This document shows positions 1 through 64,000 of a stretch of DNA of 64,000 bases, in pieces. Every line of letters begins with the position of its first letter. Position 1 is the stretch's first letter. The notes under the pieces are model-generated. The model ran no database searches, was not told where the DNA came from, and saw only the letters and a program-made list of their open reading frames with translations. Origin of the DNA: Utricularia gibba. Lineage: Eukaryota; Plantae; Magnoliophyta. The stretch is from positions 2,108,001 to 2,172,000 of the forward strand of contig NEEC01000014.1 in the NCBI GenBank assembly GCA_002189035.1, read 5' to 3'. The position numbers and the translations under genes were made by a program.

Positions 1-1764
1 AGCAAGTATGAAGCACAGCTCTTCAGAGAGCCATTCCAAAATGAATCTGCTGATGAATTGAAACGATTTGATACTGATTTTTCTGCTGCTGAGATCTGTC
101 CACATCCACGGCACATGAAGGAGATGAAGCCCCATCAATTTGAGGGCTTTAATTTTCTTGTGAGCAATCTTGTAACTGATAATCCAGGAGGTTGTATTAT
201 GGCACATGCTCCTGGTTCAGGTAAGACGTTTATGATTATTAGCTTCCTTCAAAGCTTCATGGCCAAATATCCAGCTGCCAGGCCACTTGTTGTGCTTCCG
301 AGAGGAATATTGCCGATTTGGAAAAAGGAATTTATTCGATGGCAAGTTGAAGACCTCCCTTTGTATGATTTTTATTCCGTGAAAGCAGATGGCCGCTCCC
401 AGCAGTTGGAAGTTCTTAAAGAATGGATTAATGAGAGAAGCGTGTTATTTCTTGGTTATAAACAGTTCTCTTCTATCATCTGTGACACCGATGATTCTCA
501 AGCTGCTGTTTTATGTCAAGATTATTTGCTGAGGGTCCCTACCATTTTAATTCTGGATGAAGGGCATACACCCAGAAATCAAGATACTGATGTACTAACC
601 TCCCTTGAGAGGGTTCAAACGCCAAGAAAGGTTGTCCTCTCTGGAACTCTCTATCAAAACCATGTCGAAGAAGTGTTCAACATTTTGAATCTTGTTCGCC
701 CCAAGTTCCTGAAGATGGAACATGCGAAGGCCATAAAGAGGCGTATTATGAGCCGTGCTGAAATATCAAGTTCAACAAAACTTACCAAGAATAAGAATTG
801 TAGAGACCATCAGTTTTATGAACTGATCGAGCATACATTGATAAAAGATGAAAATTCCAAGCGGAAGATGACTGTGATACAGGATCTGCGTGCAATGACC
901 AAAAGCGTCTTGCACTATTACAAGGGTGATAACCTGGACGAACTTCCTGGACTAACTGACTTCTCTGTCTTTCTTCAGCTTAGCGCAAGTCAAAGAACTG
1001 AGGTCAAGGAATTGGCAAAAACCGGACTACGGAAATTCACAATATGTGCCCAAGGTAGTGCAATTTATCTTCATCCGAAACTGAAGGCTCTGGCTAAGCA
1101 GTGTGGTGTGAAAGATAGAGTTGATGTGGAAAAAATTAATATGCTCATGAATAAGCTAAATGTGAAGGAAGGTGCAAAGCTGAATTTTTACCTCAATCTT
1201 CTTCAGCTTTGTGAATCAAGTGGTGAGAAACTTCTCGTCTTCAGCCAGTATCTCCTCCCCCTTAAGTTTTTAGAGATGATCACTGGTCATCTGAAGGGCT
1301 ATTCTGTGGGCCGGGAAATGTTTATGATCACTGGTGAGTCAGATAATGATACACGTGAACATTCCATGGAGAAGTTCAATACTTCATCAGATGCCCGTGT
1401 GTTCTTTGGTTCCATTAAAGCTTGTGGAGAAGGGATTTCTCTTGTTGGGGCATCACGCATCATAATCTTGGATGTCCATTTAAATCCTTCTGTTACTCGT
1501 CAAGCTATAGGACGAGCTTTTCGACCCGGTCAGGTGAGGAAGGTATATGTGTATAGGCTGATTGCTTCCAAGTCACCGGAAGAAGAAGATCATTTGACAT
1601 GCTTCAGGAAGGAGTCCATTGCCAAGATGTGGTTTGAGTGGGATGAGTGCAGTAGTAGTTCTGAAAGACTCGAAATGAAGAGTGTTGATGTTGAAAACTG
1701 CAATGATGAGTTTCTAGTGACACCTCGGCTGAGTGGAGACATCACTGCTGTCTTCACAAGATGA
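1..1764 (+). CDS. DRD1: SNF2-family chromatin remodeller of the RdDM pathway, DRD1/CHR35-like; 3' portion only
   Basis: Frame is open from base 1 ([11 protein letters not shown]...). Helicase motifs: HAPGSGKT (I), LILDEGH (II), LSGTLYQN (III), [30 protein letters not shown] (VI). Stop TGA at 1762-1764. Confidence 0.9.
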
Positions 1765-2280
1765 TAATTCCTTCTCCGTTAATTTTGTAGGTGAACTCCG
1801 CCCAGAGTTTCAGGAATGGAAGTCTTCTGTTCATAGATAGGTTATCAGTGCACACAGTGATCAGTACATAACACTAGCTTTCTGGAGTGATTTTCATGTA
1901 TTTGGAAAATTGGAGTTGGGAAGCGTGATCCAGTACATCACTCCTGAAATTCTTGAGCTTTTTTGCCAAAAAGAAGAGATGCTTCATGTTTTGGATAAAA
2001 AAAAAAATATGAATATGCAGGCAACCCCTCTGTTTAAACACAACCTGTACATACACACCACTAGTCTGATCGCATGCGACTCCTAGAAAGAAATAAATGC
2101 TCAGGAGTTCCATCGATGAGCGTGTATGTGTAAAAAAAGGGAACAATTTATTCTGGATGATTTACTACCCCTCGCAGCATGTGTGTGTGTGGTTTACATC
2201 CTTTTCCTGATTCCGTATTGTATTTCTATGGCAATCTGCAAATGGGAAGACACGAAAGAAGGATGCAAGTTGCTTCCTAT

Positions 2281-5200
2281 TCATGCAGTGCCGCTGTTTG
2301 CAGCAGCAGCAGCAGCAGCAGTGCGGCCAAAATCAGGTTTCTTCCCATGGTTACGGGGTAGAGGGTTAGCTCTTGATTTGTTGTCCGCACGCTTCCAGAC
2401 GATGACAGTGCCACCGAAATCAGAAGAAGCCAACATATTTTCTCCATGATTCCAAGCAACACCTATCACAGGATAGCCATGCCCCTGGTGATGGGCAATA
2501 GTCGCTGTAAAGCTTACCATAAAAAGTAAAAAAAAGAAAAAGGAAAAACCAGCACTGCTTGTCCTAGCCAAAGGTTTTCAAATCGCTTCAAAAGATGAAG
2601 TTTTGGAAAATTATATAATTAGCCTAATGCTGTAAAAAAGACAAGCATGAAAAATCAAAGAATTGACAGGGTAATAGATGACGAAGACGAAGAACCTGTA
2701 GCTTGTTAACACAAGTATGCTTTGGTCTTGTCAAGTCGTAAAAGTAGACGTTTGCATCCTCACTCCCAGCAACTACATTTGTGTGCGGAAAAAAAGGTCA
2801 GCTTGTTCGCATAGCTGAAATAGGACTATATACTGCACTACTCAAAAAAAAAAATGCATTAGATAGTGATGTCAACTGGGGAGGGCGTGCCTATAAATTC
2901 GCCTTTCTCGAGTGAAAGCAAGGGGCAGAAAGAGGCATGAATGCTGTGCAAACGTGGTGCTAATTTAAGCGAACAACGAAGTGTCAAGTAGCCTTGCACC
3001 TCCAGGGAAACACTACAACAGACATATCACCATCAAATCAGCTTGGGTTCCACATTTAAACACGTGAAGGAAGCACATATGGCTGGAGATAACCTGAAGA
3101 AAGATAGGCTTCCATCGCGACAAAAGGTCAGCAAAACAGGGCCATGTGCTAGCAAAGAGAACGTTCTGAATTGCACAGTTGTTACTGGAGACTTGGTTCC
3201 ACCACGGTGGCGGTGGGCACGCGCAACAACTCCAGTGTGGGAGTTCATGTTTACAGTGTAAACAGATCCCTGCATGCACAGTTGATAACGAAAATGAAGA
3301 ACTGTTATTCAGAGCAACGGCTAAATTCATGTACCTGAGAATCGCCGCAGAATATGAGTTGACCAGTGTGGTCATGATCCAAAGCTGTCACCTCACTGTC
3401 GAAATTGCACTTACTTATTGTCCTCCCTGTGCTGAAATTGTACACCTACAACGCCATTTATAGTATACATGAGCTGATGGATCAATGTGGTTCATGAAGA
3501 AGGGAACTCCTGGAAAGGAGAAAATGCAGATTTCTGAAAGAAAATGAGATATCAAACACATCAAAAAATGCTAGGCAACATACCACTATTTCTCTTTTAG
3601 AGTTGCCTACTGAAAGAAAATTGTTGTTCACCTGCAGAAATGGAACACACAACTTAGGGGCTCTGCTTAAGCCTAAGCAAACGAACACCGAGTGTTAGAC
3701 CGCTCAGAGTATTATAGCATCTGCCCTTTTGTTATTGAAGTAACGGGGAACACTTGGCTGTTGACAATTCCTTATCACGAAGTGTAATTACTGAAATAAA
3801 ACTCCATGTTCTTACAGGATGAAAGCGGATACAAAGTTGCGAAGAAACTCCATAAACGACACGCATGCAAATGCCTTTAGAGATATCCCACACGCGCACT
3901 GTCTTATCAACAGAGGTCGATGCAATATACTGATTATTCGAGGAGAAGTCAAAATCTGCAACATTTCATTGCAATTTAATTCAGGATAGCCCAAAATTAG
4001 CATAACATGTTAAGTATATAATCCTCTACTCGAAATAAAACCAAAGCAAAAAAAGTTTCCTGAGTGATTACTAAACAACGCCCAGAGAATCTGGAGGATG
4101 GCGTTTTAGTGAAGGAATCAAAAATATCAATCAAGATGCACGCCCACAACTACAAATGTTGCCACTGAAGTTGGAAAAAAGTTAACTCTGGATTATAGCA
4201 TTCTTTCCTTCGAATTTGAGCGTTCAGGTGATATTAAATCATGTTAATTGTGCGCAAGTCAAATAACCTTGAGAGCTCGGAAAAGATCAAACAGCCAATA
4301 AAAGTATAACCGACCTGTGATATCTTTTATGTGCCCTGTTAGCTGCTTCAGAATTGATGGAGTGGACACACAACATACTGTTAAGCTTCCATCTGATGCT
4401 CCAAAAGCAAGCAGGTCCGAACTCATATGTCCAAATTTCACAACCGTCACTATAAAATCCAACCATGAATTTTCCAGTTACAATTATTCAACACCTAGGC
4501 ATGTTAACAAAGGGAAAAGAAGCAGTTACGATTACCCATTGCCTTGCACTGGTCGAAGATACAGTGCATCCCAACAAAAGAGTATGCAGGAGGTTCACTC
4601 TTTTTACGAGGGTACTCAATGTCGCTTGCAATAGAACCGAGACTTGGGCTACGGCTATGTGATTTGCTTGCACTTGGTACACCCTATATGTCACACAGGA
4701 GATTTCTAATATTAAGGTTAACTCAAAATGAGGAAAAGCATATCTGGTGGTAGAAAAAAAAAACACAAACCCCATTAGCATTCCATTTGTCTGCATGAAG
4801 GAATTGTGGGAGTGGACTTCGAGATGGCATCCATCGTCCACTGATGCATCAACCAGTAAATTAACCTGATGTCAGAATCGCATAAAGGACAAGCTTGAAT
4901 AATACTCTCAAATGATGAATAAGGGTAAGAAGAATATGCACGGGACAATAGTTGAAGTTACGGTGATTAAATGGTTTCTTTCAAGAAATTAACTAACTAC
5001 AGCTACGAACCTCTGCCCTGGTGTGCTTGTGAGGCTTGGTGTCTGCATACTCTCCCCATCTTTCGACCTACCAATGTAATTTCGGTAGGCCACATAACCT
5101 TTTCCATTACATCTCCATTCCTAGAATGCATCATTTGTTCAGAAATCGTGTAAATGAAAATACGGTTATATCTTGCAGAAAGACTCGACGCAATAAGAAT

Positions 5201-5842
5201 ATCTGATGAGAAGACATCAAATGTGCAAAGCTTGAGGGGCAGCGCCAAGGAATTAGGATTACAGAACCATTGGAGGGGGTGGAAAATTTTATAGAATTGG
5301 CGCATTCAATTCATCAATTCACAAAAACAACAACTTCTAAAGCAAGCAATTATCAACAATGTAACCAAGACAGCCGAAGTGCACCCAGAATCCCGACACT
5401 CTGTAACGGGGGATAACAACCATAATTAGCGCCATTCCCAAAGACAATTTACAACGCAATTATAATCCAGAATTACTCAGAAAATAATCAAAGACATAGA
5501 ACTTGAACTCATTCGCAACAAATTGGCGTGCTAATGGAACACAAGCTACCTTTCTATATCATCGATTTTATGCGAATCTAATCCTAGGATGTCGCGATCG
5601 TAATGTCCAGAAAATAATTAAAAGGTTACAAAGACAAATACCTTACGCCGACCAAAGCCTGCCTCCGCCTTCCGGTGGAGCATGAGACGGCGTAGCCCCA
5701 TGTAACTAAGATCCGAATTAGGTGGCTGAAGCAAGCAACTGAAAAAATCAGGATCTGAATCACCATCAACTCCTGCTGTTTTATCCCGTGTACATTTCTG
5801 ATCCCTGTCTTCAGGTAAGAGCACACTTGCAGAATCGCACAT
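2281..5842 (-). CDS. WD40-repeat protein, WDR13-like, multi-exon
   Basis: Exons assembled by hand: 5842-5642 (MCDSA...FFSCLLQP...GLRRLMLHRKAE), 5120-5011 (EWRCNGKGYVAYRNYI), then PAYSFVGMHCIFDQCK, VTVVKFGHMSSDLLAFGASDGSL, DFDFSSNNQYIAS, VAGSEDANVYFYDL, and a last exon GHGYPVIGVAWNHGENMLASSD...VWKR. Start codon uncertain. Confidence 0.85.
2301..2321. repeat. (CAG)7 microsatellite encoding poly-Ala in the WD40 C-terminal tail
   Basis: cagcagcagcagcagcagcag on +; reads GCT x7 on the coding strand. Confidence 0.9.
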
Positions 5843-6439
5843 CGCGAAAGAATACACAAGAATAAATCAATCACGACCCTCCATCAATATAATCGAGAAC
5901 ACCTGCATCAACAACCCAAAGATCCGGTGCAGATACCAAAGATTACCGAACTACGTCGGCAAAGTTCAGGTTGCCTTTTTTTTCTTTTTTTATGTCGAGG
6001 ACAAGCAGAACCCAATATTGGAGCGGGAATTCTCTCACGCTCTTCCACATTGAGTACAACATCAAACCTTGTTGCACCTGCACCGGAACCGGATACGACA
6101 CCGTTCCGAGGTATAGATTCTCTACGTAATCCTTTGTTGGAGATTTGGAAATATATCTAAATAATTAAAACCAAAATATTTTACCTACAGCTTTATAATT
6201 TAAATTAGAGAATAATGAACTCGCAAACTAACTAAACTCTTTTTCGCCAATTTTTTTGGAATATTAAATATTTGTCCACGTTATCCAAATTCCGAGGGCG
6301 TAACAACCTGCCGAAAGGGAAAGGGATTCCTTCAGGATTTAAACTACAGACGACCGCGACACGCCATGAAGCGCATCCGCCACTAGAAAATTGAATGTAT
6401 AAAAATGCGCGGGGAGGAGGAATCTGTTACCAGGTTTCC

Positions 6440-7918
6440 ATGGCTTCACGCTTTCCATACCTTCTACTTCACTTTTCTCTCCTCTTTGTGACACTCTTCA
6501 GGTGGTCCGTTGCAACCGATGCAGAGAACTTCATCGATAACCTGTCGGAAGGGGAGGGTCTTTTGATTCGTGAAGTCACGGATCACGACGATGGATTTGT
6601 ATTCACGGAGAAGTCGCTGCGTAACGCTGATCACCATTTCAGCATCTTCAAGAGGAAATTCGGTAGGACGTACGCTTCGGAGGGGGAGCATGACTATAGA
6701 TTCAAAGTCTTTAAGACTAATTTGCGCCGGGCTGTCGAGAATCAGAGGCTCGATCCATCCGCCTTCCACGGTATCACGAAGTTCTCAGATCTCACGGTGG
6801 AGGAGTTCCAGGAAAATTTCCTTGGTATCAAGGAGCATAGGCCTCTTCAATTCCCTTCTGACGCTCACAAGGCCCCGATTCTGCCCATCGACGATCTTCC
6901 GAAGAACTTCGATTGGAGAGATCATGGTGCCGTCACTCCTGTAAAGAATCAGGTAAATTTCTTCTTGCAGGGATTGCTAAATACAACAAAGCATCTATAT
7001 TAGTCGCTATACCTCATAATTCACAAATATCAAATACTGCTGAATATGTGCTTATTATGTATGATTTTGATGAATGCGATTATCTTATACTTTCTAAAGG
7101 GTACTTGTGGGTCGTGCTGGACGTTTAGCACGACTGGTGCATTGGAAGGTGCCAACTATCTGGCAACGGGGAAGCTCGTGAGTCTCAGCGAGCAACAGCT
7201 TGTGGATTGCGATCACGAGGTTATTGCTACTAGACCCTGCAGTATTTCTGATATTCTCGTCCTTCGATTGCTATAGGGAATGAGAGTATTTAAAGCATTG
7301 GTAATCCTGTTTCTCAACCCGCAGTGTGATCCAGAAGAAAGAGGTTCTTGTGACTCAGGCTGCAATGGCGGATTGATGAACACTGCTTTTGAATACACAT
7401 TCAAAGCTGGTGGACTAATGCGTGAAGAAGACTATCCGTACTCTGGCAGAGATGGAGGCGCTTGCAAGTTCAACAAGAACAGTGTTGTAGCAAAGGTGGC
7501 AAATTTCAGCGTCGTATCAGTCGACCAAAACCAAATGGCTGCAAATCTAGTCAAGAACGGTCCTCTTGCCGGTATGCGCTTCACTTTCTAACACAAACCC
7601 CTTTCTCCGCTTTACACAGGAACATTGACCTCGCATTGCTTGATGGCAGTGGGTATCAATGCGGCTTTCATGCAGACATACATAGGAGGGGTTTCATGCC
7701 CCTTTGTTTGCGACAAGGGAGTGAATCATGGAGTGTTAATAGTCGGATATGGCGACGACGGATATTCCCAGATTCGGTTTAAAAAGAAACCTTACTGGAT
7801 AATCAAGAATTCTTGGGGAGAAAACTGGGGAGAGAACGGGTACTACAGGATATGCCGCGGCCGCAACATCTGCGGTGTGGACTCACTTGTCTCCACCGTC
7901 ACCGCCGTCACCAAGTGA
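6440..7918 (+). CDS. RD19: Papain-like vacuolar cysteine protease, RD19 subfamily
   Basis: Exons 6440-6952, 7100-7219, 7325-7571, 7650-7918, all GT-AG. Signal peptide; prodomain [13 protein letters not shown] and GITKFSDLT; catalytic [25 protein letters not shown]. Confidence 0.95.
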
Positions 7919-8261
7919 AATGATGATCATTTGCTCCACCTAAGTTTCATATGTAAATGGAGTATACACTTCTCTGAAGAAACTGCTTGATTCTTAGGAA
8001 AATCACATTCTAAATTTTAGAATTAGAAATGAATTAGAATTCAATTCAAATGTATGAAATGCAGGGGGCAATGAACCTGCTTATTCTCATCGTGTTGGCA
8101 ATATTACAAGAGGGAAAGCGAACCAGAGGAAGGGATAGAACATCACCTTGTCTGTGCACGGAAGCCTAATGACATAATCAAGAGGCAACCGGATTCAAAG
8201 CACATTTATGCACCCATCAAACCATTAATCCTAGCTCTCTACCTTTGGTACAGGATGCACG

Positions 8262-11200
8262 TCATTCATCATCGAGATCGAGTGTGATGAACGAGAAGGG
8301 ATAGAATTTATACCCGTCTCCTTCGTAAAACTTGTTCTGGAATTCCACCCAGTGGAGCCTCAAGGCATGTAGAAAGGCGCTTAATGTTTCCATCACCAGG
8401 AGCACTCCAACAGTGGCACAGATGAAGACCACGATACCAACCGCCAGGATAATTATATTATTGTACCTGAAGATGGTAGTGAAGCCACTCACGGTCTAAA
8501 ATCTAGCAATTGAAAGAACCAATCAGCTTACCCCCATGCGAGAAGAAGAACCTTCTCATAAAACACGCTGGACAACTCTGAGTGCGCAAGGCTAATAAAA
8601 AAGCAAAAGGTTAGGGATATGAGAAGGATAGAAGGCAAAGGAAACAGAAGGTGTAAATATAAAAAGCATATACCTCAGAGCCCACAAACGAAGATAAGAA
8701 GCTGTATTCGAAACTGCCCCAAGTACAAATTCTATGGTGTGTATGAGTTGATGGACAAAGACTTCACTGAACTCAAACTCGCCATGACCATGGGAGTCAT
8801 GGTTTGCTTCTGAGAGCAAAGACCCATCTGTTTCTGGAACTGGCTCATAGCCCCCTCTATGTTGCCTCTAGTAATAGGGAAAATAAATTTGAAAGACCAG
8901 GGGCAATAATAATAAACCAAAAATGTCAAGTCAAACGAGAACATACATCATGTTGCATCTTTAAAAGGAATGGCTTGGGAAGAAGCATCCATGGGACAGA
9001 AACAAGCGCCAACAGCAGTAAGACAAGCTGCAGATGAGCCTCAATTATGGATTTTAAAGGAATGGAAAAGTTTGCCCAAGATTATCCTCAGATATTAAGT
9101 TGATTACTTAACCTGAATTGTTTTCTGGCCAGGGAAAAGTTGGTTTTCACCAAGGTCATCAGTAGGACTCAGAAACATGTATATCATCACGTGGTATAAA
9201 TCAGCTTGGGATCCAGTACACCACTTCACAATGATAAGAACAGAAAGATAGCCAAACAGACTGTTCAAGAATATCATCTGTGGAATAAACTGGAACCTGA
9301 ATATAGATTCAACAGCATAAGAGATTGAACTTTATAACAGAGCGATATAATTTCAAGATGCTGAATAATCATATTGATGCAGATGATAGATAGTAAGAAT
9401 TTATCAAAAATCAGGTAACAGCCACTCACCAGACGTTCAATGCATTCTTGAAGAACAGCGCATTGAAATAGCTCAGTATTATTCCCAGATTCATCTGGGC
9501 AACCCCAGAAGAATTGACATTTTCATTTTTAATGAATTCAGGAAGGGCAGCTCACTGCGTGAGCCATGCCAAGCAGGGTCCACTCCAAAAGGATAAGTAT
9601 CACGAGCCTTGATAAGGCCCACAGTGGTAGCATCACTACAATAGAATAGCTCGTGTTACATGAGGCGTGATGAAGCCAACACTGAACTAATGGTGTGTAT
9701 TGATGATACCTGCAGTCTGGGGCACGACATGCATATGCTGATCGTGCAAATAATTCAAATGGCACAGAGAAAAACTCATTATAGATTAATCCCGTGTAGA
9801 TTGAGAAAAGAGCCATCAACATAATTACATAACGTCCACCAAAAGTCATCTCCATGATGTCTCCAAGTTTCTGCACAGCATACACATGTAAGTATGGAAC
9901 TAAAAGATCAAGATGAAGCATTTAACAGCTAATTAAATGAAAATGCTGTGACTCTGAATTAAATCAAAGAAATTTTGATGCATGCTAATATTACAAACTG
10001 GCTCAAAAGTGTAACAAAATGGAAAAGCAAGTCAAGAGTCCAACAAGATAACAAACGCCACTCCTTCACGGTTACAAGAACACAACTCTTTGAAAATTGA
10101 TTCTGTTTCCAACTCAACAAGAGTTTCAAATACCAATTGCATATGAGGCACGGTGGGCCACCAAAAGGGAAAAAACGTACCAAGATAAGAAGTTTCATAA
10201 CCATGTAATTCTTCATGCATAAGACAGAATGGGTCGTTTATGTAGCAATCACTACCCAAACACACGCTTGATGCTTCAGTACAAGAAAAAATGCCAATAG
10301 AAAAATAATTGGTTTTTGTAGATAATTTACCTGACTGAGATACTTTTTTTCCCTGACAATCAAAAACAATGTACAAAGTAGAAGGCATATTCCATGTCCC
10401 CAGTCTCCAAACATGACAGCGAAAAGAAATGGAAATGTAACTATAGTAAAAACACCAGGATTCGCTTCTTGGTACTTGGAAATCCTGCCACAGAGCCAAA
10501 ATTTGAAAACCTCAATTTAAACATGTATCGCAAGGTTTACTGTCACACGGCCATTAACTATTAAAAGCCCAACGGACAAACAAGCATGGTGTTCAAACAG
10601 AAGAATGCTGAAGCATTATAGGAAACAGTAGAAGGACCATAGGCTGGACAATTTTTCTGGGTTTGACATTTTAGGAAACTAGTGTGGTATGCTTTTGGTG
10701 TCTTCAATAAGAAGTGTGCTTGTGCTTAGTATATGCAAATGGCGGACCAACAAACACATTTATCAACATAAGGGAAGCAGTGGGTAAAATACACTTGTGC
10801 CACATTGAGTACAGAATAACGTCACATTATTTTTATTTGTATAATCTATGCAAAAACAAAAAAAACTCACCCATAAGCATCAACAATCTCTTGGAAAGCT
10901 GAAGTGAATTTATTTGTTTGAAAATATGTTGGTGGCATCTCACGGGTATGCAGCACCTGGAAAATTGCATCAACTTCTGAGTTGGAGTTGTACGTTGCCC
11001 GGTGCAATGCCTCTTGAATCTGCAATCAAAATATTGTCAAAGTGAGTCCCATGAATAATACGCTGATAAGCTGGACTTCCAGCATCTGCACATGGATTAA
11101 CACAGATTCTGAGAAGAAAACTTCCGTAAAGGTATAACATGAAATTTCTACAGAAATAAATACCTTTTCTGTGGCAAAGACGGGACCCCATCCTTCCGCC

Positions 11201-13859
11201 ACTAGACATTTCTTGGAGACATCAATACTAAGCATGTTGAGGGTATGATAAATGGCTTTCTCCTTCTTCACCTGTATCATTAAAAAATAGAAGAGTCAAG
11301 GAGCTGGATAAAAAAAATGTCTTCCAGTTGAGAAAACTAATAACAGACCAAAAGGTTCCAGTGGTCAAATTCCTTCCCAATAGTTTGTAATAAACTTGCA
11401 CGGAGTGCAAATCCTGCATCAATTGTAATCTTCAGCTCTGATAGTTTGGCATCAACCTGAAGTTAAAGAAGATATTCTGCACAATCAAATTACATGCAAT
11501 AATTGCTGGAAACATGAATAAAATATAGCAAAATATGTTGGAAAAAAGCATCTGACAAGAAAATCAAAAGAACTACACAAGAAATTCAAAAATTGTATAC
11601 CTCATTGATCAGTTGAGAATGCTTTTTTACGTCCTCATCAAAAGGATAACGATTCGCACCAAAAGCTTCACATATCTTGAGGATCTTATTTTTTGCCCGT
11701 TCTCCAGAAAAAAAGACCACAAAGACATTCTTTTCACCCTGCATCAGCAGAATCAAACATGAGAATCGATAATATTTTCATTTTCAAAAAACAAGTTAGT
11801 GGCAAGCATGTAGGAAGGCCTTCCAAAATGAATATTCAGGAATGGAAGTCACCATGTTTCAACATAACACCATGTAAACAACATCGCACAAGGTAAAAAC
11901 ACAATGGTAAGATACGATGACTGCAAGTTAATTGGCTTGGTCACTAAAAAACACTTACAAGATCCCTCATCAATTTGATATCGTGGTGTAATAAATGAAC
12001 ATTATACAGGAAGAGGAGTAAGAACTCAACTCTAAGTACTCACTAATATAAATAGAAAATAAGAAACAAAAAGCATGCCAAAACCTCTCATCAGCATTCC
12101 TTCACTAATCCTATTGCAATGCATAAAATAGGGGGAAAAAAACTGTGGTATACCTTCTCCCCTGATACAGGGTCGATCACTGGATCATCCACCTCAGACT
12201 GCTTCAGAAAAACATTTCCACGGGTAGCACGGAATAAGATCCTCTCAAATGCTAAAGATTTACCCCTTGGAACAAGTCCAGTTATAAATCCTAGCTTAAC
12301 TTGCTTGGATAAATCAACTAACTTTTCCTGTGGACAGAAAAGAATCAACATCTAAAGAACCAAGAATTGAAACTAGAAAATAGGCACATACCTGCTCAGT
12401 CAACAAAGGAGTTTCCAAAGATTCCTCACCAGATTGATATTCCCTCTGCTGTGCCTCAGCACTTCTCAAGGCAGAATCAAAAAACTCACTAGCCTACATA
12501 AATGAAAGCACTAACTTAAGCAAAGGCAAGAAAGGTTGAATAACATGATGAAACATTCTCTCTTAATATTTAAGGGATGTCAAGAATAGTTCATGACATG
12601 CATTTTACACACAAGCGTACATTTGAAGTGAGTGAAAGAGTTGATACCTTTTTTAGAACAAGCCTGTACTCCACAAGTTCATTGTAAGAGCGTTGCAACT
12701 TCTCACCATTTGCATTCATTTCAACTAGCTCAGCCTCAAGGCTCTCAAGTTTCAGCTGAAATAGCGTTGATCAAAGGTACAATCACAAGCCCCTAAATCA
12801 AGGCACATATGATTACTCAAGGTACCTCAAGGTCATCAATGTTCGTTATGGAAGGGGGCAAAGTCCCCTGAGAAAATTGCAGGCCAGCCTTGGACATTTG
12901 GTCACGAAAGAATCTTAATTTACGTGCCATTTCTCCGCATCTTTTAATCTTCACAGACAACAAACATAAGAAATAAAACTCCACTCGGTATATATGGAAC
13001 AGAGAAATTAGGCTTTTAATCTGGAAACTCCACGAAAACAAAAAAACCCAATATTAGCATAACATATGAGAGCTGAAGAGGACGCCACATCACCAAGTCG
13101 CAAAAGGCATTACTCAAACACAGCTCACAGTATTTCATGGCATCAGTAACACTCAAAAACTGGATATAGCTCAAATGGTGCGAAGAGAGTAATACCTGAA
13201 TTGCATATGTTCGCTGGAATGGGCTCTTATCGGCATTTAACTATCAAAGAAAAAAAGGCACATGTGAAGTCTGATGCGTAGGATCATAGGAATTACGCTG
13301 AGGGGCGTCATGTAAGAATCTTTTCTTTATAACATGGTGTACAACTAGAGAAGCGAGTTGAAACAGACACTCTGATGAAATAATGTCAAGGTATCTTATT
13401 TTTAAAATGTTTCATAGACTGACAGGTCATCTTAATCAAATTCCACATCCTAAATCCAAACATGCCAACACTAAGTTCCCCTAGGCCTAAACTAAACCCT
13501 ACATATTCTCCCTAAATGAACAAGCAGAATCAGGCCTCCTATTGATACTCCATCATAGTAACCTAGTCGATTTCTGATTAGCAGACCCAACAGCGGGAGA
13601 AAACAAATGAAAAGCTATTAATTTAAACTTCACACCCCATAAAGTTACGCCAACATTCAGAAAATAAAAATCAGACGTTTGCGCATAAAACCAAAGTCGA
13701 AAAAAAAAAACGAACGTCTTTAAACTGGATAAGCCCAATATCGCCGATATAAGAAACAGCAAGGTGAGCTGATTCAATAGGAATTATAAGCTGGACGAGC
13801 TGCATCGCCTCCGACCGCATCAGATCCATCGATGGACAGCACATCCTCCGCTCCCCCAT
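8262..13859 (-). CDS. VHA-a: V-type proton ATPase subunit a (VHA-a2/a3, tonoplast type), about 18 exons
   Basis: Starts [23 protein letters not shown]. Also [99 protein letters not shown]. The exons I checked join in frame. Confidence 0.95.
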
Positions 13860-14415
13860 TCCCCGACGCCGGAGTGGATAAACTCTGCTCTTCTTCGAGG
13901 AAAAAAAAAAAGACAGCGAATTCGCTAGAATTTTATGCTTCCAGGAGAGAAGCAACGATATCAATAGAGCGGATCAAAACATAGCTGTCCGTGAGAGGAC
14001 AATTTAGACGAGAAGCGTGGTACTCTGGAGAGCTGATGATTAACGTGTTGTAAATCGCGCGCTTCTCAGCTGCTGCAGCCCAAACTGTTTTCGAGTTCGT
14101 GGGCCTGAGGCAAAATCCACTTGGACTGGCTCAGTAACAAGAAAAGATATTGGGCCAACAAATCCGCGACACGTGCAGGCAGCCCTTGATTTTTAATTTT
14201 AAGGTTTCCCACATGTTAAAAGCTACGTTATCATGAACGGATGAGATAACATTAATGCGTCGTTATAATATGGTATTTGTATATTAAATTGTAATATAAT
14301 TGGGTAGGTATATATTCAATTGTAAGGTATATAATAAATTATGTGTTTGATATCTCATAACATACATTTGATGTATAACAATTGAAAAAAGTATTTAATA
14401 TGTAAGAATAGAGAT

Positions 14416-14911
14416 CAGTGTTTTAAAAACCTGGGTTCAACCCATGGTTCGATCGAGTTAGATCCGAACCCATGTTTGAATGGATTGGATATAACTCTAC
14501 TTTTTACTTTTAATTTTTTAAATTTTTTATTATTTACTTTATGAGAATGATTATAAATAAATATAAAATATATTATAAATATTAGATATATATTTTAAAA
14601 ATAATTATATTTTTATATATGTATTTGTATTGATATCATAAAATAATCATTTGTATTTAAATTACACATTATTTGAATGAGATATGAAACAATAAATACG
14701 ATTTTGATAAAAAAAATTTGATGTAATTGCATCAATTATTGAGAGATATATTTTTATTTTTATTTATTTTTTTAATATTTTGATGTACTAAATTATGGTT
14801 TTATAATTGTATTCTAATATTTTAATAAGTATAATTTAAAATTAATGAACCCGGTTCAACCCAAAACCATAGTTAAATGGTCCAATGGATTCAACCCATT
14901 TTTAAAACATT
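14416..14911. mobile_element. hAT-type MITE, about 496 bp
   Basis: Left end CAGTGTTTTAAAAA and right end TTTTTAAAACATT (imperfect TIR). 8-bp direct repeat ATAGAGAT at 14408-14415 and 14912-14919. Subterminal GTTCAACCC/GAACCC motifs and an AT-rich core. Confidence 0.8.
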
Positions 14912-16275
14912 ATAGAGATAGAAATAATTTTTGAAAGAGTATAAATAAAAAATATGTCTTAATATAGATATAATTCAACTCTTATTTATTTATGTATATC
15001 ATCCCACATGCTCAATATGGTATGGCAAGTTGATGAAACTTAAAAGAATTGATGGAACTTATGCATCAATATGGAAAATTTACCAAATTCAAATATAGTA
15101 AAAATTGACAGACTAACCACTCATTATTAACTTTATAAGTGGTGGCGCTTGCCAGTTCTTAGCCACGCTTGTAAATCAAGCAACGTTTATGTTGCTAGCA
15201 TTTCAAATGAAAACGAATGGACATGTTTATTTTGATTTTTCCTCTAAAATACACAGGAAAATAAATGATGTCGGGATCCTTATTAGCAGCAAGTGCTCGA
15301 GATCAGCCAGGTTGCAAAGATATTTCAAGTGAGAAAGGCGAGTATTGGGATCCTGATTGTAATGCCATCATATTATCAGAGTGTTTTTAAAAAAAAAAAG
15401 AAAATTGTGGTGGTTGGACGACCAAGAGAAACAGTACGGCTTCGGGGTGCAGAACAATGGCATGTGGCTTTTCCTTTTTCTCCGAGGCGCATTGAATGGA
15501 GGTACTGTTGAAAAGGGTACTATATACCCTCATCTAGTTGCTAATTAGAGTGCTGAAGGGGATCAGCTAAGTAGACTCTTGTGAATTCTCTCCATCAAAC
15601 CAGGCTCTCACACAACATCTGTGTTTGAATCATGTGAGCTTCCCCATAAACATCACAGAGAAGAAGAGGGGAGGAGGTACGGTGAGGTAGACTTACGTAG
15701 AGAAAGATGGTTTCAGGCGTCGAAAGAATAGGACCGGTGGGCCGAGGGGATATACCATTTCATAGGATAAAGGAACCATCAGAAAAGAGCTGAAAATCCA
15801 ACTCATGTATGTTTACTTTGTAATGTAGATTTGGACTTTTCAGGATCTGGTTCGTGTTGCTTGTGAGTCCTTGTAAAGTGGATTTTGCAAAGGCGGGGGT
15901 TTTTTCCCCTCGAGATTAGGGTTTCGTTGGGGCTGCTGGTTTGAGACTAAACACAAAGCACAATGATCCCAATCATGTGGCTCTTACGTAAGGAAAGAAA
16001 AAAGGAAGAGAGATGCTGATGTGAAATCATGAGAACAGATGAAGAACTACAAGAGAAAAAAGGTTATCTCTCGAGCTCCGCCAAATGACAAGAAAACATT
16101 AGTTAAGAGACAAAAAAGAAAAGGGAAATTCACACTTGAAATTCTTACCCACGGCCCTTTTTCTTCTTCCCCATGCTGCACTTGGAGCATAAACTTATCG
16201 ATAAAAGACCCCCCTTTCCACATTTTGCTCATAGAAGCCTCTGATCAGGTCTCTCTCTTTTTCTGGGTTTTTGCA

Positions 16276-17131
16276 ATGATGATGAGAGCTGAGGATCTTG
16301 AAGCTATAAACAGTGACTCGTCATCTAGCAGTCGTTGCCAGGACTGCGGGAATCAAGCGAAGAAAGATTGCGAGCATCTCAGATGCAGAACTTGCTGCAG
16401 AAGCCGAGGATTCCATTGCCAAACCCACGTGAAAAGCACGTGGACTCCGATGTCCAGACGCCGCCCTAAACACGCTGTGGATCTGCAACATGGACCGAAT
16501 GTTAAGAGATGCAGAGACCACCACCAGGAGTTATTAGGTGAATCACTTACTGTTGTGGTCCAGATTCGAAATTTTCTCAGATCATGTGCTTTCTTGTTTT
16601 TTGAAGTCCTTCATACTCAAACCCTAGCCCCAGTCAGATGTCTAATGCCATCTTTCTCAGCATTTCGTCGATTCAAAAATGTGGGTTTTTGAAGCTGAAG
16701 TACATTTTCTTAGGTTGTGGATTTTTCTTTTGGTTGTTTGATGTCGTGATGGTGATTTAGGGTTTGAAGGAAGAGATTTTCCGGGGGAAGTATGTTTCCC
16801 GGCGGTGTTCCGGGCGGTGAGGGTGAGCTCTTATAACAACACGGTGGATCAGTTTGCATACCAAACATCGGTTAACATAGGGGGGCACAATTTCACCGGG
16901 ATATTATACGATCAGGGCCCAGAACCCGACGGAACGGAAAATTTTCTCGGCAGAGAGAGCTCCTCCACCACTGGCGGTGGCGGTGGCGCTGGTGGCAGCA
17001 TACTCCAGCATCACTTTCCGGCAAGTACAACGTTTGCTGGCACAAGTACAACATCTCCGCATTATCCTACTTCCCAGTTCCCTGCTTTTACCTTCGCTGG
17101 CTCACAGTTTTTTCACTACCCAAAATCTTGA
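16276..17131 (+). CDS. SHI/STY-related (SRS) transcription factor
   Basis: Exons 16276-16537 and 16761-17131. RING-like [36 protein letters not shown] and IGGH domain [18 protein letters not shown]. Confidence 0.92.
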
Positions 17132-19335
17132 GCACTGTTTGTAATCTCCATCAGACCCCATCTCTGATGGCACATCCATCACCCTCGGATGGTTCATAAC
17201 TCTAGTACTCATTTACTTATTCTAATTGGAAATCTTGAAAACCTTGCGGCAAATGCAAGATTTGTGAAGTAAATTGTGATAGTTCCGCAGTGAGTTCTAG
17301 TTCCAGTACATTTGCATTTTATTTTGAAGGGAATCTGAAGTTCGATTTAGAGGCGCCGTGATGACTAAGAATGCCTGTGCGATGGTACGTTTGTTAGGTT
17401 CTTTCTTCATCTCTTGTAGCAGAATGAAAACAGTGCTTCTCTTTGTACAAACCCTATCCATCCACAGGGAAATTGAATTCCCTTGCATTTTTTTTTCATT
17501 TTTTTGAATAAATAATGCATACCAAAGTAAATATCCATTGAAGATTATAACACAGCTTGTGTGTTGAACTCCAGCTTTACATGTCAGTGCAGTCATTTGA
17601 ATATAAAAGACAATATCATTATCATGAATTGATCACAAGTACGACTTAAGGCATTATAACCAAATCATCAGCCGATTTAAAGTGATTCACATCAGGCCCA
17701 ATGCCATCTCCCCCCTTTGCTTTCTATCGGGTTCGATAGTCTTGTGTGTGCGCTCGCACTGCGTTGCCAAGAAGAGGCAGTGAGCTTTTCAACAAAACTC
17801 TTGCCTTTGCTTCTGTTGAAGAAGCCAGGAAGAGAAGGGGGTAAAAAAAAGAGGGGTCGGAACCCTAACTTCTAGGTTAGGTTAAAATGTAGCGTCGTAG
17901 GGTGAAATGGGAGGACCCGTGGACAATGCGCTTGCTCCTTCGTTATTTTCAGGGCAACATTTCGTAGCCACCATGTTCATGAATCTTTCATAAATTCTTG
18001 AAAATCATTTTCTTTTACGTATAATAAAAGAGAAATTGGGAATCTGTAAGTTATCAAAAATAATTATTTAGATTAAAAATTGTTCATATTTAATAATATA
18101 ACGTTTTATTAGTCTCGATTTTTTATGAAATTAAATATGCATCGTTTAAGTTCTTATGTGCATTTGCTACATAGTTCTTGCGTTCAACTAAGGACCGGTC
18201 CCAACACGAGGGAGCAAATGCCCAACCTTCTCATCTCTTACTCCACACAGAATTGGAATCTTGACTAACCTAAAACGGCCACATGAATTCTAATGTATGA
18301 AAATTAATTATTCTAATCAATAAAATAATGGGTGTTTTGAACTTTGGATGTCGTCGATGGCAGAGAAGTTGTTTGTTTAGTGCTTAAGTGCGTAGTGGGA
18401 TGGGTTCATTTAGACAACACCTGTCCGATCCTGACTGGAGATTCAGCACTGCAGCAAAGGCTTAATGTGAGAAGAAAACTCAGAAGACGCAGATGAGTGG
18501 GTAATTTCACCGCAGTAAAAGTAATGATCTCAGAGAGCACTTAACCGCACACTCACAAGAAAAGAAAGATATTGCTACTACAAACAAACCATAAGTAAAA
18601 AATGCAAGGACGCAATCCCTGTTTCCCTAATTTTACGGTATTTAAATTCAAAACCTCTTGTTAAATACATAATCCCATGTTTATGTTGGTTATCTTTTTT
18701 GGAACGAAGATTCATAGGATGAAATTCCAAGGTGTGCGTCTGTGCATTAAAATCTAGTTCCAAAACAAGCCAGTGTCACATTGGTCCGAACTTAATATAT
18801 ACGTTATTTTTTAATTTTGTCAACCAGAGCATCTTGGATTGACCCATCGAATCTTCTTAAGAGTTACCCGATCGATTTTAAAAGACGGGTGTTCATTATT
18901 CAATCATATTTCTAACCATCATTCAAGATCTGTGTAATCTAGGAGATTGTTATGTAAGATTATTCTGATTTTAAAAATGAAATTAATTACTTCAGCCCTG
19001 AAACTTTATTACTGAATGGCGAATCCTAAGGGAAAAAGAAGAGTTCAAGTCCCGAGTCTTATTTCGCACAAAAGCAGCCAGCCCGCTAAGGAGAACCAGA
19101 TGGGGCCTAAAGTAGGGGAAAGAAAGAACTGTTGTAGTCACAGAGTCCAGACGAAGACATTTCGATCCAAGAGAAAAGGGATGCTCGTAATGAAGAAAAC
19201 AGCGACATTCTGATGAACTGAGAGTGGAGCCTCGTAAGCAGCACCAGAATCCTACTCTCTCTTAGTTATGATCTGTACTCTTAAATATTAACATTCTCAC
19301 TCTACATATGCATAAAGATTGTTCATTTTTCATAT

Positions 19336-19511
19336 TGTTAGAATATACAATACTATATCAAAAATATGAAAATGAAATAATCTAATATATAATAATATAC
19401 AATCATAAGTAATCGGGTTGATTCTAATCTTTTTTATTGTGATATATGTTTATTATGTATTTGAGATTTGTGTGTACGCACACTCAACTCATAGGATCTT
19501 AAATTTCAACA
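19336..19511 (+). mobile_element. Diverged solo LTR related to the TRIM at 24 kb
   Basis: Begins TGTTAGAATA, ends GGATCTTAAATTTCAACA, and is collinear with the LTR at 24359-24529. Flanked by CATAT/CATAC (4/5 TSD match). Confidence 0.75.
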
Positions 19512-21299
19512 CATACTACAAACGAAATGGATTTTGAAGGATGATTTCGTTTCGTTAAGCAGGCGCTGTGGACCATTAGCGGACTACGAGAAGCTTCATC
19601 GGGCATTAAAGGGATGCAAAGATACAGGAGAAGAGTGGGGATGGCACCATCCACGGAGCAGCGGAAGGATGGTGGGTCAGTTTAGCCTGGACCATGGAAG
19701 CATCAGCGGGCCAACTGCACCGTACAGCGCAGCCCCCATTCTATGAATGATCCATTAAAGAAAACTTGGCTGCACTCGTCACTAAACCGCTCCTGATTGG
19801 TCAGAGCAGGCTGTTGATGTTGATCTTTGCACAAACTGTGCGTTCCCAAACACCCAAGACACTACCAGCAAAAGCTCGTAGCAAAAGGGTAAGGAAGTAC
19901 GCACTACAGTGTACATGTGAATAGATCTATCTATTCGATCAGTAGCTGCTGCATCCATCCATTGATTTTGGTACAATAAATGTCGATGACTTCGTACCAA
20001 TTAATTAGTAGTTTATCTTCTCGGAAAAAATAGGCGTCGGAAGATGAGGATTCCCCACGCCGGAAGACTTTGGAGGTGTAAATTCCTTTAGCTTTTTTAA
20101 AAAACTAGGACGAGGAATTAGCCATGGGAAGGATGACTTTTTGTGGCATTTTGACTCTAGGTAAATTAATAAACACGTATAATTAAAATTGAAATTGTGC
20201 ATGCGATAGATGTATTTAAAATAAATTAAAACTAGGTTGATTACATTGGATATAATTACAAGAAAAATTTAATGATTGCACCAACTTTTTTCAATTTAAA
20301 TATAACTTTTAATCGAAATCTCAATATTAGAAAAATATAAAAAATGTTATGAAAAATTTTTAGTTTTATTCTAAAATACTATCAATTGTAAAATTAATTC
20401 TATCAAAAGCAATTTTAAAATTATACTACAAAAATTATTTTTAGAAAATTAAGTAATGTGTTATTTTTCCATTTCTTTTTAACTATTATACAGTTTTCTA
20501 AAATAATTACAATTTATTTCTATTTATATCAATTATTTCTAATTTACTAAATTAATTCTGAAAAATTAGAAATAGATTTTAAAATTTTTTCAATAACATT
20601 GCTATAGTGTTTCCAATTTATAAAAATGGTTGAATTCTATTTAAAAAAATCAAAATGCGAATTAAATTCAGTTTAACATTTAATTAAATAAAACAACAAA
20701 AAAACTGTAAATTGCTACACGTGCCCCTTAAAAAATTATTTTGGTTTTTGGAGTATATTTATTGTTTCGGCGTTGTTTTCAAGCCGAGCCTAGTTATTAT
20801 TTTATATTAAAAAAACCGGCAAGCCTATTGGGTTGGTTCAAGAAAAAAGGCGTGTGATTTTTTCAAAGCGAGACTGTGGACGTTCCAAATTCCAGCTGCC
20901 CCTTCCCATCCGTCTCCCTCCCTCGGATTCAATTCAACGCCGTCCACGTTTATAAGCACACAAAAATAATGCTAATTTCATTCTACGCCGACGGGCCCCA
21001 CGCTCCACTCCTCCTGTTTAGGTAGGAAGAATCCCGGGGGTGACTCCTCCTATCCAATGCGTGGTTTCTGGGCATATGATATGTAGATATCATTCGTGTT
21101 ATTGGGTAAATGTTGGCGTTGGATTTGGAGTTTCGTCATCCCTGGTAAAAAAAGGGGAAAAAGTTATTTGTTTTACTTATTTGTTGATCATTTATTGCGT
21201 TTTTATTGGTTTTTGTGGGAAGGTAGATGGATAGTGATGCGTGTGAGATTCCGTTTGTTGTAGCATTTTTATGGTAGTAAAGTGGTTGATTTTTGGGGT

Positions 21300-22365
21300 A
21301 TGGAGTGCACAGAAGCGAGAGCGCTGAAACCGGGTTTTTTGTCGCAAATGGGTACCAAGACTTCTTCGCAGATTTTCTGTAACGACGACGTTTGGTGCTT
21401 CAACGCCGCTGCCGGTGCAGTGTCAGAGGATTTTCCGGTTGAGGAACTCCTTAACCTCGACTTCTCCGACAAGGAGTTTCAGGACTGTGAGGATTTTGAG
21501 GAACATGGAGAGGGGTTAAGCAAATTAGGCTCCAATAATTCTTCCTCCGCCTTCTCCGGCGGGGCCGACGACTTCGATAGCCTCTCCACCGGCAACCTCA
21601 CCGATGAGGTGAGATATTTTAACTGATTACGTCTTGAGTTTTCTGTGGTGGGGAAAGGAGAAAGGAGCATTTTTTATATTTGGAATATTTTACTGTGAGC
21701 AGTTGATTATTTTTTCTTTCTTGTTTTTTTAGCAGGTCGAAGGTTTGGAGAGTCTAGAGTGGCTATCTCAATTCGTGGATGATTCCATGGCGGAGCTGCC
21801 GTCGTTGTGGCCCACGGTGAAAGCTTTCACGCACGGCAGCGGGACTGTTAACCCGCCGTCGCAGGAAAACCGGGTCGCGCACTTCCCTATTCCGGTTCCC
21901 CGGAAAAGACGGAATAAACGGCTGAGATCAAACGGACTGCCATGGTCTTTGGTGTCGCTGCCGTTGAGCTCCGTTTACTCAACATCTGCAGCGTCGTCGT
22001 CATCCCACGGCTCATCATCTCTTCCCGCGTCAGTTTTCCCACCTCACCTCCAGGATTGGCTTCCCAGCATAGAGAAGGCGCCGTCTGCGAAAAAGCCGAA
22101 GAGAAAACCAGAGAGCGAAAGCGGCACCGTATCCGGGCGGCGGTGCACGCACTGCCAGGTTCAGAAGACCCCGCAGTGGAGAACCGGACCCCTGGGTCCG
22201 AAAACGCTATGCAACGCGTGCGGCGTCCGGTTCAAGTCAGGTCGGTTGTTACCAGAATACAGACCGGCTTGCAGCCCGACGTTTTCCCAGGCGGTGCATT
22301 CTAATAGTCACCGAAAAGTTTTGGAGATGCGGCGGATGAAGGAGATGACGGCGGCGGGGTTTTAG
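21300..22365 (+). CDS. GATA transcription factor (subfamily A, GATA5/7-like)
   Basis: Exon 21300-21608 and exon 21733 (or 21736)-22365. [10 protein letters not shown] and LEWLSQF boxes; zinc finger [27 protein letters not shown]. Confidence 0.92.
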
Positions 22366-23117
22366 TGAGTTGTTCGACCGGACCGGGTTCTGCCTTACAT
22401 TAATCACGACCAAGAACAGTTAATTCCCTAGTCACTTATGGACCTAAAGCTAGAAGTCTTTAACTTATATTTAGCGAGGGAGTCTTTGATAATCTCGAAT
22501 CACTTTTACTGTAATACGCTTTAAATTACTAATATTATTAATTATATCTAAAATAAAATACATTTTTTATAATTAATTATTAATTTCTTCTTACCGAAAA
22601 AACAAACGTCTTGTAAATATTTTTAATTATAAAGGTATCTGAAAATTGGAAATAATATATGAAATTGGCCCTTGGTATTGTCTCATTCAATATGCTACTG
22701 TGTTGATCCGTAGGCCCTTGTTTTGTGAAGTACACTTATGGGAAGCATTATTGTGATTTAAAGGAAAGTGACGTGGACGAATTGGGGTGGCCCCAAGGGC
22801 ACTAAATTTAATTTCATTTCGGGGAATTTATGATAGTACTGTAGTTTCAATATCAATTTTATAAGGAAAAAAACAATAAATATTTGAAAATTACTGAGCA
22901 TTGGTCTCTTCCTTAGCTGGGCCACCACACCGACAAGACACATGGTTGGGTTGGGCCCTTGTGATCTTGTCCCCTAGCCCTTGGACAAGCATTCACTCAT
23001 ACACACAGATTCGCCCCTTTGAAACATCCAGAAAAACAAAAAAGAAGAAAATGGTGAAGATATCAGTTAGCAAGTTGCTTGCCGCTTGGAGTAGTAGATA
23101 AAGCAGTTACGAGATCG

Positions 23118-24584
23118 TTACTTCAGCGAGTATTTCCGCCTCTTCAGAGGCTCCGACCGTGTCTCCTTTGAGCATCCTGCAGTGAAGAAAAATGCCTTAG
23201 ATACAGATCGATGGCACTGGGATAAACTTTTCCACATCGAAGAATCGAAGAACCTCTTGAGTTCGAATCAAACACTGTTGAAATTAAGAATCTGATAGGA
23301 AAGACTAATACATTTAAAACCTAAATACATGAAAAATATGAATCATATTAAAAAAAATTAAATATAATTAATTAATATTGATACAAAACTCATCTTGATC
23401 ATTCAAATACTATCACAAATTAAACACTTTGATACCATATTGAAATTAAGAATTAAATGGATTGGACGAATATATATAAAATTTAATTACATAAAAAATA
23501 TAAATTATATTAAAAAAATTGAACTCAATCGATTATTAATGATTTATAATTTATTATATATTTAATTATTTTAATATCATCTTAAGATATGAAATTATGT
23601 GTTCTAATAAACACAATCTTTTCATGCTTCTTGCGATTGCTACTTTGGGAGCAGGAGTGGATGGGATCCAATGGTCATCTTGTCATGGGTAACCGGAGCG
23701 GAGGGGCAGTGATACAGGGGATACAGTTGAAGGCTTACCTACCACCCCAAGCGTCGTCCCACACCCTTAAAGGGATTCTTAAACTTGGGTTCAGTGTGGA
23801 CTCTGAGAAAGCAACCAGGATTTATGGCTTGAACAATCTATACGCAATAAAAATGTCAAGTCCCAGAAGCGGTAGGCTTTTCAGGTTCTCTGTAATCCAG
23901 AATAGGAGCAAACTCCACTGCAGAATCAGTCTCTTCGAGACTAATTCCAGCAGAGGCTTTTGTCTCCATAGTGTCTATTTAACCCTCATTCATTAAAATG
24001 AAAGTGAAATAGTATAAGTATATAAGAAATTGTGTATCACTAATAATTGGTTGTGCCTAATTTTTTTTAATGTGATCCACGTTTCTTGTATACTTGGGCT
24101 TCACGTGTACGCTCGTATGACCCATCGGATCCTGAATTTCAACATGGTATCAGAGCGTTTGCCTCACGACACAGCTTGGATGGCCAAGATGGGTTTCGTA
24201 TTGGTCTGAGGTACGGTTAAAAAAAAACAAGGAGATGCATTGAGCTTAGGTGACAAAAAAATTAGATCGACCTATGACCTGATTACTACTTACAATCACA
24301 TACACAAAAAAAAAACAAGTCTTAACCGGATCGAAGACTAGTTCGACTTGAGGGTGAGTGTTAGAATACATAATCCCAAATCGGAAAATGAAAGTGAAAT
24401 AATCAAGTATATAAGAAATTGTGGATCATTAATAATCGGTTGGGCCTAATCTTTTCTAATGTGATCCACGTTTCTTGTATACTTGGGCTTCACGTGTGCG
24501 CTCGACCCATCGGATCCTGAATTTCAACACATTATACCATCTCCTGTCCTCACACATGAGAATTTCCTCAACGTTGCCCCCAAG
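23118..24584 (-). pseudogene. UFD1: UFD1 (ubiquitin fusion degradation 1) pseudogene, 3' part, interrupted by a TRIM
   Basis: Removing the TRIM gives LGATLRKFSCVRTGDGIMNEG*IDTMETKASAGISLEETDSAVEFAPILDYREPEKP, matching the UFD1 motif LETTLRNFSCLTTGDSIM...IETDCEVDFAPPLDYKEPE. Downstream: SHP box EPKFKNPFKGVGRRL, KIVF, and terminal RKYSLK*. Stops and frameshifts are present; no 5' exons were found. Confidence 0.85.
23996..24529 (+). mobile_element. TRIM (terminal-repeat retrotransposon in miniature)
   Basis: 5' LTR 23996-24144 lacks about 27 bp at its start. PBS TGGTATCAGAGC (tRNA-Met complement) at 24145-24156, then a ~214-bp non-coding interior and purine tract GAGGGTGAG. Full 3' LTR 24359-24529 (TG...CA). 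CATTA occurs on both flanks. Confidence 0.92.
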
Positions 24585-25283
24585 CTGCAGGGAGCCAATT
24601 GAACTGGTGCTTCTCACTGGTCATGCTAATGGGCCGTTATACAATTATGGGCCGGCTCAACATCTAGAAAGGTTTCCCGGCCTGTTATTAATATTTTATA
24701 ATTTTCTTAAAAGAAAATTTATGTATTTTATATAATTTTTCTTTATTGTTGCTAATTTTAAAATTAATTTTATTTAAAGAATATATTTTACATCAATAAG
24801 AATAAAATAATTATTAAATTAAAATAAAGTGTTAATACTTCGAAACTATATAGTTAATTACTATTTTGAAACATGTGGAACTCAATTGCAAATATTTTGA
24901 AAAGATGGATGATTTGCATATCTGTTATTTCCCATTTATAAAATTATTTACGTATATAAATTAATAGATATATTTATTTAATAGATTATATGGAATGCTA
25001 CTTATTCTGTAGATGGAGGAACGTAGTAGAGGTTTTCAAAATAGCAAAAAATAGAAATTTTATAAATAATAGTAGGTATTCCCAGAATAGAAAGCATTGC
25101 AAATTTACAAGCATCAAATACGGTAACAAATCACAGATCCAGCAGCAACAGCGAGGGAAATGATCTGATCCAATTGAATGAAATGCCCGTGAATACTCAC
25201 TTTCTACGCCAACATTTTTTAGGAAGAAAGCTGATAACTTCGAATCTAACTTGGAGTTGTCAAGGGGGGAAAAAAGAAGAGAT

Positions 25284-26304
25284 TCAAGAGCGGGGAACTG
25301 CTGGCGGCGTGAAGAATCCGAGCTTCGGGTGGTGGAAAATGCTGGGGTGAGGAGGGAACGCAATTTTCGGAAACGGAGGAAGTGGGTGTGTAGGGAATTT
25401 CGGAAATGGCGGTTTAGTGATTTTGGGGAACGGGGGGAATGGATGTGGAGTAAAGATTTTGGGGAATGGGGGAAGTGGGTGGTGAAAGGGGAACGGAGGA
25501 TGGATCGGCTTCGTAACCGGGGGTGGTTTGTAAACTGGTGTCGGCGGTTTCACGGTCGGAGTTGGGGGCTTGTAGGCGGGACTCGGCGGTTTGTAGGTCG
25601 GAGTTGGGGGTTTGTACACTGGGGGTTTCACCGGTGGCTTGACGATTACTGGCGGTTTGGGCACGGAGGGGACCGGTGGTTTGAAAATCGGCGGGTGACT
25701 GAACCAGGGGTGGCCGAAGCTCTGCAATGGGGGCAGGGGAAGTTTCGGGAGCGGTGGGTGTTTGAAATAAGGCCACAAGAACTTAGAAGTGCATGATGCA
25801 GATGAAAATTTGAGGTTTTTGTCGAGTGCGAAAGCGATTTTTCCCTTCCCAAGCGACTTGACAACAATGTCGATGGTAGTCCCGGCGCCGGCGCAGGGTA
25901 ATGCCGCGGCGTTGTGGAGTTGAGCGAAGCAGTCGTGCTTCAGTTTATCGCCGTTCACAACTTCTTTCGGAAGCGCGATTTTGAAACTCCCATCTTCTGC
26001 TAATTCACCAGCCCCAAAAGTTGTCACCTTCCCATTCGGAAGTTTGCAGTCAATGCTGACATGCAACCCTGCACCATACACAGAAAAGACACAAATGTCA
26101 TTACAGTGTTCAGTATTGCCAAGGACAAAATCAGTTCGTGCAAGTAGCAGTTACCTGCGAAAGCCTGGCTAGCCTTGAAGTTGTTGGAGACGCAGTCGGT
26201 GCATTCGACGGACCGGCGACGTGGAACGAGGTCGCATCGGCGAGGCATAAGGTCACAGAAGCAAGGAGCAAAGACAGCAAGAGGAGACCATTAAGAGTCC
26301 CCAT
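25284..26304 (-). CDS. Pollen Ole e 1-domain proline-rich cell-wall protein (PRP2/PRP4-like); 1-nt frameshift in exon 1 as assembled
   Basis: Signal peptide MGTLNGLLLLSLLLASVTLCLA, then VECTDC...QAFAG|LHVSIDC and KPP/PVYKPP repeats. Exons 26304-26155 and 26068-25284 total 935 nt, one short of a multiple of 3. Confidence 0.85.
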
Positions 26305-27948
26305 TGGGACCCCTTCTTTCTAGAGCTGGAGAGCTGGTTGTAGAAGCCATACGCGCAGGAAGTATATATAGCAGCAAATAGGCGATTCTCTGCATTTGTT
26401 TGGTTAGTAAGAACCGACAGAAGACTTAAATGTCATCACATGAGGTTAGGTTCAGCTGATTGCGACAGAATGAGACTAACCAAATAAAGAAGATACACAG
26501 GGAAGGAATTACAAGAGTTTAGCTCCAACATTTTAGCTAATGGCCATGTCTATTGGTCTAATCAGGCCCCCACTGTTTTTTCTATTTTTTTTCTTTGCAG
26601 GGAGGGCAAAGGATAAAGCTGAGGTAGGGAGCCCCAAAAGGGAAATAACCCCACCACTAAGCTTTATGGCGTTTGCATCCACCTCATGCTTAGAGTTACC
26701 AATGTATCTCACTGGAGTAAACTCGGATGTTGACCCAGAGCTTCTGTACATCAACTGCCATAAAAGATTCCCCCGAACCAGTAACTAGCAACTCATATCC
26801 TCTTCCAGAACTCGCCTTCAGCTCTGTAAGATGGGATCAAGTTGAAGTCTTGCAGATGAATTGAGAAAGCAAGTATACATGCATACAGATGTAGGTGGTA
26901 GTTGAAAAGCATGTCATTTGATGCTTAGAGACACAGGCTGTTGAGTTTGAAGTATGAATCCCGTTGGTGCAATGAAGGAAGAAATATTTTTATGCACAGT
27001 CACAAGGTTCCAGCACAATACTACCAACAAATCAGTGACATCACAACGTATTGTAAAAGATTCCAAACACAGTATTTGCTTTCTATTCACCAACTCCAGC
27101 AAAATGCAATTAATTTTGAGGAGGAAAGATGATAAATTTGCATGTGCACCACCTACAAAGTTTTGATATAAAGATCAGATTATTAAGGCTGAAAATGAAA
27201 TCCCAACTAATACTTGTGTCAACTGCCACATGTAGCCACCAACAAAGCCCTCATCATTGGCAACAAAAACTATGCTTTATTCCCTAACAACTATCTGATT
27301 ATCATTCCACATTCCTCAAATAGCATTTATAGAAAGATCCATAGGCCCGGGGTGTTAGAAACATTTTTTGACACAAATGTGGAGAACCCATATAGCTAAA
27401 ATGTGAAAATTCCAGTTCCTATGGATCGATGGGGTATGTTTGAAACCCAAACTTATACAAAAAAGTTGCAATGCAAACACGACCAACGACAAGATCCTAC
27501 TCTCTTTCTCAAGTCCAGACGACCAGCAAGAAGATAATTAATATCTGGGTAAACATTAAAAATTTGCAATGCAATCCAGTCTGGCGGAGAAGCGCAATGA
27601 ACCGTAAGAGCGGTGGGAATTAAAGACATACCTTTAGTTGGTGGGACAGTTGAGTCCCGCAAAAGCCTCTTGTGCTGCAGCTTAGTAAGTTTGTTTAATG
27701 TTAACTTATTTAAACTGTATCTACTGTAAAACTTTCTTGAGAATTCGCGAAGAAAAACACCTAACTTTCTGAGCATAAACTGGGCTTCTCTCACTACATT
27801 TATCAGGGAAATGTATGCTACCAATGATTGGTTTCCGTAAAATCAAAATGAAAAACCAGCTGTCTTTTGCAGCAAAAGATGGAAGCAACCTACTCAGAGA
27901 TACAGCGTACGATAATTGGCTCCATGCAAATTGCCTTCTCTCAAAGCT

Positions 27949-30021
27949 TCAGCTCCCATGAATCGTATAGCGTTCCTGCTGGATCGTAAATCTGCTTGGG
28001 CGAGCAGAAAAGAGTAGAAGAGACTCTTTTAGTGGTCTGATGAACGAGATAAGAAGCTGATTTCCCATTAGAAAAAACGAGCATACCTCCCACATAGGAA
28101 CTGGAAAAATGTGTTTTTTCTTCTCATTACCAGTGTCTCTCGAAGACCTTTCCAGCATGCGACTGTTATAAACAATAAACAAACAACGATTTTTGATTGG
28201 GAACAATGCAGCATCTAAATGATAAGATACCAATTGATAAACTCACTGTCCTGACCTCATCTTTCTCTATTGCAGCATCACCCTAAACCCATTGTTCGAA
28301 CACCCTTAGAAACATCGACTGAAAAAGCTAATTCAAATGAAAGTGGGATTATCATGTCAATCAGTAATTCCAAGATAAATATGAATGAAGCAAAGTACAT
28401 TTCTAAAAGTGAATGGAAGTAAATGGAGGTTGAATGACTTCGGTGAGCCTTAGAAAAGGACATAGCGCCCCACTTTTACCTCCGGCTTTGTTTACCATTG
28501 CCTCATAGAAGCTGTGTTGCTGCAATTGATGGAGAAAAACAATCACATTATAAACAGAGTTACTTAACTAATCACTATGCACATTGTTCCTAAAGGAGAA
28601 AATCAAAAATAAATTCTACACGAAGGCAAAAGGGTGGGACGTAGACAATCGGATTCACTTTAATAATATCAAATGAAAACTTGAATTTGAGTTGGAGGAA
28701 GTCCGTACTTCTTCAAATTCACATGCAATCCCAACATGGTGATGACTTCAGAGAAGTCCCTCCGATGGTCGATTATCAGGGAGTATAAAAGAACAAAACT
28801 ATCATTGCAACATAACGTATTGGTAATTGTTTCTTTGGATCTCTCGTTTCATTCTTTTTGTGTAACTAAATAGAATCAATTCTGGTATTTGAAGTGCATT
28901 TTCCATTGTTTATATGGTTGAGTCGAGTTTGCGTGACACATCCAACAAACTCATGCCACAAGCCTTGCAATCAAATAGTAAATGCAGAAGCATCAAATAT
29001 TCTCAGAAGCAGGGTATGCATATAAATTAAAAGTACATATGGATGGCAATTCACATGTTTGAATAATGATGAGTGTTCTAGCATGTCATACAGAGGGATA
29101 TACGAGATGCAGGAGCAAAGATGGGAGCGCTGAGCCTAACCATCAGTATGAATCTTCTCTGCACTTCGGGTCCTCAGGGTGCCGTTGAAATCAGCTGTAA
29201 CACCGGACAGTTGAGATAATCCTCCCCCGCCCATCTTCTTGTTGAAAAACAATCCACCAGGCAGAGGTGTAACACAGGACAGTTGAGTGCACTGTTTTCC
29301 TCGCCATCCTATCCGAGAATAAAAGAAGAGTGTCTGCCTTAACTTTCCACTTTTTCAATTTCTTCAACTGAAGCTCCTCTTCCCCGAAAATAGAAGTCCA
29401 GCGACGCTGCAAGGTAAAACAAAACAATCAAATTTGTTGCCAATATAAACCAAAAAACGCTCAATGTTGCCGCAATTGCAGGAGCTTTTTTTTCTCTTTC
29501 TCCTCAACCCTTGTAATAATATTCGCTCTCTGACAGAATAAAACCCTTGTGAGACTACGCGTATTGAAAAAGAAAAATTTGGGCAAACTGAGCCAGCAAA
29601 GGCAATAGCACATCATACCTTCTCAACGTATCTGGTCACCAACCCCACAGATTCCTTGTTGAAAGCGATCTATAACTAGCAAAGAACATCAATCAAAACA
29701 CCTGCCCGGTAATAAAAGAACTAGATTGCGGCATCAGTTCACCTAAAGGAACAGCAAATAACAGATTAACTAATTTCGTCAGTATCATACTCACCACAAG
29801 GAAAAGAGTTCGCAGGAATAATAGTTTTGAAAATGCATTCTCTAAATCCCTCGAACAGAGACGACAACTTCATAGAAAAAAAAAAATGATGGAATACCTT
29901 GGATGTGCTGGAGCCGAATTGAAGGAGAACAACTTGCCCTATTGACGATGCGATTTTGTTCTTGATTTCTTGAATTTTCCGCCACTGGATGCCCACGCAA
30001 TCGATCCCCCATGGCGGCCAT
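27949..30021 (-). pseudogene. XCT: XAP5 CIRCADIAN TIMEKEEPER (XCT/FAM50) pseudogene
   Basis: Collinear decayed exons: MAAMGD, RKIQEIKNKIASSIGQVVLLQFGSSTS, AFNKESVGLVTRYVEK, EFEEVRTSS, QHSFYEAMVNKAGGKSG, DAAIEKDE, HAGKVFERHW*, KHIFPVPMWE, ERYTIHGS*. Multiple frameshifts, deletions and stops. Confidence 0.88.
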
Positions 30022-30343
30022 GACTACACTTCGGATTTCCCGTTGATCGAAAAGAATGAGAAATCGATAGGGTTCCCAACAACCGAATTTGGGGAAGTTC
30101 AGTAATTTCATACGGTAATAATTAATATTAACCACAGTTTATTTTTCAATTATCATGTAGTAATTCAATTAAATTTCTTAAAAGATAGGGCGCGTGTCCT
30201 GGACGTTCCACTTTAGGGGACGTGGACACTGTTGGAGTTTAGCTGGATATGATATGTAACGCCACATAAATTAGCGCAATGCGCTCTGATCTCTGGATTT
30301 CCGATAGATCATCTTACTCCGGCACCGTAGAATTATCCCAGAC

Positions 30344-32192
<1,849 letters not shown>

Positions 32193-32444
32193 TTTTTGTG
32201 TTCAATTCAAATGCTTCACAAAAAGTATAAATTACGACGAAGTTCTATGGTTCCTAGCGCATCATCTACGCACCATCCGGGTGGCAATTACTGCAATAAT
32301 GTGCAACTCCTGTGCGTAAATAAGGTTTCTTTATTATAGCACTCTGGCGGGTGCTTTTGTTTCTGGCTTCTGTTTCATTACATGTTGGTGAACAATGTTT
32401 CTATCCAGAGAAGACTTTGAGGTCCTATTGCTATCAACTACATT

Positions 32445-32704
32445 TCATGCTAACCAACTCTCCCTCAGCCGGGCGTCACCATGAACATGACAGCCGTCCG
32501 GAGCTACAGCAGCCTGATGGCAATCAGCAAGAGCAGTGGTGCAGCCATCAGCATCCACCCCATCCGCTCCTGCACGTCCTCCACGACATCGCCGAAAGAA
32601 ATGAACCACCGGAGACCCAGGAAGAGGAAGACCACTGCAAGGGCAAGCACCACTTGAAACGGAACGGGGCTGGTAGAGGAGTCACCTATTCCTCCATGAA
32701 CCAT
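32445..32704 (-). pseudogene. Small transmembrane protein (At5g19875/At2g21180-like family), truncated
   Basis: MVHGG...PFQVVLALAVVFLFLGLRWFISF...WMLMAAPLLLLIAIRLL then TAG at 32504-32506. A remnant of the family C-terminal TM/W motif (AVMFMV, frameshift, RLRESWLA*) follows. Confidence 0.6.
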
Positions 32705-34133
32705 CCTTACTGGTTGCTTTCCGTGATCACTTCTTCCTCCTCTTAGTTTTGCTCCCTCGTGGACCGGCGATGCCCGTGGCAGTTAAGTTAGATGACCTAA
32801 CCAACCAACAACGCGTGCACGCCTAGGGATTTCCTGCGGCTGATTTGGCAATGTACCGGTGCCGGTGGAAACTACTTTGGTGGATGCGTCCGTACTCTTG
32901 GCAAAGCACCGGAACCTCTCGTCCAGTTTTTAAATATATAATTGAAAAAACACAATCATGCTCTGAAATCTACTATAAACTATACATTAAAAATATCAGA
33001 AAAATAGATATAGTAAATATATGCATATTGACATTAAAATTTACTTCAAAAGCATATAAACCAATGTATTAGAATATAATACCATCTAAATTATATACAT
33101 ATAATTCTGTAATATAATTATTGCAGTTTATAGTCATGGATGTCCAAGTTTTGAAGGAAATGAGGAATTTTTTTTACCATTAATTAATATGATTTTATAA
33201 ATAGAAGAATAAAATATCGTGAACATATTTTTTAAAATTAAATATAATATTTCTCTTTAATTAAATTTCTAATTTAATAACGCTTTACTGACTTCCAAGT
33301 CGGAGGGAATTAGAAATAAGTTTTTTTTTTAAACTAGTAATGATACACATTGTAGAATGCATTTGAGGTTGTTTTAAGAATTTCCATAATGACACGTGTA
33401 ATTAGCAGGATTCTCGTGGTTACCGAAGAGGCCTGCTTCTGCCAACCGAACAAAATTGAAGTTCCCCGCGGAGCATTTGGTTTCCGCTGGCGAGCTCGTG
33501 TTCCAAGGCTCTTTCTCTCTGGCCTGCCTTTTCATTTGCCAGGTTCACTCTACTGGGACTCTACGCCAACGAATCTTTTACTCTTCCTATTCGCGCTTTA
33601 TCACGCTCACGCAGTGATCGAGGACCTCTTCTTCGTGAATCGAACGTTGCATGTCGTGGGAGCCAATCGGCTTCGGTATTCGAGATAGCCGGTGATTTCA
33701 ATCGTTTTGATGTGGATCATTCTGCATTCGGTCATCGGGCTGTTTTGGCGTTGAGTTTCTTTCGACTCTTTTGGGGGATTGGTCGTCGATCGGAGTAGAG
33801 TGTGATCATGTAAGTGTGCAGTATCGACCTGTTTCCTATCGTATGTGATTTGAGATGATTCTTGGATTTCAGTCATGTGTCAATATGTGGATTCTTGATT
33901 CTGCAAAATGCGTTTCATTCCGTATCTTGCTTGGGAACGAATTGCTTTCCTATTAGTCTATTTTGTCCCAATAATGATATCATTGCGCTTGTGCCTAATC
34001 TGTTGCAATAAAATTGAGATTTCTTCTTGTGGAATTTGTTTTGTTTACTTAGTTCTGAATTTGGAGATGTTTCAGATAGCGCAGTTTCTTGGTCAGTATT
34101 GTGCCGCCATTCTTGAGCTTAGTAGTCGGAAGA

Positions 34134-36190
34134 ATGTTTACAGTCGCAGCAGATACGTCAGAGAATGGTTCTCCTACAAACGAAGAAGAATCCAAGAGAC
34201 TCGAAGAATTAGAGTTTGATTTCTCGAGGTTGCTCGAACGACCTAGACAATTGAACTTGGATAGGAAGATATCACTTGATGAAAGATCACTTTCTGACTT
34301 TCCAATGGGGTGTTCTCCATATCCACTATCTCGAGGAGATAACTTCAACCGAGACACTTTCGATGCAGTATTTTCTCCTAATAAACGCTCAGGAATGAAC
34401 ACTCCCATGTCACAGAATGGGATCAACGAGCCTAATCCCATGATTGCGGAGGGTTGGGATCAATTAAGGCGGTCATTGGTAAATTTCCGTGGCCAGCCAG
34501 TTGGAACAATTGCTGCATTAGACAGCGCAGAAGAAAAAGCCAACTATGATCAGGTGAATGAATTAAGGCTTGTTCGGGTGATACCTGAAATATCTTTTAG
34601 TTGAAAAAGTTAAATCATTTCAAAGTACATTTATTGGGAGCATTGATTTGCTAAGGTATTTTTCATTGTTTCTTCTCAAATTTTCCACTTAGGTCTTTGT
34701 TCGGGATTTTGTGCCAAGTGCTCTGGCATTTCTGATTAATGGAGAGCCTGAAGTTGTAAGGAATTTCCTCATCAAAACACTCCGCCTCCAGTCTTGGGAA
34801 AAGAAAGTTGATAGATTTCAGCTTGGGGAAGGTGTCATGCCTGCTAGCTTCAAAGTTTTACATGATGCAAGGAGGAATACTGATACATTGATGGCTGATT
34901 TTGGAGAGAGTGCAATTGGAAGGGTGGCTCCAGTCGACTCCGGATTTTGGTGGATTATACTTTTACGTGCATATACAAAGTCTACCAGGGACACTTCCTT
35001 GGCTGAGAAGCCCGAGTGCCAAAAGGGCATCAGATTGATACTTAGTTTATGCCTTGCTGAGGGTTATGATACCTTCCCGACTCTACTTTGTGCTGATGGC
35101 TGCTGTATGATCGATCGCAGAATGGTGAGGTTCATGCTTTGCTACTACATTAGGCTCTCATTGCTTGTCATTTTTCCCTGTTTACTTTTTTGCGATGCAA
35201 TTTATTCCATCCTAAATGTTGTTGCTGCATGACCAACACAGGGTGTGTATGGATACCCCATTGAGATACAAGCACTTTTCTTCATGGCTTTAAGGTGTGC
35301 ATTGCTTCTATTGAAACCCGATGGTCCTGGGAAGGAATTTATAGAGCGAATCATCGGACGTCTTCATGCTTTGAGCTATCATATGAGAAGCTATTTTTGG
35401 TTGGACAGGAAGCAGCTTAACGATATATACCGTTACAAGACTGAGGAGTATTCCCATACAGCAGTTAACAAGTTTAATGTCATGCCTGATTCTCTACCCG
35501 AGTGGATTTTTGACTTTATGCCTTTGAATGGTGGATACTTCATCGGAAATGTCGGGCCATCCAATATGGATTTCCGCTGGTTTTGCTTAGGAAATTGCAT
35601 TGCCATTCTTTCCTCCTTGGCTACAAGTGAGCAGGCTGCTGCTATAATGGATCTCATTGAGTCCCGTTGGGAAGAGCTGGTTGGAGATATGCCCCTCAAA
35701 GTTACTTATCCAGCCATCGAGAGCCATGAATGGAAAATTGTGACAGGATGCGATCCAAAGAACACAAGATGGAGCTACCACAATGGTGGATCATGGCCAG
35801 GTGGGTACTCATCTTCCTTTTTCACTCCAATCCTAAGCTCAGCATCCTATAACGTGAACACATTATGTGACCTGCGATCTGAAACTTTTTGCAGTGCTCT
35901 TATGGCTGCTCACAGCAGCGTGCATCAAGACTGGGCGTCCCCAGATCGCTAGGCGGGCCATCGAGCTTGCCGAAACACGACTGTCGAAAGATGGCTGGCC
36001 TGAATACTACGACGGAAAGAAAGGCCGGTACATCGGTAAGCAGGCACGGAAACTCCAAACATGGTCCATCTCCGGTTATCTAGTGGCGAAGATGATGCTC
36101 GAAGACCCTTCCCATCTGGGCATGATTTCAATCGAGGAAGACAGGCAAGTGAAGCCCGTGCTGAAGCGATCGTCCTCATGGACCTTCTGA
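34134..36190 (+). CDS. Cytosolic alkaline/neutral invertase (GH100, CINV2-like)
   Basis: Exons 34134-34553, 34693-35124, 35242-35800, 35895-36190. Motifs [56 protein letters not shown]. Confidence 0.95.
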
Positions 36191-37441
36191 TCTTATGAGT
36201 ACCGAAGCTCTTGTCCCTCCATATTCTTTCAATCTCTCAAAGAACTGATGTAACTAGGGAAAGAAACTAAGGGGATAATTCTTCAGCATCTTGTCGTGCT
36301 TCTTTGCCTCTGGTTCATCCTACTAGGCTAATAAAAGTCCTAACTAATTGATTGAAATTAAATGAATACATGGTTTTGGATTGTCGGTTAACTGGTTTTA
36401 ATTCAGTTCCCATTTGGAACTCGAATTTTTATAGTAAATATTTCCTATTTTATTAATTATTCAAACTTTTCTAATGGGCTGAGCCCATGTGCAAGACGGC
36501 CAAGTATTTTATAATATTTATAGTAATTTTAAATAACTTGTAATTAATATTATATTAAATAAAACAACTTTTAAGATTTTAATCAGTTTTCATATTTTAA
36601 TAATAGATTAAATTATCATAAAATTTAATAAAAGGACATAAATATATTTTTAAGATGAAAATAAATATTTAATAACAATTCGAGATATTTAATAATTCAA
36701 ATGAATATCAACACTAAATGTATATTTAAAATATACAAAAATTAAATAACCCACTAGAAAAGGTTACACACACACCACACATCCAATCCAATGTTCTAAC
36801 GCGTCAGGAAAATGGCATCCCTTCCACTATTGCTTGCTATTCAGGTCTCCTTTTCTTTTAGAAAGTGCCGAAAGGTATCATCTAAAGCCCCAGGCCCATT
36901 TGGTACGAGCTCGACTGTGCTTTCGTCCACTTAGGTAATGAGCGGGACCACGCTGAAGAGGCTTCCAGGGAGGATACAGCTGGTGAACAGACCTTCAGAA
37001 CCCCGACCCGAATGGTAGATGAGTGCTGCAATTTTCAATGAAGTTGGTAGTCGCATTTGCATGCAGCATCGAAAACCTTGCTGCAAGTGCAGTAGAATTT
37101 GCTGACGTTTGATTCACCATATAAAGCGGATCCATTACGTTCTCTTGTTGCCATGAATCTTATTGCGTCCGTTTGTTCGCCACTTCGAAACCTGATTTTC
37201 ACTTTAATGGAGGAATGAAGGCATTTTTACAAGTGGGGTTGAGATTGACCCGGCAGGCGGGCAGTCTCTTCTCTGGCAAAACCATTAATTCCTCTTCCAT
37301 TTGCATGCATGCCCTTTACTCACACCGTTGATTCTTTGAATGTGCTGATGAGTTGGATTGATGGACTCTTCTTCCGGGCCCATCTATAAGTAGCCCCTCT
37401 GATCTCCCATCTCTTCAATTCATTTGATCCCGAAGTTATCA

Positions 37442-37795
37442 ATGGCTGCTGTTTCAAGGTGTGTTATTGGTTCAGCCGTTCTCCTTATGGTGATTCTCTG
37501 TGCAGTTTGTGATGAGAATGTGCCACTGGGTAATAAATGTCAAACCTCTGTTTCTCTAATTTTCTTAGAATTTTGTGTTTTCTGAGTTATGCTGAATCAT
37601 GGTGTTGTTTCAGACTGTGGAGCTGCTTGCTCAACCAGATGCAGCTTAGCAGGGAGACCCAATCTCTGCAAAAGGGCATGTGGGACTTGCTGTGCAAAAT
37701 GCAACTGTGTACCGCCAGGCACCTATGGGAACTACGAAGCCTGCCCCTGCTACGCCAATCTCACTACCCATGGTGAGCAACGCAAATGCCCTTGA
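37442..37795 (+). CDS. GASA/Snakin cysteine-rich peptide
   Basis: Exon 37442-37529 (signal peptide) and exon 37614-37795, which carries all 12 Cys and ends in KCP. Confidence 0.92.
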
Positions 37796-38037
37796 ATCGA
37801 AAGCCATTTGGTGTGGCTTGTAAAGTTTTTCTCAGCTTCTTTGCTTTGGAACTGTAAGCAAAATCAATGTACTGTGTCTTCTAAAGAGATGAACAAGCAA
37901 TTGGAGAGCAAAACTGCCTATGAATCACTGTAGTGTGTGGTGAGAAGGAAGAAGCATATTACAGTGCAAGCCAACTAATTTATTCTGGTAGCTGTTACGT
38001 TTAAACACAGTAAAAGACAAGAACATTTTCAGACCTT

Positions 38038-39076
38038 CTAGGGGGGCGACTGCTGAAAGGCAGTGGAGGATGAAGAAGTGATTTGCTCATGCACCACGGA
38101 GTTTATAGAAACTGTAATGGCGTTGGCTTCAAGTTGCAGCATTATGCTTTCCAGTATTTCTACTAGGAGCTTCTTGAAATCCTCTTCACTTAGAGTCTCA
38201 CGATCCCCAGAAAGAAAAGCTTTCACAGTATCCTTCATAATTTTGTCCATCTGCAAAAACAACTCTTCCAGTGAAAAGTGCCACTCCCATTTTCAAGATT
38301 CACTGAGACTAATGGATCGTTGCATCCATATCCATAAGTAGTACCTGTGAGTCAAGGCCAAGAGGCGGTAAGCCGGCCGAAACAGCCAAGAATTCGAGAG
38401 CATCAGTGAAGTGTTCTTCTGATATTCTGCCATTTTCATCTCTTGGGACACTTTTGGAAGCAGAATACAGCATCTGGAATTCAGTGAAAACACAAGAGAA
38501 TCAAAGCCTGTAAGGGAGATTAAAAAATGATGGAAACTATGATGTATTCAAGGTCACAAGCCTTGTCCAACTCAAATTTGCTAGATAAGAATCTTTTAAT
38601 GCCACTCCCATCAAAGGTAGTATTGCTATGTGCAACAATAGCTGGTTGCTCCTTGAGGTGCTCAGCCACGCACTCCGCAGCTCTTTTGAATTCAGGCAAG
38701 AAGGTTTCTAGAGATACAGGTAGCAAAACAGCATCTCCGAGCCACACTAATGCCGGTTCAAAAATGCTACTCATGACCTTCAATGGAATATCAAACTCAG
38801 ATCTTTGTGCATCACCTTTCAGACTAAAAAAACAGGATGTAAAAACTATGATAAGGAGCTTGCCCATGGATCTTTTGCAGGGGGCATCCCCTGATCAACA
38901 GTGAGTTTTTCAAAAGCAGCAATGATGTAATCTTTGAGCGAACCACTGGATATCTCAATCTTGGACAAAATGATGGCAATATCTCGCTCATAAGACTGGC
39001 TGTTAACAAATGCGCGAAGATCCTCTCCATCAATACGAAGAATCACAATAGGATCACGTTTTAAGCCAGAAGCCAT
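38038..39076 (-). CDS. SCS: SnRK2-interacting calcium sensor (SCS)-like; only the short C-terminal ORF (about 256 aa) is intact
   Basis: Exons 39076-38864, 38777-38562, 38473-38345, 38250-38038: MASGLKRDPIVILRIDGEDL...GMPP..DPW|VM...EQPAIVAHSNTTFDGSGIKR...AGLPPLG...ILESIMLQLE..NSVVHE. Two of the introns need GC donors. Confidence 0.85.
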
Positions 39077-40307
39077 GGCAAAGATGAATTTGGGAACAGC
39101 ACTTCAAATCTAGTGTTGCCTTGTGTTTTTCATCCAAAAATTCATGAACAACCTGGGCCACAAACTATCACAAGTAAATAACTCAATGGCCAATAGAAAC
39201 CCATACTGGTAAAGCAGAAATTACAGTTCAAGCTAAGAATCAACTCAACACTAAGATGACACAGGAAACCATTTAAAGGGCCAGCAAGAAAGCTTAATCA
39301 AATTGCTGCAATATAGGTGGAACATCAAAAGAGCCCTGGAACACAGTCCAAAGCAGCATTTATACAAACACGAAGCTCTATGATAAATAAAGCAACAACC
39401 TGAGTCAATGTCATATCCTAGCGTTGGATGAAAGTTTTCTCATTCTCAACCAAACCCATCATTTTTCAACCTCAAATCACAAAGTTTCAATCACTGCAAG
39501 TAGCAGCAATAAAGATTGCTCTTTTTTTCTCTCACGTGATTCTCGGCTTCTGGGTGCAACTATTTTCTTCCGTTTTTGCAGTGCCTATCAGATGGTTGAT
39601 CTCCCCATCACCACTCACTAGTTCCGGGTACTGCACTTTTTCGCAAATTATTCATTCGTAGTGTCGTATTCAAAGGAGCATCCTCGCGGCACGTGTAACG
39701 GTAGCCATAAAGTCAAATACATCTTATCAATTTCGACGGCTCTGATTTCATCAACGTGGCGTCCATTGAGCACCCGGGTCCCAGATCAAAGATTTTCTTG
39801 AAGAACAATCCAATAAATAGTTAATGCCACATGACGCCCAAAATCAGTCAAAAGCCCACAAGACGCCTACTTGAAGCCTTGTAGGTGACGGATTTTCTTC
39901 TTTTTTCTGCTTATTTAAAAATTAATTCTAGAAATTAAAATTATAATGATTATAATTTTGCAAAATTGGAATTCTAAAAAATGAATACAAAAAACTGTTA
40001 TGCGTCATACAGTTAATTCATTCAAATTTTACAATTTTTCTTAGAGATATAATTAGAATGATTTAGATAATTAATTTCGAATTCATATTAAATAAGATAA
40101 TTTGCGTTCCTAAATTGGGCTTTTACTGGAGTCTCTATTGTTTGGTCGAATGCCCAATTCGTTAATGGGCTGGGCTTGGGACTGACCTCACTGTTTTAAA
40201 AAGTGTCCCTACATTTGGTGCTCTGAAAAGCCCTAACGAGAAACACCTTCTCCCGCCGTCTAATTGCATCCGACGACTAACCGGGACCGTTGAGAGGCTT
40301 TGCCGTC

Positions 40308-43300
40308 ATGCCGAAGCACTACCGGCCAGCTGTGAGTCTCTGATTACTTGAACTTCGAAGGTGTTTTCGTAGCTTAGGATGTTGATCGAATGTTGCAATG
40401 ATCTGTGAACCTTGAATTGCTGTTTGCAGGGGAAGAAGAAGGAAGGGAATGTGGCGAAGTACGTGACAAGGTCTCAAGCTGTGAAAAGCCTTCAAGTCAG
40501 CCTTCCTGTTTTCAGGTATTAATGGTGTTAGATTTGAGTTTAAGCTCACGCATGTGTTAATGCCTTATGTTTTATGTAGGTTTCTGTGTTTAAAGAATTT
40601 TAGGATGATTCACTTGTGCAAAAACGCCGTTTGTTTTACTTTTTTTATTTTCAGGAAACTATGCATCCTCAAAGGTGTTTTCCCTCGGGAACCAAGGAAG
40701 AAGGTGAAGGGAAACCATCATTCTTATTACCACACGAAAGATATTCTCTTCCTAAAGCATGAGCCGTTACTCGAGAAACTCCGGGACATTCGTTCTTATG
40801 ACAAGAAGATTAAGAAGGCTGTGTCGAAAAAGAATAGGGATCTTGCTGAGCGTCTGTTGACGCGGAAACCGAGTTACACTCTTGAAAGGATGATAAGAGA
40901 AAGGTCAGTATCTTTGTCTTATGATCGTTTGTAATATTTTTTCTGTTATCAGCTTTTTTGCAGTGATACTTTTTCTAATTCTGTTGGTGCCTATTATTAG
41001 GTATCCGAAATTCGTTGATGCACTGAGGGATCTGGATGACTGTCTTAGTCTGGTTCATCTTTTTGCTGCTTTGCCCGCTGTAGATAGCACTGCAAATGGA
41101 GAAAAAATTCCTGTTACGCGTGTTCATAATTGCAGAAGGTCTCTCATCATTAATTTAGTTTTGAGATTTGAGATGTTGGTTCTTTATCATTCACAGTAGA
41201 GTTGAGATAATCTGCTCATTTTTCTGACTCATTTGTTTTTGGTGATACATATAGGTTGAGCTATGAGTGGCAGGCTTACATTTCTCGCGCACATAAGTTA
41301 AGGAAGACATTTATTTCAGTAAAAGGAATATACTATCAGGTGTGTGGCACCCATACCTTGTGACTTTTTGTTGACATTTTTGCACCATTGGTTTTTCTAG
41401 TCCACGAACATTGGCTTTATAAGTGTACGTGTTTGGTGGTTTGACCCCATTTGGGTACTTCTATTAAGAGCTTGAGTGTAGACATGCTGAAGGACTGACA
41501 ATTACACAGGTTAGAATCCCCTTGGGGTCTAATTTATGTGCATTTTTTTTTCAGGCGGTAGTTGAGGGACAGACAATTACCTGGTTAACTCCGCACGCCT
41601 TGCAGCAAGTACTTTCGGAAGTTGATTACAGAATCCTGTTAACATTTTTAGAATTTTACGAGGTTAATTTTTATATGAACCCCGTATTGATTCGTGAACT
41701 ATGTTATCTTTAAGATTCCCACTACCCTTGTGTTTGCTTTTCCAGGTTGTAATGTAATTTTCATGGCTTAATATCTGTATTTGCAGGCTCTTCTTGGTTT
41801 TGTTAATTTCAAACTTTATCACTCAATAGATGTGAAGTATCCACCTATTCTTGATCCTCAGTTGGAGGCTCTAGCAGCAGGTATTTTGTCTTGTGCATGC
41901 ACTAGTTGCAGTTCACAGCCGAGGCCTTCTTAGGATGGAAGCATGGGAATTCTAATAAGTAAACACCGCCTTTGAAATATTGCAGATTTGTATGCCTTGA
42001 CAAGGTATTTTGATGCACGATCTGCGCCTCTTGCATCCCTCACTTCAGGCAGTGATCGAATGGATTTTCAACTGCTTTCTTCTAATGAGCTTGGTTCCCT
42101 AGTCCAACGAAGTGAAGGAACCAATGAAGATGAAGAAGATGAGGAGACAAGAGAGTGTAAAAACCTCTTCAAAAACATGATTTTTTTCCTAAGCCCGGAG
42201 GTGAGGTTCTAGAATTCTTGAATAAAATTTTTACTCAAAATATTACACGAACATCTTATAGGGTAACACACTAACATCCTCATCTCAGGTCCCTAGGGAA
42301 TCCTTGCTCTTTGTTATTTCTGCCTTTGGTGGGAGGGTTTCATGGGAAGGTGAGGGAGCACCGTTTGATGAGTCTGATCAGAGCATCTCTTATCAGGTCA
42401 GTTAATAGTGGTGAATAAATTCACCCACGGCGTTAACTAGCAAATCTGTCTTGCTTTTTAGATATACTGCATTGACATTCATATTTTTTTCCAGGTTGTT
42501 GATAGGCCAACTTTAGGCAGAAAATTCTTAACCAGAGAATACATCCAGCCGCAATGGGTTTTCGACTGCGTGAATGCCCGAATTATACTCCCAACAGACA
42601 AGTACATGGTGGGTTGGTAAGTTCAGTGGACCTCTTAAACATTCTTTCATCAGCTCTTCACCTGTTCTGCTTCCCTGACGAAGTATATGCTCACTCTCAG
42701 TGTTTGTCCGCCACACTTGTCTCCGTTTGTTGACAATGAGGCTGAAGGCCATGTCCCTGAATATGCGGAAGCCATTGAGCGACTCAAAGCTGCTCAAAGA
42801 AAGGAAGTCCTGCCTCTTCCTGGAAGTGTTAAGGAAGACTTTGATGACCCTCAGAGTCTAGCAGGAATTGCCGATCGTGCCGAAGCTATTGAAGTTGCGA
42901 AGAAGAAAAAAGAGGTAAGCGTGACTGTGTTCTCCTTGATACCTAGCAGGATTTAGATGTCTCCACTGCTGTTTTTGCACGCATCCAACTTGCCTTCATC
43001 ATTAATGCTTTCCTCCATTGAAGATGGCATTGCGGGAGAAGCAGTATTTCGATGAACTGAGAAAGGAAGTCCAGGGATACCAGATTGCTGACATTGCCCT
43101 TGATAATGAGCTGCCAACCCAAGCCGAAGAAGATCGTCTTGACCAGGATCTCAGACAACTCGAAGAAGATGAATCCAGTAGGGCAGAAGTTGTGATGGGA
43201 CGCAAGCGCAGAAATATCCTAAAAGCCATGAAGGTAAATATCACTTGTTAAAAGAAGTTTATACCATCTGCGATTGATTTCTTCCCCGTCCTTTCGCTGT

Positions 43301-43391
43301 TATGTAGATTGGCATCCAGAAAAAGAAGGATGCCACTCAACGGCTGAAGAAGCGGCAAAAACAAATCAAAGAATCCCAAGCGTTGGACTGA
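40308..43391 (+). CDS. PES: Pescadillo (PES1/Nop7) ribosome-biogenesis protein
   Basis: MPKHYRPA|[34 protein letters not shown], a BRCT-region [13 protein letters not shown], and [11 protein letters not shown]. About 13 exons, stop at 43389-43391. Confidence 0.93.
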
Positions 43392-44086
43392 GCGACGATT
43401 CAGGGACAGACAAGCTGGTAAAGAAGCTTGTATTTTTGAGGTGCAGCTACTACAATTCTGTTTTATTACGTTGTATTCGTATTGCTTCGATTCCTCCTTA
43501 AGAAATTAAAAAAAATATATATGTATACGTCGTATTAACGTACATACGCCTCCAAGTTGTGAAGGTGTTAGGCTGCATTCCTTTCGTATCACCCACACGG
43601 TCATGCTGTGTTTGCCCGTGCTTCATTCAGGACGCAACTGCCTCCATCGGGAAGCAAAACGCTATCAGATTCTGTGGGCTCCTTCAGCATGCTCATGGCA
43701 GCATAACCTAACCCTCAAGCCATTTGTTTCTCCGTACAACTTTCGGGCTCGTTACAAGGCATACGACTTTTTTGGAATTGGGCGATGGGATTAAGATAAA
43801 AAGAATTTGATTTATTTGAGTTTAGATACAGATGATTTAAAGATATTGATTTTTGTGGTCAGTAGTTGATAGAAAGTATTCAGTTAATAGAATTAAAATT
43901 ATATTATATACCATATGTTTAGGATATATAGGTAAAAGAATATTGATAAAAAAAAAAGAATAAAGAGTAACTAATCAAATCTCATCCCTCGATATTGAAT
44001 TTATTTAAACATTCAAAATAAATGTGTTATAATATATGTTTTTTTATTTTAAATCATTTTAATCTTGTCAACCAAATATACCTTGA

Positions 44087-44339
44087 TTTCTTGTTTGATT
44101 GGTTGATTTAAATTTTAATGGGTTTAGATTATTTGGGTTTATCTAAATCCAAATATGTATGGGTATAAAAATATCCATACCTCCCCTTGTGTGTACATAT
44201 ACTCATATATGAGGGTATTATGTGGGTATAATCATCATTATATCTATATATAAGGATATAATTATAATTAAATACCAAACAACACAATTTTATTAAATCT
44301 ATCATAAACCAATCTTATAACTTCATATCAAACAAGGCC
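44087..44339. mobile_element. Possible Tourist/PIF-like MITE
   Basis: CTTGTTTGA (44090-44098) is inverted to TCAAACAAG (44328-44336). The right end CAAACAAGGCC is followed by TAA. The left end is degenerate. Confidence 0.4.
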
Positions 44340-44517
44340 TAAAGGACTTCATCTCTCATAAGCTCGTCAATAGGCATAAAATATATAAGGATATAATTAT
44401 AATTAAATACCAAACAACACAATTTTATTAAATCTATCATAAACCAATCTTATAACTTCATATCAAACAAGGCCTAAAGGACTTCATCTCTCATAAGCTC
44501 GTCAATAGGCATAAAAT
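44246..44517. repeat. Perfect 135-bp tandem duplication
   Basis: The unit ATATATAAGGATATAATT...GTCAATAGGCATAAA repeats exactly with a period of 135. Confidence 0.92.
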
Positions 44518-45052
44518 CCCACCACATTTGCATACCAGACGAGTCCATTTTACACCCAAGTTATGAGTTCACGAAAGGGCATAAAACCCTACCCTTGTAT
44601 TTGTGTAGCGTTTATGCTAGTACTTAATACCCCAACATGCTCCCAGAACATAGCATGTGAAGCATGAGCTTTGCATCTTTACGTGTACCTACAGACTGTA
44701 CGTAATGAATGAAAGCCAACTCTCCCTGGAAAACTACTTGCTTTCGATTTAGCTAACCAGATTTAATGTACAGGTGCCATGTCCCAATGCTCGGACACAG
44801 GGCAGGTTCTTTGCACTTGCCGCTCTCCTTCATACAAAAGATTAACATCAGACACATGACGTGCTGTTTCTGCTAAAGTAGATTCATATATCATTAATTT
44901 CTTGGATGATGCAACTTGCCCCGCATGTGTATATATATATAGCCTCTTGTTGAATGTCGAGCAACGAATCTTCACAGCAACTTCTGAACATCCCTTCGAA
45001 GTTTCTGCTACTTCCTTTGTTCCTACGTCTGCCCCACAACTTGTTTGGATAA

Positions 45053-45331
45053 ATGGTTATCGGGAAGATCATCAAACGTTCACTTTCTTTGGATAAAAGA
45101 GGAGTTTCTCCGGTGGATGAAGTTAGAAAAGGGCATTTTGCAGTGTATGTTGGTGAGAGTGAGAAGGAAAGGAAGAGATTTGTGGTTCCTGTGTCCTACT
45201 TGAAGCATCCGTCTTTCCAGGAATTGCTGCTTCTGGCAGAGGAAGAGTTCGGGTTCCATCATGGGAACGGTGCACTCACCATTCCGTGTAGCGAGATCGT
45301 CTTCTTGGACATGATCTCTCGTTTCAGATGA
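45053..45331 (+). CDS. SAUR auxin-responsive protein
   Basis: [41 protein letters not shown]...LTIPC; no introns. Confidence 0.93.
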
Positions 45332-45402
45332 TGAAAGTGTAGTTGAAACGTAATAGCAGCAACTATTGTGTATGCAGTAAAGAACTAATTTTTGGTACTT
45401 GA

Positions 45403-45413
45403 ATAGATTTGTA
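45403..45413 (+). promoter_or_regulatory. DST-like mRNA instability core in the SAUR 3' UTR
   Basis: ATAGATTTGTA about 70 nt after the stop; it contains the ATAGAT and GTA cores of the SAUR DST element. Confidence 0.5.
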
Positions 45414-46217
45414 TCCATTGTTGCTTGAGCATTTTTGTATAAATTTGTGTTGGAGTAAAATCTATCTGAACCATATTCTCATTAGATAAAGATCAATAAC
45501 ACTGAAGCACAAGGAGCAAACAATTACCTACTTGTATGCTTGAAGAGATGTACCCTACAACCAGATGAGGCATGAGAAACAAACGTACTTAGCCTAAAAA
45601 AAAAAGGTATACTAAGCCAGAAATCGTTAACTGGAGAAAAAAAATCCATCACATTCATCTTCCCTTTCATTCAGTTTGATCTGCACAAGTTCCTCTTCTT
45701 TCAAGTGCATTCATCATTGGATTTTGCATCAAGTTTCAATTGCATTTTCTTATGAAATAGTAGTAGAGAAACTTCCCAACAATTCTTATCTCAATACTGT
45801 TTATTCTACTGTAGAGGACAAGAAGCCATGTTCTGATTCTTCAACATGTTTAGGCACTGAATTGACTGGAATGTTTCTTTCACACTTGTGATGTTTGAAT
45901 GTCTGTGACGTGCCTTTGCTGAACCCCCACTGAAGTTCAACAACATGTATTGACGTTGTTTAGCACAAGGCCCTACTCCTTAACGTACCAGCCAGCACAA
46001 TCATGATCACTGTAGTAGATAGAATTCATGACAGATCACCAACACAAGGCTCCCATGTGCTCCTGTAACCTCAAAAAACTCTCAGCTGTTGTGGATTATA
46101 AATAAATTCTGGGATCTTACTTCGTTCTCACAACCAGCAACAACAAAAACTTGAGAGAAACATCATTCTCGCAATCCTCTTCATCTTTCCCACTTCAATT
46201 CCACGAGAGAAAAAGCC

Positions 46218-46495
46218 ATGGCGATTCGACAGATGTTAAGAAGATCTCTTTCGGGTGAAAGGAGATCGATTTCTGCTCTAACTGCAGTCCCAAAGGGCAT
46301 CTCGCTGTGTATGTCGGTCATGGTGAAAAAAAGCGGTTCGTGATACCTGTGTCGTGCTTGAACAGCCCATTGTTTCAAGAACTGCTGTCTATGGCTGAAG
46401 AAGAATTCGGATTTCAACATCCGATGGGCGGGCTCACGATCCCCTGCGAAGAAGATTTCTTCTTGGAGGTCGTTTCACGAGTTTCATATGGGTAG
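46218..46495 (+). pseudogene. SAUR with a 1-nt deletion (pseudogene or assembly error)
   Basis: ATG at 46218 ([17 protein letters not shown]). AAGGGCATCTC here versus AAGGGACACCTC (KGHL) in the paralog shifts the frame. The rest of the SAUR domain is intact in the shifted frame. Confidence 0.8.
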
Positions 46496-47925
46496 ATTTG
46501 AATCCAACTGGGAAACCTAGTGTCCTCCATACCCTCGCTTGGATTTGATTCAGTTGCCGAAAGGATGAAGACGGCCGCTCGACGACCCATTAGAGTAGTA
46601 GTAGGACTGTAGGAGTTAACTGTGAAAATTCACTGGCTCTTGTAATTCGTCTAACGCATCATTTGTTCAAGAAGTTGTCAATGATCAATATTCTCTCAAG
46701 TAGAAAAGCTCGTCATCTGCTTTAATGATCCAAATCAAAATGCTGCATTCCAAGATGCCCATAAGGAATTTGGAATCACACTCAAAGTTGCAACAGGTTC
46801 CACTCCACAGCCGGGAACAAACTTCATTGAAGTCAGTTTTCACAAGCTATTTGAGAGAACCAGTGCCTCAACTCAAGTTTCTGGTGGTATACTCATGAAA
46901 AACGGCCAACCCCATGAAAATACTACTCAGAATCAACTTCGCAATCGCTATAGAGTTGGCTCTAGAATTGAATTTAGTGTCTTACTTTAAGGGCGAAACG
47001 CCGAATTATCTTCTGAACAGAGCGCTGAAGGATCATTACTTTTCATCCATAGAGGCTCAGGTGATGTCTGTAATATCTTCGAAGCCCGCAAATTTGCATT
47101 TACATTAGCAATACTGGCTTCTGTACAAGGGCCGGGTTTCTGCTTTTGACTAGAGGCACCTTGTTTGCACTTGGTACCCTGTTTCACTAAAATGATTAGA
47201 AACATAAACACGTGACATGTTATCTCTGGTACGCCTAACCGATATGGCATTGAATTGTCGCATGAACTTGTAAACAAAAAGCTAATTTTAATGCGCGAAG
47301 AACAGATGTATCCAAAAAATGAACTGGATCAAAACGAAGCACTTCATTCAACACACACGGTGGCCCAATCCGCCTCTACACATGAGAAAGGAATAGCTAA
47401 GACACAAAAAAAGGGGATGGATAGTAAGCCAAGCCGAGTCACTAAGCCATGACACAGAATATCCAGTATTTCATTTATTTAAATAATTTGTTCATAAACT
47501 CCATTTCCGTCACCTATTGACACACTGTCGAGGACAACGAAGCCATGTGCAGAATCTTCAACATGTTTGGGATCGGAAATGATTGAGATGTTCACTACAA
47601 ACATGTATTGCTTAATGTCTGTGACGTGCATTAAGCCCCACTGACATTCAACAAGAAGCTGTGATGTTCCAACGAATAAATTGAAACAAGGCCCTACTCC
47701 CTAACATACCAGCCAGCACAAGTCATGATCAGTGCCCAAGATAAACATTCATGACAGATCACCCACATGTGGATCTCCATCTCTGATCAGATTTTCCAAT
47801 CTTTAAGATCTCCATCTTGTGGAATATAAATACACCTTGGTATCATACTTTGATCTCACAACGAGTAGCAATCCTCCTCCATTCCCTCACCAAGTTTCCG
47901 ACTTCCCCAACCTCTACAAAAATCA

Positions 47926-48198
47926 ATGGCGATTCGTCACATGCTAAAGCGATCTCTTTCCGGTGAAAGGAGATCAATTTCATCGGGAAAGGAAGTCCCA
48001 AAGGGACACCTCGCCGTGCACGTGGGTGAGGGTGAAAAGAAGCGGTTCGTTATACCTGTGTCGTGCTTGAACAGCCCCTTGTTCCAAGAATTGCTGTCTC
48101 TGGCTGAAGAAGAATTCGGATTCCAACATCCGATGGGTGGTCTCACCATCCCTTGCAACGAAGATTACTTCTTGGAGATCGTATCTCGGCTCATGTAA
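47926..48198 (+). CDS. SAUR auxin-responsive protein, tandem paralog of 46218
   Basis: [53 protein letters not shown]. Confidence 0.93.
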
Positions 48199-48640
48199 TG
48201 AGGAACATGCCAGCGAAACACCCATGGCCGATTGTTGAGAGGATGACAACCACAGTTGGCCACGCAGCTCGGCAGATTGAATGCAATGGGAACCCTAATT
48301 CCAATTTAGTCACCGAATCAAACGGTGCCCACAATGAAGCCGCGGGTCGACTCCGAAATCGGAATTACTCCGATATCAAATTGTGAAATATTACTAACAG
48401 GCTCTTGTAAATTGACTGATTATGAAATTTCACACAAAAAGCATCTTTCTGGTTTTTCAAAAAAGCCTCCACGTTTACTCATATTTGCTCGCCAACCCAA
48501 CGCATTGCCACTTGCGGGGAAAAGAAGCAGCGTTGATTAATCTAGTTTTAAAATCTAAAATAAATAAAATTATTTTCAAATGTCATGTGCAGATTCTTCA
48601 ATACGTTTTAAAAGAAATTAATAAACTTAGGGAAAAAAAC

Positions 48641-48724
48641 TGTCAGAAGTGGGATTTGAACCCACGCTCACTCACGTGAACCAGAACTTGAGTCTGGCGC
48701 CTTAGACCACTCGGCCATCCTGAC
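48641..48724 (-). tRNA. tRNA-Leu(CAA)
   Basis: GTCAGGATGGCCGAGTGGTCTAAGGCGCCAGACTCAAGTTCTGG...GGTTCAAATCCCACTTCTGACA. A and B boxes, anticodon CAA, long variable arm, T-run terminator immediately downstream. Confidence 0.97.
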
Positions 48725-48806
48725 CCGATGTGCAATGGATGACGAAAAGTTTTTACTCAATCTACAACAGCGCTCATAAAATCAAATCTTCTTCCATCGA
48801 AAGCTA

Positions 48807-50508
48807 TCATTTTGGATCATTGGTCGCTGATGCACTTCCATTGGATACTTGAGGATGTTGTTGGTTACGGTGCCGAGCCTCCTGTTGGATGCTCATTTGA
48901 CTTGGTTGATGTTCTTGTCGCAAGTGGGTTGCCCGAAGGTTCATCAGGTGGAACTCCGAGCCCTCTTCTGTTACTTCCATCGTCTCGAACTTCAGTCGTT
49001 GCACTTCTGTTGTCAGTGCACTCTGAAGCGCTGCCATAGAAAACTAATTTTCAGTAAAGATAGAGACATCACGTACGATAATTGAAGCACTGAGAATCCA
49101 TGCCATCCTGGAGTTGAGCTTGCTGCTCAATGGTCTGCAACCGGAACTCGAGCTCATTGTTATGGTTTGACAACTCAGTTGTTTCTCTCTGAGGGAGCAA
49201 ACAAAAAAGAAAAAGACAAAAGCACACTTTTAGTTAATGATTCTTAATTTTTATTGAAAATATGACAAGATTCTTTAGCATAACTCCCTTACTTGAAGCA
49301 CAGTAAGTTGAGCACACAAGGATGTCGATTCAGCTTGTAGTGTTCTGACTTTGTCTTCCAAATCAGCCTTGTACCGCATCTTTCGATCTTTGGAACGAGC
49401 TGCCGATTGCCGGTTCGCCATGATCCTGCATCACAGAGAAGGAAACTTAGTTCATTTTTTTCTCTTCATAGAGAAAGAAACCAGATCTAGAAACATCATG
49501 ACATTAGCACCTAGTAGCCTTCTTGGGATCTCTTGATGCTATCTCAGTAGATTTTTCAGTCGCCATAGTCTTCTTCAAATGGTTTTCTGCAAACTCACTG
49601 CCACCAAACTCCAAGCCCAAGCCACTCCCATTTGCATCTACTAAATTTGCTGCTTGAGGCAGAACCATTTGGAGAGACTCTTCACCAGAATATCTCTGGC
49701 TTTCATCTACTGATAAGCTCTTGTGATGTGTAAACTTAGGAAGAATGTCTAACTTACTTTTTATCCCTTCACTTATCTTCATGCTGCTTTTACTACCAAT
49801 AGTTTCATCATTTTCGCTGGAGTTGCCTCCATTTGTCTTAATATCACTTTCCATATCTTCTTCTTTCCCCTTCACAAAATTCTCAGAGAAGTTGTTTGGA
49901 TTAATGTTTTCATTATCCATATATGCAGTGATGAGGCCTTCATCATGCCACCCTTCAGCCCTTTCCTCTGCCACTCCCTGATATAAACCACTCTGAAGCA
50001 ATAAACTAGTACCCGAACTCCCTCCAACAAGAAAAGTCTTATCTATCTGGCAGGTACTCGTCATTGGGTTCATTGATAAAGCTTGCATTTCAGTCGTGTA
50101 CCTATTGAATGTAAAGAAGTTCGAGTCTTTGTCGTAAACTTTACAGTGTGCAGCAAGTTGGCATCGAGGATCGGTGAAGCCAGTCGCCGACGCGTCGCCG
50201 GACAAAGGAAACAACAAAGGGTGAGAGCTTCCATTTATTTCCTCAATGGAAGCATCACCAAATAACTTGTCTGAAGGGGGCAAAACAAGATTCAGGCTTC
50301 CGAACGCTGGTGTAGATGAATGAGGATGCGGAACACCAGAACCATTGGTTTTTGCATTTGTTTCAGCAGCCAACTGCGAGTGAAGTTGATTGCGAATATT
50401 TACTAACGAATCCTGCTGCTGCTGTTGTTGCTTAAGAAGCCCTGATGATGAAGAAGCACCGGTGCTGGCTTGTCCCTCACTATCCCCATATCCAGGCATT
50501 TCATTCAT
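48807..50508 (-). CDS. Group I bZIP transcription factor (bZIP29/30, VIP1/RF2-like), diverged
   Basis: Long exon 1 ending DPKKATR, then [26 protein letters not shown]...[26 protein letters not shown], and [14 protein letters not shown]. The group-I Lys is present in the basic region. Confidence 0.88.
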
Positions 50509-51419
50509 CTGTAAAGTAAAACTCCCCCACTCGAAACAGACGACAAAACAGAGTTTTGCCCATCAGGGCGTCTGTTTAAAAAGTACCCCAAAACATGGTT
50601 GGACTGGAGAAATCCCAGAACTTCCGGGGTCGATTTCCAATTCAGGAATACGCAAGAGATCTACCTGTAGGGATAAAAACACACTACGACTTAAATGGTG
50701 TCCAAATTCTGGGTAACCACTTACTGGATTTGGACTCTGAACCTGTCTAAAAACGCCCCATGAAAGAGGGCACAGCAAGACGACACAGAGCGCACTCTTA
50801 CTAATCGTTTCTGTAACTCCCGAGCATTGTTCCAGTCACGGAACTGGCCGGCGTCCTGCGTTTATTTTTTTACTCGTTTCTCATTTATTCGTTTATTACC
50901 GAATATTTCATTCACGTTGTATGCATGGGGACCTTCCGGTTTTTTTTTGTGGCGCTATAAATGCATGGGTATATTTAAGAGCGGCTGCTCTTAAAGTGTA
51001 AAAAGAGGCATTTACACTTTTTTTTTATTACGCCTTCTCTTTTTAGCAAGAGATTATGAGTAATTAATCCAGATATTCATTTATAAGTTTATTCATAATT
51101 TTTAAATTAGTAATTCACATTAAATGTATATCCTACAAGGAATGAATGAATACCCACTCTAGTTCTTGTGATACATGATTCATTATTTTATAACTCATTT
51201 CATTATATTGAATATTAATTAAGTAATAAAAGCTAAAAAATGCTTGTACTTTCTTGTATAAGAACATGGATGAATTTTTTGTATTTAAAAATTAGAATTG
51301 AATTATGATTGAACATTTTTAGATTATGAATCATTTATTATGAGAGTTAAGTTAAATTAGATTGAGACATGATATGATTGACACACTTTGGACAATAACG
51401 TATTCATAAAATGGTTTAA

Positions 51420-52022
51420 AATATGGCGTCTTCAAAGGAGTTTTGAAACAGTATGCTATAAACAACTTTAATCATCATGTCAAAATGAAAGTACCAAATC
51501 ATATCGTTTCAATCATCTTGGCCACTTTTATGCTATCATTGAAGTCTAACATAAAGTCATCTTTTGACCACCAATCCATCATCTGATGACCATCCTTTCA
51601 TGACTCAACTAGATTGGTTTGAAAGAGCTTTAAAATGATACATTATGGAAAGTATGAATCATCACGGTTTGGAAAATATCATGTTCAAAACGAATGGTGT
51701 GCGAAGACACCATTTGCTCTAGAAACCTCCCTCGGGTCCGAACACCTCTAAGGCAGTGCACATGATAGCATTAGAAACACAAAATTTAATGTCATTCTAT
51801 CATATTTACGTGTTCTGTAAACTAAAAATCACCTTTCATGTCCAAATGAGAGTCTAGAATCATATCGTCTAGATTGTCCTGACCACTTTGTATTAACTTG
51901 AAGGTTAATATAAGGCCATCTTTCAAGTACGAAACCCTCATCAAACAATGCCATTTCATGGTTCAACTTGACCAGCTTTGAATAATCTTCACAATGGTAT
52001 GTTGTGAATAGTGTAAATCATC
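51420..52022. repeat. Left part of a ~350-bp diverged tandem repeat array
   Basis: Unit motif TTTGGAAAATATCATGTT at 51668, plus CACCATTTG, TATCATATTTACGTGTTCT and CCAAATGAGA, all shared with the units at 59.1-60.1 kb. Confidence 0.7.
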
Positions 52023-54153
52023 GTGGCAATATTTATTTCGATCCTACTGTTTTGGTATAAATGATAAAAATGATCCAACTGTTTTTTTCCGTTAGTATGT
52101 TAGACGGAAATAACTCAATTAATTGGCAAAAATGGTAACATTATTTGTAAATAATACAATTTTGACCTAATAAATCTTATATATAATACTCTTTTGATCC
52201 AATAGTTTTGAAAATTGACATCTTTTGATTTACAAGATATCTGGTTTAAACCCATGTTATTTACAATTCGACAATAATAACCTAAACCGATTGTAGCATG
52301 GGCGGAAATGACCCAACTAATTAGTGAAAATGGTCACATTATTTGTAAATTATAATGTTTTGGCCCATTCGTTTTTATAAATATTATCTTTTGACTCAAT
52401 ATACTTGTTAATGGGTAACCAACATTGTAAACACCAAAGTTTGCTGGTTTTTAACATTTAAATACTAAAGTTAAAAGTTTCTTATTTTTTAAAAAATACC
52501 AAACTTTGGATACGATTCGATAATGTCATTATGAAAATGATTTCAATGTAGATTTGTTTGTGTTTTCATTAGAGTTTTCTACTTTTCAAGATGAAACTAA
52601 AAAATGAACATATTAAAATACTCCATTCGATGAAAAAATGAATACTGAATTTTGTAATCAACAATTAGAATGAAATATACAACAGCATTATAAGTATGAA
52701 AATATAGATACAACAAATATTTTAAAGATAAAAATATTAAAACAGTAGAAATTATAGCATGTTTTACCAAAAAAAATTATATTATTAATATTAAAATCTA
52801 TTTAATTAACTCAATAAAAAAAATTTTTTTAAAAAAAGATCAAACGTACATTGTGCTCTTAATAAAAAAATGGTGCTCCATTTTATTTCAGCCCATATTA
52901 CTTTAAAGAAAAACCAATTCATGGGGAAAATTAGCGAAATACATAAGATTAGTAAAATATCTAAGATTTTAAACATATTGGTGATATACTTGTATTTTCA
53001 TATACTCATTTGAAAAATACCTTGTTTTTTCAATATTATCACATTAATATTAATACTTTTAATAAAAATATTGATATGCATTTTTATTTATTCAAAATCA
53101 TTATTCAAAATATTAATTTACATATTTTTAAGCAACAATGAAAAACATATATTTCGTTTTCAACTTTCGAAATATCTGATTAATTATGTATTTTTGTCAA
53201 AATAATAGTTATAAATATATATAACAAAAATATGTTGATAAAAATTTTAAAATTTGGGATATAAATAAATGTTTAATCAATTGAGTTAAGTTTTCTTGTG
53301 TTTTATAATAGAAAAAATTAGTTTTATTAAAATAAATATCCACATAAAAAATAAAATCAATCAATTAGGATTTTAATTTTTTCATTAAATAATAATCAAT
53401 AGATATAATTTTTATATTTTATTTTGTACATTTAAAATGGATATAAAGATTTTATAAAAATAATGTAATTTTATAAATAACATATATATAATTTATGTTG
53501 AATTATCAATATATAAAACATAATAATTAACATGTATTTGTAAGATATGGTTAAAATATCATAATTTAAAAAATATCATATAATACTTATGACACAGGTA
53601 AACCTCTAATTTAGGCTCAATTTATGTGTGATTTTGCCTCGCCCATATTAAATCATTGCAGGGGTGTAAGCGTGGCTTTAGATAGAGACAGAAAGAGAAA
53701 GAGGGACTTACAGTCTGTGACGTTCCATTCTACAAAATTTGCTCAGATTTGTTCCTTGACACCTAAACCCTTGGCTTCTTCTTCAAACAAGTCTTGAGAA
53801 ATTATCGCTCATTTTGATGTGCTCGTCTGCATTCGTTCCTTTGCATCAGGTAAAAAAATAGATTTGTTTCTCTAATATTTATAGGGTTGAATTTTGCTGG
53901 GTTTCACTAATTTCAACGTATTAAGATGGATTTTGTGTTAATTGTTACTGTATGTTGGGAGATCTAGAGAAAATTAGTTTCATTGAAGGATTTTTGCATC
54001 TAGGGTTTTTGTAAATAGTTTTCAATTGAAATCTAGCTATTGAGATAGATTGGGATTTTGTATTAGTTGTTGGATGTTCAAACGTTTTTTTTTATTCATT
54101 ATTAGTTTTAGTTAACTTACCCTATTTTTCCTTCATTTGTTAATTTTAGGACA

Positions 54154-56315
54154 ATGGATTCAGAAGATGAGAAACTACATGATCTAGAATATGATAGTGA
54201 TTATGCAAATGATTTTTATGAGATTATGGATACACACTTTCCAGCTGATACGTATGTGAAGTGCGTTGTTGAGAAACCTTTGAGGAGTAAAGATGAACAA
54301 GATGTGAATTGTAAAGCATTTAAATATAAAGATGATGAAGATGTGAAGTTAGAACCATCAATTATTACAGATGAAGGAGGGAGCCAAGTGGTAGAAGTAA
54401 ATCTAAAATGGTTTAATATTGACCTTAGATGGACTATTCAAGAGTTAGAGTAAGTCCAAGATCATGATTCATTCGTTATTAATTATCTTTATTATATACT
54501 GTGCTTCATTGAAGTGCTTTCAAAATGCATGGTTGGCACTTGCTTTACATAAAAAATACAAGCTAAGCAACAATTAGAAGATTACTGTGTGAAGAAAGGT
54601 ATTGAATGAAAGTTTATGAAAAATGATGAGCGACGATTGATTTTGATTTGTAAATTCAAGGGCTGTTCTTGAAAGGTTGTTATTAAGAGGAAAGAGCATT
54701 GTTGTTGGCTTGTTGAAGAGGTCTCTGATCATTGAGATGAATGTGTGCCTCATTCAAATAATAGGTCGGTTAGACCATGATGGATTGGGTGAAAATATTT
54801 CCAAAAGATTATGAATCAACCGAAGTATCCACTGAAAGCTTTTTGTCGTGACGTTCAAACATATTACAACCTCCAATGTGCACCTTACACAATCAGAAGA
54901 GGTAAAGAGTATGCCCCGAAGTTGAGTATAGGTTTTGAAGTTTCAGAATTTGTTAAATTACGTTCGTATGTGACCCAATATAAGCAGTCGAATCTTGGAG
55001 CAACCGTTGAAATCTTAGAGTGTTGTGATGGTGATTCCGTTGATCGATTAATGTGCGCAGGCGTCTATTTTTGTCCAAAGATATGTTTTTTATTCTTTTG
55101 TTATTGGGTAAAAGTATGGATTGGTTTTCTTCAAAATTTGTTGTTCACAAATTGCTTACATATAGGCTTGTAGAGATGGTTTTGCATTAAGTGAGAGAAA
55201 AGTGATTGGAGTTGATGGATCACACTTGTTGTCTAATGTGCAAGGGAAGTTACTAGTGGCAACTACATATGACCCAAACAATGGAGTGTATCCCTTGGCA
55301 TGGGAGTAGTCGGAGGGGAGACATATAAGAGTTGGAAGTGATTACTTCGATTGTTTGTCAAGGATTATGGTATAACCAACGAGAACTCATCAACATTCAC
55401 AATAATTTCTGATCGAGGGATAGAGATTACTCATGAAATTCAACAAGTAATGCCGAGAATGCTTGTAAGGTTTTATTTATTTTAAATAATTAGCATATGA
55501 GGGTTGATCTACCAGTTTGACAACTAGTATGGAAGTAATGAGAAAGTTAGAGGGGGTTTGTCCTAAGGGTCATAGTTATCTTTTAGCAATAAATCCCAAG
55601 TATTGGGTGCGAGCATATTTTCAAAAGAGCAACAAATGTCTTCTGCTTATGAATAATAATTCGGAATCTATGAATGCTGCATTGAAGGAAGCCCGTGGCT
55701 TACCCTTCATCAACATGTTGGATAAGATCAATGATAAATTTGCAGAGTGATTTGTTGAGAGGAGGCAAGGATCACTTAAGTGGCCTAGACCACTTGAGGA
55801 TCAAATTGATGCGATTTTAGCAAGAAATGTTGCAGCTGGTAGAGATGGGTGGATAGAGATGAATGATAGAGAAAACTTTTGATGGTCCCATGCCAATGAC
55901 ATCGCCACTCTGAGACTCAGAAATTGTTCACGTGATTGCGGAGAATGGCAAATCACAGGTTTGATTCTTTTCTGATCATTTTTTTCATCTTTTTTGAAAT
56001 ATTTTTATCTACTATTCTTTCACATTCTTGGGATATCATGTAAGCATGCGTGTTAGGCTATTATTCACATCAAAAGGAACATTATCAGAGTTCGTGCATC
56101 CTTCTTACTTCAAGGTCAATTATGTAGCGATGTACGATGGCGATATCTATCGGTTACTAGGTGCCAAGTATTGGCCTCCAGATGATCTGCCTCCATTGTT
56201 GCCGCCACCTTGGAAGCATAGGAAGCCAGGACGTCCAATTAAAAAACAAGCTTCACGGATGAAAAGTGTGTTTTGCAATGATTGTGGTGAGAAAGGGCAT
56301 AATCGTAGGAAATGA
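54154..56315 (+). pseudogene. MuDR/MULE transposase remnants
   Basis: VIGVDGSHL...GKLLVATTYDPNNGVYPLAW, IISDRG, NNNSESMNAALKEARGLP, SWIM-like CGEWQITG...CKHA, RKPGRP and knuckle CNDCGEKGHNRR. Many stops and frameshifts. Confidence 0.88.
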
Positions 56316-56879
56316 CCCAATAAAAAGATAGATGACGATACTAATGATATTGAGGAGCAAACTTGTGGCCCATCATCAGAAGACATAAATTCGACAAATG
56401 ATGCCATTGAGGGGTCATGTAATGATGATCACTTGACGAAGGATGGATCTTGTCAACAACAAGGAAATAAGAGGAATCAACATGAACCCCAAGTATCTGA
56501 ATAAACGTTTACTTAATTTTAATCAATAATGTTCAATGTTGTACAATCATGAACAGGTTGAACAACCAAAGCAAGATGCAACCAAACGGCGATCCGCCAA
56601 GCCCCAAAAGAAAACCAATATTACCTTTCATTGTAGTTATGTTGAAGGAGGGGTTGTAAATATGAACACCGGAAACAGGCAAGATGTGCAGGTGCAACAA
56701 GGCAAAATGGAAAAATTGAAAAGTGCCTGAAAGGAGCCAATCGCACCACATTTAAGAGTATATGGTCGTTTGTGGGATGATGTTTTACAATCTGTCATTG
56801 AGTAAGTAATGATAAACAGTTTTTTTCTAGCACATAATGATATTTGTCTCACGTTTTCTTATATTTTTATGACAGCAAA

Positions 56880-57750
56880 CTTGTTAAGAAGCAACCAAAG
56901 TCAAGGATGCGTGGAGTAGTTATTGTTGATGTGTTGTGGTTTGGAAATGCAGCGGAGTGTAATTTTCAACATAGGCTAATGCCAAATTGACTTAAAAGGA
57001 ATGAATCATGGAACAAGAACTACATAATTATTCCAATATGCATGGAGTAAGTAATGCTTATATGTATTTTGCTTTTGGTTTCATATAAGTCATATTATAT
57101 GAACTTTATTTTCGTAGGGGCCATTATGATTTAGCTATATTCTGTAATTTGGGATGCAAAGAAAATCGATGTGTTATTGTACTTGATTCATTGCACTTAG
57201 ACTACCAAAAAGAGCATGAAGCTGCCATCCGAAGGTATTTTTTTGTTTAGGATGATCCTAAATGACATATAGGTTGGGTATCTAATTGATTTTACTTAGG
57301 TTGCTTTCTGTGATCCTCATAGCGAATGGGGAAACTGAGGAGGATGCTTTAAAGGTTCCGATTCATTGGCCTTTGGTGAGTAATATGTAGTGATGTTGTT
57401 TCGCTTCATAGTACAAACGTTATTGTTGTGTTGATTTGACAAGTGCCTTTACAAGAGGGGGGATCTGAGTGTGGGATTTATACGTTGATGTATTTCGACT
57501 TATTCATAGCACAAAAACTGGAGAAATACATACTAGATGGTTACCCTCAGTTTGTAAGTAATGACTTCTCATAAGTATTTTTAATATCTTTTCATATCAT
57601 ATAGTAATTTGACTCTTATTTTATAGATAGTTCCAGAGTGGTTTACTGATGATGAAATTCGAAAGTTTGCACAAGATATGCGAATTCCACGCCATCAATG
57701 CAAGATTTCAGATGTGGGAACACAAGAGGGTGAAAAGATGGATTCTTATC
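56880..57750 (+). pseudogene. Ulp1/C48-family peptidase-like gene inside the MULE, with introns
   Basis: Spliced pieces WNKNYIIIPIC | GHYDLAIFC...VIVLDSL | ...VPIHWPL | PLQEGGSECGIYTL..F | WFTDDEI. His, Asp, Gln and Cys occur in C48 order. Confidence 0.72.
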
Positions 57751-59135
57751 TTTGAGTTATTAGCATTGTCATTTCATTTTTGTGAACTTATGAAACATTG
57801 TTGATCTCTTTCGTTCAATGGATATATATTTTAGCAGTAGGGGAAGCTCGACCAGATTACCTAAATCCATAAATTCATAAATTCACTTACCCATTATAGA
57901 TAATAATTATTATTTCGATTTTATGTTCTTCAACTGAATTTACTCAATTGTAATTCTAGCAATTGTTAAAAAAAAAATTCATTAAGGTGTTAACATTAAA
58001 TTTATTCAAAATTTGATTTTAAACTTAATTATTTAGTAATAAATGTTCGAATTTATTATAATTATAAGTATTAATTAGTTAACGTTCAGTTTATTATATA
58101 CTTTTTACATTAAAATAATATTTTCAACCTAAAATTCAACTTTAAATTCTATTAGATTTCTCTCAAGAATCCAAATTTAAACTCTAAATTCGTATTCATT
58201 TTACTTCAATAAATTTTCATAAATTTTAAGAATATTTTTTTATTTTAAATACCATTAACCCGATAAAATAATTATATATATAGACATATTTTTCTATTAT
58301 TTTAGGATTATAGTGATATGTTTAATAAATAGTGATAAGAAATGTATATTATTGAAAAAATCGAACAATATATTATTGGTAAGTTAAGTCAATACAAATT
58401 TTATAATGGTCTTTTAATCATAATCATAATTATCAATATATTCACTCAAATAGAATATTATTGAAAAAATCTAATAATATTTGATTACAAAAAAGGGCAC
58501 TACATGATGAAAAAAAAAATTTATATTCACCAACACCATTATCAAAAGAAATTGACAACAAAATTCCCAATGAACGTTGAATGATTTATTTGTGGAATGA
58601 GAGTTGACAACTTAAAATTTTTTAAATGATTATAATATTTTTTTATAAGAATTAATCACATCATATTCTCATTTTATGAACTCATATTTTTTTTAAAATT
58701 CAAATTTTTAAATCAATTTTATTATCTTATTTTTCATTTAATTGACAAATTCTAATATCAATGTAACCATCTTTATAAACACTTTAATTTTTTTAAAAAT
58801 CAAACATGGGCCAATATAGATCAAAATATATATGGTGGTTGGGTCAAAACAATAAAAAAAAAAGATAACGTTTAACCAAAGTAGCTCTATCCACAAGAAC
58901 GTTAAGATCAAAACCATATAATTGAAAATATTAATTGGGTCAAAATAGTTCTAAATAAAATTTATTAGATTAAAAAAGTTATAAAAAAATATTTGTTGAG
59001 TCAAAAGTGTAGATCACATGGATCAACATAGTCAGATCAGAAAAACAGTGGGTCATACAAGTTAGACCAACTTAAAATATGTAGATTAAAATGGATAAAT
59101 AGAATAAACAATGAGGTCACAACTGCCATCACCCC

Positions 59136-60140
59136 GTAAATCATCACAGTTTAGAAGATATCGTGTCTAGAGTGCATGATGTGTGAATACACCATTTGTT
59201 CTTGAGACCACCCTCATGTCTAAAAGCTGCCCGAGCCATCCACAAGATAGTATCAAAAACTTGAAATTTTACATCATTTATCATACTTGCATGTCATGTA
59301 AATCGAACATCACATCAATGCCAAAATGAGAATTCTGAATTGTATTGTCTTGATCGTCCTGGCTATTTGGTACAATCACTAAAGACTAATATGAGGCTAT
59401 CTTTCGCGCACAAGTCTTGATCAGATGATCGTCCTTTCTAGCTCAACACGATTGACGTTGAACAAAATTTGAAATAGTATGCTATGGGTAGCATGCTTTG
59501 GAAGATATCATGTTGGAAGCAATCGGTAATCGAAGTTGCTATTTACTCTAGAGATATCCCTCGAGTTGGAACTCTCCCAAAGCAATGCATAATATCACAT
59601 CTAAAATCCAAAATTTTACATCATTATATTATACTTACGTTATGGAAATCGAAAATCTGTTTACATCATGATTGGAGTCTCAAATCCCAATGTTTTAGTT
59701 GTTTTGACATCTTTGAGACAGCACTGAAGGCAAACATTGTTCCATCTTTCAAACATTAAACTTTTATCAGAATTTTGATCTTTCATATCCTAATGCAATT
59801 ATTTTTGAACGAGGTTCAAAAAGATATATTATAACAACTTAAATTATTATTATTTGGAAGATATCATATTAGAAGAAAATAGTGCATGAAGATACTATTT
59901 GCATTCGGAACATTCCCTGAGTTTGAACGCTCCTGGAGGGTCAAATCGTTGTTTTCTAACCACAACAGAGTAGTACACAAGATCGCATAAAAAATCAAAA
60001 ATTTTATGTCATTCTATCATATTTGCATGTTCTAGAAATCAAAGATCAGTTTCCCATCATGGTTCTAGTCACTAATTGCAACGTCTTAATCGTTTTGGTC
60101 ACTTTGTACCACATTTTACTTTTTCTCATTTAAAACAATT
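59136..60140. repeat. Right part of the ~350-bp tandem array (three units)
   Basis: TTT(A/G)GAAGATATC unit starts near 59149, 59497 and 59853. Confidence 0.75.
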
Positions 60141-60145
60141 TCTAT

Positions 60146-60280
60146 GAGCTGTCGATGTTATTGGGCTCGGGAGAAGTGTGTCAATGTTATTGGGCTCAGG
60201 AGAAGTGAGTTTGTCAATGTTATTGGGCTCGGGAGCAGTGAGCTGTCAATCTTATTGAGCAAGAGAGAAGTGGGCTGTCT
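60146..60280. repeat. ~31-bp minisatellite, about 4 copies
   Basis: Consensus GAGCTGTCAATGTTATTGGGCTCGGGAGAAGT with small variants. Confidence 0.9.
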
Positions 60281-60522
60281 AGTAATGGCGTCATCCAAAA
60301 TGTGTAGCATTTGACCGTTAGGGTCCATTGAGCCCATTTCACTGCGTGTATGCACAAGAGCATTGCGAAAAGAAGTGCGTTTGCCTCTGAAAGCTTGGAA
60401 AGTTGGAATTCCCTCGCTCTCGGTTAGCGAATTCGAGGGCGTCGCTTTGCTCCGGCCACTCGGCATTTGGGGCACTTATTCACTCCATGATTGTTATCCT
60501 GTGAGTGTTTCGTGCCAGTAGT

Positions 60523-62021
60523 ATGGCGGCCAGGACGGAAGCACCTTCGAACGCTGAATTGCAAACTTCCAGCATCGCGAAGATAAATGACGCGTCGTTC
60601 TGGTGGGAGCCTTTTGCAGACTTTCTCACGGATCTGGATAACGCGGCATTGGAATCTGCTTTCCCCCAGTCTCTGGTAAATTTTATATGTTACTTTCTCA
60701 TGCCATTGCTGCAATTTTGAAGTAGTCCTGAAGTTTTTTGCATGAGCTGCCACTTGGGTTGTTGGGAGTATGATGTTAAACGTTTGCTTTGGGCTCTCAA
60801 CGGCGGAATTCGCTGATATCTCGTATATGTGTATTTCAGGAAAAGAAGTTGAAGGAGAATCACTCGTGGTTTTTGGACACAGTTGCAAACTTTAAGAAAC
60901 CAAATCAAAGTTCTAGAAAAGCTTTGGAGTCTCCCCAGATCAAGATTGGTGAGCACGAGTTGAATGTGGTTGATAGATTGAGAGAAGCTGCATTCAAGAT
61001 AAGTTCTATTTTGGTAACGACCGGTCACCCCTTGTCACTCTTTAATATGGCATTGATGAATATTTCAGTAAGAAACTTGTGATTCGTTTATAAAATTTAC
61101 TTGCGATGTCTTTTTTTCATGTTATTTAGTGTTTGGATGAAGTGCAATCCTATATTCTCGTTAAAAGAACAGTAGAACGGGATAGCTCTCAACTTGAGGA
61201 GAAACTACCAGAGTTTCTGAATGTGGTTAGTTTTTTAATATATATTTCTCTTCAGTGCATTGTGATTGCTAATCTTTGTCCTCTCCTTGAGCACCTTCTT
61301 TCCTATCCACATAATAATCAGGTTTTCCTCGTCCCCTGACGAATAATCTTTAAATTATTATTTGGTAAATGAGAGATAAAAATGTGTTCATGTAAGCCTT
61401 TTCATAGGACTTGGTTTTGAGGGGAAGACAAAGGGTGTATGCTGAAATTATAGTAATTAATTTTTCGTGTTGATTTTTCTGGGTTTTCATACGTGATAAT
61501 CTTATTTACCATTAGTAAGAAGCATGCAAGGTTAGAAAACTGAACCATGCAGTGATTAGTTACACAACCGAACACTAACTGTTTCTATAGCATCTATGTT
61601 ATAGCTTTTTAGATTTATCTACTAGTTCTTGGCATTTTTTCCCTTCTTCAGGCGATTGTTGACTACTGCACTGAACGGCAATGCTTGTTGAAGTGCACCA
61701 GGGACGTCCTTGTGCATGCATGTACTTTTTTCTGCCTTCCCTGATACTTAAGATATTCTTTTTCCTAACACTGGTAATCATAATATTCCCATTTTTATAT
61801 TTTTCAGTGTACTCTGCATCTCAGTCCAATGGTGATTCTGCTTTATTGGATGAGGCACACAGTTTAGTTAATAATGGCCTGGAAGGAAAACTACTTTCTA
61901 TACTGGAGAGTCTGCTCTCTTCTAACTACCCTGCTCATATGGTAAAATTCATCTTGGAAGGGAAACTGCGTTCTGTATTGGAGAGTGTTTTCTTTCTCAG
62001 CTTTTCATACATATGCATACA

Positions 62022-62065
<44 letters not shown>

Positions 62066-64000
62066 TGTATATGTATGTGTGTGTGTTTCATTTCGAATTT
62101 CTGTCTCTATAATCATGGTGTTTAAATTTCCGAACTTCAGGATGTCGACATCTCTATCATGTGGTATGAGGAGATGCTGGAAGAGGGAAAATTAATCCTT
62201 GACATTCTCTTCCTCATTTATTACGAGTCCTTTTCAACTTGTGATGCCAAATGCTGGAAAAGATTGTTTGGATTATATGAGGTGATCATCTGGCCCTTAT
62301 GTGCTTTAAGCTCTTACTATTCCAATACATTTTGCTCTTGTATTTTTTAATACAGGGGATTGTCAGTGGCTCATACCACATCCAGAAACTTGCTGTTACA
62401 TCTGAAGCTGTTCGTGCAGTTTACCTTGCAAAAGTGCAGCTATTGCTTATTCTTATTGAGGCTTTGAACTTGGAAAATTTGCTTCAAATGATGCATGATA
62501 ATGTTCCTCTCAGGTTTATGGCAATCGAATTTGTTTATCTCTTGTTGTTGTTATGCATGCATTTCTGTTGTTAATGGACGGGCTTTTTTTTTTTTTTTTA
62601 TCTTTGTTTCAGTGAGGGTTCTATTGGCTTTTCGGAGGCTGATATTTTGCAAATGGATGCCATTGTCTCTAGCTTGAGCGCTATTCAGGCTAATGAAACT
62701 GGTCCTTTGATCCTTTCATGGGTGGTATTTCTATCTCTGCTTTCATCGCTTCCTGGGGAAGAAAAACTAAAGTCTTTGATGGTTTGTGTTTTTTTTCAGA
62801 AACAATATTTGATCTGCAATGAAGTGTTTCAGTTGCTAATGATTTGCTAATTTTCAGGAGTTGGAGAATATTGGTTATTCTCGTCAATCTGTTGAGGTTT
62901 CATCTCTGGGGTATTTTCTAGAAATTCTGGATGGTGGTGTATTGAAATCTTCAGACGTAAGTACTGCTGCATACAATTATCGTGTGCATTTCATCTAATA
63001 ACACCATTTTATGTATTTCCCCATTTATCATTTTTGCACAACTTTTGAAACTGTAATCTTTCATACAGGGCCCTGTATCAGGTTATTGGAGTGTAATGAG
63101 GACGTTTGTATCAGCATTCTTAGCCTCCTTTGAAATCAATATCAAGGTATCTATTTGTACAGTTATAAGTGGTTGCATCTTTATTGATTCTGTATTTCTT
63201 GCAGTTCGGTGATAAAAGTTTGAAGTTAATTTTGGAGATATTGTCCAAAATCTACAGAGGGGAGGTCTGGTCGTATATTGTTATTGTCATCATAAAGCCC
63301 CCTGATTGAGTCATTAACTTCATAGATTTTTCCAGGAGTCTCTTTGTGTACAGTTTTGGGACAAGGGAAGTTACATTGATGGCCCGGTGAGGTGCCTTCT
63401 TTTCAACCTTGAGAGTGAATTTCCATTCAGAACTACAGAATTCATATGCTTGCTATCAGACGTTTGTGAAGGGGCATGGCCAGCTGAATGTGTGTAAGTT
63501 GAACCTGATTGAAGATATTTGATGCTATCCATAAATGGAAACTAATAGTCGTATGGCTGCATATTTTGAAACTTTAATTCCACAACTGCATTTTTATGAA
63601 TGCATAATTACCACAGTATTGTTATTAATAGTTCTGGGATTTATGGTTGGCATTTTTTGTTGAAACAACTAACTGTAATTAGAATGAGTAATGTAAACAT
63701 TCTTGTTTTGCTTTACTCGATTGTAACGACTCTGAATGTTATGGTGCGAATGTCAAATCATTTTCCTGTCATAGTTTAGATGCATTTACGCTATTTTTTC
63801 ATTTGCTTTCTTGTCTTCATAGAAGAATTGCAGAATTATCTTTTCACTCTGAAAGACAAAAAAAAACGTATTTAGACTGATGCCTTACCTGGAACCTTCT
63901 GAGCAGGTACAATTTCCTTGATAAGACTACCGGAATAACAACTCAATTTGAAATGAGTAATGGTTCTTCTATGGACACTGTTTCAAATATTGTTGAAACC
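60523..64000 (+). CDS. Nucleoporin NUP188-like (At4g38760/DUF3414-like); 5' part, continues beyond the window
   Basis: DASFWWEPFADFLTDLDNA, KKLKENHSWFLDTVANFKKPN, LDEVQSYILV, RQCLLKC, WYEEMLEEGKLILDILFLIYYE, GPVSGY, FPFRTTEF. Many GT-AG exons. Confidence 0.85.
62023..62062. repeat. (AT)n microsatellite in a NUP188 intron
   Basis: About 19 AT units. Confidence 0.9.

What the first reader, a model, noticed from the sequence alone, without database searches (positions are those of the whole stretch)
38038..39640. SCS calcium-sensor gene keeps only a short-isoform-like ORF; its N-terminal EF-hand region has decayed
Seen in sequence: a clean 4-exon ORF starts at an internal Met (MASGLKRDP). The 76 nt between the upstream acceptor (39152) and that Met are out of frame (VVHEF..., resembling VLNEF...EVLSDILLG-M). 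Only a trace of exon 1 remains (ELVSGDGEINHL, about 39592-39624). From memory, Arabidopsis SCS makes a long form with canonical EF-hands and a shorter form, lacking the N-terminus, that regulates SnRK2 kinases differently. Inference: this copy is fixed as a short-form-only gene, a possible case of isoform partitioning between duplicates in stress/ABA-pathway kinase control.
Basis: partly seen in the sequence, partly recalled or inferred. Interest (0 to 1): 0.72.

Follow-up and report, generated by a model that had tools for sequence, protein, structure and literature searches.

The report
Short-form-only SCS kinase-inhibitor gene
This plant gene for an inhibitor of stress (SnRK2) kinases is transcribed and kept intact by selection, but its calcium-sensing front end has decayed into untranslated leader, so it can only make the short, probably calcium-independent form.

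Summary
The observation mostly holds. Spliced transcript contigs from three studies show a 5-exon minus-strand gene.

The only long ORF starts at ATG 39076 and gives 256 aa. [quoted passage not shown] Its Met matches Met111 of the 375-aa Brassicaceae long form.

The 76 nt before the Met are 8 nt shorter than the canonical 84 and carry TAG and TGA in frame. Today's donor lies inside the old EF-hand loop. The leader has 7 upstream ATGs.

The short ORF has no indel against Handroanthus, and dN/dS against its nearest relative (Genlisea aurea) is about 0.2. So it is a real short-form-only gene.

"Partitioning between duplicates" could not be tested, because no tool searches this genome. Handroanthus, Abeliophyllum, Nyssa and Cornus each have a full-length copy plus a short-only copy with a decayed N-terminus, so the pattern recurs.

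Verdict: new variant of a known kind, moderately interesting.

The parts
39400..39642 (-). Exon 1 of the mRNA, now a non-coding leader. The 5' end is at least 39642, where the contigs end. It holds the fossil of the ancestral N-terminal coding exon.
   Evidence: Contig joint 39400|39152 in runs X1, X2 and X7; a separate contig covers 39402-39619 in X5. No ORF longer than 14 codons lies wholly inside it.
39415..39492 (-). Recognisable fossil of ancestral exon 1. It reads ..VI*G*KMMGLVENEKTFIQR*D against canonical ..VMDGSDIMELVENEKVFSNFVD. It has three stop codons and no start codon.
   Evidence: Profile of full-length N-termini: E 4e-4. tblastn hit. DNA 20/23 at 39459-39437, reached by 1 of 500 shuffles.
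39418..39462 (-). uORF of 14 codons (MMGLVENEKTFIQR*). It is itself a relic of the old N-terminal reading frame.
   Evidence: alignment.
39153..39399 (-). Intron 1 (GT-AG, 247 nt). Its donor lies inside the ancestral EF-hand loop codons. Its first 100 nt or so carry weak remnants of the rest of ancestral exon 1 (..ELRVCINAALDCVPG.. against ..ELQPAVADIGAALGLPAQG..).
   Evidence: Joint; alignments. The global exon-1 score is only z about 2.6 against Handroanthus, so this remnant is tentative.
39077..39152 (-). Frameshifted 5' part of exon 2: 76 nt where full-length genes have 84 coding nt (VLNEFTHGKQEKISKTEFKEVLSDxLLG). TAG and TGA lie in the frame of the Met.
39054..39414 (-). uORF of 37 codons. 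It starts at ATG 39414 in exon 1, crosses the exon 1/2 junction and overlaps the main ATG in another frame. The coordinates span intron 1.
38864..39076 (-). Coding part of exon 2. The start ATG is at 39076-39074 in the context GCCATGG. It encodes 71 aa.
   Evidence: The Met aligns with Met111 of the Capsella/Camelina long form.
38778..38863 (-). Intron 2, GC-AG (86 nt). The GC donor is shared with Genlisea aurea only.
38562..38777 (-). Exon 3 (216 nt, 72 aa), the same length as in all relatives examined.
38474..38561 (-). Intron 3, GC-AG (88 nt). The donor is GT in Genlisea and the other Lamiales.
38345..38473 (-). Exon 4 (129 nt, 43 aa). It holds the EF-hand-like loop PRDENGRISEEH.
38251..38344 (-). 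Intron 4, GT-AG (94 nt).
38038..38250 (-). Coding part of exon 5 (70 aa plus TAG stop at 38040-38038).
37923..38037 (-). 3' UTR. Contigs end at about 37923-37931 in two runs. In two others they run on into the convergent GASA gene.
   Evidence: table 8.

Best explanation
This is the positional and sequence ortholog of SnRK2-interacting calcium sensor (SCS, At4g38810 family) in what is probably a bladderwort-family (Lentibulariaceae) genome.

Shown: the ancestral gene had a 231-nt coding exon 1 with the one canonical EF-hand, plus 84 coding nt at the start of exon 2. In this copy that part has lost its start codon, gained stops and suffered deletions, including a net 8-nt loss in exon 2. The splice donor now sits inside the old EF-hand loop. 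The region is still transcribed and spliced on, but only as a 319-nt leader with 7 upstream ATGs. The first long ORF starts at the Met that Arabidopsis uses for its short isoform SCS-B. It encodes 256 aa and is conserved.

Inferred: the protein acts like AtSCS-B, as a negative regulator that binds and inhibits SnRK2 kinases of ABA and osmotic-stress signalling without needing Ca2+, because the N-terminal module that makes inhibition Ca2+-dependent is absent. The uORF-laden leader probably keeps translation low, or translation depends on a downstream start site that contigs cannot show.
For: Transcription and exon structure:
- Identical splice joints appear in contigs of 4 runs from 3 studies, including exon 1 joined to exon 2.

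Family:
- The 71-aa exon-2 ORF finds only SCS-type plant proteins.
- The 256-aa model is 59-61% identical over its full length to Lamiales SCS.
- It is 51% identical to Camelina isoform X2 (265 aa), whose 375-aa isoform X1 has the same lengths as AtSCS-A and -B.
- The Capsella ortholog carries the landmarks quoted for AtSCS: Met111, Trp181 and YLRAVL at 277 (paper).

Gene architecture and synteny:
- Exon lengths are 289/216/129/213 nt against the canonical 297/216/129/213.
- A SAUR cluster lies upstream, as at the Nyssa and Abeliophyllum loci.

Decay of the N-terminus. No PROSITE-type EF-hand is left.

Selection on the short ORF:
- There is zero indel against Handroanthus over 256 codons, while the 315-nt N-terminal part is riddled with lesions.
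- dN/dS is 0.17-0.24 against Genlisea (dS about 1.0-1.4) and 0.11-0.25 against other Lamiales.
- Among the runs there are 3 synonymous and 2 non-synonymous SNPs.
- Window and Genlisea share derived N-terminal changes: GYDxD for the invariant ELDTD, and a shortened spacer. So the N-terminal change began before their split, and the low dN/dS largely postdates it.

Function of the short form: 10.1101/813717.
Against: - No protein or ribosome data exist. Seven upstream ATGs, three in good context and one uORF overlapping the main ATG, should hinder translation from the transcript seen.
- Contigs cannot show transcription start sites, so an SCS-B-like internal start is neither shown nor excluded.
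- dS is near saturation, so dN/dS values are rough.
- If the final loss of the N-terminus was recent, part of the purifying selection measured belongs to a full-length ancestor.
- The fourth EF-hand-like loop has lost its Gly in the window and carries an insertion in Genlisea (alignment). The C-terminal part therefore also drifts.
- SnRK2 binding is pure inference.
Confidence: 0.8

Rival explanations
1. Isoform partitioning between duplicates. A second, full-length SCS gene elsewhere in this genome supplies the Ca2+-sensing long form, and this copy has specialised on the short form. This adds to the best explanation rather than excluding it.
For: Exactly this arrangement is seen in four other asterid genomes.
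- Handroanthus: full-length P0172 (L005/L007) plus short-only P0059 (L002), which has a stop in the exon-2 5' part and frameshifts in exon 1.
- Abeliophyllum: full-length P0042 (L004/L006) plus short-only P0081 (L003), which has a 9-nt deletion in the EF loop plus stops.
- Nyssa: P0184 plus P0076 (L010).
- Cornus: P0250 plus P0090 (L009).
Earlier scan note s1-257957 reads the surrounding block as undergoing gene loss, which would fit a fractionating homeolog (not tested here).
Against: No full-length or N-terminal SCS protein from Genlisea aurea or any recognisable Lentibulariaceae source appeared in the three word searches. Only the best 120 hits are listed, and this genome's own proteins are not in the collection, so this absence is weak. 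The window holds no second copy (searches cover the whole window).
Confidence: 0.45
2. Lineage-wide loss. This is the only SCS gene of the lineage, so bladderworts have lost the Ca2+-sensing SCS-A arm altogether and keep only Ca2+-independent SnRK2 inhibition.
For: - The Genlisea ortholog also lacks a canonical N-terminus. Its 156 nt upstream are shrunken (47 codons for 78) and the EF loop has lost Glu12.
- The shared derived changes suggest the decay began in the common ancestor.
- No other Lentibulariaceae SCS was seen.
- Lentibulariaceae genomes are known for heavy gene loss (general knowledge).
Against: - The absence rests on capped hit lists and a fragmentary Genlisea assembly.
- In all four other lineages with a short-only copy a full-length copy persists.
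- The Genlisea upstream stretch is open in the ATG's frame to the contig end (52 codons), so a diverged N-terminal extension there cannot be excluded.
Confidence: 0.4
3. Transcribed pseudogene in early decay. The whole gene is losing function, the N-terminus went first, and the short ORF is open only because too little time has passed.
For: - The leader is heavily uATG-laden and one uORF overlaps the main ATG.
- The lineage has a long branch in the tree (0.31 stem).
- The fourth EF-hand-like loop is degenerate.
- The neighbourhood is flagged as decaying by s1-257957 (untested).
Against: - 771 nt carry no frameshift or stop, while the adjacent 315 nt accumulated many.
- The same short ORF is intact in Genlisea at dS of at least 1, with dN/dS about 0.2.
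- All four splice sites are used precisely in three studies.
- Polymorphism is biased to synonymous sites.
Confidence: 0.12
4. Artefact. An assembly indel or a wrong exon model hides an intact full-length gene.
For: An A5 run lies near the 8-nt deficit, and single-base errors are common in long-read assemblies.
Against: - Contigs from three independent studies agree with the window base for base across 38863-39146 and 39394-39642.
- The deficit is 8 nt, and there are additional in-frame stops.
- Exon 1 lacks a start codon and has three stops.
- No transcribed sequence lies between 39764 and 40157.
Confidence: 0.02

Closest known systems
AtSCS-B, the short isoform of Arabidopsis SnRK2-interacting calcium sensor (At4g38810; Tarnowski et al., bioRxiv 10.1101/813717)
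   Same: The product starts at the homologous Met (Met111 of the long form). It has a similar length (256 aa against 265), lacks the canonical EF-hand and keeps the C-terminal EF-hand-like region. It is 51% identical to the Camelina 265-aa isoform.
   Different: In Arabidopsis the short form is an alternative product of a gene that also makes the 375-aa long form, from a start site inside intron 1. Here it is the only possible product, and the transcript seen still starts at the old upstream exon, now non-coding.
AtSCS-A / OsSCS1, the full-length SCS (Bucholc et al. 2011 as cited; Holappa et al. 2017, PMC5381359)
   Same: Same gene family, same exon structure and same SAUR-linked locus.
   Different: The N-terminal 105-110 residues with the canonical EF-hand (DxDxDGKLSVxEL) are not encodable here.
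Short-only second copies in other asterids: Handroanthus CDL12_28809 (P0059), Abeliophyllum P0081 and its Olea/Fraxinus relatives, Nyssa F0562_020489 (P0076), Cornus LOC132300808 (P0090)
   Same: Each has an intact 248-257-aa ORF from the same Met and recognisable but disabled N-terminal exon sequence upstream.
   Different: Each of those genomes also has a full-length paralog. Their decay is less advanced. Whether they share origin with the window's gene is undecided (AU tests p 0.46 and 0.43).
Genlisea aurea EPS57441.1 (P0001)
   Same: It is the nearest relative, 66-70% identical. It shares the GC donor of intron 2, the tiny introns and the derived GYDxD motif in the N-terminal remnant.
   Different: Intron 1 seems to be lost there. 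The shrunken remnant is open in frame up to the contig end, so its coding status is unknown. ERD2 lies downstream instead of GASA.
SCSsister clade (At5g28830; PMC5381359)
   Same: A related EF-hand family that shares C-terminal motifs.
   Different: The window's protein groups inside Lamiales SCS sequences (100* support) and shares the SAUR-linked locus. No named SCSsister reference sequence was available for a direct comparison.

Membership tests
SCS (SnRK2-interacting calcium sensor, At4g38810 clade) | Full-length sequence homology of the C-terminal 255 residues or so to proven SCS orthologs | tested here: met
   59-61% identity to Lamiales SCS and 51-52% to the Camelina 265/375-aa isoforms, aligned end to end. 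The Capsella ortholog carries the AtSCS landmarks from the paper. It is nested in the Lamiales clade of the tree.
SCS (SnRK2-interacting calcium sensor, At4g38810 clade) | Conserved exon-intron structure | tested here: met
   Exons 3-5 have identical lengths to Handroanthus and Abeliophyllum. Exon 2 is 8 nt shorter. The intron positions are the same.
SCS (SnRK2-interacting calcium sensor, At4g38810 clade) | Conserved locus (SAUR cluster upstream) | tested here: met
   SAUR genes lie at 45053-48198 in the window, SAUR-like matches lie upstream in Abeliophyllum L003 and an Auxin_inducible gene lies upstream in Nyssa L010. Adjacency of At4g38810 to SAUR13-16 is from memory only.
SCS (SnRK2-interacting calcium sensor, At4g38810 clade) | Canonical N-terminal EF-hand that makes it a Ca2+ sensor | tested here: not met
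   No EF-hand pattern is present in the product and no Pfam EF-hand hit was found on any exon. The N-terminal coding sequence is disabled.
SCS (SnRK2-interacting calcium sensor, At4g38810 clade) | Binds and inhibits SnRK2 kinases | not testable with these tools
SCS-B-type short isoform | Product begins at the Met homologous to AtSCS-A Met111 and lacks residues 1-110 | tested here: met
   Alignments.
SCS-B-type short isoform | Arises from an alternative transcription start inside intron 1 of a gene that also encodes the long form | tested here: not met
   The long form is not encodable. The transcripts seen include the spliced upstream exon. An additional internal start site cannot be seen in contigs.
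SCS-B-type short isoform | Ca2+-independent inhibition of SnRK2 | not testable with these tools
   Inferred from 10.1101/813717 only.
Pseudogene | Disabled reading frame or neutral evolution over the whole gene | tested here: not met
   This holds for the N-terminal 315 nt only. The 256-codon ORF is intact with dN/dS about 0.2.

The most novel reading that the evidence does not exclude
The two promoter-defined SCS isoforms (Ca2+-sensing long form and Ca2+-independent short form) have been resolved repeatedly and independently into separate genes after duplication in asterids (Cornales, Oleaceae, Bignoniaceae). In the bladderwort lineage the short-only gene may be the sole survivor. That lineage would then be a natural knockout of Ca2+-dependent SnRK2 inhibition, and the old coding exon would have been recycled as a uORF-bearing regulatory leader.
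Probability: 0.35. Interest if true: 0.65.

Novelty: new variant of a known kind. Interest (0 to 1): 0.5.

Why it matters
SCS is one of the few known links between Ca2+ and SnRK2/ABA signalling. In Arabidopsis its two isoforms differ in calcium dependence, but their separate roles are hard to disentangle because they share one gene.

Genes hard-wired to make only the short form, kept under selection in several lineages, are natural experiments. They show that the short form has a selectable function of its own. They also offer material for asking what the Ca2+-sensing module adds.

If the bladderwort lineage has no full-length copy, it would show that the Ca2+ arm is dispensable in a rootless, largely aquatic carnivore.

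The case is also a clean example of alternative-promoter isoforms being partitioned between duplicates, and of a dead coding exon living on as a 5' leader.

Tried and rejected
- Pfam on each exon gave nothing useful.
- Sigma-70 and terminator scans and the repeat search are irrelevant or empty for this plant locus.
- The search of earlier findings by words, sequence and relatives was blank.
- Synteny could not assign the gene to a 'full-length' or a 'short-only' paralog lineage.
  - Genlisea shares ERD2 with the Abeliophyllum full-length locus.
  - The window shares the SAUR cluster with the short-only locus.
  - The Nyssa and Cornus short copies have MIP like the full-length loci. The ancestral order was probably SAUR-SCS-MIP-..., so these neighbours do not discriminate.
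- AU tests did not reject a single short-only clade, with or without Lentibulariaceae (p 0.46 and 0.43). This is uninformative.
- Dating the N-terminal loss from remnant identity failed. The remnant shows 61-65% identity, random gapped alignments give about 53% and coding sequence about 66%. The remnant is too short to date.
- The Sesamum short isoform P0070 is not on record as a gene.
- Searches for a full-length Lentibulariaceae SCS found none in the capped lists. This is not evidence of absence.
- The joined 256-aa model was built only inside scripts, for local alignment, trees and dN/dS. Searches used single exons by reference or database proteins.
- For that reason no structure or complex prediction was attempted.

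Full report
**What is there**

The window is plant nuclear DNA. The organism's name is coded by the tools. The finding lies on the minus strand.

Contigs of four public runs from three studies were laid on 37400-43300. They are spliced, so they are RNA-derived, and they give one consistent transcript.
- Exon 1 runs from at least 39642 to 39400.
- Intron 1 is 39399-39153 (GT-AG).
- Exon 2 is 39152-38864.
- Intron 2 is 38863-38778 (GC-AG).
- Exon 3 is 38777-38562.
- Intron 3 is 38561-38474 (GC-AG).
- Exon 4 is 38473-38345.
- Intron 4 is 38344-38251 (GT-AG).
- Exon 5 runs from 38250 to about 37923.

The contigs carry no difference from the window between 38863 and 39642. The only differences are five SNPs in exons 3 and 5. 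Three are synonymous and two are not.

In the spliced mRNA, which was built only inside a script, the sole long ORF starts at ATG 39076 (context GCCATGG). It ends at TAG 38040-38038 and encodes 256 aa. Seven ATGs precede it in the 319-nt leader. One opens a 14-codon uORF. Another opens a 37-codon uORF that crosses the exon 1/2 junction and overlaps the main ATG.

**Family**

Single exons gave no Pfam hit. The exon-2 ORF (71 aa, by reference) was searched against 1.84 billion representatives. It found 55 proteins, all plant EF-hand or 'calcium sensor' proteins. In the full-length ones the match begins near residue 105-120.

The nearest relative is Genlisea aurea EPS57441.1, which is 70% identical by BLASTP over 195 aa and 66% over 251 aligned codons. 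Other Lamiales reach about 60%. This, together with introns of 86-94 nt, suggests a bladderwort-family genome. That is an inference.

The Brassicaceae cluster contains Camelina isoforms of 375 and 265 aa. [quoted passage not shown] The Capsella member has the short-form Met at 111, Trp181 and YLRAVL at 277, matching the landmarks in that paper. The window's product aligns end to end with the 265-aa isoform at 51% identity and starts at the same Met.

In a tree of 60 sequences it sits with Genlisea (99*) inside Lamiales SCS (100*). A SAUR cluster lies upstream at 45053-48198, as at the Abeliophyllum and Nyssa loci.

**The N-terminus**

Full-length genes were mapped exon by exon (Handroanthus P0172 and Abeliophyllum P0042). 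They have a 231-nt coding exon 1 and a 297-nt exon 2, whose first 84 nt encode VLNEFTHGKQEKISKTEFKEVLSDxLLG before the Met.

The window has 76 nt there, a net deficit of 8 nt, with TAG and TGA in the Met's frame. Its similarity to the canonical sequence is real: 0-1 of 1000 shuffles reach the observed score.

A profile of full-length N-termini hits one frame at 39492-39415. It reads ..VI*G*KMMGLVENEKTFIQR*D against ..VMDGSDIMELVENEKVFSNFVD, with E 4e-4. The DNA core matches at 20/23 positions. There is no start codon at the ancestral position.

The donor now used (39400|39399) falls in the codons of the old EF-hand loop, where GAC ATT GAC TCA G|GT stands for D-x-D-x-D-G. Weak remnants of the following helix lie in what is now intron 1.

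It matches nothing.

**Is the short ORF functional?**

Against Handroanthus the 256 codons show no indel at all. The adjacent 315 nt of former coding sequence have lost tens of bases through several indels and gained stops.

Pairwise dN/dS is 0.17-0.24 against Genlisea (dS about 1.0-1.4, close to saturation) and 0.11-0.25 against other Lamiales.

Genlisea has the same four coding exons, the same rare GC donor in intron 2 and an intact last exon. Only 156 nt upstream of its ATG are available.
- That stretch aligns to the N-terminal coding region but is shrunken (47 codons for 78).
- Intron 1 seems to be lost.
- The EF loop has lost Glu12.
- The homology path changes frame twice, yet the ATG's frame stays open to the contig end.

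Its coding status is therefore unknown.

Window and Genlisea share AGGATATGACAxTGAC, which gives GYDxD where every full-length protein has ELDTD. They also share a shortened spacer after ENEK. N-terminal change therefore began before the two split. Most of the purifying selection measured between them thus acted on a gene already altered at its N-terminus.

**Wider pattern**

A search with the N-terminal domain showed that many asterids have a full-length gene besides the shorter prediction. I checked four at the DNA level.
- Handroanthus L002 has a TAG in the exon-2 5' part, and frameshifts and a degenerate loop in exon 1.
- Abeliophyllum L003 has a 9-nt deletion in the loop, stops and a frameshift. 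Its exon-2 5' part is still open.
- Nyssa L010 has stops and a 13-residue insertion in the loop.
- Cornus L009 has a stop and a frameshift.

Each keeps an intact short ORF, and each genome also has a full-length paralog.

The Abeliophyllum pair has dS about 0.5, less than either copy shows against Handroanthus (about 0.85). This suggests an Oleaceae-specific duplication. Synteny (COBRA, MIP, ERD2 and SAUR neighbours) and AU tests do not settle how many independent events there were.

**Mechanism**

Shown: the gene is an expressed, selected SCS gene that can encode only the SCS-B-type protein.

Inferred from Arabidopsis work: the product inhibits SnRK2 kinases independently of Ca2+ and damps ABA and osmotic-stress signalling. 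The Ca2+-gated behaviour of the long form is lost from this gene.

Also inferred: the fossil exon now acts as a uORF-rich leader that limits translation, unless an unseen downstream start site is used.

**What stays open**

- Does this genome hold a full-length paralog? No tool here searches it. The protein searches showed no Lentibulariaceae full-length SCS, but their lists are capped.
- Where does transcription start?
- Is the protein made?

Searches used exons by reference or database proteins.

Noticed in passing
window 38778-38863 and 38474-38561 (minus strand): This small gene has two GC-AG introns, both confirmed by spliced contigs. The first GC donor is shared with Genlisea aurea. The second is GT in Genlisea and all other relatives examined.
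   Followed up: partly
window 37537-37930: A convergent GASA/snakin-type gene on the plus strand (last exon ORF 37589-37795) ends within about 30 nt of the SCS 3' end. In two runs one contig runs through both genes, so the 3' UTRs may overlap as natural antisense.
   Followed up: no
window 40158-43300 and beyond (plus strand): The divergent upstream neighbour is a multi-exon gene that reads like Pescadillo (..[32 protein letters not shown]..). At least 11 GT-AG introns are confirmed by contigs. Only about 500 nt separate it from the SCS 5' end.
   Followed up: no
window 45053-48198 (plus strand): There are three tandem SAUR (small auxin-up RNA) copies. Two are open ORFs of 92 and 90 aa. The middle copy at about 46246-46477 has no ORF of 90 aa or more. 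The SAUR-SCS neighbourhood is conserved in Nyssa and Abeliophyllum.
   Followed up: partly
window 39690-39695: A G-box/ABRE-like CACGTG lies about 50 nt upstream of the 5'-most contig end. It would suit an ABA-responsive promoter. This is a pattern match only.
   Followed up: no
L004/L006 (Abeliophyllum full-length locus), exon 2: The full-length Abeliophyllum copy lacks the stretch of about 29 residues right after the short-form Met (VVILRIDGE..SIFS) that every other copy keeps. Its short-only paralog keeps that stretch but has lost the EF-hand. This may be reciprocal degeneration of the two duplicates.
   Followed up: partly
L001 1-156 (Genlisea aurea): Intron 1 appears to have been lost. 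The shrunken N-terminal remnant stays open in the frame of the short ORF up to the contig end, after two frame changes that cancel out.
   Followed up: partly
window 39418-39462: The 14-codon uORF MMGLVENEKTFIQR is a direct relic of the ancestral N-terminal coding sequence (IMELVENEKVFSNF). A dead coding exon is reused as a leader uORF.
   Followed up: partly
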